Below are positions 1 to 64,000 of a DNA stretch of 64,000 bases, piece by piece (positions within the stretch are counted from its first letter, which is position 1; the number at the start of each line of letters is the position of its first letter). A program made the translations under genes and the position numbers. This stretch comes from an uncultured virus (IMG/VR IMGVR_UViG_3300011867_000002) (taxonomy: Duplodnaviria > Heunggongvirae > Uroviricota > Caudoviricetes): positions 1-64,000 of IMG/VR virus record IMGVR_UViG_3300011867_000002. The stretch is one strand, 5' to 3'. Below the pieces are notes generated by a model. That model did no database searches, was not told the DNA's origin, and saw only the letters and a list, made by a program, of their open reading frames with translations.

Positions 1-40
1 CAATGTCCAAGAGTATCGCACTCGGTATGGCTTCAAACAT
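1..40 (-). CDS. Partial hypothetical protein, paralog family A (runs off window)
   Basis: ATG at 40 after a GGAGG RBS; translates MFEAIPSAILLDI, matching the family-A P-x-x-I-(I/L)-L-D N-terminus. Confidence 0.65.
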   Translation of the reverse strand, partial: MFEAIPSAILLDI

Positions 41-48
41 GTTCCCTC

Positions 49-414
49 CTAAATAGTAGACCGCAAGACCACATTGTAACCTTGCAGTTGGACGTACTCG
101 TAATAAAGTAGCCCATTTTGCAACAGACCATGTTGCTCGATCTTGTTGATCAATGCGTGGGCTATTTCAAATACGCCTTTCATGATCGCAGCACCTTTGG
201 GTGTGTCTTTGCTGATGTTGAGTGCACCGAGCAAATCCAAGCCGACTTCGTTGATGAAAATGTCTGCGGTCTCCCACTCTTCCAGAAGGTCGCAGAGCTG
301 CCTGACGATGGTTTCGACCAAAGTCTCATCCTCACTGACAAAATCGCCTACATAGTCCTGAAAACGCTCCAGAATGGCTTGTGTGTCGAGAATCACAAGT
401 GCCGGTTGATTCAT
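49..414 (-). CDS. Hypothetical protein, paralog family A
   Basis: MNQPALVILD...IAHALINKIEQHGLL; start moved to the second Met. Confidence 0.75.
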   Translation of the reverse strand: MNQPALVILDTQAILERFQDYVGDFVSEDETLVETIVRQLCDLLEEWETADIFINEVGLDLLGALNISKDTPKGAAIMKGVFEIAHALINKIEQHGLLQNGLLYYEYVQLQGYNVVLRSTI

Positions 415-827
415 CAAGCAGCCCTCGCTGTCTTGTCCCAATTAAGGGTCAATACCAGTAAGCCATTACGGGTACACTTCTCGAACTTATAGTGGAACTC
501 CCCGCCCATGGTACGTCGCAGTCCCGTATGGAGTTCGAGCTTCTTGTGCAGCTTGGCAGCAAAGTCGGTACAAGTAATGTAGAAGTCTAACCTAGCATCG
601 AACACATGGCGTTCAGTGTTGCGGCTGAGCACCGCCATTGAATTGCCACACATCGATGGAAACGATTTCTCCCAATCTTCACAACCGTTCAATACACACT
701 CCAACAGCTGCCGCTGGATGTTCCAAACATCGATCAGGCCCGACACCACTTCACCACCGGCTAAGCGATTACGAAACTCTTGGAGTTCGTGGTTCATGTC
801 GAGCACAATGTACTGTGGCGTCGTCAT
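414..827 (-). CDS. Hypothetical protein, paralog family A
   Basis: MTTPQYIVLD...FAAKLHKKLELHTGL; GGAGG RBS, coupled to upstream stop. Confidence 0.75.
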   Translation of the reverse strand: MTTPQYIVLDMNHELQEFRNRLAGGEVVSGLIDVWNIQRQLLECVLNGCEDWEKSFPSMCGNSMAVLSRNTERHVFDARLDFYITCTDFAAKLHKKLELHTGLRRTMGGEFHYKFEKCTRNGLLVLTLNWDKTARAA

Positions 828-1219
828 GCGGCCTCCTCGCTTGCTCCGTTGTGGCGCAACACCACGATGTTTTTGCAAGCGCGATAAAAGTGGTAAGGAA
901 GCGTTTCTTTCTCGTCAAGCGCAGGGTAATCGAACCCCATGCGTTTGACGCTTTCAATCATCCCCATGCCAAGGTTCCCGACTGCCATGGCAAACTTCTC
1001 CATCTCGGCATTGGGCATACGGTGACTCTGGCCGTGTTTCACCTTTCCCACATATTTCAAGAGGCTCGGGTAAGGTACAGCACGGTTCAGTGCACACGCA
1101 ACCAACTCCTTGCAGATCGCTACAGGTTGGTCAATGAGATAGGGGCTACTGTTGGCGTACTGTTGACGAAACTCGTCGAGGTGTTTTCCCACATCTAAAA
1201 TAATGACTTTTGGTTCCAT
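824..1219 (-). CDS. Hypothetical protein, paralog family A
   Basis: MEPKVIILD...LGMGMIESVKRMGF; GGAG RBS. Confidence 0.75.
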   Translation of the reverse strand: MEPKVIILDVGKHLDEFRQQYANSSPYLIDQPVAICKELVACALNRAVPYPSLLKYVGKVKHGQSHRMPNAEMEKFAMAVGNLGMGMIESVKRMGFDYPALDEKETLPYHFYRACKNIVVLRHNGASEEAA

Positions 1220-1225
1220 GGATTC

Positions 1226-1258
1226 TCCCTCCCATAGTTACTCCGTTTCAGTAATTTT
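1226..1258 (-). promoter_or_regulatory. Putative phage promoter, class II (TACTGA-N10-CTATGG)
   Basis: AAAATTACTGA-N10-CTATGGGAGGGAG, same spacing as the copy at 9731-9765. Confidence 0.55.
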
Positions 1259-1269
1259 CACCTCACTAG

Positions 1270-1305
1270 GGCATAAAAAGAGTGCGCACATGTCGCACTC
1301 TTTTT
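1270..1305 (-). terminator. Intrinsic terminator with TTTATGCC tail
   Basis: Stem AAGAGTGCG/CGCACTCTT flanked by A/T runs. Confidence 0.75.
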
Positions 1306-1704
1306 TCACACTTCGTGAAGCATGGCATCGATGGTCTTGTCGTACTTCAAGTACACCTGGCCATTAGGCATCCAGTTCCACGAATGCGGTATGTGGCGAT
1401 TCTTGGTATCGTACAAGCCATTCGCATTGAGGCGGTAGGCTACCTCCAACGCAAACGACTGCAATGCACAGTACACATTGTCAATCGCTACTCGGTTGTC
1501 GGCTACGATGTTGCTTGACTCGATCACGGACTCGATCATGTTGGGGATATACATGTCCATCTGCTCGTAATCGTGAAAACCCGACCACAATATTTCAATC
1601 GCTTCTCGTACCGTCATTCCCAGTACCGCCATGTACGGCGCAAGCTCGGATTCTAAGGCCCGAACTTGCTTAACGAGGTCTAAGATAATGACCGGCGGTG
1701 TCAC
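1306..1704 (-). CDS. Hypothetical protein, paralog family A
   Basis: MTPPVIILD...FALEVAYRLNANGLYD. Confidence 0.75.
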   Translation of the reverse strand: MTPPVIILDLVKQVRALESELAPYMAVLGMTVREAIEILWSGFHDYEQMDMYIPNMIESVIESSNIVADNRVAIDNVYCALQSFALEVAYRLNANGLYDTKNRHIPHSWNWMPNGQVYLKYDKTIDAMLHEV

Positions 1705-2093
1705 TGGGGCACCATGTCCCCGGTGCGGATGAAGTTGGCCACGATGTCCGCCACCTGGTTATTCGTGCGGCGATCCGTAGCGCCCAATCCTGCGACCGTT
1801 AAGTTCCCCATGCGTGCTGGTTGGAAGACCATCTGGCGCGATTCGCTTTTGCCGTCTGTGTTGCGGCAAAACAGCAGCACGCTCACTTCGTGCGTTTCGT
1901 GCGCCACGTCTTCGACCGGGAAGATCACGGCAGCACGGTCGAGTTGATCGAAGTCGATCTTGTGGACGATGTTGGCGTCGTAACCACGCATTACTACCGA
2001 CTTCTTGGAATCCAGTGGTAGCTTATTGACAACGAGCGTGTAAATCTTGTCGATCACGTCGCTGATATTAACCGACGTCTGGGGGGTGACCAT
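1701..2093 (-). CDS. Hypothetical protein, paralog family B
   Basis: C-terminal VADIVANFIRTG motif; AGGAG RBS. Confidence 0.7.
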   Translation of the reverse strand: MVTPQTSVNISDVIDKIYTLVVNKLPLDSKKSVVMRGYDANIVHKIDFDQLDRAAVIFPVEDVAHETHEVSVLLFCRNTDGKSESRQMVFQPARMGNLTVAGLGATDRRTNNQVADIVANFIRTGDMVPQ

Positions 2094-2586
2094 ATTGATT
2101 CTCCTTATTGGGTAAAAGGTCTTCTAACAGAAACTGAATGACATCGATCGGCAATGCCGCCATTTCTTTCAAGATCATGCCGTAAGTCACGGCGCGTAAC
2201 CGGGTCTTTTCACTGGCTTCTTTTGCTGTCCGATAGTGGGTATTGATCGGTTGCGTGTCCGGATTACCATTTATCTTGAGCGAGAGCGTGACAACATCGA
2301 AGACCTCATCCTCGCTTCCCAAAATCTGTACCAGTGCTTTGAGCTTTTCCGGGTCAGGCAATGCTTGGCCTTCTTCTTTTATGAAGATACACACGCCGGG
2401 GAGTTTGCCGCGCGCTGTCTCTACGTACAAATCATACCCGAGAGGCTTGCCTTGCGACGCGAGCATAGCTTTCATTTGTTTAAATGTTGCCACCACGCTC
2501 GCAAGGGCCTCCGTCACCGATAACGGAATGGGAGAGTGTGCTTTGCCCTTGATCTTGGCCATCATGTCGCCAAATTGCTTATCCAT
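2068..2586 (-). CDS. Hypothetical protein
   Basis: ORF in operon; start at MDKQF with GGAG RBS. Confidence 0.7.
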   Translation of the reverse strand: MDKQFGDMMAKIKGKAHSPIPLSVTEALASVVATFKQMKAMLASQGKPLGYDLYVETARGKLPGVCIFIKEEGQALPDPEKLKALVQILGSEDEVFDVVTLSLKINGNPDTQPINTHYRTAKEASEKTRLRAVTYGMILKEMAALPIDVIQFLLEDLLPNKENQYGHPPDVG

Positions 2587-2983
2587 GTGCTTTCTCCAAT
2601 ATGCGTTGTTCAAGACGGCTTTCCTTGATGAGGCTATTGATGAAGTCGAAGTCAGCTTTCGCTTCGGTGACTTCTTTCACCATCTGCGCGTCAAAGTCTG
2701 TCACGATCACCTTGGTGGCCGGGTCACGTTCAAAGATGGTCACGATCTTGCCAGCGATCGGATGGATCACGACCGAGAGGAGTTCACCAGTGACTTCGTT
2801 ATAGACCTCGGCAACGAACGCACCGTAGTGGTTACGGCGCATGTGCTTAAAAGCCAAGTCCATCGCGTTCTCGGGGTCTTTGGCACGGTTTTGCCAAATC
2901 AGGATTTTGGCGCTATGGCCATAGTAACTGGTGACGATAGGCCGCAGTTCAGGGTTCTTCGATTTCTTTTTGTTAGTTGCCAT
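2579..2983 (-). CDS. Hypothetical protein
   Basis: Start MATNKK after AAGGAA RBS. Confidence 0.7.
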   Translation of the reverse strand: MATNKKKSKNPELRPIVTSYYGHSAKILIWQNRAKDPENAMDLAFKHMRRNHYGAFVAEVYNEVTGELLSVVIHPIAGKIVTIFERDPATKVIVTDFDAQMVKEVTEAKADFDFINSLIKESRLEQRILEKAHG

Positions 2984-3009
2984 GTTCTTTATTCCTTCTT
3001 TTATTTGGT

Positions 3010-3513
3010 TTACAACGCTTCGAGTTGTTCTAGACCGACTTGCATGATGATGCAAGGATCAACGCCTTCTTCCTGTCCTTTCTTTAATTCTTCATTCACA
3101 TTCCTCGCAATTTTGGTAATCGCTAAGGCAGTACGCTCTGTGTCTAACGTATTGTCTATCAACTCTTTGGCTTTGGCGACAAAGGCTGCATTGATTTGTT
3201 TGAAACGCGCTCTGTTGCGCTCGACCGTTTGTTGCATGCGGGTGTCAATCGCACGGATCGCGCCGTTGAACTTATCAGCGTCACGTTCTTCGAGCGCAGC
3301 TTCAGCGTAGTTGCGCAAATCAATGGCGTCTCGTACCCAGACTGGATCATGTTCCATGCGAATGATGTCGTGCACGATAAGCTTGGCTCGGTTCATCCAC
3401 ATCTGTCCTACGAAGTGATCAGGATCATAGGCAATTTCCTTCTTCTTCCAGCGGAAGGCGTTCGCGAAGCCATCCACGAATTCGCCCAGGTTCTTTCTCC
3501 AGTCCATGGTCAT
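3010..3513 (-). CDS. Hypothetical helical protein
   Basis: 167-aa ORF in operon. Confidence 0.7.
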   Translation of the reverse strand: MTMDWRKNLGEFVDGFANAFRWKKKEIAYDPDHFVGQMWMNRAKLIVHDIIRMEHDPVWVRDAIDLRNYAEAALEERDADKFNGAIRAIDTRMQQTVERNRARFKQINAAFVAKAKELIDNTLDTERTALAITKIARNVNEELKKGQEEGVDPCIIMQVGLEQLEAL

Positions 3514-3521
3514 CCTTTCTG

Positions 3522-3836
3522 TTAAAACTTGAGCACGCCCACTTTGGTGGTTGCCCAGTATTCGGTGATGCAGGCGTCGCGCACGCGCACGATCTTGTAG
3601 CCGAGGTCGTTCATTTCCTTGGCGTGTTCTTCATTGAACGTGTGGCCGTTCGTGCCGAGGATGTAAAACGTCAGGTTCAGTTGCAGCGCGTGGAACAGTT
3701 GTCGGATTTCTTCGTTCAAGCACATCGCGCTCTTGAGTGCCTGCAAATCGTAGATGTTGTTGTTCTGAAACCAGGTGATGCCTTGGGTTGCTTCGAACTG
3801 TCGGAGTTGTTCCAACAGGGTGTCCAAACTGAACAT
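3522..3836 (-). CDS. Hypothetical protein
   Basis: 104-aa ORF, AAGGAA RBS. Confidence 0.7.
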   Translation of the reverse strand: MFSLDTLLEQLRQFEATQGITWFQNNNIYDLQALKSAMCLNEEIRQLFHALQLNLTFYILGTNGHTFNEEHAKEMNDLGYKIVRVRDACITEYWATTKVGVLKF

Positions 3837-3861
3837 GGGGTTTTCCTTTCATTGGTTAAAG

Positions 3862-3899
3862 AAAAAACGAGGATGGTTTGCCATCCTCGTTTTATGCCG
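3862..3899. terminator. Bidirectional intrinsic terminator
   Basis: AAAACGAGGATGG/CCATCCTCGTTTT stem; TTTATGCCG on the plus side. Confidence 0.75.
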
Positions 3900-3905
3900 G
3901 ACTAC

Positions 3906-5891
3906 TTAGCCTGCTTTCGTCCAGAACAGGTACTGGTCGAGTTTGCATTCGCCAGCTTCGTCGTCGAGAAGGATGTCGGTTACCATTGCACCCAGTCCGG
4001 TGACGACCACCGCCACACGTCCCGGATAGGCCAACTTAACCGCCTCGATTTCGGTTGGGTTCATCCCGTACGCACGATTGAGAGTTTCCGGTTCGAGCCT
4101 CTCGATATCGTGGTAAATATCGAGGATGGACGTTTGGCTCAAGGCCGCTTGTTGCTCGTCCGTGCGATGGTTATTACCCCATTCCTGCGGCACGCCTTCG
4201 TGCAGTGGCATGGTTTCTTTCAGGACCGGCAGATCGGCAATGGTTGCGACGTGGTTGGCCATCATGCGGCGCGCATCGTTATCGACCGCATCGAGCAGGG
4301 TATTGAGTTCAGCGTCGGCTTGCGCGGCGGCATCACTTCCTGCTTTCTCCGTGGTCGATTTTCCGAACTGTGTGATACCTTGGCCGTAGCTTGGCAGTTG
4401 GCTGGCGAGCACCACGCGCCACTCGGTCATGATTGCCTGGCGAAGGTCTGGGTCGCACAGTACTTCTGCTACCGAACCCGGCAAGGCGAACGGTCCACCA
4501 AAGTTCTCGTCGATTTCGAGGTAGGCGTCCAGCGTGTTTTCACCATCGTAAGCTCCCTTCGACAGTGGTTCATCGGTCAGACCAATGCGCAAAGCCGTGA
4601 GCACCCGGACCTTGACGTTGGCGTTCAAGGCTGCAATCACTGCCACACGCAGGATGTTGAATTCAGCTGGCCAAGGGGTTGGTTCTTCATAACCCTTAGC
4701 GACCAGCAGTTCCACGAAGACCCAGTGTCGCAGCATCTCTGGCTCGACACGAGTCCAGCCTTCTTCGCCCTTGATCTTCTTGTAGACATCGACGGTCGCT
4801 GGACCATAGCCCTGGGTTTCCTGTTGCAGGTTCTGGTACGAAGCCATCAGCTGTTCGGCGCGTTCTGGCGTCAAGTCGTTCGTTTCGTCTTTTGGCGCGA
4901 GACGGTACTTGACGTAGTCGTCGAACCAGATACCGTTGTGACCAGGAACCATGATCCAGCGGTGATCGAGATTGATGTCAGCCTCGGTGCCTGCGATATC
5001 GGTGACCGTGGCTTGGCAATTGCTCTCGTACGCCAGGATGAATGCCTGTGCTTCCAGTGGCGTCAAGCCAAACTCGGCCGGCAGCCGGTTAAGCTCTTTC
5101 AGCGCACGATACATGTCCGCAGCCGGCATGGTGTTGCGCGCCATGTCGGCCACGTTGGCACTCGTGCCGGTCCTGTAGATGCTGGTCTGGACAACCTTGC
5201 CGTGACGCGTCCATGGTTTTGCACGCATCGGCATATGCGCATGAAAGCCAGGATTGCGCAGTAATTCACCTGGGAACGGCGCAAACGCACGGCTTTGCAC
5301 TTGGACAGGTGGCCGCACCATGGCTGGCCGTGCTTGGGACATGCCTTCGCTGAAGTTCATCAGGTCAGGTTGGACCGGCGCCGACCCGCGTACTTGGGCA
5401 AACTTTGCCTGGGCCTCGTTGAGCTTTTGGTGAGCTTCTTCGAGTGCTGCGGCAGCTTCAGCGATATCGCGCTGGGCGTGGTTGTATTCCTGCGCCTTTT
5501 CCTTGAGGCGATCGTCGACAGGCAGGACGATGATGAACTTGGTGGCGGACCAGTCACCAAAACCATCGGGACCCGACAGTACCGCGTTCAGCACTTCGGG
5601 TGCGACGAACGTACCGTCGGCCATTTCGAGGGAAGCGCCTTGTGCTTTCAGCCCTTCGAACAGCTTCCAGGCGGTCAGGAAGCCTTCCGGACCATGCGGC
5701 ACGTTCAGGTGGTGCGTGCCGACGTCGTTCAGTTTTTTATCGGCAGCGCCGGTTTCCGGATGTTTGATTTCGCTTTCCTTGGCCCGCAGGTCATGTGCGA
5801 GTTCCGTGATTTCGTCTGCACGCAGGTCGGCCGGGGTTTCGAGAGCCGCTGCCGCACGGGCTAACAGGTTAGCCAATTCTTTGTTCGCCAT
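3906..5891 (-). CDS. Large hypothetical protein with a coiled-coil segment
   Basis: ~660-aa ORF from MANKEL; no motif recognised. Confidence 0.8.
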   Translation of the reverse strand: MANKELANLLARAAAALETPADLRADEITELAHDLRAKESEIKHPETGAADKKLNDVGTHHLNVPHGPEGFLTAWKLFEGLKAQGASLEMADGTFVAPEVLNAVLSGPDGFGDWSATKFIIVLPVDDRLKEKAQEYNHAQRDIAEAAAALEEAHQKLNEAQAKFAQVRGSAPVQPDLMNFSEGMSQARPAMVRPPVQVQSRAFAPFPGELLRNPGFHAHMPMRAKPWTRHGKVVQTSIYRTGTSANVADMARNTMPAADMYRALKELNRLPAEFGLTPLEAQAFILAYESNCQATVTDIAGTEADINLDHRWIMVPGHNGIWFDDYVKYRLAPKDETNDLTPERAEQLMASYQNLQQETQGYGPATVDVYKKIKGEEGWTRVEPEMLRHWVFVELLVAKGYEEPTPWPAEFNILRVAVIAALNANVKVRVLTALRIGLTDEPLSKGAYDGENTLDAYLEIDENFGGPFALPGSVAEVLCDPDLRQAIMTEWRVVLASQLPSYGQGITQFGKSTTEKAGSDAAAQADAELNTLLDAVDNDARRMMANHVATIADLPVLKETMPLHEGVPQEWGNNHRTDEQQAALSQTSILDIYHDIERLEPETLNRAYGMNPTEIEAVKLAYPGRVAVVVTGLGAMVTDILLDDEAGECKLDQYLFWTKAG

Positions 5892-5967
5892 AATTCTTTT
5901 CCTCTTTTCTTTAGTGTAATGAAAAACTACCAACGAGGGGCCGAAGCTCCCTCGTCCTTCAGTGGAA

Positions 5968-6828
5968 TTACGCGTTGTTGCGGGTGCCGTTGATCGTGTC
6001 CTTGGCCGTAGCGATGGCGTCAGCGTAGATGCGGCGGGCTTCTTGGTCGAGGTATTCGACAGGGATCAGGTTGACGACATGGGGTCCGCGGTTGTTGACG
6101 CAGAAACGGTAGGTCTTGCCGTTCTGTTGGAAGATATGGCTGAAGTTGCCATATTCTTGCCCAGCGCGCTGGGCGGCCATGGCGCGTTCTTCGTGGATTG
6201 CTTCTTCCGACAGGTCACCTATGCGGTAGAAGGCCAGATGCCCTTCGGCTGTATGGAGGTCGATACTGCCGATCTCACCGTCGCGCAGCGAGACCGACAT
6301 CGATGGCTTGAAACGTCCAGTCGCGATACCTGTCGGGGTCGTTTTGTTGAGTTTGTAGCCCACCAGTTCAGCTATGTTGGTGCGCAGCACGGTGGTCCAC
6401 ATGAGGCGCTTTTCGGCTGCCGGGATGAAGTTGCTCGGCGCAGACGGATGCATGGCCGGTGCAGTGTTGTAACCAGCCGAGTTACGTCCAGTGGCCAGTG
6501 ACGGAACGACGCGCTGGGCGTTCATCAGACGTGCCGGGTCGAACATGATCTCGCGGCCATCACCGATGGTGTTGATGATCTTGTCCATCGCATTGTCGAT
6601 CACGACGCTGAGGTCGAACTTCTCGCTGGGCACTTCGCCGACGTCGCCATACACGAGGACGGGGAAGATTTCACCGGTATGGGCGTCGACCAGGTGCTCG
6701 ACGTAGTCCGGCAGGTCGGCCAGGTATTGGATCGGATTGGCTGCCGACAGTCGCGCGAAGGTGAGGGTGGCGATGCCGCTCAGGTCAACGGTGCCGATGA
6801 CGTTCTTGATTTGACGTGCTTGGTTCAT
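5968..6828 (-). CDS. Hypothetical protein
   Basis: 286-aa ORF, GAGG RBS, GC3-rich codons. Confidence 0.75.
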   Translation of the reverse strand: MNQARQIKNVIGTVDLSGIATLTFARLSAANPIQYLADLPDYVEHLVDAHTGEIFPVLVYGDVGEVPSEKFDLSVVIDNAMDKIINTIGDGREIMFDPARLMNAQRVVPSLATGRNSAGYNTAPAMHPSAPSNFIPAAEKRLMWTTVLRTNIAELVGYKLNKTTPTGIATGRFKPSMSVSLRDGEIGSIDLHTAEGHLAFYRIGDLSEEAIHEERAMAAQRAGQEYGNFSHIFQQNGKTYRFCVNNRGPHVVNLIPVEYLDQEARRIYADAIATAKDTINGTRNNA

Positions 6829-6892
6829 GGTTCTTTTCCTCTTTTATTTAAAATGAAGACGACAAAAAAGGTAAGGAGGTTTTCCTTACCTA

Positions 6893-6920
6893 GCGGTGAT
6901 ATGCGACTGTAATTCTTTTG
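6893..6920 (-). promoter_or_regulatory. Putative early promoter, class I
   Basis: AAAGAATTACAGTCGCATATCACC; recurring intergenic motif resembling the phiKZ early TATATTAC core. Confidence 0.55.
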
Positions 6921-6921
6921 A

Positions 6922-7506
6922 TTACTCGTTCGGCTTGATTTCGTCGACGTGCGTTATCGACGCGCTGTCGTTTTCTGGCACCAGCTCCATGTGGCGCGTT
7001 TCCTCGTGCTGCCGAAGTACCAGTTGCCCTGGGTCTTTGTTCGCGTCGCCAGCAACGCCTGTGTCGCCACCCGTATCGAGACCCGGCGTCTGGCTGAACT
7101 TTTCGTTCAGCATTGCCTGTGCCGTCGGATTGCGGAGTGGTGCCACTGCATCGCCGTCCACGTGGGAGAGGTCTTTGCGGTCATTCCATTGGTAGTACTG
7201 GAAGCCGAGCGTGTGGCGCAGATGGCCAGTAAAACCGCGGTCTGGCTGTTCGTCGAACTTCAGAGGACCGCATTCGGTGATGACGACCGGACGACTGAGT
7301 ACCTGATCCATTTTGCCAGCCACGAGGGCGGCAGCTTTGTCCTTCATGTTTGCCGGACGTTCCTCCGGATAGATCACCTGAACGTTTTCGAACTTGGCTG
7401 TGTGCGTCAAGAGTTCAGCGATCAAGGTCAAGATCGCGGTCTTGCCCGATGCCACGGGGCCCGTGACGATGATGCGGATTGGTTCGTCTTGTTTGTTTTG
7501 GTTCAC
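6922..7506 (-). CDS. Hypothetical protein with N-terminal P-loop
   Basis: IIVTGPVASGKT Walker A; GTG start after AGGAG. Confidence 0.7.
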   Translation of the reverse strand: MNQNKQDEPIRIIVTGPVASGKTAILTLIAELLTHTAKFENVQVIYPEERPANMKDKAAALVAGKMDQVLSRPVVITECGPLKFDEQPDRGFTGHLRHTLGFQYYQWNDRKDLSHVDGDAVAPLRNPTAQAMLNEKFSQTPGLDTGGDTGVAGDANKDPGQLVLRQHEETRHMELVPENDSASITHVDEIKPNE

Positions 7507-7522
7507 GTTGTTTCTCCTTGCG

Positions 7523-8008
7523 TTAAGCCGGTGCGTTGCCGGTGTGGATGAAATTGAAAATGTCGACGGCGATGTTCGCTTCATCCAAGCGTGAGACATC
7601 GGTGGCATACATCGAGCTATTCGAAATACCTGCCGTCTTGCCGAGGTAGCGGCTCGGCTGGTAGTGGCGGGTCTTGGTGTCATACGACGCCATCGGCGTG
7701 TCACGCAGAATCTTCTCGCTCGGTGGCGCGACCTTCGGGTTGCGACGGTCCTCGTACGAGACGACCAGCGTTTCTTCCGGGTAGATGCTGTGCGACAGGC
7801 GCGCGCTCACTGCCGAGTACTGTGGATCAGCCAGTGGCGTGATGGCGTCGTCCGCGAACAGGAATTCCGTCACCTGGAAGTCTTGGCGGTGGTGCACCAA
7901 GAGTTTGCCTTTCGGATGCGCCTTGGCTTCCTCGATCACGGCGTTGATGATGGCACGCACCTGGGTTGGGATGTGGGCGTTGTTGTTGACTTCATTGACT
8001 TTCAGCAT
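7523..8008 (-). CDS. Hypothetical protein, paralog family B
   Basis: C-terminal IAVDIFNFIHTG. Confidence 0.7.
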   Translation of the reverse strand: MLKVNEVNNNAHIPTQVRAIINAVIEEAKAHPKGKLLVHHRQDFQVTEFLFADDAITPLADPQYSAVSARLSHSIYPEETLVVSYEDRRNPKVAPPSEKILRDTPMASYDTKTRHYQPSRYLGKTAGISNSSMYATDVSRLDEANIAVDIFNFIHTGNAPA

Positions 8009-8029
8009 GCTTCTTTTCCTTTCTTTCGT

Positions 8030-8431
8030 TTAGATAAATGCCGAGACGCTAACGTTAAAGCGTTTGGCGAGTTTGACAGCAACCTTCCTGCTAATGGGCC
8101 GTCGACCTGCGAGGATGTCGGAAACGTTGGAAGGCGAGGTAATGTCTGCCAAGTCCTTCTGACGTAACTTGTGGTCCTGAAGTAAGAAGCGCAAGACTTC
8201 TCGTGGGGGTGCATCGGGTAATGGAACGTTCTTGCTTTCCCAGCTTTCGATCAGCACGAGGACGACTTCGAACATCGAGAAAAGCGGATGCTCGATGTCG
8301 CCATCAACGGTGTCTGCTAACAGGTCTGCCACCCGTCGCATGACAGCATAGTCGTCTTCGTTTTTGATCACACGCATGGGCGCTAAGCGGGAGATCACCG
8401 CCCAGGCAGTTTGGATAGTACGCAGGTTCAC
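8030..8431 (-). CDS. higA: HigA-like antitoxin / XRE-family HTH protein
   Basis: IKNEDDY...LVLIESWE...PPREVLRFLLQDHKLRQKDLA...SNVSDILAGRRPIS...LAKRFNV is a typical HigA architecture; GTG start at 8431. Confidence 0.8.
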   Translation of the reverse strand: MNLRTIQTAWAVISRLAPMRVIKNEDDYAVMRRVADLLADTVDGDIEHPLFSMFEVVLVLIESWESKNVPLPDAPPREVLRFLLQDHKLRQKDLADITSPSNVSDILAGRRPISRKVAVKLAKRFNVSVSAFI

Positions 8432-8439
8432 GTTCGGCC

Positions 8440-8985
8440 CTATTTGTTGAAGTTGAGGGTCTCTTTGATCTGGAACTGCTTGATATTCATGTAGGCCATG
8501 CGCGCCGTGTAACGCTCCAATGCCTTGTCGGCCTCGGTCTGGCTTGCATGGCAGCTGATCAATAGGGTTTCGTCGGGGTAGTCGATGTCGTCGCGTACCG
8601 CCCAACCGATGACTTCATATTGCCGGCCTGCTTCGTTTTCGGGTACGTGGCGGGTACGCGCGTGGCGCCGGGTAATGATCTTGTGAAGCTTGTCAGCTTG
8701 ACTGTCGTCGAGCCGCATCGGTACTTCGAGATTGATGGTGTCAGGTTCAGCATCAACCCTCGAACCAGTTGCTTTGAACCTCGCCAACACTTCCTTGTGC
8801 TTGTCGGTCAGCTGGTCCTCGTAGTAGGGCACGCCATTGTTGTCCATCGCGCAATCTTCATCGACCCGTTCCGAATCGGTGGTTGCCATGCCGAAGGTGT
8901 ACCAGCCATAATAACACTGCGCAAGGGTGAGGCGGTCTTCACGCGACAGGGGTTTCTTTTCTTGCGTTTGTTCTTGGTTGCTCAT
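8440..8985 (-). CDS. Hypothetical protein
   Basis: 181-aa ORF coupled to upstream gene. Confidence 0.7.
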   Translation of the reverse strand: MSNQEQTQEKKPLSREDRLTLAQCYYGWYTFGMATTDSERVDEDCAMDNNGVPYYEDQLTDKHKEVLARFKATGSRVDAEPDTINLEVPMRLDDSQADKLHKIITRRHARTRHVPENEAGRQYEVIGWAVRDDIDYPDETLLISCHASQTEADKALERYTARMAYMNIKQFQIKETLNFNK

Positions 8986-9707
8986 TTCTTTCTCCGCTTA
9001 ATGAAAGGGGTTTTCAGGATCAGGTTCTCTTTCGCCAACGCCAATTTGATGGCATTGACCGTTTTGACACCCAGACCGGGTAACTGCATCAAGTCACCTT
9101 CCGTGGCATTGGTTAGCCGCTCGATGTAATACAGGTCATGCGTGTAGAGAACGTTGAGAATGCGCTTCGACAAATCCAGTTCACTGATGTCGCGGTTTAC
9201 TTTCTGGAAATTGTTCTTCGCAAGACGTGGCACGACGGGTTTTGGCTTCGTCATGTCCAAGACCACCGAGTCGCCACCCAATGAACGCATGACACCATAC
9301 GTCAGGCCACCTATAAAGCTACCTGTTGCCAGATAGTGGTAAATCGTCTGCGCGGCGATCTTCGCTTGCGTCGGTGCACAGTTAGCAGTCGGTAAGGTGT
9401 GTGGGATGCCTTTGGAATAGGTCCCGCGTTCATTAAAGAACACAAACAAAAACGGATCGCAGCCCACTTCGTCGGCATTGCCGATCACACCCAACTGCGC
9501 CATGCGTGGAATCGCATCGAGTTGTTCCAGCGACTGGACGCGCTTGTTTTCCAACAGGTGACGTTCACTGCTTCTGACAAACCAGTAGACGTCAGCTTCG
9601 GCATTGTAATTGACCGTTACATCCATGCCCGTCAAGGACATGGTGTAGATATACGCCAATACGCTATCGGCAAAGATGCGCAACTTGGGGTTCTTGTTGA
9701 GTTTCAT
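8982..9707 (-). CDS. Family-B domain fused to an RNA polymerase alpha-CTD-like domain
   Basis: C-terminal ISELDLSKRILNVL...IERL...EGDLMQLPGLGVKTVNAIKLAL; internal TIYHYLATG. Confidence 0.75.
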   Translation of the reverse strand: MKLNKNPKLRIFADSVLAYIYTMSLTGMDVTVNYNAEADVYWFVRSSERHLLENKRVQSLEQLDAIPRMAQLGVIGNADEVGCDPFLFVFFNERGTYSKGIPHTLPTANCAPTQAKIAAQTIYHYLATGSFIGGLTYGVMRSLGGDSVVLDMTKPKPVVPRLAKNNFQKVNRDISELDLSKRILNVLYTHDLYYIERLTNATEGDLMQLPGLGVKTVNAIKLALAKENLILKTPFIKRRKK

Positions 9708-9730
9708 TCTTTTTCCTTAGTCGAGGGGAC

Positions 9731-9765
9731 CTCCCTCCCATAGGTAGGGCAAGTCAGTATTCTTT
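9731..9765 (-). promoter_or_regulatory. Putative phage promoter, class II
   Basis: AAAGAATACTGA-N10-CTATGGGAGGGAG. Confidence 0.55.
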
Positions 9766-9812
9766 GCCAATGCGGCATAGCGCCGGGGACGAGCCCCGGC
9801 GCTGAAGGTCGT

Positions 9813-10316
9813 TTATTTACGCAACGTTGCCGTGACGTAATTCGTATGCGTTTTTACCGAATGCTCAGACGGTGCTCCCTGTTCGACTGGTGTGAGACCC
9901 AACATCAACCCATGTGGGGATTGTCGGAACATATCACCCAAACAGTACATCGCGCTGACATCCATATCGCACTCATCGTTACGAGGTATTTTCGACAGCA
10001 CCCAGAAATGCATGCCACGTGACAAGTGCATGCCCACCGAATAGAGCTTGTCATTGAGCTTCGAGAAATACATTTGCGTTGCAGGATTTTTCAGGGCTTC
10101 GTGATAATTGAACGCCACATCTCGCCCAAGCAAAGCAGCCACGGTGAAGATTTCCAAATGGACAACATTAACCGTGCTCTCCGAACCTGCTGGGGTACCT
10201 ACGATCTTTGCTGTCGTATCATTGCGATTGGCAATGGCGGCTAAGATGTTGGCCACGTCAGTGACGCTAAATGGCATACTGGCTCGGAATTCAACAGTGT
10301 GTTTATAGACAGACAT
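9813..10316 (-). CDS. Hypothetical protein
   Basis: 167-aa ORF, GAGGAG RBS. Confidence 0.7.
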   Translation of the reverse strand: MSVYKHTVEFRASMPFSVTDVANILAAIANRNDTTAKIVGTPAGSESTVNVVHLEIFTVAALLGRDVAFNYHEALKNPATQMYFSKLNDKLYSVGMHLSRGMHFWVLSKIPRNDECDMDVSAMYCLGDMFRQSPHGLMLGLTPVEQGAPSEHSVKTHTNYVTATLRK

Positions 10317-10428
10317 AACTACTCCTCATGGGTTACAACACGAAAAAATGTACTTACCACCCAAGCACAAGGCCGACTACAGTGGTAAGTACAACGGCAC
10401 TACAATGGATACTTGACTTCAGTAATTT

Positions 10429-10830
10429 CTAATTCACCATGCCTTTGGGCAAGGGTGGCAACTGCCCGTGAAGCATATAGTTGACGATGTAGCCGACAAC
10501 TACAGACAGCGTAGCTTCTTCGCTGTACGTACCCACAATCATGGGTGCGCCCACTTCTGTCGGCCCTTCGGTGTACTCCACTTCGATTGGGTGGGTTTCT
10601 GGATCACACCCGGCCGTCGACGTGGGACGCAAAACGACGTATCGACCGAGGTTCCGCAGTTTGAACTCGCCCGAGTTAAGGAGAGCAAGCTGCTCTTGAT
10701 CCAGCAAAAACACAGCGACCCGGTCTTCCTGCAACGGGTAACTGTACACATTATTGCCGGTTGTATTAAGCACCGAAACGGCCTGTGCGATCTGGTGCGC
10801 CCGAAATTTAAAGAGTTTTACATTGGACAC
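10429..10830 (-). CDS. Hypothetical protein, paralog family B
   Basis: C-terminal VVGYIVNYMLHG; GTG start after AGGAG. Confidence 0.7.
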   Translation of the reverse strand: MSNVKLFKFRAHQIAQAVSVLNTTGNNVYSYPLQEDRVAVFLLDQEQLALLNSGEFKLRNLGRYVVLRPTSTAGCDPETHPIEVEYTEGPTEVGAPMIVGTYSEEATLSVVVGYIVNYMLHGQLPPLPKGMVN

Positions 10831-10840
10831 GACCTTCTCC

Positions 10841-11416
10841 TTATTTTGCGGGAAGCAGTTCTTGGTAGTACTCGTCGTCCTTGGTGTAGGATTCACCCGG
10901 AAGTTGCTGGTGGTCATCCGGCCACAGGAGTTGCACGACAGGAATGTCTGGATTGTCCGGATAGGTTTCGTGCAGCAACTTCATGAAGGCCGGGTCTTTG
11001 CGGCGTGCTGCTTCGGTCGACACCCAGCGCACTGCCATCGGTACTGGCGAACCATTGCGCTGACGCGCGACTTCTGGGAAGGTACCGACCACGGTGACCT
11101 TGCGGCTCACCATTTTGTGGGCATACTTTTCCACCACACGCTGGAAGCGCCCGAACTTACCGAGCACGACACCCTTCTCTTCTTTCCAGCGTTTGACCAT
11201 GGCGTCGACGAAGCTGTACGCCACTTGTTGCGGTAGGCGCCCTGAGATGAAGATTTCGGCGAAGCCCATCGCCGACAGGCCGACCGTGTAGTGGTACGGG
11301 TGGTGTTCACCAGTCTCGTCCGAGATCACGGTCACGCATTGGTAACCGCGTGCTTTGATGCCCGCCTGGATGCTGTCGTGGGCGGCCTTGTTGTGTAGCT
11401 GGTCGATCTTACTCAT
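10841..11416 (-). CDS. DUF4262-like protein
   Basis: PYHYTVGLSAMGFAEIFISG...VQLLWPD..LPGE signature. Confidence 0.7.
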   Translation of the reverse strand: MSKIDQLHNKAAHDSIQAGIKARGYQCVTVISDETGEHHPYHYTVGLSAMGFAEIFISGRLPQQVAYSFVDAMVKRWKEEKGVVLGKFGRFQRVVEKYAHKMVSRKVTVVGTFPEVARQRNGSPVPMAVRWVSTEAARRKDPAFMKLLHETYPDNPDIPVVQLLWPDDHQQLPGESYTKDDEYYQELLPAK

Positions 11417-11431
11417 TTCTTTTCTCCTGGT

Positions 11432-12709
11432 TTATTTGTTACCTTGCAAATTGCGGATGAAACCTGCAAAGTCTTCTTTGTGGTCGAGGAATTCCCCCTG
11501 CACATCCGCACCTGGCGTATCTGGGAAGTACACCCCCTCCGGGATGACTTGGTTCGGATACATGAGGGCTGCGTACTCACGAATCTCTTCATCGCGCATC
11601 GGTGGGATTTCCACGATGTGGTCGATACGGCCGCGGCGGGTCAGTGCTCGATCGAGTTTGTCGATGTGGTTAGTCGACAGGAAGATCACGTTGCCGGAAA
11701 GTGAAGCAATGCCGTCGAGCGTATTCAAGATCGTGCTCATCGAAATCTTTTGCCGCTTCGTCTCTTCCTTTTGGCCTTCTTTGTTGAGCACTACTTCTTC
11801 GCGCTCTGCCGTGGCAGTACTGACGTCGATGTCCTCGACCACAATGAAACTGTTAGGCGGCACTGCGTCCATTGCAGCCTGGAACGTCGTATCGTCCAGC
11901 GTATTCATGTTCACGGTATAAACAGAACGATTAAAGTGAGATGCCAGGGCAAAGATGAAGCTACTTTTGCCCGTGCCTGGTTGGCCATGGAAAATGTACG
12001 ACAGCTTGTGCGTAATGCCACGCGCAGCGTACCAGCTTTCGCGTTCGAAGAATTCCTTGATCTCGGCAACGATCTTGTCTTTTACATCGTGACGCACCAC
12101 CACGGACTTTAAGTCACGCTTCGGTTTGGCGCGCGTGACACTCCAAGAAGGCTCGCCGTACTTACGGCCCAAGGCATAAATCGAAATGTTTTTGGGATTT
12201 GATTTGGGCTTGATGGCCTCCAGGAACTCTTCGATAATTTTTCTGTTAGTCCCGAAGAAGTAAACTTCAACTTCGTGTGTTGTGGTACTCAAGGCAGTGT
12301 TACCGGATTTCTCCCGCGAGAACCACGCTGGGCGTCCCTTGAACGTGAAGAAATGAAAACCGGTACCGGGCGTAAATGCGCCGACGCCGCGAGGGACAGC
12401 ATTTACGCTGGTACTGCGTTCGCGTTCCCTTGCACTGGCATCGAAAATAAAACGACGCAGATGACGCGAACTTTCTTGAGCCATGAACCACTTGAAGAAT
12501 GATTCGGTGAGAATGTGGCTCGCTATGTCGCCTGTGTGGAACATGACACTCACTGTGAAACGGGCTAGGAGAAAGCGATAAATGCGTTGAGGGATTCGCC
12601 GCAGCGCAAAGGTCAAGAGACCGGCACCAGAGAGAATGAGGAGACTACTCACCATGGTCCAGATAGAACTGGAGTGAGTAAGGATGTTGGTAGCGCTTGA
12701 TGGATTCAT
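11432..12709 (-). CDS. BCS1-like membrane AAA+ ATPase
   Basis: N-terminal hydrophobic helix, PGTGFHFF (BCS1_N-like), WYAARGI, GQPGTGKS Walker A, VVEDID Walker B, LNTLDG, STNH, RRGRID. Confidence 0.85.
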   Translation of the reverse strand: MNPSSATNILTHSSSIWTMVSSLLILSGAGLLTFALRRIPQRIYRFLLARFTVSVMFHTGDIASHILTESFFKWFMAQESSRHLRRFIFDASARERERSTSVNAVPRGVGAFTPGTGFHFFTFKGRPAWFSREKSGNTALSTTTHEVEVYFFGTNRKIIEEFLEAIKPKSNPKNISIYALGRKYGEPSWSVTRAKPKRDLKSVVVRHDVKDKIVAEIKEFFERESWYAARGITHKLSYIFHGQPGTGKSSFIFALASHFNRSVYTVNMNTLDDTTFQAAMDAVPPNSFIVVEDIDVSTATAEREEVVLNKEGQKEETKRQKISMSTILNTLDGIASLSGNVIFLSTNHIDKLDRALTRRGRIDHIVEIPPMRDEEIREYAALMYPNQVIPEGVYFPDTPGADVQGEFLDHKEDFAGFIRNLQGNK

Positions 12710-12732
12710 AGCAACTTCTTTCTTTTGTTTAG

Positions 12733-12897
12733 TTAGTGCAGAACGCGCTCGGCCGGGTCGTAGATTTCTCCGTCTACGAACATCACACGTGCCACCTTGT
12801 TTTGAATCATGTAGACGAGCATGTCTTCACGAGTTTCACCTTCCTCGCGCATACGGCTCAGGTGATTGAGGTGCTCCATTTCCGTTAAGCTGTACAT
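12733..12897 (-). CDS. Small hypothetical protein (54 aa, below the ORF-track cutoff)
   Basis: MYSLTEMEHL...AERVLH, GAGGAG RBS. Confidence 0.6.
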   Translation of the reverse strand: MYSLTEMEHLNHLSRMREEGETREDMLVYMIQNKVARVMFVDGEIYDPAERVLH

Positions 12898-12996
12898 GTT
12901 ACTCCTCTTCTTTTCTTTTATGCTGACAAGGAAAAAACGGACGTCTTCCTTGTCAGCAGATTGCTGGGGGGTGTAAGGAACGATGGTAGCTGTTCC

Positions 12997-13362
12997 TTAC
13001 TTGTTGCCGGTGCCGGTGAACGACGTCTGCGTGCCTTGGAGGTTGATCTGTACACCAGTGCCAACTGGCGAGGTGTTGGTAGGCTGGGTCGTGGTAGCAG
13101 CGCTGGCGTTGGCAGCATCACGTTCAGCGCGCAGCTTCGTCAGTTCCTCGTACTGCTTGCGACCGAACGGGTGGCGGTCACCGAATTCGATCTGCGCCAG
13201 GGGGCGTTCGAATTCTTCCAGCGCAGCGATGCGCGAATCACGCACTTCGTTCTGGATGCGCGGTGGCAGCTTGGACAGGTCATCGGCGTTGAAGCAGACA
13301 GCGGTAAAACCGACGTGGACCAGGTCGTGGACGGACATGTTACGGTCTTGTGCTTGGCTCAT
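12997..13362 (-). CDS. Hypothetical protein
   Basis: 121-aa ORF, GAGG RBS, Thr-rich tail. Confidence 0.7.
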   Translation of the reverse strand: MSQAQDRNMSVHDLVHVGFTAVCFNADDLSKLPPRIQNEVRDSRIAALEEFERPLAQIEFGDRHPFGRKQYEELTKLRAERDAANASAATTTQPTNTSPVGTGVQINLQGTQTSFTGTGNK

Positions 13363-13576
13363 GATAGTTCCTCTTTAGGTGAAATGAATAAGTGAATGAT
13401 TGAATTGGCGATGTTACATCACCGAGGTTATGACATTCTCTAATTTCAAGATTCCTGCTGCTGGAAGGTTGTTACTACCCAACTCACTTCACAGGCGAAC
13501 CGGGTCTGCCCGACCCTTATGTTGATTAACATACATGAACAATTGGTTTTCTTGTTCACATTCGTTAGTCTGCACG

Positions 13577-13606
13577 AGGGTTATATGTGACCGTAATTTC
13601 ATTGAA
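13577..13606 (-). promoter_or_regulatory. Putative early promoter, class I
   Basis: GAAATTACGGTCACATATAACC. Confidence 0.55.
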
Positions 13607-13681
13607 TCAGGCAAAAAAAGAAATACCCCAGCACTGCCGAGGTATTTCAAAGAGCGCCAGGAGACGCCCAAGAGGGAAAGG

Positions 13682-14368
13682 TTACGGTGCGACCATGAAG
13701 TGCAGGTCCGAGAACAGGCCGCATTCCTTCAAGAACGGGAAGCAGTCAAACACCCGTTTGGTGACAAACTCATTCCACGATTCGGTCGTAAACCGCGTCA
13801 GGTCAAAGAAGTCATGCGACAAGGTGCAGTATGCCCGCCGATCGAAGATGTTGCAGACGCCATGGATTTCCCGATTGTTGCGACTATCCTCGTCGCTCAG
13901 GTATTGCTGGAACTCTGCTTCGTTGGTCCAGGTACGGAAGTTCACGCCGTTGACCACACCCAGGAGCAGGTAGTTCTGGACTGCCCGTTCCAGTCCTACG
14001 CCATGGGTGCGGTAGTTGATGTTGGTGCGACCAGGCAATGCTTTCAGAAGCGCATCGTAGAGTTCACGTTGTACAGTACGGTCGACGACGTGGCCGCCTT
14101 CGTTGGCGATCTCGCAGTGCCCATAACGCTCAATGAACATCGGTTGCGTCAGCTGACGTTCGAGGTGTGGCCGCACAGTTGCTGCGACTTTGGCCATTTG
14201 TGTACCAGAGCGCGACAGGCCCGTGACTTTGTAGGGGACTGCCACGGTCCCCTTTTCGTTGCGGAAATGAATGAGGACATTCGGGATTTCTTGCGGCGTG
14301 TAAATCGGCATGTCTTCTGGGATCAGCGCCAGTCGGCAATGCGGGGTAACGATAGGATGGAAAGTCAT
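13682..14368 (-). CDS. Hypothetical protein
   Basis: 228-aa ORF followed by a hairpin and T-run. Confidence 0.7.
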   Translation of the reverse strand: MTFHPIVTPHCRLALIPEDMPIYTPQEIPNVLIHFRNEKGTVAVPYKVTGLSRSGTQMAKVAATVRPHLERQLTQPMFIERYGHCEIANEGGHVVDRTVQRELYDALLKALPGRTNINYRTHGVGLERAVQNYLLLGVVNGVNFRTWTNEAEFQQYLSDEDSRNNREIHGVCNIFDRRAYCTLSHDFFDLTRFTTESWNEFVTKRVFDCFPFLKECGLFSDLHFMVAP

Positions 14369-14404
14369 GTGGCAATCTTAGATAAAATCGAAAGGAAGGG
14401 TGTA

Positions 14405-15151
14405 TTAACTGGCAATGCGTCGGGACAAGCGTTCGATCAACAAGTTCTGTTCTTCACGGGTGTATTGCTTAGGTTGCTTGACAAACGCCAGCGCTTCCCG
14501 GAACAAGTCCCGGTCCGACATGGTCATCGGTGGTTCTACCGTAAAACCGTGGCGGTTCAGTTCTTCGATGATGTCAGTGAACGCTCTTTCCCCAATACCC
14601 GTATGAATCTGGCAACGCATATTCCACTCGGGGTATTTGCGCAAAACATTCAGCAAGTCGCCAATGGTTGGTTCGCGCTTGGCGTGGATATCTTGCAACG
14701 CATGCGCAATGTTACGAAACGCATTGGTTGACAAGTCCAGACAATGTACTGGCGTCTCGGTTGTGAAGGATGTCTTGTTAAGTGGAGCGTGCAACCAAGC
14801 TCGGTACGCATCGATCAAGCCCAACCAGTAGTCTGATTGTTGCCGCAAGTCTTGTGCCAGCATCGAACGAAAATTGGGGCGCCGTACCCACTGGACACCC
14901 TGCATCACGTCTTGCCACAAGTGCGGGTAATGTTCTTCGGTGTAAGGGTGACTGATCCCATTTTCAGCAGCATACACCGACAACACAAACACCAAGCGCT
15001 GTGCACTCGATAACGCTGTGGCAACCGTTACATTGGCGACCTTGGCGGCATCCTTATACGAACTTCCGTTTAGAAAAGACTGTAGCATCGTGCAGTTGCG
15101 TTCTACATTCTTTTCATCCATCTGAGTCATGCTTTTCAGACGCAAAGTCAT
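14405..15151 (-). CDS. HTH plus RNA polymerase alpha-CTD-like protein
   Basis: GSSYKDAAKVANVTVATA HTH-like; TPVHCLDLSTNAFRNI...TIGDLL...GIGERAFTDIIEELNRHGF alpha-CTD-like. Confidence 0.6.
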   Translation of the reverse strand: MTLRLKSMTQMDEKNVERNCTMLQSFLNGSSYKDAAKVANVTVATALSSAQRLVFVLSVYAAENGISHPYTEEHYPHLWQDVMQGVQWVRRPNFRSMLAQDLRQQSDYWLGLIDAYRAWLHAPLNKTSFTTETPVHCLDLSTNAFRNIAHALQDIHAKREPTIGDLLNVLRKYPEWNMRCQIHTGIGERAFTDIIEELNRHGFTVEPPMTMSDRDLFREALAFVKQPKQYTREEQNLLIERLSRRIAS

Positions 15152-15186
15152 GCTGTTCCTCTTTCTTGTATTTAGTTCATTGTATC

Positions 15187-15220
15187 GGCATAAAGAAACC
15201 GAGCCGCAACCCGGTTTCTT
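15187..15220 (-). terminator. Intrinsic terminator with TTTATGCCG tail
   Basis: AAGAAACCG/CGGTTTCTT stem. Confidence 0.7.
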
Positions 15221-15230
15221 CGGTTACTGC

Positions 15231-16106
15231 TTAGTTGTTGTTGCGAACTGGCCCGCCCTTCCAGCGTTCAACTTCATCGTCAATTGACACGATGGGATCA
15301 AAACGGAATCCTTCAAGCATGTCGTAGTCCTTGATGAACGGGAACTCGCGCCAGAGTGCACGAGTAAGTTCAAGCGCCACGTATTCCCGCGTGATGACGC
15401 CAACCATCCGATGTAAGCTAAGACGATGCGCTCGGAAGACTTCTGGGTCCGTGATCAGGTTCTGGGGACCGTAGTTATTCCAACCGTAGGTGTTGGGGTG
15501 CACGATAAAATCGTATTGTCGTTTCCCCAGTTCCACCGTACCCGAGAAGCACTCGTACCGTTGACGCAATACACTTGGACGGGCACCCTTCATTTCCAAC
15601 TTGATCCCGCGCGGCAGATACAGTTCAAAATTGTTGGTGCCTTGGTCACGGTAGTTATGCGACACTCCGTGGATCATGTTGATGGAACCTTTGGTGTTGT
15701 GAATGCGGTGTGGTGCACGCTTCATCAACACTAAACGCTCAACACTTTTCAGACCACTTTGGATACCGTGGCCTTCCGGTGCAATTTCTTGTACGTACTG
15801 CTTGAGGGCTGCACGTACTTCTTCGATATTTTGTTCGAGCAGCTTGGCGGTAGTGAACTTTTCCAGTTTACTGCGCTCCGAGGAAACATCCAGTTGATAA
15901 TGGATGATCTCACCCTCATTCGCCAACTCAGCGAGCAGCCTATTCGAATTGACTCCAGGATTCTTTTTCAAATCCTCTTTTGTCAGATAGCGATTGACAA
16001 GGAGACGGCCGTCTGGGAATTGACTGAAGCATGCGGCTGTTTTGGGGAAATCGATAATCGAAATCTTACCGAAGGACAGGTCGATGGTGCGTTTTGCTTG
16101 GTTCAT
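15231..16106 (-). CDS. Hypothetical protein
   Basis: ~290-aa ORF from MNQAKR, AAGGAAG RBS. Confidence 0.75.
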   Translation of the reverse strand: MNQAKRTIDLSFGKISIIDFPKTAACFSQFPDGRLLVNRYLTKEDLKKNPGVNSNRLLAELANEGEIIHYQLDVSSERSKLEKFTTAKLLEQNIEEVRAALKQYVQEIAPEGHGIQSGLKSVERLVLMKRAPHRIHNTKGSINMIHGVSHNYRDQGTNNFELYLPRGIKLEMKGARPSVLRQRYECFSGTVELGKRQYDFIVHPNTYGWNNYGPQNLITDPEVFRAHRLSLHRMVGVITREYVALELTRALWREFPFIKDYDMLEGFRFDPIVSIDDEVERWKGGPVRNNN

Positions 16107-16198
16107 GGTACTTCCTTTCAAAGTTGGATAGCCCACTATTAGGCTACTCCCTAGGTCAGCGATATGCTGCCTATTCTAAATAATCGTGCAGGGTAAAA

Positions 16199-16543
16199 CT
16201 ATTTTCGTTGCGATGCCGGTTTGAAACGCAAGCGCGTTGTAACCACACTGGCGATACGCTCGCGTAGTGAACCGTGACCTGCAAACTTCACTGCCGTGTC
16301 GCGCAGTTCATTTACCAGTTCACGTACTTCGTGGTCTTTGAGTGGTGCAGGGCGCGGGTCTTTTGCCAGCGTCAAGGCTTTGACAAACGCCAGACGTTCT
16401 TCGTCAGCAATATCGTCGGCCAGCATTTCTTTGGCAAATGCCGCAATCATTTCCACCGACTGGAGATGGTCTTCCAGTTTCCACTCAGGCAGTGCACGAA
16501 TCTTCTCCATGTCGAAGTCAGCTTCGTTGTTCTCTTGGCTCAT
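16199..16543 (-). CDS. Hypothetical protein; N-terminus resembles HI1420-type antitoxin
   Basis: WKLEDHLQSVEMIAAFAKEML...FVKAL followed by LKDHEVRELVNELRD; no HTH. Confidence 0.65.
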   Translation of the reverse strand: MSQENNEADFDMEKIRALPEWKLEDHLQSVEMIAAFAKEMLADDIADEERLAFVKALTLAKDPRPAPLKDHEVRELVNELRDTAVKFAGHGSLRERIASVVTTRLRFKPASQRK

Positions 16544-16582
16544 TGCTTGCCCTCCTTACTTGATACTTTGGCTAGGTATTTT

Positions 16583-17011
16583 TCAACTTATACTGTTTGG
16601 CTGTTGTTCGTCGAGCATGCCTTCTTTACGCCAGTGACCGATCAGTTCCTTGGCGCCTTGTGCAGACCTGCCTACTTCAGAACGGATCATGACAGCGATG
16701 GCTTCGATTTCGGCCAGATTGAATTCACCGTCTAACCACACGCGGCCACCTTTTCCTGCCGAGATATCGCTGACGGTACCGTTTGTGTGCTCTGCCATGA
16801 TTTGTTTGGCTTGGTCGAGCGACACCACGTTGGGATCGGATTCATGCCAGCGATCCGGATGCGCACCGATTTGGTGACCGATCGCAACCAGTTCTTCGGC
16901 CAGGCTACGTATCCGCTTACGTTGCCAAGGCAGGTACATGTTTTCACCCGCATAATCGAGGTCCTTCTTAATTTCTTCTGCCGCATCGAGGATGGTATCG
17001 GATAGTGCCAT
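16583..17011 (-). CDS. Hypothetical protein
   Basis: Start MALSDT after AAGGAA. Confidence 0.65.
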   Translation of the reverse strand: MALSDTILDAAEEIKKDLDYAGENMYLPWQRKRIRSLAEELVAIGHQIGAHPDRWHESDPNVVSLDQAKQIMAEHTNGTVSDISAGKGGRVWLDGEFNLAEIEAIAVMIRSEVGRSAQGAKELIGHWRKEGMLDEQQPNSIS

Positions 17012-17091
17012 TTTCTTGTTCCTTCTTTCTTTTGTTAATGGAATAAGAAAAGACCAAGCGAACCCGGTCTTTTCTTTTATGCCGCATTCCT

Positions 17092-17472
17092 TTAGATCGA
17101 GAAGAAATGCGGGTGCTGTACGCCTTTGCGGTCGTAAACGACCCACTCAGCGTTGTTGCGGCGGCGCCCGACCATGCGCCACGCTTCGTTCACATCCATG
17201 GCAAATTGGTCCGAACGGCCTTCGATGACGACACGGAACACCCAGCCATTGGGTTCTACTGCATGGTTTGCACCGTCAGCACGTTTGGCATCGCGGTCTT
17301 CGTGCTCTTTCCACCAGGCGAGGAAACCGTCCGGATCGACACCGGCTTCTTTCCAGTCCAGCTTGGTCATGATTTCATGAAGACCAAACTTCCTGACCAT
17401 CTGACACAGAACCGCAGGCAGGTGGTTTTTACCGAAATCTTCACCCTCGGTAGGTGGATTATAACAAGGCAT
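17092..17472 (-). CDS. Hypothetical protein
   Basis: 126-aa ORF, AGGAG RBS, WWKEH motif. Confidence 0.7.
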   Translation of the reverse strand: MPCYNPPTEGEDFGKNHLPAVLCQMVRKFGLHEIMTKLDWKEAGVDPDGFLAWWKEHEDRDAKRADGANHAVEPNGWVFRVVIEGRSDQFAMDVNEAWRMVGRRRNNAEWVVYDRKGVQHPHFFSI

Positions 17473-17490
17473 GTCTATTCTCCTTTCTTA

Positions 17491-18420
17491 TTAAACTTTA
17501 GGAGTTACCGGGGTTGGCGACTGGCCTTGGTACTTGCCGTTGCGGTCCTTGTAGGAAGTTTCGCAGTCTTCGTCCGACTCGAAGAACAGCACCTGGGCAC
17601 AGCCTTCACCGGCGTAAATCTTGGCCGGCAGCGGCGTGGTGTTGGAAAACTCCAGCGTGACGTAACCTTCCCATTCCGGCTCGAACGGGGTCACGTTGAC
17701 GATGATGCCGCAGCGTGCATAGGTTGACTTGCCGAGGCAGACGGTCAGGACGTTGCGTGGGATGCGGAAGTATTCCATCGTCCGGGCCAGGGCGAACGAG
17801 TTCGGTGGGATGATGGCGTACGGGCGCTCTGGCGTGGCCACGTAGTCGACGAAGGATTTGTCGTCGAAGTTCTTGGGGTCGATGATGGCCGAGTTCACGT
17901 TGGTGAAAATCTTGAACTCGTTACCGCAGCGGATGTCGTACCCGTACGACGACGTGCCGTGCGAGATCGTCTTTTCGTGCACCTGGATGCCCAGCAAAGG
18001 GTCATGCCGAACACGCTTGATCAGCGGGTTTTGTGCAGACAGCGCGGCCAGCGCTTCTTCCTCGGTGTTGCAGCCCATGAGGGCGATGATCTCGTCTTTG
18101 GTGGCCGACCGTTCGTTGGTACGCACTTGGGTTGGCGCGAACGGTTCGATCATCGGCTTGAAGTTGTCCGAATGGAAGTGGCGTTGGAACTCGCACGAGT
18201 CGGCGTGAAGTTCGGTCGGGATGATACCTCTCTTCACCAGCTTGCGCAGGACTTCGTCTTTGGCCGGGCCAGAAACGAAGGTGTCATAGCTTTGGCTGCT
18301 ATAGACTGGTTCGACGAACTTCAGGGGCTTGCCTTCGCCGTCGGTGGCTGTGACATGCACATGGCCTATCGGTTGTTCACACTGGGCCCTGATCCATTTG
18401 TCCGATTTGATGCCACTCAT
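17491..18420 (-). CDS. dcd: dCTP deaminase with two N-terminal insertions
   Basis: [53 protein letters not shown]. Confidence 0.95.
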
Positions 18421-18440
18421 GATTTGCTCTCTTTCTTTGT

Positions 18441-18878
18441 TTACAGTTGAATGAAGTCGACGCCGACTGGAATGAGGTTTTCGACGACACCGTTGACGAT
18501 GTCATCGTTAAGGTAAAACGCACGGATACGAAAACCGTATTCCCCACGTTCGACAGTGCCGTTATCGATCATCGACTGGACACGGCGACCCAGCACAGTC
18601 TCGTTGAGGTAGAGATCGGCGACGATACCTTTTTCCGTGAGTTTGAAGTTCTTCGCGAACAAGATAGCCTTGGTCTCGTCGATACGGAGGTACCGCGGCA
18701 CGTCTTTGTTAATGATCACTTTGGGTGAATCGAATTCGCCAGAAACAAACGGGCGTTTATTCAACAAATTCACCGCGTTAGTCAGTGCCGCTTCGCTGAA
18801 CCTGTGTCCCGCAGGGTTAGGGGTATTGGCAGGTGCGCTTACTTGAATGGCGTAAAACGTTTTTTTCTCTGTATTCAT
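18441..18878 (-). CDS. Hypothetical protein with weak prohead-protease-like motifs
   Basis: [24 protein letters not shown] echo T4 gp21-type protease motifs. Confidence 0.6.
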
Positions 18879-18887
18879 TTTCTTCCT

Positions 18888-19652
18888 TCAGGTCGATGCG
18901 AATGCCAAGCCGCCTGAAAGATAGGCTGCCGTGCGGAGTTGGTACAATTGCGATGCCAAGCTAAGTTCCGGCTTGGATGTATAGCGGAAATGGCTCAACA
19001 GTTGAACGTCTTCAACAGACATGTGCTTTTTCGACATGGCAAGCGCAAACGGTTTCAGGCGCGCCACGGAAAAACCGGCACGCAGGTCCCTTCGTTGGAG
19101 TGGCCACCAGTTTGGCACCGCACTTTGCGCGACGAACATTTCGCGGTAGTGGGCCGTCAATTCTTGCCGCCCGATTTTCTTGATGTAGGTGGCTTGTCGC
19201 AGCATGAACTGTATGGAAGACTTCTTGATGCAGTTCACCCAGTTGTCCCAACCGATACCATTATTTGCGCCGACCCAATGGTCGACGATGATGTTGACAC
19301 GTTCCTGTATCCAGTCCAGATAGCCGCGCGGCTTCCAGAGACGAATGGGCGTTGGTTTGCCATTGGGTTTCTTTGGTGCCGGCAGGATATACACCGTGTT
19401 ACTGAAATAGACTTCGTTGAAGTCGTATTCGTAATTGCCGTTGTAACGGTTGCGTGCCGTAATGAAATCATCGGCGAACAGGTGATGGTCGCGCATCAGT
19501 TCCAGTCCCTCGTCACGCGTTATCTTCTTCCAGCTGAGTGCGTACTTCTGGCCGAGGATGGATGGTACGACTTTGCCATGTCCACGGATCGATGGGACAC
19601 CACCCAAGAGTTCGATTTCAGTTGGGTGGCGAATTTCAATCGCTTTAAACAC
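18888..19652 (-). CDS. Hypothetical protein
   Basis: GTG start VFKAIE after a purine-rich RBS. Confidence 0.7.
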   Translation of the reverse strand: MFKAIEIRHPTEIELLGGVPSIRGHGKVVPSILGQKYALSWKKITRDEGLELMRDHHLFADDFITARNRYNGNYEYDFNEVYFSNTVYILPAPKKPNGKPTPIRLWKPRGYLDWIQERVNIIVDHWVGANNGIGWDNWVNCIKKSSIQFMLRQATYIKKIGRQELTAHYREMFVAQSAVPNWWPLQRRDLRAGFSVARLKPFALAMSKKHMSVEDVQLLSHFRYTSKPELSLASQLYQLRTAAYLSGGLAFAST

Positions 19653-19674
19653 GTTCTTTTCCCTTTCTTTTGAA

Positions 19675-20232
19675 TTAGTAAAAGTACGGTAACGAAACAT
19701 GGTTCCGTTTGCCAGTACACAAGTCCCAGGTATTCTTGGTGCCACCATCCGCAGGAACATCGCCTTCGCCGAAGGTGTAGGCCCACATTTCGTTCACCAC
19801 CGAGACTTTCTTGTTGCGGGCGAACATGCCACCCAGTCCCGGTGAAGCTGGTTCGCAGTCAATAATGATCCGCGAGTCACCTGCTAGTGCTCGCTGGATG
19901 AGTTCGTTGATCTGGCCCAAGGTATCACGCCCGATGACTTGGCTAAACAGGCGGTGGTAGTAGTTCGCAATCGCCCCCGCACTCTTGTGGCCGCTCTCAA
20001 CAAACTGTCCGTTTTCAAATGGTGCAGGCAAATGCAAACGGATCGATTTACCGTGACCAAACAAAAACAACGAGACGGCTACGTGGTCAGCCCATGCTGC
20101 GCCACCGGACACTAGGTCAGCGTCGACGGGAATATTCATCCGAGCATGGTGCACCATCCATTTGTAGAGGTGCAGCCCCATGGGTTTGGTCTTGTCTCGG
20201 CCAGCTGTTCCGATAATTGCAACAGTCGTCAT
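19675..20232 (-). CDS. SLOG-superfamily (DprA/YspA-like) protein
   Basis: AIIGTAGR, LVSGGAAWADH, ARN, GGT motifs. Confidence 0.7.
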   Translation of the reverse strand: MTTVAIIGTAGRDKTKPMGLHLYKWMVHHARMNIPVDADLVSGGAAWADHVAVSLFLFGHGKSIRLHLPAPFENGQFVESGHKSAGAIANYYHRLFSQVIGRDTLGQINELIQRALAGDSRIIIDCEPASPGLGGMFARNKKVSVVNEMWAYTFGEGDVPADGGTKNTWDLCTGKRNHVSLPYFY

Positions 20233-20288
20233 GGCTTTCTCCTTAAAGGTATCAATAGGTGTGTCAAGCCAATAAACTTTGACAGCGC

Positions 20289-20320
20289 GCCATAAAAGAG
20301 AGGCCGAAGCCTCTCCTCTT
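20289..20320 (-). terminator. Intrinsic terminator
   Basis: GAGAGGC-CGAA-GCCTCTC hairpin plus A-run. Confidence 0.7.
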
Positions 20321-20855
20321 ACTTGCGCTTCTTCGGGCGGTCTTTCGACAGGAATTCCTGGATGTGGCGGTACACCTTGAACACGATCAGCGGACTGATC
20401 GAGATACCGTCCACTTCGCCCGTTTCCAGTTCGTCGGTTTGACGCAGCGCGACTTCCACCATCATCGCCTCAACAGGCGACAGGTAACGCTTTTTGGTAT
20501 CGCCATTATTGACCCGGATGGCAGCGGCGTTCAGTGCAAGAATTGCGTCGTCCATGTTGCCGTACATCTCTTTCAAGATGTCTTCCGGAATCCCGTCGTA
20601 GAGATGGTTCACGACGGCGACGAACTCTTGGCCGACATACAGACGCAACTGAATCTGGTACCAGCCGTAATCATCGCCTTCGTATTTGCGCAGGTCGTCC
20701 AGCGCTTTCCAAGGACGCAGGCGCAGGAGACGTTTGTTGTCTTCTTCAGCTTCCTTGGTTTGTTCGGGTGACATGACCACTGACAGATTGCCAGCCGGGC
20801 GGCGGATAAAGTCATATGCGGATTGTTGCGGTGCTGCTTTCTTCTTCGTGCTCAT
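20319..20855 (-). CDS. Hypothetical protein
   Basis: 178-aa ORF. Confidence 0.7.
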   Translation of the reverse strand: MSTKKKAAPQQSAYDFIRRPAGNLSVVMSPEQTKEAEEDNKRLLRLRPWKALDDLRKYEGDDYGWYQIQLRLYVGQEFVAVVNHLYDGIPEDILKEMYGNMDDAILALNAAAIRVNNGDTKKRYLSPVEAMMVEVALRQTDELETGEVDGISISPLIVFKVYRHIQEFLSKDRPKKRK

Positions 20856-20872
20856 TCTTTGTGTTCTTTCTT

Positions 20873-21124
20873 TTATGCGCCTGCTACGTATTTCATTGGA
20901 TCGTTGTCACCACCGATGCGGTTAGCTGCATCGCGGGCACGTTCGTTGTTGACTTCCATGCGCCCGATCAGCCGTTCGAGCATGCGGTGAGCTTCAGCGC
21001 ATTGGCTGGCTGCTGCGCGCAGCTGTGGCTCCGTGAAGAGTTCGTCGTTGTCTTCAGCGATGATATCCGTGACCGCGCGGACGTGCCCACGGATACCTTT
21101 CATCATGCGTTTTTCTTTTTCCAT
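20873..21124 (-). CDS. Small hypothetical protein
   Basis: 83-aa ORF in operon. Confidence 0.6.
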   Translation of the reverse strand: MEKEKRMMKGIRGHVRAVTDIIAEDNDELFTEPQLRAAASQCAEAHRMLERLIGRMEVNNERARDAANRIGGDNDPMKYVAGA

Positions 21125-21140
21125 TGTATCGGGTACCTTT

Positions 21141-21443
21141 CTAAAGTTCCTTCACAGACAAGGTCTTGCCAAACAGCGACCAGTCCACGTTTTTCAGTTT
21201 CTTGGCAAGGACAGCGTTACTCGCAATCTCCTTTTCCAGTTTGGCTGCGTATTCCTGCAAGGCCAGATTCTCACCCCGCCGCAGCCGGGCTGCGTACGTA
21301 CCGTAACCCGCAGGGATTGCGATATCACAGCTGAACTTCTGACCCTTCAAGAGGATGTGGCCACCCTCGGCATTCTTGATACTGATTTCCAGCTTGAGAC
21401 GAAACGTAGTAGCTTCTGCTTTGGTAGCGACTTCAGTGGACAT
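21141..21443 (-). CDS. Hypothetical protein
   Basis: Start MSTEVAT. Confidence 0.6.
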   Translation of the reverse strand: MSTEVATKAEATTFRLKLEISIKNAEGGHILLKGQKFSCDIAIPAGYGTYAARLRRGENLALQEYAAKLEKEIASNAVLAKKLKNVDWSLFGKTLSVKEL

Positions 21444-21518
21444 GGCTTCTCTTTCAGGAGGATGCGATGAATAGGACCAACTACATAATGGCCCTATCTT
21501 CAATAGCGACTTACTACC

Positions 21519-21779
21519 CTAGCTAAACGAAAACTGTTTGATTTCCAACTTCCACGAGGCTTGCCAAGTTCTGGAGTTGGCCGTCAAGCCAGCGATGAAA
21601 TGCTGGATAAAGCGCAACTCCGCCATCTGGCGAATCCGCGTACTGAGCAACACAGGGTGATCCCAGGTATGGGGTTCTGGATACGTGGTACACACGTACT
21701 CGCTGGGCGTCTCAACGACGTTACCTGTTTCCTGACAAACAATTTGGACTTGAATGTTCGCTCTGTACGACGACTGCAT
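21519..21779 (-). CDS. Small hypothetical protein
   Basis: 86-aa ORF, AGGG RBS. Confidence 0.55.
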   Translation of the reverse strand: MQSSYRANIQVQIVCQETGNVVETPSEYVCTTYPEPHTWDHPVLLSTRIRQMAELRFIQHFIAGLTANSRTWQASWKLEIKQFSFS

Positions 21780-21811
21780 GTGTTTCCCCTAGTTCATTGT
21801 GGTATTGTTGT

Positions 21812-22180
21812 TTACTGTTTCTCTTCCATCAGCGTGCGGAAAGCCTCCTCGTCGCCATCGAGATACTTGAACGTCGTATTCGCTATTTTCTCGACGCCGG
21901 ATTCATCGTCGATGAAGATGATGTTTTTCATTTCTTCTTTGTGCGCGCTACCATACGAGAACACGTACGTGGAATGCAGTCCTTCCGGCATGTAACTGGA
22001 AATGACGACCTTGCGGTCTCCCGAAATCGTCATCAACGAAATGGCGCTCTGGAACTGTCCGTTCAGCCGGATAGCACCTGGCGCGATCATCAAGACGCGG
22101 TCGCTCGATACGTTCAGCTGTTCGATATGGTCAGCTATCCGCAGCGCCAATGCCAGTTGGCCAGTTTTTATGATCTTCAT
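21812..22180 (-). CDS. Hypothetical protein, probable paralog family B
   Basis: C-terminal IANTTFKYLDG. Confidence 0.65.
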   Translation of the reverse strand: MKIIKTGQLALALRIADHIEQLNVSSDRVLMIAPGAIRLNGQFQSAISLMTISGDRKVVISSYMPEGLHSTYVFSYGSAHKEEMKNIIFIDDESGVEKIANTTFKYLDGDEEAFRTLMEEKQ

Positions 22181-22182
22181 GC

Positions 22183-22587
22183 TTATTCCCCTTCGCCGCC
22201 GAGTACCGTCGGCTTGACGCCGCACATGAGGAAGTTCACGAGGCGCCAGATGAATAGTCTAAACTGGTGTGTGTCGTGAAGATGAATCGTATCGGTTTCG
22301 ACGTGTTTGTCACGTTCCGTCAAATGGTCGTCTTCTTCTTTCGTGACCATCGCGTATTGCACCGAGATACGGCCATGTTCGTCATCCTTGGCGATCAGGT
22401 AGACACGGTACTGGCCATCGTCACTGACAATGACAGCGCCGACGACGTCGTTATCGTTATCGTCTTTCAAGTCGATTGCTCGGATTTCAGCATCGCGATC
22501 AGACGGAATCTCGTTTAAGAGCGGATTGTAAATCTGGGCGATCAAACGGAAGATGGGTGAGGCATACAAACGTTTTTCGTAGCGCAT
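22183..22587 (-). CDS. Hypothetical protein, paralog family B
   Basis: C-terminal IWRLVNFLMCG; GAGG RBS. Confidence 0.7.
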   Translation of the reverse strand: MRYEKRLYASPIFRLIAQIYNPLLNEIPSDRDAEIRAIDLKDDNDNDVVGAVIVSDDGQYRVYLIAKDDEHGRISVQYAMVTKEEDDHLTERDKHVETDTIHLHDTHQFRLFIWRLVNFLMCGVKPTVLGGEGE

Positions 22588-22641
22588 AGTTTTTTCCTCT
22601 TCTTTAAGTTAGTTTCTATGAGACACCGTTTAGTGCTCCCT

Positions 22642-22670
22642 CGGATGATATGTGGCTGAAGTTTTTTCTA
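22642..22670 (-). promoter_or_regulatory. Putative early promoter, class I
   Basis: AAAAAACTTCAGCCACATATCATC. Confidence 0.55.
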
Positions 22671-22726
22671 ATTTCTTTTATGCCGGACAAAAAAAAAAAT
22701 AATGGACCAGCTACGGCCCATTATTC

Positions 22727-23236
22727 TTAAAACGGAACGAGATCGTCGTCCGTCTCATCGTCCGTCAAATCCTTCTCCCGTACACCCACATCGTAACTGG
22801 CGGCGATTTCAGGCTCTCTATGAATCACATCACGTATTAGTACCAAATCGTTGTTGAAGGTCAACTGCAAGACATGGTACTCACGCATGAATGGGCTACC
22901 ATACACGCCATGTGCTACTAACTTACGCCAGATGGCTTCACCGATATTGACGATGGCTTTTTCAATCGGTTTGACTTCATCTGGCGGGATCGGCGCATTT
23001 TTGTGGATCGTGCCTTGGGCTAACAAGGTAAAGATTTCAGGGCACTTGGCCTTGAACTGCATGACCTTGATCATCTCGTTGAAGAGTAACTCCAAGTCGA
23101 TACCCGACGAATACAAACATTCACCGTAAGCGTGCACCGTCTCATTGATGTTAAAGATGAGAACGGTCGGCGGGGTCTTATCAGAAGTGGACGGCTCGGG
23201 ATTGGTCGCGAAGTAGGGGGCGAGCTTGCTGAACAT
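22727..23236 (-). CDS. Hypothetical protein, paralog family A
   Basis: PPTVLIFN...IGEAIWRKLVAHGVYG; AGGAG RBS. Confidence 0.7.
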   Translation of the reverse strand: MFSKLAPYFATNPEPSTSDKTPPTVLIFNINETVHAYGECLYSSGIDLELLFNEMIKVMQFKAKCPEIFTLLAQGTIHKNAPIPPDEVKPIEKAIVNIGEAIWRKLVAHGVYGSPFMREYHVLQLTFNNDLVLIRDVIHREPEIAASYDVGVREKDLTDDETDDDLVPF

Positions 23237-23609
23237 AATCACTCCTTTGTAACACAATGCAGTTAAAGTCATTCGTCCGGGGTTCGCGATAACGGTAAGG
23301 CAAGGTACCGTGATGGTCGTACAAGTTATGGTGCACGACACTTTCCATTAAGAGTTCACCCAAGTCTTGGATGAAGGTAATCACGGCACCATCGACGTAC
23401 ATTGCGTAACGATGGTCGAAGTCGTTGACTATCATGCTAAATAGCAGGGAATCGAGACGACTGGTAGCGCGGCGCGCATGGCGTAGACAAGTTACGACTT
23501 CAGCGACCATTTCGTCAGGAAAATCGATGGGCTTTCCTGACTGTGCTGCATGTTGCCGAAACGCTTTCATCAAGCGCTCGGTATCGAGCACGACGACAGT
23601 AGGGCACAT
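23181..23609 (-). CDS. Hypothetical protein, paralog family A
   Basis: MCPTVVVLD...LGELLMESVVHHNLYD; AGGAG RBS. Confidence 0.7.
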   Translation of the reverse strand: MCPTVVVLDTERLMKAFRQHAAQSGKPIDFPDEMVAEVVTCLRHARRATSRLDSLLFSMIVNDFDHRYAMYVDGAVITFIQDLGELLMESVVHHNLYDHHGTLPYRYREPRTNDFNCIVLQRSDYVQQARPLLRDQSRAVHF

Positions 23610-23693
23610 AGTTTTCTCCTTCTTCTCTACAAGATGATTCAAGTCGGTATTTTTCACCTCCCGGCATAAAGCCCACCCGTAGGTGGGCAGGTA

Positions 23694-24068
23694 TTACGCT
23701 TCGACAATTTCACCCATGTTCGACACCACTTGGATGGCACGATCATCATAGAGGACAATCATGCCGGGGTCTTTCTTGCAGGTGACAGTCAGTGCTTGGC
23801 CGAGGATATTTGCAGTCCATCGGGTAATCATTTCACGCTGAACTTCGTTGGCTGCTTCGTTCTCGCTACCAACACGAGCGGTCATGATGCGCACTTCGAC
23901 ACCTTCATCCAGCATGCGCTTTACAAACGACACCATCTTTTCAATGGGCGGTCCAATCTTGTCCACACCATCGCCACTATTGTAGTAAGCGAGCGTACCA
24001 TCCAGATCGACACCGACCCAGCCTTTCTTCAGTCCTGTTTCTTCGAGTGCCATACGTAGATGGTTCAT
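23694..24068 (-). CDS. HAD-family phosphatase (polynucleotide kinase phosphatase-like)
   Basis: VDLDGTLA motif I, TAR motif II, K, YDD motif IV. Confidence 0.85.
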   Translation of the reverse strand: MNHLRMALEETGLKKGWVGVDLDGTLAYYNSGDGVDKIGPPIEKMVSFVKRMLDEGVEVRIMTARVGSENEAANEVQREMITRWTANILGQALTVTCKKDPGMIVLYDDRAIQVVSNMGEIVEA

Positions 24069-24090
24069 GTATTATTCCTTTACTGTGCGG

Positions 24091-24119
24091 AAAAAAGGAC
24101 CACCCCGAAGGGTGTCCTT
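24091..24119 (-). terminator. Intrinsic terminator closing the ncRNA candidate
   Basis: AAGGACACCC-UUCG-GGGUGGUCCUUUUUU. Confidence 0.8.
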
Positions 24120-24120
24120 G

Positions 24121-24845
24121 AATCAATGGTAGCCGTGGTCGAAAACTCCATTGAGATGCTGGACGCATCCAGTAGTATCCTCTCGACTAATCTTCACCTC
24201 CCCGCTCGGCGGGGCATCCCAGTCGATGAAGTCTACAGTCTCTGCGGGTTCAGTGACTGGCCTTGCGGCATGGAGACGATACTAGCGGCTGCACACAGAA
24301 CGAAGACCGCGACAGGTGCGATCGTAGGCACCCCCTCCTTGCGGTTAAGGGTGCGCTATGTTCTTGCCATCGACACCGCTGGTAAGGGCGATATGTCAGG
24401 CAATGTACAACTAACCGTATTGATGGTTTCCAATCACCACTACGGCCGTACGGATTTACGAGGCTGGAAACCCCGAGCGATTTACCCCGTCCAGAGGGAC
24501 GGAGGACACAAGTCCGTAACGCATGCATGCTACAAGACGAAGCACTCTACTCTAGTTATTTCAGTGGAAGGGACACCTAGTAACTAGCAGAAGCAATCCC
24601 AGAGCAACTTCGGGAGCCTTCGTCTTTCGTGGGGTCTTCCCCAATCATCTTGTCTCCAGTGCTGGATACACTGGCGTCGCACCCATAACGTCTATCACGG
24701 AACACGCCGTGGCGTTACAGTTTACGCACAACGAAGATGACTCCGGCTTTCACGGATCATCAGGTAGCGAGGAATTAGCGGGTATAGTTCATTGTCGGTC
24801 CCTTTATGTTCGTTAAGGAAAACCGGTTTGCCTCTACTAACATAC
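24121..24845 (-). ncRNA. Candidate large (~720 nt) structured noncoding RNA
   Basis: No credible ORF in a gene-dense genome; more than a dozen local and long-range helices; GCAA/GAAA loops on the minus strand; TATG promoter-like site upstream and terminator downstream. Confidence 0.7.
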
Positions 24846-24886
24846 CATACAGCGTTGCCAAGTAAAAAGTTACATTACTGCTGTGC

Positions 24887-25198
24887 TTACTTCATGTGGT
24901 CCGGTCGTGCTCGGATAGCCTTCAAGAGTTCGTCCGATTCCCGGATTTGAATGTAATCGTCGAACTTACCAAACACATCAGGGTGGCTGGCTTCTTGGGT
25001 GATCGAGACACTCAGTTGTGAAGCACGGGCATCGAGCACGAGTGCGTAGGCACGCTCCTGGATTTCTTCTAAGCTACAGATCGTGCCTCGTTTGGCTTCC
25101 CGAGTGCATTCAATGCGTTCTGCTTCTTTCTTACCGTGCGGCGTCAGAAACAGACTGATGTACACGAACAGTGGCTTAACGAACTTCTTAATTGCCAT
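24887..25198 (-). CDS. Hypothetical protein
   Basis: 103-aa ORF overlapping the queC-like stop, AGGAG RBS. Confidence 0.65.
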   Translation of the reverse strand: MAIKKFVKPLFVYISLFLTPHGKKEAERIECTREAKRGTICSLEEIQERAYALVLDARASQLSVSITQEASHPDVFGKFDDYIQIRESDELLKAIRARPDHMK

Positions 25199-25967
25199 CG
25201 GTAATTACTCCTTCTGCAAATGGTTCTTCGATGAGCAACAATTCCTCGGACTCATCCTTCCTCTTTATGTTGCGCATCTTTTCAATGAAATGGTGGCTAT
25301 ACGGTGCACCGTACTTTTTCTGGTACATGTGGAAGGTGCCGGCGCTAGTGATACAGGCCGCACATTTTCCGCAGGATTTCAAGGTACCGCCAGCACCATC
25401 GTCCCAGTGGAGTTTTTTGCCGTCCCGCCACCATTCGGGAATTTCGCACACCCAAACGTGTTGGACAGCGCGCACATCGATCTGGTGCAAGATATCGACC
25501 TTTCGCTCCACCTTCAATGGAAAGACGACAGGAATTGATCCTTGCTTTGCAAACATCTGGATGTTATCCCACGTGTTGGCGATATACGGAATGTGACAGG
25601 CGATCTGGTCCCCGGCGACATACCCGATGGCCAGTTCAGAGTGACGGGTGTGATCCGACACTTGGAGCGCACCGATAATCCACATGGGGGCTTGCAAGAA
25701 ACCTCGATCCGGCATGTCACCCCCAAAGAGATGGCCAAGCTCAACTTTATGGTCCCGCAGCACATGGTTGCCGGTTTTCTTTTCTAAGGCTTTGATAATC
25801 TTGCGGCGCGCCGCCAACTCTTTGGCGATCTTGTCTGGCCCTTGCGATCCTTTCACATAGAGGACCTCCACATCGCCTTTTTCCAAATAAGTCTGGAGCA
25901 TGTACGTAGAATCCAGGCCGCCCGAGAACAACATCAAGGGGACTTTCTTTTCTTCTTCTCTTTTCAT
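25188..25967 (-). CDS. QueC-like PP-loop ATPase
   Basis: LMLFSGGLDS PP-loop; WVCE...CGKCAAC zinc motif. Confidence 0.8.
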   Translation of the reverse strand: MKREEEKKVPLMLFSGGLDSTYMLQTYLEKGDVEVLYVKGSQGPDKIAKELAARRKIIKALEKKTGNHVLRDHKVELGHLFGGDMPDRGFLQAPMWIIGALQVSDHTRHSELAIGYVAGDQIACHIPYIANTWDNIQMFAKQGSIPVVFPLKVERKVDILHQIDVRAVQHVWVCEIPEWWRDGKKLHWDDGAGGTLKSCGKCAACITSAGTFHMYQKKYGAPYSHHFIEKMRNIKRKDESEELLLIEEPFAEGVITDGN

Positions 25968-26032
25968 TTCTTTTTCTTTCTTGAATAAAGCCCGCTACCG
26001 ATCGGTAGCGGGTCTATGCCGAGTAGGCGAGG

Positions 26033-27610
26033 TTAGATTGGATCGAACACCAAGTCAGCGCCCAGCATGTTCACCTTCAGGCTGAGGAGACCCGCCGCCG
26101 ATTCGATCACGCTTTGTGACAGGGATTGGCCATCCAGATACGAATTGCCATCGATGCCGTTAAAGCCGACCATGTGCGGACCTTCGCAGCGCAGGGTCAG
26201 TTTGCCGGACACGTCGTTGACGATGCCGTACAGTTCGAAGTTGTACGCGATCGAACCGTATTTCTCGCCCAGTACTTCCTTCAGGATGCGCGAAGGCATG
26301 TAGTCGATCGTTTCCGTGTCAGCCATCAGGAGCGTCGGATGCGAGAAACCAAAAGCCAGGGTCTCGCCTTCCTTCATTGCAGTCGTAACCCGCACGTCCC
26401 GTTCGATCTTGACCGCGATCACTTCCTTGCTGCCGTCGTCTGCGATGAGTTGCAGATAGACTTTGGCAACGCTCGCTTCGGCGTTCTTGTCGTCGCCGAT
26501 GAGACAGATGTCGCCCAAGGAAAGTGGACGGCCGATGCGCGATGGTCCGGTCACGACAACATTCCCGGATGCCTTGACGTCGCGGTGCATGACAAGCATC
26601 GGGTCGACAAACTCTTTGGCAGCACGTTCGCTGCCATCGTTCACGAGCACCAGTTGGTTGTCGAGGCGTTCACCGCCACCGCTCTCGCTGCCATCCAGCC
26701 GACCAAATCGAAGATGGACAGTCTCGGGTTCGTTGACGATGGCTTCACGGTAGTGTCGCCCTATTCCAGTTTCTTCAACCACACCCTCAACGCCGGCCTC
26801 TACATGGACGCGCTGGAAAGCTTCGTCGTTGTATTCAACCGACATTGGTTCGGTTGCCACCACGGCGCCCGAGTCCAGCAATTCTTGGGCGCGCACATGA
26901 CGCATGTAAATCTGCGCCCAGCTTTCCAGCTTGATCTCGCCGGCTTCGTGTGCGTCTAAGGCTTCTTGGGCCGACATCGGAACCGGAATGCCGATCAATT
27001 CCTTTTCCAGCACCTCGACAGCGTAACCGATCGGCAGCTTGATGTTGTAGATGATCGCGACATGGTACTTGTCGACTTCGACCGTACTGTTGGCAATAAA
27101 CAGGTTGGCTGGGACGAGCGGGAACTTGACCGACCAGTCTTTCTCGTGCGGCGAGTCCACACGGTAGATGCGGTATTCTTCGCCCTGTTCACGGTCACGC
27201 CCGACCGTCAGTGTCTTTTCCAGGTCGAGCCGCGATTTCTCGTCAAACACCGTGTCGACGCCATCGACGTGACCGCCCCAGAAGCAGGCCGTCATGCCGA
27301 CCAGCTTTTCTTCACCGATCTGGTCCGTGCGCTGGAACAACCAGAAGACTTCGGCGTTGTCCGATTCACGGATGCTGCTGATCGCCGCGCACGGCAGTGC
27401 TTGACGCACGCCCAGGTAGTTTTCCAGATGGGCACGTTGGCCGAGGACGTGGTAGGCTTGGGCTTCTTGCAGGAACTCGTTGTAGTCCCACTCGGTGATG
27501 CCGTTCGAGAAACCATGCGGCCGTGCAACCGAACGGGTGCGCTCGGTGAACAGCTGCGAGAAGAAGCCGAGGATCGTTTGTGGGTGTTTCTTTGGATGGA
27601 TGAGGTTCAT
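26033..27610 (-). CDS. Nudix-family phosphoesterase domain plus uncharacterised C-terminal region
   Basis: RQALP...FQR...GEEKL...FWGGHVD...REQGEE...VDKYHVAIIY (COG4112-like). Confidence 0.7.
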   Translation of the reverse strand: MNLIHPKKHPQTILGFFSQLFTERTRSVARPHGFSNGITEWDYNEFLQEAQAYHVLGQRAHLENYLGVRQALPCAAISSIRESDNAEVFWLFQRTDQIGEEKLVGMTACFWGGHVDGVDTVFDEKSRLDLEKTLTVGRDREQGEEYRIYRVDSPHEKDWSVKFPLVPANLFIANSTVEVDKYHVAIIYNIKLPIGYAVEVLEKELIGIPVPMSAQEALDAHEAGEIKLESWAQIYMRHVRAQELLDSGAVVATEPMSVEYNDEAFQRVHVEAGVEGVVEETGIGRHYREAIVNEPETVHLRFGRLDGSESGGGERLDNQLVLVNDGSERAAKEFVDPMLVMHRDVKASGNVVVTGPSRIGRPLSLGDICLIGDDKNAEASVAKVYLQLIADDGSKEVIAVKIERDVRVTTAMKEGETLAFGFSHPTLLMADTETIDYMPSRILKEVLGEKYGSIAYNFELYGIVNDVSGKLTLRCEGPHMVGFNGIDGNSYLDGQSLSQSVIESAAGLLSLKVNMLGADLVFDPI

Positions 27611-28839
27611 GCCGATTCTTTCATTGGTTGGATTTTCTGTTGTTCAAGTTCGATGGCGGCGCGCTTCAGTCCCAGTGCACGATAAGCACGTTGTGTCAAC
27701 ACCCGCTTTTGCGTCGGGGTCAATTTCTCGACCGCAATCGGAATAGCGATCATGGATTCCGATTGCTGGGGATACGTAAAGCGCGCCGTGAATTCCCAGT
27801 TGTTGTTCACGTACGAGCCGTAGACCAGCATCCAGGCGTCCTTTACCTTGACGGTCATCCGGCAGCTGTCTTTGACGTGCATGAAGTCCGCGAACTCGCC
27901 GGCCTGGCCACTGGCTTCGTGACTAAAGAGCAGGTAAGAGGGTAATACGCTATGTTGCCACGCATAGCTACGCGACTTGGTGCAGATGTCATCGACGGTA
28001 GTGTTGAACCAGTCGTCAGCACTTTCGTTAGTAGCGGTCAGCATCTTCGCCCATGCGAGTTCTTCGCACAAGGCTTGTACCATACCAGGCAACAAGGTGA
28101 CACCATCCCAAGCCACCCAGGCATCTTCGTAATGGTGATACACGAAGATTTGGGCACCGGACTGCTGAGTCATCACCATGGTGACGGTATAGAAAGCACC
28201 CTTGACCGATACCAGCTTTTTCAGGAACAGCACCCACGGTACACTGCCATCCGGGTTAAAGGGACGACTGCGGTCCTCGTAATAGCCGCTGCTGTATGCT
28301 TTCATCTGGTCACGCCAGTCTGGCTGCGTGAGTGCCATGGCAAGACCGCCGTGGATGCCGCAGTGATTCAGGTGATGCGGAATGAAGCTCTGCGCGCTCT
28401 TGGCCAATTCCCCCAGCATATTGACCAGTTGCGCCAGTTCCGTCTGTGCTTGGTACGGAAATTGGTTAAACACCTGACCATGTGCTGCCATTTGACGAAA
28501 ACACGCGAGTGCTTCTTCGGTGTCGGCGGTCGTGGCGTCGGGGTTGACTTCGAAATTGGCCTCGTCTTTAAAGTAGGTTGCCAAAGGGCCACTGCCACTA
28601 AAATAGTCGAGGAAGGTGTGGTTTACCACTGGTGCACGAAACGGTGCCAGTGCTTCGTTGAACTGGGCATTCAGGTGCCGGAAGCTGCCGCCGCCTTGCA
28701 TACCGCCCAGCAACAGCATGGTCTGCGACAAATACTGTTCGATCACCGCTAACCGATCCAGTTCAGGCGGTGGTGCCTCACGCAGTTTACGCGCGATCAA
28801 CTGGTACTCTGCGATACTTGGCGCGTCATTGTCCATCAT
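27607..28839 (-). CDS. Hypothetical protein
   Basis: 410-aa ORF coupled to the Nudix gene. Confidence 0.75.
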   Translation of the reverse strand: MMDNDAPSIAEYQLIARKLREAPPPELDRLAVIEQYLSQTMLLLGGMQGGGSFRHLNAQFNEALAPFRAPVVNHTFLDYFSGSGPLATYFKDEANFEVNPDATTADTEEALACFRQMAAHGQVFNQFPYQAQTELAQLVNMLGELAKSAQSFIPHHLNHCGIHGGLAMALTQPDWRDQMKAYSSGYYEDRSRPFNPDGSVPWVLFLKKLVSVKGAFYTVTMVMTQQSGAQIFVYHHYEDAWVAWDGVTLLPGMVQALCEELAWAKMLTATNESADDWFNTTVDDICTKSRSYAWQHSVLPSYLLFSHEASGQAGEFADFMHVKDSCRMTVKVKDAWMLVYGSYVNNNWEFTARFTYPQQSESMIAIPIAVEKLTPTQKRVLTQRAYRALGLKRAAIELEQQKIQPMKESA

Positions 28840-28938
28840 TATTTTCCCCAGGGATTGTTCTCTATACGAGTCTTTGGTGTTGTAATTTTTGAGTCCGAAA
28901 TAAACCCCACCCGAAGGTGGGGTGCGCCTTGGCGAATG

Positions 28939-29547
28939 TTACTTGGCGTACAGGGTAACGGTGATCAGACCGTTCTTTTCCGGGTACTCGAAGCTCATGT
29001 GGAAAGACGGCTCGTTGGCGTCGATGTCGGTGTTGCAGGCGATCTTGCAGGCACTGCCGTCGATCACGTTCAGCCAGCCACGCAGCTTGGTGGCGAGCGA
29101 GACGAACTGGATCGATTCGACGCCATCTTGCGATACCAGTTGCGCGCTGCGATGAGTGTGGGTGAACTCGTTGAACGCGTCGAGCAACATGTTCTTGGTC
29201 ACGTATGTCGCCGCATCTTCGTCCGCAGCGGCGGTCTGCTGGATACCTGCTTCCAGGAGAGCCGATTGGGGCACATCGTGGGAGAAGTACGCGACGTATT
29301 GTTCACCGACACCATCGGCATTGATCGCCGCCGACAGTTGCACGTGCACGCTTGGGTTCATCTGTACCATCTCGAAGACTTCGCGCAGACCCTTGGCCGC
29401 TTTAGCGAGCGGTGTCTCCAGGTGCGAGAAGATGTACTTCTGGTAGAAGCTCAGTTCGAGCGGTCGGAAGTTAAAAGCGGGAACGATGGCGGTGATTTCG
29501 ATTGGCAGCATGGTAATTTCCTTTTGAGATGGCATCCAAAGAGACAT
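28939..29547 (-). CDS. Hypothetical protein
   Basis: ~200-aa ORF; start uncertain. Confidence 0.7.
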   Translation of the reverse strand: MSLWMPSQKEITMLPIEITAIVPAFNFRPLELSFYQKYIFSHLETPLAKAAKGLREVFEMVQMNPSVHVQLSAAINADGVGEQYVAYFSHDVPQSALLEAGIQQTAAADEDAATYVTKNMLLDAFNEFTHTHRSAQLVSQDGVESIQFVSLATKLRGWLNVIDGSACKIACNTDIDANEPSFHMSFEYPEKNGLITVTLYAK

Positions 29548-29606
29548 GTTATTTTCTTTAGAATTGGTAGTGGACATAATAGACACAGAAACAGTATAAA
29601 AGAATG

Positions 29607-29638
29607 CGGCATAAAGGCCACTCCGAAGAGTGACCCTT
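29607..29638 (-). terminator. Intrinsic terminator with TTTATGCCG tail
   Basis: CACTC-CGAA-GAGTG hairpin after GCGGCATAAA (plus strand). Confidence 0.65.
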
Positions 29639-29643
29639 ATCCG

Positions 29644-30231
29644 TTAAGCTGCTTCCTGGGCGTAGACTTCGGGCCAGAGTTCGTCTGCCGTCAGGTAACC
29701 GTTGGAACGGGTGTTTTGGTGCAGTTGCTTGGCGGCGCTGGCGATATCCCACGCTTCTTCTTCGCACACGTACTTGCCGGTATTCGTGATCCAGCCATAC
29801 GTGACAATCGGTTGGCAGTAGGTGCGGTGGTACCAACGACGAATCGTCGAATGGTCCATGGGCGCTTGGGCTGCGTAGATATCCCCTTTCAGGTCTTTCA
29901 TGGCAGCCAAGACGATCGTCTCAACGCTAGGCGCTTCGCCATCAACAAGGAAGTCGCACTCCTTGCCGGTGTAGACAATCTTGCCTGGTTCGATTTCCAG
30001 CGTCACCAGCTTCTTGGGTACGTTGGGGTCGCACGCTTCCTTCTCGACCTTGAACTGGTAGCGCATGGCAAACACCATGCCGATCCCGCAGAGAACGACG
30101 AGGAGGAAGACTTGGAACACATCTTCGCTCGACACCGCAGGAAGTGTGGAGAGATACGTGGCAAACATCAATGCGCCAATCAGAACCAACATGCCCAACA
30201 GACCCGTGTGCTTCTTGAAAATCGCTTTCAT
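29644..30231 (-). CDS. Membrane protein (2 TM) with a conserved phage C-terminal domain
   Basis: Two hydrophobic helices; GWITNTGKYV..EAWDIA..LTADELW. Confidence 0.7.
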   Translation of the reverse strand: MKAIFKKHTGLLGMLVLIGALMFATYLSTLPAVSSEDVFQVFLLVVLCGIGMVFAMRYQFKVEKEACDPNVPKKLVTLEIEPGKIVYTGKECDFLVDGEAPSVETIVLAAMKDLKGDIYAAQAPMDHSTIRRWYHRTYCQPIVTYGWITNTGKYVCEEEAWDIASAAKQLHQNTRSNGYLTADELWPEVYAQEAA

Positions 30232-30313
30232 GAGTATCCCTTCTGAAAATTAGTTATGTGAGCTTCTTCATATTCATTACGATGTGTTTCTTTTTATATT
30301 TCTTTTTTTCTAA

Positions 30314-30733
30314 CTATTTGACGCGCGTCAGCTTGGGGCGCTGTGGTTGACGGCGGTCGTTGATGATTTCGTCAGGCCATGCACGGTAGTTGTGCTTAGG
30401 CGTGGTTTCGCCTGCCTTGCCAATGTGGCCGTACAGGTTTTGCACCACCATGAAGACACCGGCATGTTTAGCGGGCACAGCGACGTCGTACACGGCGCGG
30501 TCGTAGTTCGCACCCAGTTGAATGGAAACGTTGACCACAACGCCTTCCAGACCCATGATAACGCCTGAGTTATTCAACCAGAGTACCACGTCTTCGCCGA
30601 GTCGGAATTCGGTGTTACCCGGTTCCGGTTGGGTGCCGAAATCATGGTTCGGTTCTTTGAAGTGACGACGGATCAAGTCGATGTGGTTTTCCATCACGAA
30701 CGCTTGGATGGTTGGTGTATCTTCTTTGTTCAT
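30314..30733 (-). CDS. Hypothetical protein
   Basis: 139-aa ORF, GAGGAG RBS. Confidence 0.7.
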   Translation of the reverse strand: MNKEDTPTIQAFVMENHIDLIRRHFKEPNHDFGTQPEPGNTEFRLGEDVVLWLNNSGVIMGLEGVVVNVSIQLGANYDRAVYDVAVPAKHAGVFMVVQNLYGHIGKAGETTPKHNYRAWPDEIINDRRQPQRPKLTRVK

Positions 30734-30788
30734 TTGTTTTCTCCTCGAAATAAGAAAAATCCCGCCACCCTAAGGCAGCGGGGGATTG

Positions 30789-31061
30789 TTACACGCGTTT
30801 GGTAAAGCGCCAGTGGTCAACACCAGGAGCAGCTTCGCGAGCCAGTACGAAGTCGTAGTCGTATGCTTCCGCAAACAACATGTAGAACTCGCGATTTGCC
30901 GTTTGCAATGGGAACATCCCAGCACCGTTGGTATTTTCGATGAGGAGCGGACCTTTACTCATCAAGTCCCACAGCATGAGTGCTTCGACATCGTGCGGAT
31001 GTTCATACGAAGACGCCGGGTCTTCAATAAACTGGAAGGTTACTCCGCCAAGATTTTTCAT
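30789..31061 (-). CDS. Small hypothetical protein
   Basis: MKNLGG start overlapping the folA stop. Confidence 0.6.
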   Translation of the reverse strand: MKNLGGVTFQFIEDPASSYEHPHDVEALMLWDLMSKGPLLIENTNGAGMFPLQTANREFYMLFAEAYDYDFVLAREAAPGVDHWRFTKRV

Positions 31062-31570
31062 GCTGACTTCCTGTTGTGTTTGCGTTCGTAGGTTTGGATG
31101 ACGTAGGTCAGTTCCGACTGGGGACAGACCTTCTCTTCTTGTTCCCACGAATTCCATTGCTGTGGATCGAATGCGGGGAAGTGGGTATCGCAGTGGAAGT
31201 CACCGAGCACATGCGTCAGAATCATCCGGTCGCAGTGTGGCAGGGCTTGCTGGTACAAGTCGCCACCGCCGACGATGAACACCTTTTCGTCGTGTTGGCT
31301 GAGCCAAAAGGCATCTTCCAGATTGTTCACCACTTCAGCCTTGAAGCCAAAGTCTGACTCGGTCATCGTACGCGACAGGATGATGTTGCGCCGATTAGGC
31401 AAGACACCGTTCGGGAGCGATGCCGAAGTTTTGCGACCCATGATCACCGTGCCACCCAGCGTGGTGGCCTTGAAATGCTTCAGATCAGCAGGAAGCCGCC
31501 AAGGCAGGTTGTTGTTCTTCCCGATACCGCCGCATGTGTCAAGCGCGGCGATGATAGTCAATTGCCTCAT
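31058..31570 (-). CDS. folA: Dihydrofolate reductase
   Basis: GIGKNNNLPWRLPADLKHFK, IMGRKT, LPNRRNIILSR, IVGGG, DTHFP. Confidence 0.95.
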   Translation of the reverse strand: MRQLTIIAALDTCGGIGKNNNLPWRLPADLKHFKATTLGGTVIMGRKTSASLPNGVLPNRRNIILSRTMTESDFGFKAEVVNNLEDAFWLSQHDEKVFIVGGGDLYQQALPHCDRMILTHVLGDFHCDTHFPAFDPQQWNSWEQEEKVCPQSELTYVIQTYERKHNRKSA

Positions 31571-31612
31571 GGTGTTTTCCTAAGAACAGCCACCCGAAGG
31601 TGGCCTTGGGGT

Positions 31613-33064
31613 TTAAACCGCTACTGGATAACGAATCTTCTCGTGGGGGACGTAGCCTTCGAGTTTGAAGTCTTCATACTTGAAGTCGAAAATGTTCTTG
31701 ACTTCAGGATTGATCCAGAGCTTGGGCATTGGCTTGGGTTCGCGGGCCAGTTGGGTGAACACCGAATCGCCGTCCGCATTCGGCATGATTTGGTTCTTGT
31801 AGATGTGCACGTCGCCGAAGGTGTGGATGAAGCGGCCCGGCACCATATCGACGCACTGGGCGATCATCATGGTTTGCGCAGCGTAAGCAGCGATGTTGAA
31901 CGCACCGCCGACCAGGATGTCGCACGAACGCTGGTACAACTTGCACGAGAGCTTCTTGGTCTTGACACCGTGTTGCTTGAAGAAGTTCATCAGCTTCTCG
32001 CGGTCTTCGAAGTTGAACATCGCTTCGTAATACGCCGGCTGTGGCAGCATGTCGAGCGGGAGCATGGTCTTACCGAGGTGGTGCAGGTGGTGCTCTTTCT
32101 TGAACCACTTGAAGGAGCGCTGCACGTCTTCCGGCAGTTCCGGGATCATGTCTTGCACGCTGCGGTCTTCCACGTAGTACTGGAAGAGGGTGTGGCAGGG
32201 TGCGAGCGCCATCTTGCCGTGCATGACGTTCGCTTGTGGCGACATCGATTCGTCCGGCAGTGCTGCCACGTTCCAGGCCGAGATGATGTGGCGGCGCGAA
32301 TTCGGCCGGGTCTTCAGGTCGTCGATCAGCTTAGCGATCTGATTGATCGTGGCGCGTTTGGTGGTTTTGAACGGAATACCCCATTCATTCAGCCGGTCAT
32401 GGAAAATGTCCCGAGATGCCGGACTGGTGTGTTTTTCCAGATCGCCTTTCAGTTCGGATATATCGAGCGGGCTGAACATGTCGTTGGCGCCAGCTTCGAG
32501 ATAGTCTTCTGCCAAAGCGACACGTTCTTCAATGGTCAACATACGTTCGACATCGTTCGCTGGATCAGGCCAGTTGACCCATTGTTCACCGTACACTGGA
32601 CCCAACGCGCCGATCTTGACGTTGTGGGGATTCGGACGAAGAAGAGGAATGCTTTGTTCCGCAAGCATGCCGTCGATATCGAGTGTACGGGCCACACTAT
32701 CCAAATAGTCTTTATGGCCAACTTCTTCGTTACCGCCGTGGAAGACGATGTATGCATTACGTAACAAGGCCAAACGTTCCGCTTGGGTGTATTCAAGGTG
32801 TTCTTGGCGCACCGCCCAAGCCGACCAGATGTTGACGTTCTTGTCAGTCAGTTCGGTGTTGTCGGTCGAGCCGCGCAGCATCCAGAACAGTTCTTCCAGA
32901 TTGCCGCGCATGAACACTTGGCGGCTGGCGTCGAGCGGGAAGCCTTCGGCCAGATCGAATTCGAGTTGTTCGCCGAACAGCGAGATGGTGCCAGTGTTGG
33001 TGCGATCGGTACGGATGTTGCCCTGTTGCAGAATCTTCCTGATCAGGTTAAGGTAATTTTGCAT
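31613..33064 (-). CDS. thyA: Thymidylate synthase with large insertions
   Basis: DRTNTGT, GPVYGEQW, SRRHIISAWN, MALAPCH, YQRSCD, FNIAAY, GDVHIY. Confidence 0.95.
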   Translation of the reverse strand: MQNYLNLIRKILQQGNIRTDRTNTGTISLFGEQLEFDLAEGFPLDASRQVFMRGNLEELFWMLRGSTDNTELTDKNVNIWSAWAVRQEHLEYTQAERLALLRNAYIVFHGGNEEVGHKDYLDSVARTLDIDGMLAEQSIPLLRPNPHNVKIGALGPVYGEQWVNWPDPANDVERMLTIEERVALAEDYLEAGANDMFSPLDISELKGDLEKHTSPASRDIFHDRLNEWGIPFKTTKRATINQIAKLIDDLKTRPNSRRHIISAWNVAALPDESMSPQANVMHGKMALAPCHTLFQYYVEDRSVQDMIPELPEDVQRSFKWFKKEHHLHHLGKTMLPLDMLPQPAYYEAMFNFEDREKLMNFFKQHGVKTKKLSCKLYQRSCDILVGGAFNIAAYAAQTMMIAQCVDMVPGRFIHTFGDVHIYKNQIMPNADGDSVFTQLAREPKPMPKLWINPEVKNIFDFKYEDFKLEGYVPHEKIRYPVAV

Positions 33065-33116
33065 AGTACGTTCTTTCAGTTATTGGGGTTTGACTAGGGA
33101 CTGGATTGTGACGTGG

Positions 33117-33428
33117 TCAGTAACGCACACAACTCGTGCTCGTGCCTCGTGCCATCGCGCCGCTAACGATTACACAGACCACGCCTGGAACCGTTTCTAC
33201 GGTCAGGACTTCTTTCCTGCCATCGGCCGTGTTGACCTTACTAAGGTTCAAAACACGTGCCGAATTCGGGTTTGCTTGGGGGCGGTCCACTTGGGATGGG
33301 TACGTTTCGGTACGCGTCACCGAAACGTTTTGTGCATGTGCTTGTTGCCGGAGACCGTAGAAGATCGGCCCGCAGAGCATCAGGCAGACGACGAATGTGA
33401 GACCGAGTGCTTTAATGGGGTTTTTCAT
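33117..33428 (-). CDS. Small exported/membrane-anchored protein
   Basis: N-terminal hydrophobic helix; C-terminal Cys pair. Confidence 0.65.
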   Translation of the reverse strand: MKNPIKALGLTFVVCLMLCGPIFYGLRQQAHAQNVSVTRTETYPSQVDRPQANPNSARVLNLSKVNTADGRKEVLTVETVPGVVCVIVSGAMARGTSTSCVRY

Positions 33429-33720
33429 CTTCGTTCCTTTTAGATCGAACACTGCATTCGAATAAGACTTGTTGGGTAGGGCCACGCCTAGGTAAACGCG
33501 CAAATTCAGAACACACAGCACCATACGGAACCATGATGGTGACTTGCTGCGATGTCGGCTGGTGTTTTATTGCTTTCTGCGGCTTTGGCCTAGGGTTATT
33601 CTTCATGGAGTAATTCACCCAACCAAACCAAATTCCGATGAGAATAATGACGACCAGACACACTGCGGCTGACTTCCAATCGTCTATAACCTCTTGTTGT
33701 GACTCATCCTGGCAATTCAT
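33412..33720 (-). CDS. Small bitopic membrane protein
   Basis: TM helix; VPYGAVC...VLFECS. Confidence 0.65.
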   Translation of the reverse strand: MNCQDESQQEVIDDWKSAAVCLVVIILIGIWFGWVNYSMKNNPRPKPQKAIKHQPTSQQVTIMVPYGAVCSEFARLPRRGPTQQVLFECSVRSKRNEDEKPH

Positions 33721-34007
33721 TTTTTGCCCTTCTCTGTGGGCAAAACGGGTTTGGTGCATTCGATTAAGATACGGTCTTGCATTTCGTCGAAGACCGTACA
33801 CTTGGCATTGGCTGGAACTTTCACAGCAAGCGTCTTTTCAGCAGGCGCTAACTTGGTTTCTAGTTCTTTGATGTGTTTGTCTTTTTCTGCATTTTCTTTT
33901 TGCCATGACCAATAGCACAAAGCCGCCACGATCAACAGAATAATTACCACACCGGGCAACCAGTCGCTGGTCTCGACGATTTCCTTACCACGATAACCGT
34001 GTTTCAT
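33717..34007 (-). CDS. Small bitopic membrane protein (paralog of the previous gene)
   Basis: TM helix; VPANAKC...ILIECT. Confidence 0.65.
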   Translation of the reverse strand: MKHGYRGKEIVETSDWLPGVVIILLIVAALCYWSWQKENAEKDKHIKELETKLAPAEKTLAVKVPANAKCTVFDEMQDRILIECTKPVLPTEKGKK

Positions 34008-34204
34008 TTCTTGTCCTTCTCGACGATCACGCACTCGTACACCTTGGCTGGCTGGATAAACGGGTGGTTCTTCAAAGCTTCGCGCTCTTTGTACGATACC
34101 ACTGCCATCGCAACACTAACGCCAATCATAGTGCCAATGAGCAGCATTACGATGATTGGTCGACTGCCGGTGTCATAATCGTAACCGCGTACAGGTCGAT
34201 TCAT
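34004..34204 (-). CDS. Small membrane protein
   Basis: TM helix; VYECV tail; GAGG RBS. Confidence 0.6.
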   Translation of the reverse strand: MNRPVRGYDYDTGSRPIIVMLLIGTMIGVSVAMAVVSYKEREALKNHPFIQPAKVYECVIVEKDKK

Positions 34205-34219
34205 TTCTTTTCCTCTCTT

Positions 34220-34378
34220 TTATTTTCGTTGGACAACCAACTGTTTGTTCTTCGCGTCTACTGGCGGATAGTGTTCAAGTACAAAAGGCGCCAACAAGTT
34301 TAGGATGACGAGCACGACCACGAGTACATACTTATCGGCTTCGCCGTTATTTTTTTGTCTCCGCTTTCCCTGACCCAT
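34220..34378 (-). CDS. Small membrane protein (52 aa, not in ORF track)
   Basis: MGQGKRRQK...YVLVVVLVILNLLAPFVL; GAGGGG RBS. Confidence 0.55.
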   Translation of the reverse strand: MGQGKRRQKNNGEADKYVLVVVLVILNLLAPFVLEHYPPVDAKNKQLVVQRK

Positions 34379-34380
34379 GT

Positions 34381-34887
34381 TTATCCCCTCTCTTGTTTAC
34401 GGAACTCGCGCACCCGTTCCCAAGCCAAACCCAATCGATTCGCACCACGCCAGTTACGGCGATCCAAAATGCGTTCGTCGTATTCAGCCAAGCCCACACC
34501 CCAAATCCGATCGAACTGGGATGCTTCGACAATGGTCTTCCCTTCGGACTGGATGAGCATATTGTCCACCGAAGGAATCTGACGTGCCCGTGCCAAACAG
34601 ATGGTGAACATCATTGGATCACGTTCTTTGTCCCACGCTGCTTCGTCAAACGGCGTGACGTCTCGGCCCAATTCTTTGTACTTGCTCGGGTGACTAGGTA
34701 CCATGATCTTCTTGAAGGTGGCCCAGTCTTTGAAGAAGGCTGCCTTCCACGCCATCATCGCTTGTTCGCCACAGTCAAATTCAATATCCTTGATCTTGAA
34801 ACGATGTTCTTGGTTCCAATTGGAGGCAGGATGCAAAGCACCAAAGAAGAACAAGAACTCGTCATTACTCAGGTTACCGTAATGCAT
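34381..34887 (-). CDS. NADAR (YbiA-like) family protein
   Basis: SNW, GEQAMMAWKA, KELGR, VEASQFDRIWGVG, WRGANRLG. Confidence 0.9.
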   Translation of the reverse strand: MHYGNLSNDEFLFFFGALHPASNWNQEHRFKIKDIEFDCGEQAMMAWKAAFFKDWATFKKIMVPSHPSKYKELGRDVTPFDEAAWDKERDPMMFTICLARARQIPSVDNMLIQSEGKTIVEASQFDRIWGVGLAEYDERILDRRNWRGANRLGLAWERVREFRKQERG

Positions 34888-34898
34888 CCTTACCTCCT

Positions 34899-35135
34899 TT
34901 ACGAACGCGTGTGTTCGTAGATGTCGTCTATCGGCGTCACCGCCAACATGTGTTTATCGAACGGAAAATCGTTGGTCTCGTTCATGCCGTAATACTCGCA
35001 CGCGACGATGTCCCACACACGAATGCGCTCACGGACATGGAAAGCGACTTTCGCCTTTGCTTGTTCCAAAGAGCGTTCGATGACCGACACCACTTTGTAA
35101 CCTTGTTCTGGCGGTACCCAAGTAAAGCGTTGCAT
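34899..35135 (-). CDS. Small hypothetical protein
   Basis: 78 aa, AGGAG RBS. Confidence 0.6.
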   Translation of the reverse strand: MQRFTWVPPEQGYKVVSVIERSLEQAKAKVAFHVRERIRVWDIVACEYYGMNETNDFPFDKHMLAVTPIDDIYEHTRS

Positions 35136-35144
35136 AGCTGCTCC

Positions 35145-35525
35145 TTAAAAAGAGTACTGAATGATTTTGGCGATCAGCAAACACAAGGCGCCAGAACCGA
35201 GACCCAGCGCGAAATGGGCGATCGGTGGATACGTGTCTTTTACTGGTTTGTCTTGCCGAATACGTTCTTGGCGCACCAGTTCAGTCACCAGAGGCGCAAT
35301 GTCTTTTTCCACATCGCCGTAGTTCTTTTCTTGGTGATAGTTAATCTGTGCCTGGCTCACGGCAGTGCGCACAATTCCATCTGCGGCCAGCAAGCACTGC
35401 TCGCCGCGTAGAGCGCCACAGTGAACGCATTCTTCCCACGTCCACGGCATGGAACTACCACCACCTTCATGGTATTCAGCAACACGGCATTGGTTGGTCG
35501 TGATGAGTTTCTTTGGATGGTCCAT
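35145..35525 (-). CDS. Hypothetical protein with CxxC and C-terminal TM
   Basis: CVHC; hydrophobic C-terminus. Confidence 0.65.
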   Translation of the reverse strand: MDHPKKLITTNQCRVAEYHEGGGSSMPWTWEECVHCGALRGEQCLLAADGIVRTAVSQAQINYHQEKNYGDVEKDIAPLVTELVRQERIRQDKPVKDTYPPIAHFALGLGSGALCLLIAKIIQYSF

Positions 35526-35533
35526 GGTCTCCC

Positions 35534-35737
35534 TTAACGGTTACGTTTCTTGGATGCTTTTGCGGTCTTGCGCTCTTGGGCACGTTTCGCCTTCGAGCGG
35601 TGCGGACGATTGTTGCCCCAACGCTTTGGCGTGTTCAGGTCAGGTTCTTCTTGCTGACCTTCTTGGGTAGGGTCCTCACCCCAATTGTATTCCATTGTTT
35701 CTTGCGTTTCTTGCGGCTTGTAACTCATTTTGTGCAT
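35534..35737 (-). CDS. Small protein with basic C-terminus
   Basis: MHKMSYK...RKTAKASKKRNR; AGGAG RBS. Confidence 0.55.
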   Translation of the reverse strand: MHKMSYKPQETQETMEYNWGEDPTQEGQQEEPDLNTPKRWGNNRPHRSKAKRAQERKTAKASKKRNR

Positions 35738-35876
35738 CTTCTTCTCCTTCTGTTCGGGGTGGGTGTTCGTAATCACAGGTGGTGCCTTCGCACACCTCTC
35801 CTTCGTAGAGTTCTTTGCGACACGCACCGGGGCAGCGGTAGAAGCGTGTAATACTACTGGGAATGCGCACGACCAT
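35676..35876 (-). CDS. Small Cys-rich hypothetical protein
   Basis: CPGAC...CEGTTCDYEH; fills the operon gap. Confidence 0.45.
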   Translation of the reverse strand: MVVRIPSSITRFYRCPGACRKELYEGEVCEGTTCDYEHPPRTEGEEDAQNELQAARNARNNGIQLG

Positions 35877-35880
35877 ACTT

Positions 35881-36570
35881 TCACACCCAGTCCGGGTAGA
35901 CCATGGCCAGTGCCATCATGGCACGCATCTCGATCGGGCCGTTTTCCACGAGAGGACCGAAACGGCTTACCGTCAGCTTGCACGGCTTATCGTACATGGC
36001 AGCGGTCTTCACACGCAGACGGCGCACCGCGCTTTGCAGTTCCGCTTCACAGACCGACGACCACAGGAAGTTCTTGCCCGTCTTGTCCGCACGCCAGCCG
36101 TCCGAGGATTCCGTATCTTTCGACCAGCCCACCGGGAACGGCAGGAGAATGATCTGGATTTCATCGGTGTAACGGAACAGCCGCAAAATCGCAGCGTCGC
36201 ACTGTTCACGTTTGCTCTCGATCAAGTCGATGGTCAAACGGTCTTGGAAGACGGTGAAGAAGTACGACGCGTAATCGTAGGGTGTACGATCGCCGAGGAG
36301 CAGGTGGCCGCCATTGCTTTCCAAGAGGGCCGCGCAGGCTTCCATGTTGTACATGTTGTCGGTCATGACTTCACCCTGAAATTTCATGTTGAATTCCGGG
36401 TCTTTCAGTGCGTCGCTTTCGTTGTCCAAGTTGTACTTGGCGTACGTGGCGCGAGTAGTCGACTTGGCGATTGTGGTATTCATGCCACGCAGTTGCGTCA
36501 TCTCAAAGCAGGCTTCCATCAGGGAAGTTTTGCCGACAGCGCCGGCACCTGCAAACAAAATCATTTTCAT
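35881..36570 (-). CDS. P-loop nucleotide kinase (dNMP/thymidylate kinase-like)
   Basis: ILFAGAGAVGKTS, GDRTPYD, DGWR. Confidence 0.75.
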   Translation of the reverse strand: MKMILFAGAGAVGKTSLMEACFEMTQLRGMNTTIAKSTTRATYAKYNLDNESDALKDPEFNMKFQGEVMTDNMYNMEACAALLESNGGHLLLGDRTPYDYASYFFTVFQDRLTIDLIESKREQCDAAILRLFRYTDEIQIILLPFPVGWSKDTESSDGWRADKTGKNFLWSSVCEAELQSAVRRLRVKTAAMYDKPCKLTVSRFGPLVENGPIEMRAMMALAMVYPDWV

Positions 36571-36589
36571 AACGTTCTCTCGTCAATTA

Positions 36590-36616
36590 GGTAATGTGTG
36601 ACTCCAAATTATTTTA
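36590..36616 (-). promoter_or_regulatory. Putative early promoter, class I
   Basis: AATAATTTGGAGTCACACATTACC. Confidence 0.5.
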
Positions 36617-36653
36617 TTACGGAATAAAAAAGGAGGGCATGACGCCCTCCTCT

Positions 36654-37910
36654 TTATGCCGCCAATTCCAGATACTTGACTTCGTTCAAGAAGCCACTGA
36701 TGTCGTCTGGATGCTCCCGGAACGCTGCTTGAACATCACAGCCGAGCATCGCACAAAACACCAGCGTTGGGTTGAGTTTGGTGCCTGGATACATGAGTTC
36801 GACGTACGCATGGATTTCTTCGTTCGTCATCGGGCCGATCTCGTACTTGTAGTCAACCCGCGATTTACGGATCAACGCTGGATCGAGTTTCTCCGGATGG
36901 TTGGTGGTGAGAAACACCATCACATCGTTCAGTGGAATGATGCCGTCCAGTGCGTTCAACAGTCCCGCCAAGGTCAACTGGTCCTGCACCATATCGGCCA
37001 GTGAGGTTTGCTGTGCGCCACCGTCTTTCTCGCGGGATTTGACCACACTCGTGGCTGCGTCCACATCTTCCACCAGCAAAAGTGCTTTCGGTGGCAGTAT
37101 CGCCAGTGCGTGTTGCAAGGTCTTGTTGCTCATCGCGGACAAGTCAAGTATGAACACGCCCCGGTCGTAGTGACCTGCCAGTGTTTTGGCGATACTCGTC
37201 TTACCGGTACCCGGTGGGCCATACAACAGGGTCGTGATTTTGTACGCAATACCGCGATCACGGAACCACTGGCGATTGTTGACGAAATGGTCGTGACGAC
37301 GCAGCAATTGTTCTTTCAGGTCCTCTGCAATACAGAGGGTACGCATCGGTCGTTTTTCAATCGTCGTGACTTGTTCCCAGCTATTGTTACGGTATTCGTA
37401 AACAGCAAGTTCGTTCTCACCCTTCTTGTATTCAAACGCCTTCACAAGCTCCAGGAGCGCTTTGTGGCTGCGACCGAGGGTGACGATGCGAATCCCTTCC
37501 TTTTGACGCTCACTGCCGCTGGAATCAATCTTAAACTTGTTGAACCAGAACAAGCGGCCCTTGTAGAAGAAAATGTGATTGCCATAACCGGGACCGACCA
37601 CAGTGTCGGTTTCTTTGCCGATTTGGTAAAAGCGTCCCGTGTACAAGGAACGGCTCCACTTCGCCCATGGGCTTTCCATGAACCAAGTCAGGAACAGCGT
37701 AAAGTGGTAATCGTTGCCGCTGTAACCGGCGTTGTTCATTTCAATGGAAGTCGTCACGGCACCCGTGAAGGTTTTCCAGATTGTTTTAGGGAGATCGCGT
37801 GCCAGATACGTCAGCGTTCCTGTGAGATAGAGCGCAAAGCCAGCCAACATGGGGTTGCCTTTGACGGCGTTGGAATACTCGGTGAAAAAGGCGCTGAGGG
37901 TATCAAACAT
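36654..37910 (-). CDS. BCS1-like membrane AAA+ ATPase (second paralog)
   Basis: TM helix, GPGYGNHIFFY, WFRDRGI, YGPPGTGKTS, LVEDVD, LLNALDG, TTNHPEKLDPALIR. Confidence 0.85.
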   Translation of the reverse strand: MFDTLSAFFTEYSNAVKGNPMLAGFALYLTGTLTYLARDLPKTIWKTFTGAVTTSIEMNNAGYSGNDYHFTLFLTWFMESPWAKWSRSLYTGRFYQIGKETDTVVGPGYGNHIFFYKGRLFWFNKFKIDSSGSERQKEGIRIVTLGRSHKALLELVKAFEYKKGENELAVYEYRNNSWEQVTTIEKRPMRTLCIAEDLKEQLLRRHDHFVNNRQWFRDRGIAYKITTLLYGPPGTGKTSIAKTLAGHYDRGVFILDLSAMSNKTLQHALAILPPKALLLVEDVDAATSVVKSREKDGGAQQTSLADMVQDQLTLAGLLNALDGIIPLNDVMVFLTTNHPEKLDPALIRKSRVDYKYEIGPMTNEEIHAYVELMYPGTKLNPTLVFCAMLGCDVQAAFREHPDDISGFLNEVKYLELAA

Positions 37911-37985
37911 TTTTTTTTACTCCATGAGGATTAGGACAAAGAAAAAACTACCCGATGTTCTGGGTAGTTTTTTGGTACCTACCTG

Positions 37986-38300
37986 TTAAGGTGGGATGCC
38001 AGGATCGAAACTGTAGTCTTGTGCTTCGAGTTCTGCGAGCAAACTGTGGTAGCCTTCGGATGGTTCACCGGTCCAGTGGCGAAATTCTTTCGTGCCATTT
38101 TCCCAGCGCGCTTCTTCCACCACCATGGGCGTACCCGTAAGCACCATCAGAGCTTGGTTAAGTGCCCATTGTTTATGGTCTACGCCGTCGGTGAGTAAAC
38201 CATCAACGATGATCTCTTTGGCCCAATCAACCGGTGTCTTGTCCTTAAAATCAGGATGCGTCGTTTGGTCAACTGGGAACTGCCCCATATAGCCTTCCAT
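37986..38300 (-). CDS. Hypothetical protein
   Basis: DGVDHKQW...GIPP; GGAGG RBS. Confidence 0.7.
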   Translation of the reverse strand: MEGYMGQFPVDQTTHPDFKDKTPVDWAKEIIVDGLLTDGVDHKQWALNQALMVLTGTPMVVEEARWENGTKEFRHWTGEPSEGYHSLLAELEAQDYSFDPGIPP

Positions 38301-38309
38301 GCTTCCTCC

Positions 38310-38693
38310 TTAGCGACGTTGGACAAAGACCGGGCGGTCTTCACCTTTGCGGTACGCCCGGAGTTCATAAGCGGTGACGATCTCGATACCGGTGACTGGG
38401 TAACCCATGCGTTCGATTTGCGCGAAGATGGATTGCACAGCCTTGGTTGTAGGCTGGTCCAGGTTCTCTGGGCGGTCCACTGTGAACGGCAGCGATGTCT
38501 TGCCATTCGTCGTATCGAAGAACGCGGTGCCGTGTTGTTGGCCCGGCCCGATGTCGCCAGACAAGCCGACTTCAACGTGGCCACTCAATTGATAGGCTAT
38601 TCCGCGAACGAGCATTTCGAGCAAGTCGGTCACCCAGATGACGACAGCACCGATGACGTCCAGGAGGTCCATCGATTGGGAACTTTGTTTCAT
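38310..38693 (-). CDS. Hypothetical protein
   Basis: 127-aa ORF. Confidence 0.65.
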   Translation of the reverse strand: MKQSSQSMDLLDVIGAVVIWVTDLLEMLVRGIAYQLSGHVEVGLSGDIGPGQQHGTAFFDTTNGKTSLPFTVDRPENLDQPTTKAVQSIFAQIERMGYPVTGIEIVTAYELRAYRKGEDRPVFVQRR

Positions 38694-38708
38694 GATAGCG
38701 CTTCCAGG

Positions 38709-39344
38709 TTAGTTAGGGGCGGTGGCTTTGAACTGGCTGTACGACATGCCACGGCTACCGAGATACGGTACGGAGTCCGGCGAACCGAGCATGCTCGACA
38801 TGTCGAGCACATCGTTGTGCACTTCTTTGGGTGGAGTGTTAAGGGCGTCAGTCAAGAGACAAATTTCGCCATTGTGTTTAACATAATTGGACTGTGGCGG
38901 TGCGCTGATGACCGTGCCATCGGGTTTGATCAGGAGCTGGCCATCGTGGATGACCTGTGGCTCGCCGGTGTTCTTGGCGCGCTCCGTGGCATAATGCAGG
39001 TCGAGTGCCCGCTTGTTCGGGGTGGCGGTGATCTTCTCACGCACCACTTCCATCGACACCTTGGTGCCGGTGTTTTGCACCATGCCGAAGTAGGAACGCA
39101 GACCGAGGACGACGTAGCCTTCTGCTTCGGCTTTGTCCATCACGTGGTTGAACAGGTCGCGATCGAGACGCGGTGGCGTGCTGATGCCCTCGAAAGCGAA
39201 ACGCACCGGATAGTTGCTGAGTTTCTTGCCTTTGTGATCGGCATAGAAGGTGCCGTGCTCAGCCATGTTGTTGGCGTCGGTGTGGAAACGCACGGTCAGT
39301 TGGTTTTTGTGGCGACCGAAGAGACGATTAACGAAATTGAACAT
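38709..39344 (-). CDS. Hypothetical protein
   Basis: 211-aa ORF. Confidence 0.7.
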   Translation of the reverse strand: MFNFVNRLFGRHKNQLTVRFHTDANNMAEHGTFYADHKGKKLSNYPVRFAFEGISTPPRLDRDLFNHVMDKAEAEGYVVLGLRSYFGMVQNTGTKVSMEVVREKITATPNKRALDLHYATERAKNTGEPQVIHDGQLLIKPDGTVISAPPQSNYVKHNGEICLLTDALNTPPKEVHNDVLDMSSMLGSPDSVPYLGSRGMSYSQFKATAPN

Positions 39345-39385
39345 GATAGAAAACCTTTCTTTTTGATTAGTGGAGACAACAGGTA

Positions 39386-39754
39386 TTACGATTGCATGGG
39401 TGCTGCGCGGTGGAGAAACTGGAAGTGGTTCATGCCGCCATCGGCAAACACCACGGTAATGGAATGAACGATGCGATAACGGGCTTCATACTGATCGAGC
39501 AGTTCACCCAACGCTGCCGACATGGTGTCCTTTGCTCGCAAGTATTCCGGCAAGTTGACCTTGATCATCTCTTCTTCATGGTAGCTCACGCCGTCAACTT
39601 CAACATCCGACGCCACGATAGCGTGCGCTTGCCACTCGACCATCTTCTCGAAGACTTCAGTCGAGAAATAGGCTTCGCGCTCCAAAATGACCAAGGGTGT
39701 CGGTTTGTTACGCAACGATTTCGCCCACGATAACAGGTTATCGAGATAACGCAT
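39386..39754 (-). CDS. Hypothetical protein
   Basis: Start MRYLDN after AAGGAA. Confidence 0.65.
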   Translation of the reverse strand: MRYLDNLLSWAKSLRNKPTPLVILEREAYFSTEVFEKMVEWQAHAIVASDVEVDGVSYHEEEMIKVNLPEYLRAKDTMSAALGELLDQYEARYRIVHSITVVFADGGMNHFQFLHRAAPMQS

Positions 39755-39821
39755 AATGGTTCCTTTTATAAAGGTAGGTACTTTCACAAGAGATACACGA
39801 GGGGAATAATTTCCACCATCC

Positions 39822-39855
39822 GTCATAAAACGAGGTGGCGAACCACCTCGTTTTA
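39822..39855 (-). terminator. Intrinsic terminator
   Basis: AAAACGAGGTGG-CGAA-CCACCTCGTTTT. Confidence 0.8.
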
Positions 39856-40470
39856 CTAGACTTCTTCGGCCACACCCAAATGGAAGATGTCCAAGAATTG
39901 GTTCGAAACGATTTTATCGATTGGTTGGTCGATGTCTTCGATCCGTCCCCAACGGAAGATGTCGAGGTATTGCTGGGTGATGATCGACTCCAGCGGGATG
40001 CCGGTATCGCCATCGATGTTCACGATCAGTTCGAGGCTACCAATGTACACCAAAGAATTCGGCGCAGCTTGGATGGTGATGGGTTGGCCGACACTGGTGA
40101 TCGGCGGCAAGGCCGCATCGATGTAGTCCTTTGCCGTGAGATTGATGCGGTAACGGGCATTCACCAAGGGAATGATGTCACTGATCATGTTCGCCCATGC
40201 GGGCGCGGCAAAGACATTACTACGCAGACCCGGAACAGTGTCCAAGGCAATGCGGTTGTACCACAGACGCGTTGTACCATACTTCTTGGTCGCGTTCGTG
40301 GGTCGCACTACGATTTCAGTGTTACGAAACGCAGGCGGGGCTTTCGGAATAGCAAGAGGGTCCCCGACGACACGCAAGGTATCGGCGGTAAAAGCGGTAC
40401 CGTTATCGAAGTTGATGAGGTCAATCACCACATCTTCGGGCAGCTTGGTAAAATCAGAAATAAAAGACAT
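39856..40470 (-). CDS. phiKZ-like virion structural (baseplate/fibre-associated) protein
   Basis: DLINFDN...NTEIVV...YGTTRLWYNRIAL...INL..D..D...SLVYIG pattern of the jumbo-phage virion paralog family. Confidence 0.7.
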   Translation of the reverse strand: MSFISDFTKLPEDVVIDLINFDNGTAFTADTLRVVGDPLAIPKAPPAFRNTEIVVRPTNATKKYGTTRLWYNRIALDTVPGLRSNVFAAPAWANMISDIIPLVNARYRINLTAKDYIDAALPPITSVGQPITIQAAPNSLVYIGSLELIVNIDGDTGIPLESIITQQYLDIFRWGRIEDIDQPIDKIVSNQFLDIFHLGVAEEV

Positions 40471-40516
40471 GGCGGCACCTATCTATGCAATCGAGGCGGA
40501 CTAAACATAAGATAAG

Positions 40517-40554
40517 GCGGCATAAAGCCCAGGGCGTCTGTCACCCTGGGCTTT
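40517..40554 (-). terminator. Intrinsic terminator with TTTATGCCG tail
   Basis: AAAGCCCAGGG/CCCTGGGCTTT stem. Confidence 0.8.
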
Positions 40555-40930
40555 ACACGTCCTACAGTTGAACCGCCATACGCGTACACGTGATGGTCGC
40601 AAGCGGTAATGCCCCGAAAGCGCTGGTGAGGCAGCGCCGTCGATGCGGTTAGTGAACCGGGTAGCTATTCCGGTTCGTTGGGTTACAGTGCTCCGTCACT
40701 GGGGATTTGGTCGGAGATGCTCGGCGCAGCGCACTATTCCAAGGCGCCGCGGCGAGTCAGTTGTGCCCCGCTTTCTTTAGCAGGGGCGATTCGCGGCGCG
40801 CGCCGCTCCGTAGAAGTACGGCAAGCGGCACGGCTGGCGAAGGGTGCCTAGGCGGATGCGTAGGGCTTGTGGCCATTCCAGGCGGGCGATACGAGCACGA
40901 TGGGTCGTACGCCGGCCGGCCGGCGCCAGG
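40555..40930. other. GC-rich noncoding tract with multiple hairpins (candidate structured RNA or long 3' UTR)
   Basis: GCGCTG/CAGCGC, GAACCGG/CCGGTTC, GCGCCGCG/CGCGGCGC, GCCGCT..CCGTA/TACGG..AGCGGC stems; no credible minus-strand ORF. Confidence 0.45.
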
Positions 40931-40933
40931 CGG

Positions 40934-41389
40934 TCAGGTCGACGAGGTATTCGAGATCAAATCGGTCGAGGGGCGCAATCGCCCGCCCGGTTTCGATTCG
41001 GCGCCGAAGCCGTGGTCGCTGTTGGTGTAGGTCATCGTCGCATGCAAGTCGCTCAGGTCTTGGCCACGCAATCGGTGGTCAGGATAGGCGGCTTGGTAGC
41101 CGGCGAAGGTGGTCGAGGTCGAGGCGGTCATCAGGTCTTGCGCGGTCGGCTGCACCCACAATCGGGACGAGGACGTCTCCGAGGTGGAAGCGAGCTTCAC
41201 GGTATCGGTCGTGACGGCCGCGATGCCGCCTGCTTCCGACATGGTGTCGATGCCTTTGATGATGCCGATGCCTTCGGCCGCAGGGCTTGGACGGACATCG
41301 CCGGGGGGCGAGAAGTTGAACAGCGACATTGCGCAGAGCATGGCCACAGCCATGAACAGGCACAATCGCGCGTGCAGCGATTTGAACAT
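40934..41389 (-). CDS. Putative secreted low-complexity protein
   Basis: Signal-peptide-like N-terminus, Ser/Thr-rich body, GGGAG RBS. Confidence 0.6.
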   Translation of the reverse strand: MFKSLHARLCLFMAVAMLCAMSLFNFSPPGDVRPSPAAEGIGIIKGIDTMSEAGGIAAVTTDTVKLASTSETSSSRLWVQPTAQDLMTASTSTTFAGYQAAYPDHRLRGQDLSDLHATMTYTNSDHGFGAESKPGGRLRPSTDLISNTSST

Positions 41390-41488
41390 GTGTTGCTCCC
41401 TTTGTTTTGGGGTTAGTAAAAGAGTGATTCCACTGAGGTAGTTTCACTCAGACAATACGTTGTTGGCTGTAAAAAATCACAACAGTTT

Positions 41489-42538
41489 TTATGCCTCCTT
41501 CACAAGCGCGACAACCGGTGCTGGCTTCTTTTGCTTGGCACCAATGATGCTGCTAAAGAATCCAGGTGCCATTTTCATGGCTTGTTGGTACACCACCACT
41601 AAGAACGCGATGGTCACTACAGGCGCCACCACCCAGTAAACTGGATACGGAACCATGCTTCCCATTTTGCCGTACACGAACCAGGTCAGATAGAGAACAG
41701 GTGCATGGGCGATGAAAATGAAGAAGCTGTACTTGCTCATCTTGCCCATCCATTTGCCCACACGGGTATTGACAACCATGGCCGAGATCGACCAGAGCAA
41801 GAAGGGAGCTACGTAGCCGAGGTAGGTCGTGTTCGCCACACGGAAGACTACCAACACTACGCAGAGGGCCGAGAAGATCACCAGCGAAAGTGGCGCATAC
41901 TTGTCGAGCATCAAAAGGTTGCCTTTGCTCACGCCCAGCATGCCACCCACATAGAACATGACAGCCATGTTGTTGCGCAAGACAATCGCGCCGTCGAGGT
42001 TGTACATGAAGAACATCCAGACCACTGCCAGCCCAACGAGAGGCGCACTACGCAGCATTGCACCGAACAGTGGTGCCAACAACACCAGTGCCACCAAATC
42101 GCGGATAAAGTTCAGCGGGTAGTTAATGGGCGAACCACGCAGGCCCAAGAGCGCATTGCTCCATACCTTTTCATTGAACGGCAGCAGGTCGTCCGAAAAC
42201 TTCAGTCCCAATTTGGCTTGGGCAAACAGTGCGAGAACGAAGAGGCCGGTATTGAACACCAAGAAAGGAATCACCAGCGTCTTGAATTTCTTTTTCCAGA
42301 GTTTGGTAGGGGCCAAATCCAGGCCCGAGGAAAACAGCAGGTAGCCTGAAATGCAGGTCAGAACAGGGACGGTGGTACGAAACACCACGTTTTGAAACAG
42401 CGCTTTGATGAAGTCAAACACGCCATTGCCTACTAGCGGCATGGGGACATTCATGGGGGTATGCAACAAGACCACGCCGGCGATCATCAGAAAGCGCAGC
42501 ATGGCAATACGGTTACTTACTTGTTGATCGTGCGACAT
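41489..42538 (-). CDS. Acyltransferase-3 family membrane protein (ExoH-like)
   Basis: RIAMLRFLMIAGVVLLH, VPVLTCISGYL, PINYPLNFIRDL, SFFIFIAH; about 10 TM helices. Confidence 0.85.
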   Translation of the reverse strand: MSHDQQVSNRIAMLRFLMIAGVVLLHTPMNVPMPLVGNGVFDFIKALFQNVVFRTTVPVLTCISGYLLFSSGLDLAPTKLWKKKFKTLVIPFLVFNTGLFVLALFAQAKLGLKFSDDLLPFNEKVWSNALLGLRGSPINYPLNFIRDLVALVLLAPLFGAMLRSAPLVGLAVVWMFFMYNLDGAIVLRNNMAVMFYVGGMLGVSKGNLLMLDKYAPLSLVIFSALCVVLVVFRVANTTYLGYVAPFLLWSISAMVVNTRVGKWMGKMSKYSFFIFIAHAPVLYLTWFVYGKMGSMVPYPVYWVVAPVVTIAFLVVVYQQAMKMAPGFFSSIIGAKQKKPAPVVALVKEA

Positions 42539-42591
42539 GGTTTTCTCCTCAAGAAACGAAACAGGTAGATGTAGATAGGCTACAATTCACG

Positions 42592-42616
42592 ATGGTTATA
42601 TGTGTCCAAAATAATC
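42592..42616 (-). promoter_or_regulatory. Putative early promoter, class I
   Basis: ATTATTTTGGACACATATAACC upstream of the acyltransferase. Confidence 0.5.
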
Positions 42617-42633
42617 TAGCATCCTCAGATTTC

Positions 42634-42670
42634 GCGGCATAAAAGGAGAGGCCCAAAAGCCTCTCCTTTT
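42634..42670 (-). terminator. Intrinsic terminator with TTTATGCCG tail
   Basis: AAAAGGAGAGGC/GCCTCTCCTTTT stem. Confidence 0.8.
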
Positions 42671-42720
42671 TGCTTATTACCGACTACCTGGCTTCCTTAA
42701 TTGCAGGAAGAGGTGGGTCG

Positions 42721-45700
42721 TTACTTCGACGGCATCGCCATGTTACCCGTGGCTTTCACCAAGGTCACATCGAACGACGTCAGCACCGGAATGCCGTATG
42801 CCGTTGCCATGACACGGATCGTGGCACGGACAGTACTTACCGCGGCGATGTAGTTCCACACACCGTTGTCGGTAGGAATTTGCACCGGACCCACGGTAGG
42901 TCCCGATGGCAACGGGTCGATGAACACTTCGACTTTGCCAGTGGGGTCGTTCTTCAGGTCAACCGTACCGGAGATCGTGGCTTTGTTGCCCGACACTTTG
43001 GAGCTGGTCAACTTGATTTCCGGTGGAATGCCCACCGGCGCCGTGCTATCGAGGTCAGCCGCGCGCGGGTTGCCTGCGATGGTCACCACCGAGAACACCA
43101 CACCACCCAAGAAGTTCGCACTCTTGCCGCCTGCGTTGGTCATGTACACCACTGGCGCAGCGTAGTTACCCGGCGTCAGCTGTGTCCACTCGACATACCA
43201 GGTGCCGTCTTCGTTGATGATCAGTGCCTTTTCTGGCAGCGCCGATGCTTTGCCAGGATTGGTACCGATAGCAACGCTGGCGAAACCGCTCAAAGGGGCT
43301 TCGCTATACGTACCCGACAGACGCAGTTTCGTACCATCGAGGGTCTGGCCAGTGATTTGGCCTTTTGGTACCGGAACGTACGAATTCAGCTGCCACGCGC
43401 CGATGTCAGGTGCTGGGCCGCGGTTACGTCCCGTCATGTCATCGGTTGAAATCGCGCTATCCGACGCTTTACCGATGGCAGGGCCTCCTGCTTTTGGTTT
43501 GTAGTTCGAACCTGCCGTTTGCACGATAGCAGCTTCGGTCGAGACCGTCCAGCCCGCCCACTGGGTAGTCAGGGCCGTGTCGGTCAAGTTCGCGCGCATC
43601 TTCAGCTTGGTGCTGTCGACCGTAACTGGTGCTGGGCCACAACCGATGAAGATGTTATCGCTAATTTCGCCGGAGTCGTAAGACGCACCGTGACGACCTG
43701 CCAGGGTGCCTAGTGCGCCGCCGCGCCGCACGAAGGTATTGCGGACGACGTACGCCGAGTTTACGAGGAAGAACTTGGCTTTGCCTTTTTCTTGGACGAA
43801 CAGGTTGTCCGTCACGTAAGACGAGGCGTTGTACTCGCCATTGCTGAAGATGTAGTTCGCCTCGTCCGACAGTTCGTTCAGGAAGAAGTTTCCTTTGAAC
43901 GGACCAGGGAAGAACTGCGCTTGGCTACTATTGTTGGCCGTCATGTAGCAGCAAGTCGTACCAGTGGCAGTGGAACCCACGTCCATGGCCTTGATACGGA
44001 AACCTTGGAAGGTAATGCCATTCTTGACCGTGAAGCTGTTGCCTGGTTTCAACATGATTTCCATGCCGTCGTCGTACCAGTTGAGCGCTTCGCCAGCATG
44101 GCGGTCAAGCATACCCAAGCCAGGTGCCGGTTTAATTACCACCAGCGCGGTACCGTTAGGCGCCAAGGACAGGCTGCTCAGGTCGCTCGCGTGAATGTAG
44201 TTCGTTACGTACGCGTGGATCACTTCACCAGCAGGCACGTTGGTGCGGGCACTCATCCACGTTTGGAACGCTTTGATGTTGGCGTGGGTCTGACCCTTAC
44301 CGATCATCTGCACGTTGACGCCTGACTCCACTGGAGTAGGCGTCTTGACCACTGTGAACGCCGCACCGCCCGTGGCGCGGGCCGAGGTGCCTGCATTGTT
44401 GGTGAAGAGAATGTCCGGTGCCAGATAGTTGCCTGGCGTGACGCCATAGAGGTACGCCACGAACTTCTTCGTCACGGTATCGAAGTACACCGTGGTGGCG
44501 TTGGCAATCTCGACAGCACCGTCTGGCGTGCCACTGACAGCAGCACTGATCTTGGCACTGAGTGGGACATTTTCCACCGTACCGAAGAACGTTACCGTAT
44601 CGCCCACCACGTACTGTTTCTGAATCACCGCAGTCGGAATGACAGGCGTTTCGATGAAGAACGGCGCGCCGCCCGTTGCTGCGGCACCATCGCCACCGTA
44701 GTTCGAGAAAATCGCTTGTGGCGACTTGTAGTTACCGCCATCGATGTTGGCGAACACCGCTTCCCAGGTGGTCGCGGTTTTCATTACCGCCGCTTTCGAT
44801 GCCACCACCGTACCATCGGTTTTGACCAGCGTTACCGAACCACCGAAAGGATCACCTTCAACGGTACCGGTCACGGTCACGGTTTGGTTGACGATGGTCG
44901 TTCCCGTGATGGTGCCCGTAGGTGGAGCAGGCAGTGGCTGCGCCGTTACCTGGAATGGACCGACGTCAGGTACTTGGCCACGGTACTTACCGAACATACC
45001 GAAAGTGTTGACGGCGGCCGGGCTACCTTTACCAATCAGCGAACTACCCGCTGGCAGACGCAAGTCCGTTGCCACATCGCGTGCCAGTTGCTCTGTGGTC
45101 ATCACCGTGAAGCCGGATGGATACGGCGTGGTCATCGCGGTGTCGGTGTAGTTGTTGGCAATCTTGGCATTAGCCGACGCTGGCAGACCCAGTGCTGGGG
45201 TTGGGCCGCAGCCGAGGAAGATATTGTCTTTCAGCGAAAGGTCAATACCCGTGGTCGCAGGGTTGCCAGCAGCCGTTCCTGTACGAAGGAAGACGTTCCG
45301 CTCCACCACGGCCTTGTAGTTCAGTGCAATCGACAGTGCCTTGCCGGCGGTGTGGATGAAGATGCAATCCGCCACCGTACCGGCATAGGTGTACTCGCCA
45401 GAAGTAAAGACACGGCATTTGGAGCCCACCGCTTCCGACAAGAAACGACATTGCCGGATTTGGCTAGGACGGTTGGCAGGATTACCTGCCAGCATGAACG
45501 CACTGCGCACAGTGACGTCGTCGTCCACACCACCCGTGACGAAGATACGGAAACCTTCGAGCACCACGCCGTGGCGGAAGGTACCCATCCAGTTACTGGT
45601 CGCAGGAATCGTCACGCTCAGAGTGATACCCCCGCCAGCGTAGTGCTGCGGCGTGCCGTCTGGGGTGATGTCGTTGATACCCAGGCCAGGTGCTGGACGG

Positions 45701-45909
45701 ATCAAGCAATAGTGAGTGAAGTCAGACTCGGCCGTCTCAAAATTGTAGTTCCAACCCAGGCCATTGTACATCGGCAAGTTGTCGTGCACCTCCGCGATCA
45801 CCATCTGATCGTTGGTCACGAGCTTCTGGGTTTTGAGCCAGGGCAAGAAATCGCCAAAATTGGCGAAATCTTTTCCAGCACCAATACTCTTTTTAACAAT
45901 TGTTGGCAT
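42721..45909 (-). CDS. Large tail-fibre/receptor-binding-like protein with duplicated beta-helix and Ig-like modules
   Basis: Two copies of IG.G...(R/K)PAPGLG...DNIF.GCGP.P...PD(V/I)G.(F/W)Q; repeated GNY.(S/A)P..N units. Confidence 0.7.
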   Translation of the reverse strand: MPTIVKKSIGAGKDFANFGDFLPWLKTQKLVTNDQMVIAEVHDNLPMYNGLGWNYNFETAESDFTHYCLIRPAPGLGINDITPDGTPQHYAGGGITLSVTIPATSNWMGTFRHGVVLEGFRIFVTGGVDDDVTVRSAFMLAGNPANRPSQIRQCRFLSEAVGSKCRVFTSGEYTYAGTVADCIFIHTAGKALSIALNYKAVVERNVFLRTGTAAGNPATTGIDLSLKDNIFLGCGPTPALGLPASANAKIANNYTDTAMTTPYPSGFTVMTTEQLARDVATDLRLPAGSSLIGKGSPAAVNTFGMFGKYRGQVPDVGPFQVTAQPLPAPPTGTITGTTIVNQTVTVTGTVEGDPFGGSVTLVKTDGTVVASKAAVMKTATTWEAVFANIDGGNYKSPQAIFSNYGGDGAAATGGAPFFIETPVIPTAVIQKQYVVGDTVTFFGTVENVPLSAKISAAVSGTPDGAVEIANATTVYFDTVTKKFVAYLYGVTPGNYLAPDILFTNNAGTSARATGGAAFTVVKTPTPVESGVNVQMIGKGQTHANIKAFQTWMSARTNVPAGEVIHAYVTNYIHASDLSSLSLAPNGTALVVIKPAPGLGMLDRHAGEALNWYDDGMEIMLKPGNSFTVKNGITFQGFRIKAMDVGSTATGTTCCYMTANNSSQAQFFPGPFKGNFFLNELSDEANYIFSNGEYNASSYVTDNLFVQEKGKAKFFLVNSAYVVRNTFVRRGGALGTLAGRHGASYDSGEISDNIFIGCGPAPVTVDSTKLKMRANLTDTALTTQWAGWTVSTEAAIVQTAGSNYKPKAGGPAIGKASDSAISTDDMTGRNRGPAPDIGAWQLNSYVPVPKGQITGQTLDGTKLRLSGTYSEAPLSGFASVAIGTNPGKASALPEKALIINEDGTWYVEWTQLTPGNYAAPVVYMTNAGGKSANFLGGVVFSVVTIAGNPRAADLDSTAPVGIPPEIKLTSSKVSGNKATISGTVDLKNDPTGKVEVFIDPLPSGPTVGPVQIPTDNGVWNYIAAVSTVRATIRVMATAYGIPVLTSFDVTLVKATGNMAMPSK

Positions 45910-45925
45910 TATGCTTCCTTAATGT

Positions 45926-48900
45926 TTAAGCAACCCAAGGTGCACGCGGACGACCCATCCCAGGGAAGAGGAACGACCAGTCGCGCACGGATTTGTCCCA
46001 CGGCCTGGTGACACTATTTACAGCTGCGGTGTACAGATCGTACCAGCCTTGATATTTCGCAACAGCTTCATCCAGCATTGGGTGCGGGAATTCTGGGAAG
46101 TAGTCTTTGCGCATGAACGTCCAGCTGGCGCGGTTGTGTTGGCCAGCGTCTTTCTCCTTGGACAAGGAACCATCCGGGTCGCGCGCCCAGTCTTCTTGAC
46201 CTTTGGCTGGATAGAACTCTGCCCACTCTGCCCAGTCACGTGGCACGATGACCAGATCAGGGTTGGCCGACAAGTCGATCTTATTGCCATTTTCATCGAC
46301 CATCGGGGTCGGCTTGGTGGTCTTTGGATAACCGCCTTCTGCGCGACCATTCGCCATCACTGCGAATTCGATGGAGTACTTGTCGAACATACTCATGGTA
46401 AATTCGAGCGTTTCCTTGCACTTTTGGTTCTTGTTGTACATGGCGTCCCACGCACCCGTGGTTTTCATCATCATGTAAACGACCGACATGTAATACGCCA
46501 GCGCGCCCGAGTTCACTGCCGTCGCTTGGAAACCAGGCATACCTTTGATTTCGCTATACGACTCGCTCGTTGGTTGACCAAGCGCGCGCATTTGACGCGA
46601 GTTCGGGCTATTGTAATCCGGATGATTCGGATCAGTTGCAGGCACTACGTAGACACGGTGAATGTTCTCCATGTCCATACGCCAGCGGTCTTCAATCATC
46701 GCACGGCTGATACCGAGGTTGCTGGTGGTACCCAGTTTCCAAGCTTGCAGCCAAGCGAGCCAACGCCATGCACCGTTACGTTCCAGGTAACCAGCAGTCG
46801 ATTTCGTGCTGGCACCGAGCAACTGGGCCATCATGGTGGCGATGAAGCGGTGCTTGCTGGCAACCACGTACATCGGGCTATTCAGCAACACCGCATGCCA
46901 ACCCGGCGAAGCGTAAGCGTGCAACATATCCACCGCCCAGGCATTCCAGACCGGATAACCTTCAAAGTCAACTTCCGGGTCGTTGCCTTTATTCGGGACA
47001 GCCAGCAGCACCGCGTGGGTCGACGTCCCGCCCGAGATGTAGTCACGCGAGCTACCGTAGTAGTTGTCGCCATACACCGTGCCACCGTACACCGTTTTCG
47101 CATCTGGCTGCGCTTCGAAGGTGAGCATGTCCTGCATGTAGTGGCAGGAATGGTTGAAGTACGCTTTGCCCCACGCGTCGATGTTGTCTTGCAGGGACGA
47201 ACCGTCGCGCAAACGCGTGCCGGTTGGGTTTTGCATGTACAAAGCAAGTGGCCCGGAAATTGCTTGTCGGTCCCAACGCACACCGCCTGGACCCGTGTAC
47301 CAGTCGTGGCCGCTGATCGAGCCTGGCTCGTAGTCCCATCCGTTGACCCGCGCCCAGCTGTTGTAGATATGGGTGTCGTAGGTGTACGGATCGTTATTCG
47401 GGTCGTTCAGGTCGCTCGCCGGACTGATGTCCTTCGACATATTCCGGCGCGGCATCCCGTAGTAGTGGTTGTACGAGTTCATCTGCTCGCCGCCATTGAT
47501 AATCGGGAAGACACCGTTCGTACTGTGACCCAGTTGAACCATCGATGGACGGATGTAGCTGTCGACCATCTTTGGCCAGAACTTGTAGGCTTTCGCATTC
47601 ATCTTCGGACGGTGCGATTCCCACGGCAGCATCATGCCGCAGTTCCACACAAGGCGCATCGGCTGGGTGGCCGTCCGCTTTTGGCTCAGGTATTTGCTGT
47701 TGATCGGCAAGCCGTCATGCATCTGGTAGGTATGCAGGATTTGGCCGTCGACCGTTTTGAGAACGATCTTGAATGGCAGCGGTACCGTGCTGTCCACACC
47801 CTTCGTCTGGTCATAAGTCAGGCGAACGTCGAAACTGAAGGTATCGCCTACAGCGTAGTCCGAAGCTTCCAGCGTGAAGCTATACGCAACGGTATCCGGC
47901 GCCAGCGAACGGTAGTTGTAACCACTGAAGTAGTCTGGCATCGCGCCAAAATTGTCACTGACCACCGTCCAGCGGTGCGTGCCGGCTCTTTTGGACGAAT
48001 CGGCCAGACCCACACACGTAAACGTGAGTTTTTCCGATCGCGCCAATGGTTGGTAAACCTTCGGGAAGAGGAACAGACCCCCCGCTGCGCTGACTTTCTT
48101 GTAGCCGAAGATGTCGAAACGGTTGTACGTATCGTGCATCGGGTAGGTCGGCCAACGGCCATACGGCTTACAGGACACCAGGAACTGGTGCACTGGCTTG
48201 GTTGGGTCAATCGCGTTGCACGACTTGTTCATCGACAGCAGCATACCGCTAAATTCGAAGGCGCGGTGGCCCGTACCGAAGACGATGGTTTCGGAGCAGG
48301 TGGTCACGCGCACGTCACCCATGGAGGCCGCAATTTCAGCGTCTTCCATGATGAGGTCGTCTTGACGAACGCTGACGGCGACCGTCTTGACCACCACTGG
48401 AGCGTCTTCGTTTTCGTAGCTGTGGAGTTCCATGAACGCCACGCGCGTTGGGTCGAGGTCCGGGGCTTCTGGACCCGTACCCGACGGCAGCAGACGTGGT
48501 GCACGCATACCCGCGCCCAGCATGTAGCCGCAGCGGTTGCTCGGCGCCAGGGACATGGTGAAGTCGACGTTGTTGGTCGGGTCGGTGTCGAGGTTGACAC
48601 TTTCCAGGCCGAGCGTGCCTTCGACCCATTGGCCGTTGCCTTCGATGCGCATGACACACAGACCCGTGGTCAGGTCAGCACCATTTTGGATGGTCGCGCC
48701 GGAGACTTCGCCCAGGCTGGTGATGTTGCCACCCTGCATGACGATGGTGCCGGTGTTACCGATGTTGAGGAATTCGACACCCGTCGTGGCTGGGTCCGTG
48801 GCACCGGGGTTGCCGTCACGGAAGCAGCGCACCCGACGGGTAGCGCCCAGGGCTTCGTTGAGCTTTTGGCTCCACTCCACCTTGGTCTTGGTTTGATTCA

Positions 48901-48934
48901 GAATTGCCTTGAGGGCAGGACTATATTTCAGCAT
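45926..48934 (-). CDS. Large putative virion/tail-associated protein
   Basis: 1002 aa; N-terminal module related to neighbours; aromatic-rich C-terminal domain. Confidence 0.7.
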   Translation of the reverse strand: MLKYSPALKAILNQTKTKVEWSQKLNEALGATRRVRCFRDGNPGATDPATTGVEFLNIGNTGTIVMQGGNITSLGEVSGATIQNGADLTTGLCVMRIEGNGQWVEGTLGLESVNLDTDPTNNVDFTMSLAPSNRCGYMLGAGMRAPRLLPSGTGPEAPDLDPTRVAFMELHSYENEDAPVVVKTVAVSVRQDDLIMEDAEIAASMGDVRVTTCSETIVFGTGHRAFEFSGMLLSMNKSCNAIDPTKPVHQFLVSCKPYGRWPTYPMHDTYNRFDIFGYKKVSAAGGLFLFPKVYQPLARSEKLTFTCVGLADSSKRAGTHRWTVVSDNFGAMPDYFSGYNYRSLAPDTVAYSFTLEASDYAVGDTFSFDVRLTYDQTKGVDSTVPLPFKIVLKTVDGQILHTYQMHDGLPINSKYLSQKRTATQPMRLVWNCGMMLPWESHRPKMNAKAYKFWPKMVDSYIRPSMVQLGHSTNGVFPIINGGEQMNSYNHYYGMPRRNMSKDISPASDLNDPNNDPYTYDTHIYNSWARVNGWDYEPGSISGHDWYTGPGGVRWDRQAISGPLALYMQNPTGTRLRDGSSLQDNIDAWGKAYFNHSCHYMQDMLTFEAQPDAKTVYGGTVYGDNYYGSSRDYISGGTSTHAVLLAVPNKGNDPEVDFEGYPVWNAWAVDMLHAYASPGWHAVLLNSPMYVVASKHRFIATMMAQLLGASTKSTAGYLERNGAWRWLAWLQAWKLGTTSNLGISRAMIEDRWRMDMENIHRVYVVPATDPNHPDYNSPNSRQMRALGQPTSESYSEIKGMPGFQATAVNSGALAYYMSVVYMMMKTTGAWDAMYNKNQKCKETLEFTMSMFDKYSIEFAVMANGRAEGGYPKTTKPTPMVDENGNKIDLSANPDLVIVPRDWAEWAEFYPAKGQEDWARDPDGSLSKEKDAGQHNRASWTFMRKDYFPEFPHPMLDEAVAKYQGWYDLYTAAVNSVTRPWDKSVRDWSFLFPGMGRPRAPWVA

Positions 48935-49004
48935 GCTTTTTCCTAGTGTAAATGAAGAAGGGGGTCAGCGCCGCGACGCCCCTTCTTGGATCAATAAAAC
49001 ACTG

Positions 49005-49793
49005 TTACAGGCCGTCGATGGAACGGGGGAACGTAAACTTGAATTCACCCTTGAAGCCGAAGCCTTCGGTTGGCGTCGTTTCCAGAATGATGTGTTTACC
49101 CGAATTGATAGGACCGACCGTACCGGTGATTTCGCGCGCCAGTCCAGCACCGCCTTGCAGGATGAAGGTCCATTTGCCGGAGAGCAAGTCGCCAGCTTGG
49201 ATGACCGTGGACTGTTTGACAGCCGGTGCGACCAGCGACACGTCGCCGTTGACGTCGGTAACAACCGTGAGCGCTGCGTCAAAGACGACGTACATGATCT
49301 CACGACCATTGCGCAGGATGCGCAGTACAGGATTAGTACCGAACAGGCTACTGATCGAGTTGGCCGCGGTCACGCGGCGCTGACCCACTGCACCTGCTTT
49401 CAGGTACGTCGGGTAGTCACGACGCAGAGTAGGGTCGAACATGATGCTGTTACTGGCAGCGCTACTTGCTTCGCTGCCACGGAACTCTGGCATCACGGAG
49501 CGCCCCACGCCGCGCGACAGTTTTCGTGGTGTGGTAACGATGTAACCCGGTTCGGAGCCGTCATCCGGGGTTGCCACGATGCGGAACGACCAGGTGCCCG
49601 GCGCAACGTTACTGGTGAAGGTGAAGGTGTTGTTCTGGATCGAGGTGATCGGGAACGGTCCCAACACTTCGCCGGATTCACCGAGCATGTAGTACGCCAA
49701 CTTGAGCGACGTGAGAAACACGAAGCTACCATTGACAGTGACACGCCGGCCGCGGTACGCGACACTGGCGATAGTGATGATTGGAGCTGCCAT
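49005..49793 (-). CDS. Putative tail-fibre-associated protein
   Basis: C-terminal domain homologous to the C-terminus of 49803-52433 (both end PRSID.L). Confidence 0.7.
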   Translation of the reverse strand: MAAPIITIASVAYRGRRVTVNGSFVFLTSLKLAYYMLGESGEVLGPFPITSIQNNTFTFTSNVAPGTWSFRIVATPDDGSEPGYIVTTPRKLSRGVGRSVMPEFRGSEASSAASNSIMFDPTLRRDYPTYLKAGAVGQRRVTAANSISSLFGTNPVLRILRNGREIMYVVFDAALTVVTDVNGDVSLVAPAVKQSTVIQAGDLLSGKWTFILQGGAGLAREITGTVGPINSGKHIILETTPTEGFGFKGEFKFTFPRSIDGL

Positions 49794-49802
49794 GATTTTC
49801 CC

Positions 49803-52433
49803 TTAAACGAGTGCGTCGATGGAACGCGGCAGGATGAGTTGGAGGTCGACGTCGAGATCGCGCGATGGATCGATGTCTTCTTCGAAGATGATTTCAGCAG
49901 TCGAACCCGGACCACCGACCGTGCCGACGATGACGGTCTTGTTACCAGCGCCGCCACCCAGGATTTCATACCACCATTCGCCGTTAGCCAACACGCCTGG
50001 CGCATTCACCGTGGCATTCTGTACCGTCACCGGCATGTTCACTGCCACGTCGTAACCGTTGTCGATCACGTAGGCTTTGTCGCTGTAGATTTGCTCAGCA
50101 ACGACAGAACCATCGCGGTAGATGCGCAGCGTTGGGAAGTCCGTCGCGGTTGGCGACAGCGCATTGACGATCACGTTGGCACACGCCAGACGCTTGGCGC
50201 CGGCTGGGGTGTTGGTGATGGCGGTATCGTACTCGTCTTGCAGTTCTTGGTTGAAACGGGTGGATGGCTTGATGTGCGGTGGCGTGATATTCACCAGCAC
50301 CGTGACCGATGCACTCGTTTTCTTGTTGCCGGCAGCGTCATACGCAACCGCCGTATAGACGTGGGTACCGTTGTCTTCCCAGGTGTACTGGACACTGGCA
50401 GCGAACGGCGCCATGGTATCGGTTGAGAGCAGCACATCGTCCTCGTAGAACTCGACCTTGGCCACCACATCGTTGTCCGTGGCGTCAGCGGTCAACGCCA
50501 AGATACCAGGCCCGGTGAACTCGGACTGACTATGCACCAGCGTGACGTTCGGCGGCGTGCGATCTGGTGGTTTGGTGCCACCTGCGCTATTGCTTGGCAG
50601 GGGTGGTACTGGCGGTGGGTCCGGGAACACTGGGTAAGGCGGCATCGGCTCGATTTCCATCGGAATCGGCAGTTCCTCGAACGGGGTCGTGGGGATGCTC
50701 AGTGGATTGGTGGTCTTATTAGCCGCCATCACGCCATTCCAAAGTTTCTCTGGTGCGCCCACCGGGCCACGTGGTCCGAGTGGGCCACCGGTCGTGGTAA
50801 TGGTGTACGGGCCGAACATGACGTCCACCAGTGCACCACTACGGTCTACACCGGCGCCGCCGAAGAGGCAGTCGATGAAGTGCACCGGCACGGTGTTTTC
50901 ACCGGATTGCTTGCGGTTTTCCAAGAACGTCACGTTACGACCAGGCGTAATGTCGTTGTGGAAATAGCAGTTGTAGAAGAAGTACTCTTGCTGTCGACCG
51001 GCGCCTGCCAGCAATTCCCAACCGATGGCGATCAGGTTGTTGTTGGCCGCCGAGGATTCTTTCCAGAACACCGAATCGTACACGTGCAGCACACCCTGGT
51101 CAGGCAAGTCGATCTCGCGGGACTGGAGCGAACGACGGGTGTAGGTATTACGGATCACCGTCTTGAGTGCACGCGACTTGATGTTGTGGCCGGTGTGCGA
51201 TTCCATGAACGTCGAATTCGAAATACGGCACAACTGCGCATCGCCGATGTACGAGTTGTGGGTCTGTCCATTGTAGCCTGGTTTCGTCGACCAACCATTG
51301 TCGTGGATGTAACAATTGTTAATGTCGAAAATCGGGTTCTTGGACACTGCGCTACGGATACCGTTTTCGTTATCGTAGATTTCGCAGTTTTCAAGGCGCA
51401 CATAATCCGCACCAGGGTTGACCAGCACACCGGTGCCGTTACCTGCCTGGTCGGCCGCGACAGCGCCACTGATACGCAGACCGTCGATCACGGTGACAGC
51501 ACCACCTTCGATGTTCATGACCGCCTTACCGAACGCTGGGCGGTCAGTGCGTTCCAGGCGCAGCAGAGGACGTTCGCCTTTGCTATTTTTCCGACCGAGG
51601 ATACGCAAGCGTTTCTTTGGCGTGGTTTGGTAACCCACCGAGGCGATACACTCGGTGCGCCAGCCGCTACGCAGCACTTGCAGCGTGTGGCTATCGGTTT
51701 CTGACTTCTGGGCATCGTTGACACCCGTTTGCATGGTGTAGGCGAAGGCCACGCCATAAGCGATTGGACGCACCACCGAGTAGTTCTTGCGCAGGTCGCA
51801 CTGGAGAACGTAGTCACCCGTCATGTAGCAGTCGAGCGTGTCTTCCGACTGCGGTTCGAGCGACAGTTTCGGGTAGTCTGCTGCTGGGAAGCCATATGCG
51901 CCGTCGTACGCCATGGTGCGACCACCGGTCTGGTCTTGCTCGATGACGATGATGAGGCGATCGCCCGGTTGCATGTTGGTTGGGTTACCCAACTTGGCGT
52001 TGGTTGACAGCTTGCCCCGGTAGTGGCGACCGTTGGCATAGTTGACTGGCGTCAACTCAGGTGCGGTCAGGAAGGTAATCGGATATTCGGTGTCGTCTCC
52101 GCCGCCACCATCACCACCACCGCCACCGGTAGTGGCGGCGCCGCTGACCATGTTGGTTGCCGTGACCAGCCACAACATGCGTTCGGCGTCGAACATCAGG
52201 TCAACGAACATATTCGGCTGACCACCGAAGTACAGGCCGCTAACTGGCACGCCTTTGTCGTTGACGAAATTGAAGACGGTCGAGTTGAGGGTAAACCACT
52301 CGCTCGTCGTGGTGAAGAAGCGGATGCTGAAATCCTTGCCTACCGCTTCATTAAAGCTGACCGACATGTCGCCATGCAATTCGATGCTTGCTTGGTTGTG
52401 ACTCGGCAGCACGTGAAAAACGTTTTGTGCCAT
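49803..52433 (-). CDS. Tailspike-like protein: parallel beta-helix plus Ig-like domain
   Basis: RLENCEIYDNENGI, GQTHNSYIG, GHNIKSRA, EIDLP beta-helix; ADATDNDVVAKVEFY...AVAYDAAGN Ig-like domain. Confidence 0.75.
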   Translation of the reverse strand: MAQNVFHVLPSHNQASIELHGDMSVSFNEAVGKDFSIRFFTTTSEWFTLNSTVFNFVNDKGVPVSGLYFGGQPNMFVDLMFDAERMLWLVTATNMVSGAATTGGGGGDGGGGDDTEYPITFLTAPELTPVNYANGRHYRGKLSTNAKLGNPTNMQPGDRLIIVIEQDQTGGRTMAYDGAYGFPAADYPKLSLEPQSEDTLDCYMTGDYVLQCDLRKNYSVVRPIAYGVAFAYTMQTGVNDAQKSETDSHTLQVLRSGWRTECIASVGYQTTPKKRLRILGRKNSKGERPLLRLERTDRPAFGKAVMNIEGGAVTVIDGLRISGAVAADQAGNGTGVLVNPGADYVRLENCEIYDNENGIRSAVSKNPIFDINNCYIHDNGWSTKPGYNGQTHNSYIGDAQLCRISNSTFMESHTGHNIKSRALKTVIRNTYTRRSLQSREIDLPDQGVLHVYDSVFWKESSAANNNLIAIGWELLAGAGRQQEYFFYNCYFHNDITPGRNVTFLENRKQSGENTVPVHFIDCLFGGAGVDRSGALVDVMFGPYTITTTGGPLGPRGPVGAPEKLWNGVMAANKTTNPLSIPTTPFEELPIPMEIEPMPPYPVFPDPPPVPPLPSNSAGGTKPPDRTPPNVTLVHSQSEFTGPGILALTADATDNDVVAKVEFYEDDVLLSTDTMAPFAASVQYTWEDNGTHVYTAVAYDAAGNKKTSASVTVLVNITPPHIKPSTRFNQELQDEYDTAITNTPAGAKRLACANVIVNALSPTATDFPTLRIYRDGSVVAEQIYSDKAYVIDNGYDVAVNMPVTVQNATVNAPGVLANGEWWYEILGGGAGNKTVIVGTVGGPGSTAEIIFEEDIDPSRDLDVDLQLILPRSIDALV

Positions 52434-52499
52434 GGAAAATACTCCAGTGAGGTAAGCAGAGAACACCGCGCGACCTGCGCGGTGCTTGTGCCGAAATGG

Positions 52500-53000
52500 T
52501 TAGGCCGCTTGCAGGGAACCGGTTTGTGCCACCATGTTGAGCGTGGCCTTGTATTGGTCGGCCATGGCCTTGACGATCGCGTACAGCGAACCAGGGTCAA
52601 AGCGTTCTGGCGTCTTGATACCGAGGGCGGCAGCGACTGCTTCCGAACAGAACCAGCGGCGACGGTTGCCACCGATGATGCTGACGACGAAGTGGGCATT
52701 ACCCCAGTAGTCGTAGCCTTCGTGTTCGTGGATAGCGAACCAGTTGTAAGCCGCCTGTGCGTACAGGGCCGCCGGCAGTTCGATGATGTCCCAGTTTGCC
52801 GGATCGAATTCGATGGTTTTGAAACGCACACCACCATCTTCGGCCGAAGAAGACGCCGCTTCGCCGTCAGGAAAGATGAGTTCCACGTGGGAATACGGTG
52901 AGCGCGTCCACTTCCGGACACCGATGTTGTAAATGCCCTTTATGCCGGGACGGGTCCCTTTGTAAAACGCGACCTTGATGACTTCGTCTTTCAGTTGCAT
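52500..53000 (-). CDS. Permuted papain-like (NlpC/P60, YiiX-type) peptidase-like protein
   Basis: YSHVEL...GYDYWG...WFCSEAV (His before Cys). Confidence 0.7.
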   Translation of the reverse strand: MQLKDEVIKVAFYKGTRPGIKGIYNIGVRKWTRSPYSHVELIFPDGEAASSSAEDGGVRFKTIEFDPANWDIIELPAALYAQAAYNWFAIHEHEGYDYWGNAHFVVSIIGGNRRRWFCSEAVAAALGIKTPERFDPGSLYAIVKAMADQYKATLNMVAQTGSLQAA

Positions 53001-53042
53001 GATGTTTTCCCTAATAATGGTGGTGTGCGTAGCACGTAGTCG

Positions 53043-53975
53043 TTACAGCGTCCCTTTCGCAAGGGCCTCGTCGAAGGTCAGTGGCCAGCCCGTTTTGTAG
53101 TCGTAGTTAGCCGGATCATCGGACGCCAACATGGCTTCCCGATGTGCTTCAGCGATGTCAAACAAGGTGCTTTCTGCCATTATTCCGGTGTCGAGCATCT
53201 TGTAGAACATGTTGGGCGTCAGTTCGAGGAACTCCTTCGACATGGTTTTCCAGTTTCTGAAGACCGTGTCGCCGCCGATGTTGTTGCGCTTGATGTAGTC
53301 GCTGAACAACGAATACTGGCTGCGGGCCGGTTCGTCGGTCCAGAACCAGTACGGCTTGTCGTCGTAGATTACCCGTACGCCGCCAGCTTTACGCGTCTCA
53401 CGTTCTTCGTGAATGCGCAGCCACATGTCGATCTTGATTTGCTCGATCGTCAGCGGCGCTGGCTGTTCGAGGATCATCTTGACGAAGTTGACGTCAACCC
53501 GGTCGATCTTGTCGAGATTGACCGCATCGCGGATGAAGTTCAGTTCTCGCGGGATCGACGGCCAACGCAGGTTGAAAACGTCGGTGTTAGTGATGTTACG
53601 CAGTGCCGTGCGGAACTCGGTGATGTTGCGACGGGCCACGACATCGAGACTTGGCCAGCGGTCGTTGCCCACTACCATGTCGGTAGCAAGGAGCACAGGC
53701 GCACGCATCGCACGCACCCATTCCTTGGCAACTTCGTAGGCTTCCATCATGGCGTTGTCGATCGAGTCCGCCTGGTAGCCTGCGCTTCGTGCTGCTGTTT
53801 CCGTCAGAATCTGGAACTGGACCGCGGATGGGCCAGCTTCGTAAATCGTGGCCAACTCGTCGTCGCTCTTTTCCCACATGTTGGGGATGTCGCGCCATTC
53901 GTTGGGGAGTTGGAGGCAAGCGATCGCCACCATCTCTTCACGGTTACAAACAAAATACCATTGGTCTTTGCGCAT
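53043..53975 (-). CDS. Tail fibre assembly chaperone-like protein (DUF4376-like C-terminus)
   Basis: FRTALRNIT..WP..P; WFWTD..ARSQY, WKTM, AEAHR, YDYKTGWP. Confidence 0.7.
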   Translation of the reverse strand: MRKDQWYFVCNREEMVAIACLQLPNEWRDIPNMWEKSDDELATIYEAGPSAVQFQILTETAARSAGYQADSIDNAMMEAYEVAKEWVRAMRAPVLLATDMVVGNDRWPSLDVVARRNITEFRTALRNITNTDVFNLRWPSIPRELNFIRDAVNLDKIDRVDVNFVKMILEQPAPLTIEQIKIDMWLRIHEERETRKAGGVRVIYDDKPYWFWTDEPARSQYSLFSDYIKRNNIGGDTVFRNWKTMSKEFLELTPNMFYKMLDTGIMAESTLFDIAEAHREAMLASDDPANYDYKTGWPLTFDEALAKGTL

Positions 53976-53977
53976 CT

Positions 53978-54442
53978 TTATTCCTCCCACGGGAATTTGG
54001 TAATGAGGAACGGACGGGTGCCGCTCGGGGTGGCGTCACTGGTGGCGCCAGGAGCACCGGACATGGCGATTTGCCAGTTGGCTGCGCTACCGGCGCCTTT
54101 GACGTAATCCACGGCCACGACAAGGGTGTCATTGGCGTAAGCGGCCACGGTGCCGGCCATAGTGATGTCGCCACTGCCGATGGTTACGAATTGGCCGCGC
54201 TGGAACGACTTGCCGGTTTGGATGACAAAGGACTTCGCACCTTTTCCCGCAACGACGTTACTGTTACTGGTGGCGGTCGTGGCAGCCAGTACGGCGGCCG
54301 TCATGCCTTTGTTAATACCCGCCAAGGTCTTGACAGGACCCTTAGCGGTTTCGATGGTATCGTTCTCGCCACCGTTCAGCCATTTATTGGCCATCGAACC
54401 GGTGTCGATAATTTGTTGGATGCTGTTTGCGACTTCCGACAT
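53978..54442 (-). CDS. Short tail-fibre-like protein
   Basis: ETAKGPVKTLAG N-terminus; GKSFQRGQ..W.I..SG module. Confidence 0.6.
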   Translation of the reverse strand: MSEVANSIQQIIDTGSMANKWLNGGENDTIETAKGPVKTLAGINKGMTAAVLAATTATSNSNVVAGKGAKSFVIQTGKSFQRGQFVTIGSGDITMAGTVAAYANDTLVVAVDYVKGAGSAANWQIAMSGAPGATSDATPSGTRPFLITKFPWEE

Positions 54443-54459
54443 GGTAACCTCTTTTTGAG

Positions 54460-54972
54460 TTAGGGCAAATAGCCCGGTGTCGGTGCCGTTTCGGTAAAGA
54501 ACCGATACAGCGCCGAGACATCAGGAAGGTTGTAGGCGAGCGTCAGGGTGGTTTCGCCAATCCAACCCAGGGAACTGGATTCTGCTTTCAACTTCACGGT
54601 CACTGCATCGCCGTTCAGTGCAAAAGGGGGTAGGCTGAAATCCACCAAGTCGGACTCGGTGAGGATTGCTTTTTGACGGTCTGGTGCGGTATTCAGATTG
54701 CTCAGTGTTGACAGAATACCCGCCACCGTGAAGAACTTGTCAGATGACAGAGCAAGTGGCCCCATCTCTTTCAAGTCGATCCGTCGGTAATAAAAATCAA
54801 TTTGACTCGAATACCCTTGTCCCGGTTTAGCCGCGACAACGATTTTGGTATTCCAAGAACTACTTCCCTCGTGGGGAGTAGGCGGTAAGAGCGCCACGTT
54901 ATCCAGCGTGAAAGGTACTGGTGGTGTATTTAACGCGTTGATTGCCGCCAGCAGTTTATCATGATTGATCAT
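54460..54972 (-). CDS. phiKZ-like virion structural protein (paralog of 39856-40470)
   Basis: NTKIVV...YSSQIDFYYRRIDL...SLGWIG. Confidence 0.7.
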   Translation of the reverse strand: MINHDKLLAAINALNTPPVPFTLDNVALLPPTPHEGSSSWNTKIVVAAKPGQGYSSQIDFYYRRIDLKEMGPLALSSDKFFTVAGILSTLSNLNTAPDRQKAILTESDLVDFSLPPFALNGDAVTVKLKAESSSLGWIGETTLTLAYNLPDVSALYRFFTETAPTPGYLP

Positions 54973-55054
54973 CTCAATCTTCCTTTCAGTGTTAAGAACA
55001 AGGAACGGCTTAGGCATAGAATATAATTTTACTTATGACCAAAGACCATGCGGC

Positions 55055-55092
55055 AAAAGAGAGAGTGCGGATGCACTCTCTCTTTTTATGCC
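55055..55092. terminator. Bidirectional intrinsic terminator
   Basis: AAAAGAGAGAGTGC/GCACTCTCTCTTTT, then TATGCC. Confidence 0.75.
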
Positions 55093-56441
55093 TGATCCGG
55101 CAAGGAACGTTCCACAAAGAACACCAAGACCGAGTGGCTGATGAAACGGGTACTGACATACCCGACACCGGCCATTTGGTCGTAGTGGTGTACTTTCACC
55201 AAGGAGCCATACAACTCCTTGATTTCTTCGCCATCTAAGTACATGATTTTGGCCACCATCCCCGGCTCAATCAGCGATTGATCCGAGTGCTCCCAGCGCA
55301 TCGAAAAGTACGCACCATTCCTTTCTGCCAGTTTGGAAAACTCGGCGTACGGGTTGGCGGTAATCATCTTCTCGCTAAAGCGGATGTTGTTCATCCCGTT
55401 GGGGCGTTCAAGCGACATGTATTCGCTGGTGTTACGAGCACGCGAGACAACTGACTTGTTGTTCTCGGTCTTGACGTAATTCTCCATAAACTGGTTGGCG
55501 TCAGCATAGCGGGCACCGTTGCCAGCATTTAGTTGGAGCGCGGTCGAACGGTCTTCCAACTTGACTTCGCTTGTGGCCAAGATCGTCAAGTGCGACCCGA
55601 CTTGTTTGAACGTACGCTCGGTCCCGGTAAACCGGTTCCTAGGCACATTGATAATCGTCAAGGTCTTTTGCGTGTCAGTGAAGCGTTCCACGTTGTAGCG
55701 TGGATACAGGTACCAATGCCGCTGGTGGTAGAAGTACCCCAGTCCCGCGTTGTAGATACCAAAGTGCTCTTGCATGAATGCAGGAAACTGCACCAAACGT
55801 AAGCCGTGCGGGATCACCATTTGGCCATACTTGGTCTGGTTCGATGCCTTGACCATTGACACGCCCTGTGGGAGTTGGTTCGCATCGACGTCAATGTCTT
55901 TCGAGAACGACGTCAATATGGCTTTCAGTGCTTTCTCAACAGTAGCGTCACGGACCGTGATCCCGAAGGTTTTCAAACGCAACTGTTCGAGGGTTTTGTT
56001 GATCAGCTGGAATTCGACTGTGACCATCTTGGTCAAGTTCAAGGCTGTCTCAGTAGGAGTGTTGCTGCTGTTGGCTTCTAACTTAACATCGCCCAAATCC
56101 ACCATGATCGCTGTATAACGGGTAGCCTGGACATTTTGTTCGTTGTCGTCAGCATTGCCCACTTCACCGATCGGGTAACGGGTAAGGGTGATGTCGAGTT
56201 GGTCTTGGTTCGGATAGAGACGGTGTGCGTACGTGCCCAAGCCCACCTCAACCGTCAACATCATTTCTTCGGCGTACTTGTGGTCAAACTCCATGAGGTT
56301 GTCCCGTGAGACCACCTTCAAGACGTCGATGTCGTCGTTACCGATATGAATTGTGGCACGCCACGTATAGTGCACTTGCTTTGCGCCACTGCCGATGACT
56401 TCTGCTACATCTTGGTACAGGGAGGAGTTTTCAATTTCCAT
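55086..56441 (-). CDS. phiKZ-like virion structural protein (possible baseplate hub)
   Basis: 451 aa; IPHG...GIYNAGLGYFY...WYLYP; position downstream of the internal head genes as in phiKZ-like phages. Confidence 0.65.
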   Translation of the reverse strand: MEIENSSLYQDVAEVIGSGAKQVHYTWRATIHIGNDDIDVLKVVSRDNLMEFDHKYAEEMMLTVEVGLGTYAHRLYPNQDQLDITLTRYPIGEVGNADDNEQNVQATRYTAIMVDLGDVKLEANSSNTPTETALNLTKMVTVEFQLINKTLEQLRLKTFGITVRDATVEKALKAILTSFSKDIDVDANQLPQGVSMVKASNQTKYGQMVIPHGLRLVQFPAFMQEHFGIYNAGLGYFYHQRHWYLYPRYNVERFTDTQKTLTIINVPRNRFTGTERTFKQVGSHLTILATSEVKLEDRSTALQLNAGNGARYADANQFMENYVKTENNKSVVSRARNTSEYMSLERPNGMNNIRFSEKMITANPYAEFSKLAERNGAYFSMRWEHSDQSLIEPGMVAKIMYLDGEEIKELYGSLVKVHHYDQMAGVGYVSTRFISHSVLVFFVERSLPDQA

Positions 56442-57053
56442 TTAGCCTCCACGGCGTTGACTGCGACTCAAGCCCACGAAATAATCGCGCAGGCTGTTGC
56501 GTGGTGCGTAGCCATCGTCCTCTTCCTCGTCGCCATTGGCGTTCTTGACCATCTGCGCGACTTTGTTTTCTTCGCCCAAGATATTGTCCGGCGTAAAGCC
56601 CACCAGCGCGTCCATACGGCGTGCAATCAAGTCGTGTGCCACTTCTTTCGTGAACTGGTGCTTGGCGTGCTCATAGACCGTGGAGGCGAATTCATCCAAG
56701 GTCACCAAGTCGTCCAGCGGAATGTCTTGCAAGTTGAACGAACACGCGATCTCGCGCCGGAAGGCATCGATGTGGTTGCTGATGTATTCGTAAATCTTGG
56801 CAGTGTCGGCACGTTCGACTACTCCGACGGTAATGCCTTGTTCGAAGTACTCGACCATCTGGTTAATCGACAACCAGAACCGGGTTGGGGTGTTCATCAT
56901 GGCCCGGTCAGTTGCGGCATCCCCGGATGTGTAAATACCTTGGGACTTCAGACGATCAACCGAGAAGGTGTCGCCATAGCGTACCGTACAGAGGAATTTC
57001 TTTTCCCACAGATACCAGCGGGTATCGCGTTGGTCTTCTGGAATCCAGGCCAT
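56442..57053 (-). CDS. phiKZ-like conserved hypothetical protein
   Basis: IYEYISNHI...PLDDLVTLDEFASTVY; synteny. Confidence 0.65.
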   Translation of the reverse strand: MAWIPEDQRDTRWYLWEKKFLCTVRYGDTFSVDRLKSQGIYTSGDAATDRAMMNTPTRFWLSINQMVEYFEQGITVGVVERADTAKIYEYISNHIDAFRREIACSFNLQDIPLDDLVTLDEFASTVYEHAKHQFTKEVAHDLIARRMDALVGFTPDNILGEENKVAQMVKNANGDEEEDDGYAPRNSLRDYFVGLSRSQRRGG

Positions 57054-58417
57054 TAGAATTTCTCCACAATGCTACGGATCAAGAGCATCAGCACCGGACC
57101 ATAGTAAAACTGGTCGAGTGGCGCCCAGCGCGGGTAGTCTTGCGCCAAGTGCAAGAAGGCTGCCGGATCGATGGGTTTACGTTCCAGATAATCGTGCACG
57201 AAGTTTTCCAGACGCGACTGACCAACCCGGTCGTCGTAGAAGCGTTCGGTGAACACATAGAAGTCGGTGAGGGCCGCTTTCGGAATGTCCGTTTGCAGGG
57301 CGTAACCTTCGACTTCATCCAGACCGGAGAGGACTTGTACCGGGATCAAAGGACCGCCGTCGCCATCGTAATCAGGACGATAGATCGGATCAGCGGGCGT
57401 TTTGCGTTGCGTGAGCTTGCCGGCCAAGACCGAACGCTCCGGATCAATCGGGTAGACCACATAGTTCACGCCACTTTGGCAGATCGACTCAAAGAACGCT
57501 ACCCGTGGGAAAGCGCGGGCTGGCACTGTGGTGGCACGGGTGAACATGCGTTCCAGCTGCATCGTGCTGCGTTCCAAGAGCACGTCCCAGACGCTGACCG
57601 CCTTTAAGGCATTGTCGCCGTCGCAGTTGAGTTGGCGCGTCTTGAGCACCAAGGCCGAGTCACGGGTGCTGACAATTTTCAAGACCGCATTTAAGAGGAG
57701 TGGATCGTACGTACTCCTCGGCTGGTCAGGCACCATCAGTGTGGTGTACTCGTTGTCCCAGAAGGTCTGGAAGTACATCGGCACGAGTTCACTGTAGAGG
57801 CGGCGCAGTTTCGTGTGCGCTTCGTATTCGGCCACGGCCAAGAACGGGTACTTCTCGTGCATGAGGTTGTCACGCACAAAGACTTCGGTCTTGACGACTT
57901 TCTTATCGAGGTCGGCAATCCGGTCCGGTGTTGCATACGCCACCCATTGGTAGTTCACCTCGTGAACGGTATCCTTCATGACCGATTCGCGCTTGGTCTC
58001 GGTCAACTGGAAGACACCTAACTGGCCGTCACCAATGTCAGCCAAGAACATGTCACCGGCATTCGGAATCAAGCACGGGAACATGAGCGAGGTACCGGTC
58101 AAGATCATCGTATTCGATTCGGTATCTTGCGAACCCGACAGTGGTGTGGTGACGCGCAGTTCAAAGCCTTTGATCAGGCGATACTGTTGGTTGATGCCGA
58201 GGCGGGTCAATTGCTGACCCGCGATGGCATTGTCTTTATCGACAACTTGGCTGTAGTAATCCACAATCCAAGGCGTACCGTCGATCTGCGTCAGCAACGC
58301 GTGCATCGGTACATAACGCGAATCGACAATGATGTTCTTGTTTTCAGGTGCCAAGGCACGCACCGGACTGTCGACCGCCGGTGGCGGGGCAGTTGGCTTG
58401 GGGTTAAAGACTGGCAT
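57053..58417 (-). CDS. phiKZ-like virion structural protein
   Basis: GTPWIVDYYSQ, PNAGDMFLADIGDG, YDPL, FYYGP; synteny. Confidence 0.7.
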   Translation of the reverse strand: MPVFNPKPTAPPPAVDSPVRALAPENKNIIVDSRYVPMHALLTQIDGTPWIVDYYSQVVDKDNAIAGQQLTRLGINQQYRLIKGFELRVTTPLSGSQDTESNTMILTGTSLMFPCLIPNAGDMFLADIGDGQLGVFQLTETKRESVMKDTVHEVNYQWVAYATPDRIADLDKKVVKTEVFVRDNLMHEKYPFLAVAEYEAHTKLRRLYSELVPMYFQTFWDNEYTTLMVPDQPRSTYDPLLLNAVLKIVSTRDSALVLKTRQLNCDGDNALKAVSVWDVLLERSTMQLERMFTRATTVPARAFPRVAFFESICQSGVNYVVYPIDPERSVLAGKLTQRKTPADPIYRPDYDGDGGPLIPVQVLSGLDEVEGYALQTDIPKAALTDFYVFTERFYDDRVGQSRLENFVHDYLERKPIDPAAFLHLAQDYPRWAPLDQFYYGPVLMLLIRSIVEKF

Positions 58418-59957
58418 TTAGAATCTCGCTTTTAACAAAGAGGGTTTGGACCGTGTTGAACTGATGGATGGTACTACTGTCGGTTTGACGGTAGGCCCGT
58501 TCCATGTAGCGTATCGCACGCTCCAAGTCAGCACGGGTAACATAATTCTGTTTGGTGACCTTGGGCAGCAAACCTTGGTCCTCCAGCGATGGACACAAAG
58601 TCTTCAGAATCGCCAACAAGGCACTTCCGTGCCCCCGTGCGCGATCTAACGCGTCCATGTCGACCCGACGCAGGTCTGTGACCATCGAGAGCCGTACGTG
58701 GTAACAGAAGCGTTCTGAAAGCAAACGGGTGCTCTTGACATTGAGGTTGAAGTCCACCTCCAGTACGTCTGGCGGAAGCATGTCCACACTTCGGTACAGC
58801 GACAAATGGAAGATCGACTTGTACGGCTTGACAAGCGATGGCGTTTCTCCCTTGAGGTACGCCACGATATCAGCAGGAAATTCGTAGTCTGGATCGATGG
58901 CAGCCAAATTCATCAAGAAATTTGGGTTCTCTTTGTCGAGCAACACCAGCGCCGTCACCACCCGTTGGGTACTGGGGAGCACGTACTCTGGGATGAATTC
59001 GTCAATCGCTGGGATAGCGTAACCTTGGTACTGTGGGCCGGGTGTGACCCAGCTACCAACTTCGAAGTTGGCCAAGGCTCGTGCTGACGAACTGAAACTC
59101 ACCAAATGGTTATTCGGTGTGTCCATCGGCGCCTTGGGCAAGAACATATCAGGAAGCGGCGATTGATGCACCACCAGTGGGTAGACCAACTGGCAAGCGA
59201 TTGCTTTGGCATACTGGAACTTGTACGTGAACGAAATCGACCAGGCTTCCCCGCCTTCTTCGCGGCTACCCTTTTCTGGTTCACCGGTAAAGTCAAACAT
59301 CGCAGGAATACGCACTTGCGTTTCGGATACCGACAGGACTTGTTCTTTGCCAGCCAAGTTAGCGAGCACCGACAACCGTTTCGACGAGTTGTCGTTGAAG
59401 TAGGTCGGCCAGTCTTGGCCATAGCCATGGTTGGCTTCCCGCAAGCGATGGATTTCCTGCAACACGATCAGCATGGCTTCGGGAATGGCGAAGTTGTACG
59501 ACACTTCCATGAGGTGCGGGTTTTGCAGCATGGACATGCGCATGTAAATCCCATCGCGCCAACGCTTGGCAGCGGTCTCATCAGTCGCCTTGTACTTGAA
59601 CGTCATCGTCATGGTCGCCATGGCATACACAGGACGCAGCACTGTGTCGAGATCGTTGTCCAAGAAGATCAGGCGGTTCTCGGGTTGGTGCACAGCCACG
59701 CTATGCAAATCTTCTTCTTGGAGTACTTCGTCGATCTCCAAGGTAACTCGCTGATCGAACGGTAACGTATTCGGCAGAGCATTACCAGTTAAGGTCGACC
59801 CCGGTTGCGCAATCTTGCCACTATCGCGGGGGAAGTAGATTTGAGTATGGTCTTTAGAAATCCCCGTCATGTCCATCAACTGGCGGGCAACTTCGATCAC
59901 GATCGGACGCACGATGGTGCTCTCGGTCTCCGGGATCATCAATTTAAGTTTGGGCAT
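58404..59957 (-). CDS. phiKZ-like virion structural protein
   Basis: IVRP, IFLD...RPVY, YPLVVHQ, YHVRLS; synteny. Confidence 0.7.
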   Translation of the reverse strand: MPKLKLMIPETESTIVRPIVIEVARQLMDMTGISKDHTQIYFPRDSGKIAQPGSTLTGNALPNTLPFDQRVTLEIDEVLQEEDLHSVAVHQPENRLIFLDNDLDTVLRPVYAMATMTMTFKYKATDETAAKRWRDGIYMRMSMLQNPHLMEVSYNFAIPEAMLIVLQEIHRLREANHGYGQDWPTYFNDNSSKRLSVLANLAGKEQVLSVSETQVRIPAMFDFTGEPEKGSREEGGEAWSISFTYKFQYAKAIACQLVYPLVVHQSPLPDMFLPKAPMDTPNNHLVSFSSSARALANFEVGSWVTPGPQYQGYAIPAIDEFIPEYVLPSTQRVVTALVLLDKENPNFLMNLAAIDPDYEFPADIVAYLKGETPSLVKPYKSIFHLSLYRSVDMLPPDVLEVDFNLNVKSTRLLSERFCYHVRLSMVTDLRRVDMDALDRARGHGSALLAILKTLCPSLEDQGLLPKVTKQNYVTRADLERAIRYMERAYRQTDSSTIHQFNTVQTLFVKSEILNASL

Positions 59958-60038
59958 GGGGTGCTTTCTTGGTTGTTCTTTCAAGTGGGTACATAAAATT
60001 GCGTGTTCTTCTGGTCTTCCTACCCAAACTTAAATTGG

Positions 60039-60075
60039 CGGCATAAAAAACCCCCGGCCGAAGCCGGAGGTTTTT
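60039..60075 (-). terminator. Intrinsic terminator with TTTATGCCG tail
   Basis: CCGGC-CGAA-GCCGG hairpin plus A-run. Confidence 0.75.
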
Positions 60076-60097
60076 CGTGGACTACGCAACCGGCCGA

Positions 60098-61471
60098 TTA
60101 GGCGGTCTTGTAGTTCGACAGCGACTTCTGCACGACGTTCATGACCGAGCGAATCGACGCCAGCGAGTGCGAGACCATCGGCAGGGCCGGGTCTTTCACC
60201 CAGCGCGCGTACGCCTGGTTGAAGTTCAGCAGGGCGCGGTAGTAAGGGATGGCAGCCGTTTCCGACTTGTCGTCCTTGCCGTTCAGCTTGTTCATCGCGG
60301 CGGTCGCTTTGTCCGACGCGGTGTCCAGCTTGCCCTTCAGCTTCTTCATGTCGTCGGCTTTCTTGCCCTTCTGGAACTTCTCCAGGATGTCGACCATTTC
60401 GAGGGCGTCCTCGATCAGGTGCATCATCTCGCCGTTCGACGCGGTGGCCATGTCGAAGTTGTTCGGCACGTCCTTCGGTTTTTCCGAAGTCTGCACCACT
60501 TCGCACGCGAAGCCGCGCATCTGTTCCAGCTTGCCCAGGGTCGAGCCCGAGCCGGCCTTGTGCTCGATGAAGTTCGGACGCTTCATGACGATGCTGATGT
60601 TGCCCAGCAGCGGGTCGGACATTTTGGCATCGGTGGTGTCGCCGAAACGGTTGCCCGAGACGCTGTTGGTGCACAGGCCGGCTGGCTTGGCCTTGGCCAT
60701 TTCAGCTTGGACCTTTTCGACGAACTTGGCGGCCGAGGCTTCGGCAGCGTCCGGTTCGAAGTCGTTGATGCCGTCCAGGACCGCTTCGCCGACCTTCAGG
60801 GTGACGTCGGCTTCGTCGGTGAAGACCTTCTTGTCGACGTTCAGCAGGTTCAGGAAGTTCTTGCGCAGCTCGGCCGCGTTCGAAGGGGTCTTGTAGTTGG
60901 CCGACAGCGAGGCAACGCCGGTGCTGACCGTGATCTTCTTCTCGTCGATCGTGCGGCTGCCGTTTTCCTGGACACGCTTCTTCAGGTCTTCCAGGCGACG
61001 ACGCAGGGTCGGCAGGGTGCCGAAGATTTTGTACAGGAACGAGGTGATCTTGTCCCAGACTTGTTTCAGGACGCGCTTGATGGCTTCCCAGATCGAGCGG
61101 GCGCGCTCGCGGATCGATTCGGCTGCGTAACGACGCTTGCCGCTGTGCGATTCCATGGCCGGCACGATTTCGGCGCCGTCGACGTCGGTACCGGCAACAG
61201 CAGCGCTGGCGACGGTTTCGATCAGGGCAGCTTCGTTGTCGGTCGGCACGCCGTCGCCCGATTCGCCTTCGATGGCGTCGGCGGTCACGGCCAGGTCTTC
61301 CAGCGCGTCGGACATGTCAGCCAGGCGATCGGCTTCGACCAGGTCGCTGTTGATTTCGGCGGCTTCGGCGGTGGTTTCGGCGACGATGTTTGCTTCGTCT
61401 TCCAGCGACAGGATCAGGGAAGGGCCCGATTGGTGGAAGCCTTCCATGGATGCATTCAGAATGTGGCGCAT
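60098..61471 (-). CDS. phiKZ-like internal head protein
   Basis: Acidic propeptide with ASME/LSLE/PAME/AAE sites, then IWEAIKRVLKQVWDKI amphipathic helix. Confidence 0.85.
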   Translation of the reverse strand: MRHILNASMEGFHQSGPSLILSLEDEANIVAETTAEAAEINSDLVEADRLADMSDALEDLAVTADAIEGESGDGVPTDNEAALIETVASAAVAGTDVDGAEIVPAMESHSGKRRYAAESIRERARSIWEAIKRVLKQVWDKITSFLYKIFGTLPTLRRRLEDLKKRVQENGSRTIDEKKITVSTGVASLSANYKTPSNAAELRKNFLNLLNVDKKVFTDEADVTLKVGEAVLDGINDFEPDAAEASAAKFVEKVQAEMAKAKPAGLCTNSVSGNRFGDTTDAKMSDPLLGNISIVMKRPNFIEHKAGSGSTLGKLEQMRGFACEVVQTSEKPKDVPNNFDMATASNGEMMHLIEDALEMVDILEKFQKGKKADDMKKLKGKLDTASDKATAAMNKLNGKDDKSETAAIPYYRALLNFNQAYARWVKDPALPMVSHSLASIRSVMNVVQKSLSNYKTA

Positions 61472-61559
61472 GTTGTTGTACCTTGTACGGTTTTGGATGA
61501 GTGGAAACTACTTACGACTGGGGCGGATCAGGGTCCGCCCCGTTGTCGCAACGGCTGGA

Positions 61560-62876
61560 TTACTTGGAGCTGTACTGCTTGAGCGACTGCTCGGCCAGGT
61601 CGAGGGCGTTCTTGACCGTGTTCAGCGCGTAGGTCGACATGGCAGCCGGCGCGCGGTCCAGGTTGTTGACCGCGTTGGTCGCGATCTTCTGCATCGCCGA
61701 ATGGTAGGCCGCTTTAGCCTTGTCTTCTTCGGTGTTGGCGTCCTTGCCGGCGCGCTCAGCAGCGGAAACGATCTTCGACTTCAGGTCGCCGGCCTTGCCC
61801 AGCTTGGCCTTGTACTTGATGACTTCTTGGCACAGTTTGACGCACTCGTCGGCGATCTTGCCGATTTCACCGGTGTCGACGACATTGACGGTGGTCTTGC
61901 TTGGTTCCGTAGCTTTCGGGTCGAAGGCGCCCAGGGCGGTCGAAGTTTTGGCAGCAGCGGTTGCAGCGGCTTCGCCGGTCAGCGCGGTCTTCGGTGCTTC
62001 GATGATCAGGGCCTTGTTGCCCAGCATGACTGGGGTACGGAACAGGGCCAGGCCGTCGGCTGGCTTGCTGAAGCCAGCTGCTTCCGGATTGGTGACTTCC
62101 GGCACGACGCCATTGGCGAACGGCAGCGCGGTGATCTTGGAGACGTCGCCGTCGGTCTTGCCCATTTCTTCCAGCAGCTTCTCGGCGCCTTTGCCGTTGA
62201 AGTCGGCGATCGTGGTAAACACGCCGTCGGCGATCTTGGTGATCTTGGCCAGTTCAGTCGAGACCGATGCCGGCACGTTGCCGTTGATGTGCAGGGCCTT
62301 GACGAGACGCTCGTTTTCGAAGGTCTTCTCTTTCGGTTGGCCGTTCGGCTTTTGTGCCGATGCCAGTGCCTGGGCGCGCTTCAGATAACGCTCAGCGGTA
62401 CCGAAGATTTTGTTGAAGTGGCCCTTGACCCACTCGATGGCCTTCTTGATGTGGGCGATGATGGCAGCCCAGATTTCCTTGATCTTTTCCTTCACGCCTT
62501 CGAGAGCGATCTGGGTGGCGCCTTCGCGCGACGAGTTCTGGCCGAAGTTTTCCAGCGAGACGGTCTTGGTCTGGCCGGCTTGGAAGCCCAGGCGACGGTA
62601 GATGCTTTCCAGGCCGATGTTCATGACAGCGGCGCCCGAACGCGACAGGCCACCTTGCTTGTTGGCTTCTTCGAGTTCAGCGGCGTAGGCTTCGAGCGAC
62701 GAGACGGCTTCGACGGCTTCGTCGACGGCGGCTTCCGAGGTCTCGCCTTCGGCGGTCTCTTCGTTCACTTCCAGCAGGGCGGTTTCTGCCGAGTTGGCAG
62801 CGTCTTCGACGACGCCTTCGCCTTCAGCTGGCAGGGCGGCTTCGTTTTCCAGGGCGATAATGCCGAATTTACGCAT
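61560..62876 (-). CDS. phiKZ-like internal head protein
   Basis: IALE/SSLE/IGLE/VSLE sites, then KIKEIWAAIIAHIKKAIEW. Confidence 0.85.
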   Translation of the reverse strand: MRKFGIIALENEAALPAEGEGVVEDAANSAETALLEVNEETAEGETSEAAVDEAVEAVSSLEAYAAELEEANKQGGLSRSGAAVMNIGLESIYRRLGFQAGQTKTVSLENFGQNSSREGATQIALEGVKEKIKEIWAAIIAHIKKAIEWVKGHFNKIFGTAERYLKRAQALASAQKPNGQPKEKTFENERLVKALHINGNVPASVSTELAKITKIADGVFTTIADFNGKGAEKLLEEMGKTDGDVSKITALPFANGVVPEVTNPEAAGFSKPADGLALFRTPVMLGNKALIIEAPKTALTGEAAATAAAKTSTALGAFDPKATEPSKTTVNVVDTGEIGKIADECVKLCQEVIKYKAKLGKAGDLKSKIVSAAERAGKDANTEEDKAKAAYHSAMQKIATNAVNNLDRAPAAMSTYALNTVKNALDLAEQSLKQYSSK

Positions 62877-62991
62877 GGTGTTGCTCCTATTGCAATAGGT
62901 GATTTGGATGAGATAAAACGAATGTTACTCGCGAGTAAGTCAATGGCCTGTTAGAACCACTATACTATCTAACAATCACGAAGGACGTGAT

Positions 62992-63594
62992 CTACGGGTT
63001 CCCAAACAATAAGTGCAAGGATTGCAGCAAATCCTCGATGCCGTTGGGACGGCTGCACCACTGCTGGATCACTTCGATCACACTCTCGTTGAAACGGGCA
63101 CGGCCTTCATGCGGACGGGCGCCGAAGAACTCTTCAGCGGCTTGTACGTATGCTCGCGGTGGCTCGATGGCCTGGGTGGCAGTCAGCAAGCATTCCCACA
63201 TAGGCATATCCATGCTACGGGGCTTACCTTGTACGTACGCCAGGGTGTCGACGAGGAAGCGATACTGGAGATCACCCATGCCGGGACTCGCCCGTTGTTC
63301 GCTGTACCAGCGGAAGAACGAACCAGTCCCGAAGGCGACAAGGGCAGCTTTCAGGACCTTGTCGCGGAACTCCATCGAGGTCACGCGGCCGCTACGGGTG
63401 ATGTAGGCGCTGTAAAGCGCTTCGATATCGTCGTTGACGCACAGCTCCGAGTCAGTGGGCTGGGTCACAACGATACGGCCTTGGGAGTGGGTCAGCGTGG
63501 CTGTACGCGGCTCCATGCGCTCCATCTTGGTGGCGGGGATGCCGCCGACGAAGCCACGGACGTACAGACGCCAGCCGGGACGGGCTTTAGGCAT
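62992..63594 (-). CDS. phiKZ-like conserved hypothetical protein
   Basis: 200-aa ORF; IQQWCSRPNGIEDL; lies in the head-protein cluster. Confidence 0.65.
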   Translation of the reverse strand: MPKARPGWRLYVRGFVGGIPATKMERMEPRTATLTHSQGRIVVTQPTDSELCVNDDIEALYSAYITRSGRVTSMEFRDKVLKAALVAFGTGSFFRWYSEQRASPGMGDLQYRFLVDTLAYVQGKPRSMDMPMWECLLTATQAIEPPRAYVQAAEEFFGARPHEGRARFNESVIEVIQQWCSRPNGIEDLLQSLHLLFGNP

Positions 63595-64000
63595 CTTCTT
63601 TCTCCATGCGCTTGATCTTGAACGTCTGGTCTTGGATGCGGCGTTCCAGAGCGTCGATCTTCTTTTGCACCGCAGCGTCAGGACGGCCGGCCTTGGTCTG
63701 CTCCATGTTCAGCTTGCGCAGTTGCAGGAGCGCCAGTTCTTCCTTGGCTTCCTTGTAACGGGCATTCTGGTAGTCCGCGACGAACATGCGGATTTGGTAG
63801 ATCGGCGACCAGACGCCGGTCACGAAGCGCATGCCGAGCGGATCGATCTTGTTTTCGCCCATGGTCTTGCTGAGCGAGGATTCGTTGTCGGCCTTGACGA
63901 TGATATCTGGCACATCGTTCAGCGCGCGTTCCACGTGCGCCGGGTTACCGGAGATGGCTTGGAGCGCCATGCAGAAGTTGGTGAAGTTGACTTCGATGTA
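63587..64000 (-). CDS. phiKZ-like head/inner-body protein, C-terminal part (runs off window)
   Basis: DPLGMRF..SPIY..R..RYKEAKEE..LQLRKL coiled coil; frame is open to the window edge. Confidence 0.7.
   Translation of the reverse strand, partial: YIEVNFTNFCMALQAISGNPAHVERALNDVPDIIVKADNESSLSKTMGENKIDPLGMRFVTGVWSPIYQIRMFVADYQNARYKEAKEELALLQLRKLNMEQTKAGRPDAAVQKKIDALERRIQDQTFKIKRMEKEDA

Follow-up and report, generated by a model that had tools for sequence, protein, structure and literature searches.

To our knowledge, non-coding RNAs of more than 500 nt make up only a handful of classes in bacteria and phages. RNase P, the group I and II introns, OLE, GOLLD and ROOL belong here, and each has proved to be a ribozyme or else an uncommon kind of molecular machine or assembly. 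GOLLD is a homo-oligomeric 14-mer nanocage and ROOL an octamer. Riboswitch and attenuator leaders, in which promoter, structured RNA, intrinsic terminator, ribosome-binding site (RBS) and gene follow one another in the same order as at the locus described here, are several-fold smaller than its ~750 nt. According to the available part of the source, many members of GOLLD exceed 800 nt, are encoded by phages or prophages and increase in expression during lysis; they often lie near tRNA islands, and their 3′ region is universally conserved (bioRxiv 10.1101/2024.12.08.627333). The same partial text describes ROOL as a large ornate phage or prophage RNA with no known protein partner or function, frequently found beside tRNA genes in phages or prophages (bioRxiv 10.1101/2024.12.08.627333). 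Within the titles and abstracts of the literature searched, no large structured RNA is described for phiKZ-like phages.

The window, that is, the whole 64,000-nt stretch analysed here, belongs to a 221-kb phage genome which the initial annotation had assigned to a nucleus-forming type of jumbo phage. The genome bears this out, as it encodes a homologue of phiKZ gp054, the nuclear shell protein chimallin (104663-105721 of the whole-genome record, E 1.5e-16), and a phiKZ-type RNA polymerase beta subunit. The latter matches PF00562 and shows 46.6% identity to Burkholderia phage FLC9 and 33-38% to RSL2, RP12 and PhiPA3; with FLC9 as the closest cultured relative, hosts among the Burkholderiales are a guess. 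Pfam Tubulin was not found in the genome. Positions 24069-24886 form an 818-nt gap between two minus-strand ORFs (24887-25198 and 23694-24068), the largest gene-free stretch of the window once the plus-strand ORF 24060-24587 is set aside. A rough ORF map of the window had picked this ORF. On the minus strand, 24841 to ~24092 likely encode a non-coding RNA of ~750 nt that comprises four or five structured domains, and the region probably represents a new class of large structured phage non-coding RNA. The standalone RNA of ~720 nt proposed in the initial annotation is supported in this form. The features of the locus are:

24887-25198, minus strand: upstream neighbour, a 103-aa ORF with no assigned function
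24841-24868, minus strand: promoter-like motif TTTTTAC-N17-TATG, with the predicted start at the G of TATG, 24841
24775-24805, minus strand: weakly structured 5′ leader with SD-like AAAGGGA (24805-24799) and a mini-ORF
24792-24775, minus strand: mini-ORF running from ATG to TAA, translation MNYTR*
24091-24119, minus strand: intrinsic terminator with a UUCG loop on a G+C-rich stem of 9 bp, followed by U6
24060-24587, plus strand: spurious antisense ORF of 175 aa, overlapping the RNA region
23694-24068, minus strand: downstream neighbour, a 124-aa HAD-type phosphatase-like protein

We screened the region against all 4227 families of Rfam 15 with cmscan and obtained no match at the gathering score; at E≤10 there was none between positions 23800 and 25200 of the window, and nothing relevant in the homologous locus introduced below. 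The check that had been proposed for a possible new class was thus run, and no GOLLD, ROOL, OLE, RNase P, tmRNA or intron model matched at E≤10, nor was there any Rfam match to 6S or to an aptamer family. The earlier statement that the region is not tmRNA, RNase P or tRNA also holds, since ARAGORN found no tRNA or tmRNA gene in the window or in the whole 221-kb record. A CUGAUGA motif led us to consider a hammerhead core and a C/D-box k-turn; both were dropped, the hammerhead having no Rfam match at E≤10 and no GAAA after the hairpin. A hairpin resembling group II domain V was weighed by eye and likewise dropped. Like GOLLD, the RNA described here is very large, multi-domain, heavily base-paired (its fold being predicted) and phage-encoded, but it does not match the GOLLD model, even at E≤10. 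Moreover, in the available text GOLLD lies near tRNA islands and is conserved in its 3′ region, whereas the present genome has no tRNA gene and conservation is higher in the 5′ half of the RNA region, which holds domains I and II. ROOL is likewise a large ornate phage RNA, but its Rfam model does not match here, and in contrast to its placement beside tRNA genes in the same partial source, this RNA has no tRNA neighbourhood and resides in a chimallin-encoding jumbo phage. By analogy, then, GOLLD and ROOL are the closest in kind to this RNA, not its relatives.

The sole full-length homologue in the collections scanned was found in IMGVR_UViG_3300034025_000120 (hereafter, the relative). Protein-anchored scans of IMG/VR, for which the queries were the QueC-like and the 103-aa proteins along with an alignment of the latter, returned this record only. 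Pattern scans of IMG/VR with five conserved blocks gave the relative plus chance matches, one in a 341-aa ORF and others in a 131-aa ORF of a small phage; one such scan, using a pattern with an internal N, missed even the relative, which holds that pattern, and is uninformative. The lone match in the metagenome scan (24 nt) and the lone match in the GTDB genomes (within an 876-aa ORF) were also attributed to chance. In blastn searches of 50,697 GenBank phages there was no match at E 1e-5, and only chance matches of 25-35 nt at E≤10. Searches with nhmmer using the full alignment detected no paralogue in the whole genome and the loci, and no match in a 10.7-kb stretch of RSL2 beside the QueC-like gene of that phage; neither genome carries a second copy of the region. 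With a covariance model built on domain I, the relative scored 144 bits, and the whole records of FLC9, RP12 and RSL2, which are the closest cultured phages, gave no match at E≤10.

With regard to the flanking genes, the 103-aa protein had no match in Pfam or PHROG, and among 5.8 billion proteins it retrieved only itself and the relative's copy. The two copies are 73% identical, with the differences in excess at the third codon position. When it was considered as a possible RNA partner, the protein Atlas returned nothing for it, and its AlphaFold model was set aside (pLDDT 38). The HAD-like protein matches PHROG 1238 and PHROG 415, and tblastn matched it in 18 phage records. Each of the flanking ORFs is complete and has a start or stop of its own, and other phages carry them as separate genes.

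The gap itself behaves differently from these genes. Its differences from the relative are flat with respect to codon phase (80/83/86), against 19/15/48 for the 103-aa gene, 40/22/78 for the HAD-like gene and 66/49/137 for the QueC-like gene. Ten of the 14 alignment gaps in the 818-nt region are 1 or 2 nt long, and in both genomes every sense frame is broken by 8-17 stops. The antisense ORF of 175 aa has no Pfam match and shows only 5 synonymous against 42 nonsynonymous codon differences; its 41% amino acid identity to the antisense ORF of the relative is equalled by all six frames (39-41%), and we rejected it as a gene. The earlier claim that the region is non-coding therefore stands, given the flat codon phases, the frame-breaking gaps, the stops in the sense frames and an antisense ORF without coding selection. 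Nucleotide identity to the relative is nevertheless 67.9%, compared with 62.7-73.7% in the flanking genes, and invariant blocks reach 27 nt. These comparisons of the two genomes show purifying selection on the region, yet not for protein.

The predicted domains of the RNA, drawn from the consensus fold and pair counts, are as follows; the detailed fold is uncertain because just two full-length homologues were present in the collections scanned.

24529-24768, minus strand: domain I (consensus fold and pair counts)
24768-24764/24533-24529, minus strand: closing helix of domain I (consensus fold)
24741-24763, minus strand: invariant 23-nt block CUGAUGAUCCGUGAAAGCCGGAG, junction strand and small hairpin, identical in both genomes
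24741-24734/24651-24644, minus strand: domain I helix with 2 double changes, predicted independently in both homologues
24643-24630, minus strand: domain I hairpin GGGG-AAGA-CCCC (consensus fold)
24626-24614/24547-24534, minus strand: 13-bp helix of domain I (consensus fold)
24586-24581/24558-24553, minus strand: variable arm of domain I with 4 double changes, independently predicted in both homologues
24412-24528, minus strand: domain II, with conserved blocks CAUGCGUUACGGACUUGUG and AAUCGCUCGGGGUUUCCA.CCUCGUAAAUCCGU
~24485-24506, minus strand: variable hairpin of domain II, stem sequence changed and hairpin retained
24474-24465/24432-24422, minus strand: domain II helix (consensus fold)
24288-24411, minus strand: domain III, a closing helix and three inner arms
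24411-24403/24296-24288, minus strand: 9-bp closing helix of domain III, with three G-U pairs
24170-24287, minus strand: domain IV, a multi-way junction
24287-24273/24184-24170, minus strand: helix closing the domain IV junction
24269-24260, minus strand: domain IV hairpin with GCAA loop (consensus fold)
24259-24236, minus strand: domain IV hairpin with conserved loop AACCCG (consensus fold)
24231-24192, minus strand: domain IV arm with 3 double changes (consensus-fold count)
24122-24169, minus strand: two 3′ hairpins, formed by each homologue with different sequence

Only 3 positions differ from the relative in a 59-nt core of domain I, and a 19-mer from its invariant block occurred in IMG/VR in the relative and in one chance match within an ORF. 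Five helices of domain III are common to the independent folds, with 3 double changes. The closing helix of domain IV appears in the independent folds as an 11-bp stem with 4 double changes (5 in the consensus-fold count), and the hairpins of this domain carry 1, 3 and 1 double changes in those folds. Few pairs were counted at 24122-24169 because the MAFFT alignment is poor there. The long-range consensus pairs 24506-24498/24124-24115 clash with a better-supported local hairpin.

The nested complementary segments reported in the initial annotation correspond to helices of the minus-strand minimum free energy (MFE) and consensus folds, and the GNRA-type loops it listed, two GCAA and one GAAA, do read on that strand; every sequence feature in its list was recovered at the coordinates given. 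Its suggested comparison of folding energy with dinucleotide shuffles gave, for 24120-24845, a z of -2.3 on the minus strand (0 of 100 shuffles as low), a signal that is modest alone, and -1.7 on the plus strand (4 of 100 as low). For the whole gap, 24069-24886, the values were -2.76 and -1.36, respectively (20 shuffles). The two-genome consensus energy reached -178.2 kcal/mol on the minus strand, against -117.2 +/- 6.4 in 40 column shuffles, and -144.2 kcal/mol on the plus strand, against -106.3 +/- 5.9 (40 column shuffles), while coding controls from the same genome pair gave consensus-energy z values of only -1.0 to -2.6. We then counted shared pairs, defined as those with p>0.5 in both homologues folded separately and lying at aligned columns. 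The minus strand had 74, including 19 double changes and 12 G-U cells, and the plus strand 16, with 2 double changes and no G-U cell; coding controls had 0-18 shared pairs and 0-1 double changes. Double changes affected 32 of the 194 pairs in the consensus fold, compared with 0-5 in slid-partner controls and 14.8 +/- 3.8 (maximum 28) in column shuffles. Counted over two full-length genomes and three partial variants, these results show base-pairing on the minus strand to be kept through compensatory changes. The earlier idea of a conserved, covarying fold is supported: compensatory changes on that strand go beyond the controls, with two full-length homologues and counts standing in place of the R-scape covariation statistic that had been envisaged.

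The TATG-containing promoter-like site of the initial annotation is present at 24868-24841, where 33 of 36 aligned bases are the same in the relative. In phiKZ, according to the available part of the source, a middle promoter combines AAanTTACc, centred near -24, with a TATG in which the G is +1 (PMC4666361), and on sequence alone the site at 24841-24868 fits this layout. The predicted unit also resembles phiKZ middle and late units in its TTAC-containing element ~21-24 nt upstream of TATG (PMC4666361, available part); those units drive protein genes, whereas this one is predicted to drive a 750-nt non-coding RNA. The pattern TTTTTA[AC]-N15-17-TATG occurs 6 times in the 221-kb genome, always on the minus strand, where 0.5 occurrences were expected and the highest count in 30 Markov simulations was 2. 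A search for 7-mers enriched upstream of ORFs returned just RBS-like and AT-rich words, and fuzzy matching found no second copy of the whole conserved promoter block. Downstream of the predicted start, the relative has the same SD-like block followed by an ORF of 5-7 codons whose stop is the aligned TAA. This ORF reads MTMKQNY*, and conservation does not extend to the peptide. The conserved SD-like site and the mini-ORF, together with an AGGAGG inside the RNA, would suit a ribosome-engaging RNA. At the other end, the UUCG-loop terminator was recovered at 24119-24091 (24114-24101 in the terminator scan). Its stem is GGACACCC/GGGUGGUCC in one genome and GAGUCACCC/GGGUGACUC in the other, comparing the window with the relative; the U6 tract is retained, and the U-run follows the stem on the minus strand only. 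Together, the promoter-like motif and the covarying terminator predict a minus-strand RNA of ~750 nt, from 24841 to ~24092.

The same arrangement could be read as a cis-acting leader, a long 5′ UTR or attenuator gating terminator read-through into the HAD-like gene and the next two genes, possibly by way of a ligand or of mini-ORF translation. The HAD-like ATG lies 22 nt past the U-run of the terminator with no separate conserved promoter between, and the conserved SD-like site and the 5-7-codon ORF stand a few nt upstream of the first helix of domain I. However, this terminator-RBS-ATG spacing recurs at 26012-25991, before the QueC-like gene and after an ordinary protein gene, so it looks habitual for this genome rather than diagnostic of an attenuator. 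At ~750 nt and with its four or five domains, the RNA is several times the usual size of riboswitches or attenuators, no riboswitch or leader family matched at E≤10, and the peptide of the mini-ORF is not conserved; we think a leader unlikely. Alternatively, the region might be the 3′ UTR, possibly processed, of a transcript of the QueC-like/103-aa operon, without independent initiation. Minus-strand terminators were found at 26012-25991 and 24114-24101 and none between, so transcription from the QueC-like gene would traverse the RNA, and the promoter-like block begins 1-18 nt from the stop codon of the 103-aa gene. Against this, TTTTTAC-N17-TATG is conserved, belongs to a motif class enriched 12-fold and fits the phiKZ layout, which makes an operon tail a rather poor prospect in our judgement; it would in any case alter only the source of the 5′ end, not the structured non-coding nature of the region.

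The dense inverted repeats of a region that is both non-coding and conserved would also fit a DNA-level element, such as a replication origin or a packaging or recombination site, with the repeats acting as DNA hairpins or protein sites. Such an element is hard to reconcile with the strong strand asymmetry (74 shared pairs, 12 G-U cells and -178 kcal/mol on the minus strand; 16, 0 and -144 kcal/mol on the plus strand) or with the directional promoter and terminator that bracket the region. No iteron-like repeats appeared in any alignment or fold, and the terminal repeat of the relative aligns with another gap (124862-125586 of the whole-genome record), so that we regard this reading as very improbable. 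We give least credence of all to a self-splicing intron, another mobile ribozyme or a decayed protein gene. The size and multi-domain fold fall within the range of ORF-less group II introns, and there is a weak group I intron-like signal elsewhere in the genome; but no intron model matched either homologue at E≤10, the complete and separate flanking genes leave no interrupted host gene, neither genome has a second copy, and a decayed gene would not retain invariant blocks and compensatory pairs.

Returning to the preferred reading of a gene for a structured non-coding RNA, the phage's own phiKZ-type RNA polymerase would start at 24841, the G of TATG, and produce a transcript of its own that ends at the terminator and may accumulate as a stable species. 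Acting in trans via its three-dimensional fold, this RNA could be a scaffold, could offer a binding platform to proteins, to ribosomes or to RNA, or could possibly be a catalyst. Action by fold is favoured over antisense pairing because conservation lies in junctions, loops and a few invariant helices, and most stems vary and covary. A bolder proposal, which we consider rather unlikely, is that this RNA is the first representative of a new class of giant ornate RNAs confined to a rare lineage of jumbo phages that encode chimallin. The phage polymerase would then make an architecture of RNA alone or of RNA and protein, for example a multimer like GOLLD or ROOL, or else an RNA that, while infection proceeds from the phage nucleus, serves as a scaffold or decoy towards ribosomes or host defences that bind RNA. 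If a phage that builds a nucleus-like compartment and has its own RNA polymerase does make such a 750-nt multi-domain RNA, a new question arises: why a giant phage needs a large folded RNA, and whether that RNA acts in the phage nucleus or in the cytoplasm. The RNA can be approached without culturing the phage, by in vitro transcription, chemical probing, native gels and cryo-EM.

Finally, we looked at variants of the region in public sequencing runs. None contained half or more of the sampled words, and four were compared, all as Logan contigs. Some of these contigs derive from libraries labelled as RNA; they overlap parts of the region and are silent on ends, strand and level. The X2 contig (depth 43.7) comes from an 'RNA-Seq cDNA' library that is flagged as probably DNA; neither it nor the parts of the 2.1-kb stretch left uncovered in the runs constitute evidence for or against expression. 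The hairpin at ~24485-24506 differs in stem sequence among the window, the relative, X2 and X3, and is kept in all of them; in X2 it is replaced by another 8-bp hairpin. In X3, 12 of 13 substitutions and 5 of 5 deleted letters fall within 24482-24527, and C24487>T is paired with G24502>A. X2 and X6 have a common change at 24226, which turns a U-G pair into C-G.

The proposed RNA lies in a 221,460 bp IMG/VR virus record, in a run of genes that are all encoded on the minus strand: a 525-aa protein, a QueC-like protein, a 103-aa protein, the stretch without a gene (hereafter the RNA gap), a HAD-like protein and two more unknown proteins. The immediate surroundings, in window coordinates, are as follows.

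25188-25967, minus strand: QueC-like protein (Pfam QueC, PHROG 1550)
24887-25198, minus strand: 103-aa protein without known family
24069-24886, minus strand: RNA gap, 818 nt
23694-24068, minus strand: 124-aa HAD-type phosphatase-like protein

The QueC-like protein, of the 7-deazaguanine pathway type, is 34-39% identical to its counterparts in RSL2, RSF1, FLC6 and Pseudomonas jumbo phages, and the small HAD phosphatase also has similarity to polynucleotide kinase, in its phosphatase part (PHROG 415); we found no functional link of either neighbour to the RNA. One complete relative is available, IMGVR_UViG_3300034025_000120 (224,429 bp, terminal repeats present), in which gene order is identical, the gap measures 787 nt (positions 4340-5126 of its locus L003) and the BLASTN alignment with the window runs uninterrupted through the gap.

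Window compared with the relative: nucleotide identity; differences at the three codon phases; alignment gap lengths
RNA gap: 67.9%; 80/83/86; 2, 1, 1, 1, 4, 1, 2, 17, 2, 1, 17, 2, 1, 3
103-aa gene: 73.7%; 19/15/48; 1, 26 (3′-terminal; the gene has 9 extra codons in the relative)
HAD-like gene: 62.7%; 40/22/78; 3
QueC-like gene: 67.1%; 66/49/137; 6, 9

Each sense frame of the RNA gap contains 8-17 stops in both genomes. The amino-acid identity between a 175-aa plus-strand ORF and its antisense counterpart in the relative is 41%, but this value is matched by every one of the six reading frames of the stretch (39-41%), and the ORF's codon differences are 5 synonymous versus 42 nonsynonymous, compared with 30 versus 25 in the real 103-aa gene; on both grounds we rejected it as a gene. 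A 92-aa sense ORF was likewise discarded, as it has only six residues in common with the relative.

The nested complementary segments listed in the initial annotation are in the sequence and reappear as helices of the minus-strand minimum free energy (MFE) fold. In the two-sequence alignment RNAalifold predicted 194 pairs, none of which is broken and 32 of which have both partners changed; when the partners were slid by 1-3 columns, double changes were kept in only 0-5 pairs. Because RNAalifold favours covarying pairs, we also permuted the alignment columns within conservation classes (40 shuffles). The consensus energy of the minus strand was -178.2 kcal/mol versus -117.2 +/- 6.4 in the shuffles, with 32 double changes versus 14.8 +/- 3.8 (maximum 28), while the plus strand gave -144.2 versus -106.3 +/- 5.9 kcal/mol and 26 versus 15.2 +/- 3.3 (maximum 22). 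Put through the same procedure, ~800-nt coding stretches of these two genomes reached z-scores of only -1.0 to -2.6. Moreover, we folded each homologue alone, with no covariation term, and kept the pairs with a probability >0.5 in both at aligned columns.

The RNA gap retained 74 such pairs on the minus strand (19 with double changes; 12 G-U cells), compared with 16 on the plus strand (2 with double changes; no G-U cell); four coding controls gave 0-18 pairs, with 0-1 double changes and 0-5 G-U cells.

The 74 minus-strand pairs group into 13 helices, among them 24284-24273/24184-24173 (11 bp, 4 double changes), 24586-24581/24558-24553 (6 bp, 4 double changes) and 24259-24251/24244-24236 (8 bp, 3 double changes). 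The folding energy of the single sequence, which had been suggested as a check, was lower than that of shuffled sequences on the minus strand, but the effect was modest (z = -2.3 with 100 shuffles and -2.76 with 20, versus -1.7 and -1.36 on the plus strand). Certain long-range pairings in the consensus fold are open to doubt: 24506-24498/24124-24115 because they clash with a well-supported local hairpin, and 24805-24800/24099-24094 because they use the U-run of the terminator.

Both proposed transcription signals, a TATG-containing site at 24868-24841 and a UUCG-loop hairpin followed by U6 at 24119-24091, are likewise in place, so that every element of the original description was recovered, and a terminator scan agrees with the latter. 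Immediately 3′ of the stop codon of the 103-aa gene there is a conserved block that contains TTTTTAC, 17 nt and TATG. There are 6 genomic instances of the general form TTTTTA[AC]-N15-17-TATG versus an expectation of 0.5 (at most 2 in any of 30 first-order Markov simulations), all on the minus strand and 4 of them outside a rough ORF map (whole-record positions 142894, 125173, 120106, 117649, 111861 and 24868). In layout it resembles phiKZ middle promoters, for which AAanTTACc centred near -24 is described; late and some middle promoters of phiKZ have a TATG, and its last G marks the start of transcription (PMC4666361). We regard the motif as a candidate promoter class, which could help map the transcription units of this phage. 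By analogy, transcription would begin at G24841 and stop in the U-run around 24092, for an RNA of ~750 nt. Between the two genomes the terminator stem differs in sequence, while its pairing and U6 tract are kept, and a U-run follows the stem on the minus strand only. Taken together, the RNA gap is a non-coding, selectively maintained, structured element of the minus strand with transcription signals at both ends, which supports the initial interpretation.

Its predicted architecture on the minus strand, in window coordinates, is the following.

24840 to ~24769: 5′ leader, weakly structured
24768-24529: domain I, the most conserved part, with a 59-nt core holding only 3 differences
24528-24412: domain II, long invariant blocks and a variable hairpin
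24411-24288: domain III, 9-bp closing helix with three G-U pairs
24287-24170: domain IV, multi-way junction, a GCAA-loop hairpin with covarying stem and a hairpin with invariant loop AACCCG
24169-24122: two variable 3′ hairpins
24119-24091: terminator, UUCG-loop hairpin and U6

Most stems vary and covary, whereas the strands at junctions, along with a few helices, show no change. In the leader, an SD-like AAAGGGA is kept in both genomes (window 24775-24805, minus strand; L003 4404-4437) and is followed after 6 nt by a mini-ORF of 5 codons in the window (MNYTR*) and 5-7 in the relative (MTMKQNY*). The peptide is not conserved, but both mini-ORFs share their stop, an aligned TAA that precedes the first domain I helix by 6-8 nt; this arrangement could point to ribosome engagement or translation-dependent folding.

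Partial variants came from public sequencing runs. Between 6 and 29% of the region's sampled words were present in each of eight runs, and four of them yielded Logan contigs of 151-329 nt that match portions of the region with 90-99% identity; therefore, close variants exist in the environment. The contig from run X2 matches the window up to 24480, carries a different 8-bp hairpin in place of that at ~24485-24506, where the relative has yet another stem, and then rejoins. In the run X3 contig, the stretch 24482-24527 takes 12 of the 13 substitutions and every one of the 5 missing letters, and C24487>T occurs together with G24502>A, its predicted partner. A change at 24226 common to runs X2 and X6 turns a U-G pair into C-G.

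Further homologues were sought by DNA among GenBank phages and by scans of IMG/VR (where only the relative was real), a metagenome collection and GTDB; on inspection, all other hits were chance matches. Internal-N collection scans may miss matches, as a 25-nt pattern with an internal N gave none in IMG/VR although the relative's contig has it, while N-free patterns from the same block retrieved that contig. Neither nhmmer over all fetched sequence nor a domain I covariance model run on the whole FLC9, RP12 and RSL2 records found a homologue beyond the relative, and neither genome holds a second copy. Rfam 15 (4227 families) gave no match in the whole window at gathering thresholds or in 23800-25200 at E<=10, and on the relative only a chance CRISPR-repeat match (E 7). 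ARAGORN detected neither tRNA nor tmRNA genes in the whole genome, the window included, and we found no large structured RNA of phiKZ-like phages described in literature listings and abstracts. GOLLD and ROOL come closest in kind; they are reported as phage-borne, very large RNAs of unknown function that form homo-oligomeric cages (bioRxiv 10.1101/2024.12.08.627333), but the Rfam models and the tRNA neighbourhood speak against membership in either. The feature probably represents a new class of large, structured RNA in phages, so far seen in two genomes and a few fragments of environmental origin.

We propose that the element is a separately initiated, terminated and stable RNA that would work through its fold. 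Invariant junctions and loops with covarying stems suggest the anatomy of ribozymes and RNA scaffolds, not of antisense regulators. The main alternative is that it acts in cis. Three intrinsic terminators divide the region into units.

26012-25991, minus strand
24114-24101, minus strand
22728-22695, minus strand

Two of the three end only 22-24 nt upstream of the next gene's ATG, and therefore the downstream genes need read-through or promoters upstream of the terminators. That the element's own terminator ends 22 nt before the next ATG would fit a role in cis, but the one at 26012-25991, behind an ordinary protein gene, is equally close to the start of the QueC-like gene.

As to the phage genome, it codes for an RNA polymerase beta-like protein (PF00562) that is closest in GenBank to that of Burkholderia phage FLC9 (46.6% identity); Ralstonia phages RP12, RP31 and RSL2 as well as Pseudomonas phage PhiPA3 come next, at 33-38%. 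A homologue of gp054, the nuclear shell protein of phiKZ, is also encoded (E 1.5e-16). The label of nucleus-forming-type jumbo phage is therefore fair; Pfam Tubulin was searched for in the phage and not found. The lineage is far from all cultured phages, a distance underlined by a 1062-aa ORF (window 42721-45909, minus strand) with no Pfam family and no tblastn match among 50,697 GenBank phage records.

Finally, outside the window, positions 124862-125586 of the whole record (863-1587 of locus L017) form the largest gene-free gap on the rough ORF map, at 725 nt versus 818 nt for the RNA gap if the spurious ORF 24060-24587 is disregarded. One of the six promoter-like motifs, TTTTTAC-N16-TATG, lies inside it (125173-125147, minus strand), and 124884-125208 (plus strand) gives a full-length but sub-threshold Rfam group I intron match (19.3 bits versus a gathering score of 50, E 0.062). 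This second gap is homologous to the relative's genome end beside the terminal repeat (69% identity over ~800 nt).
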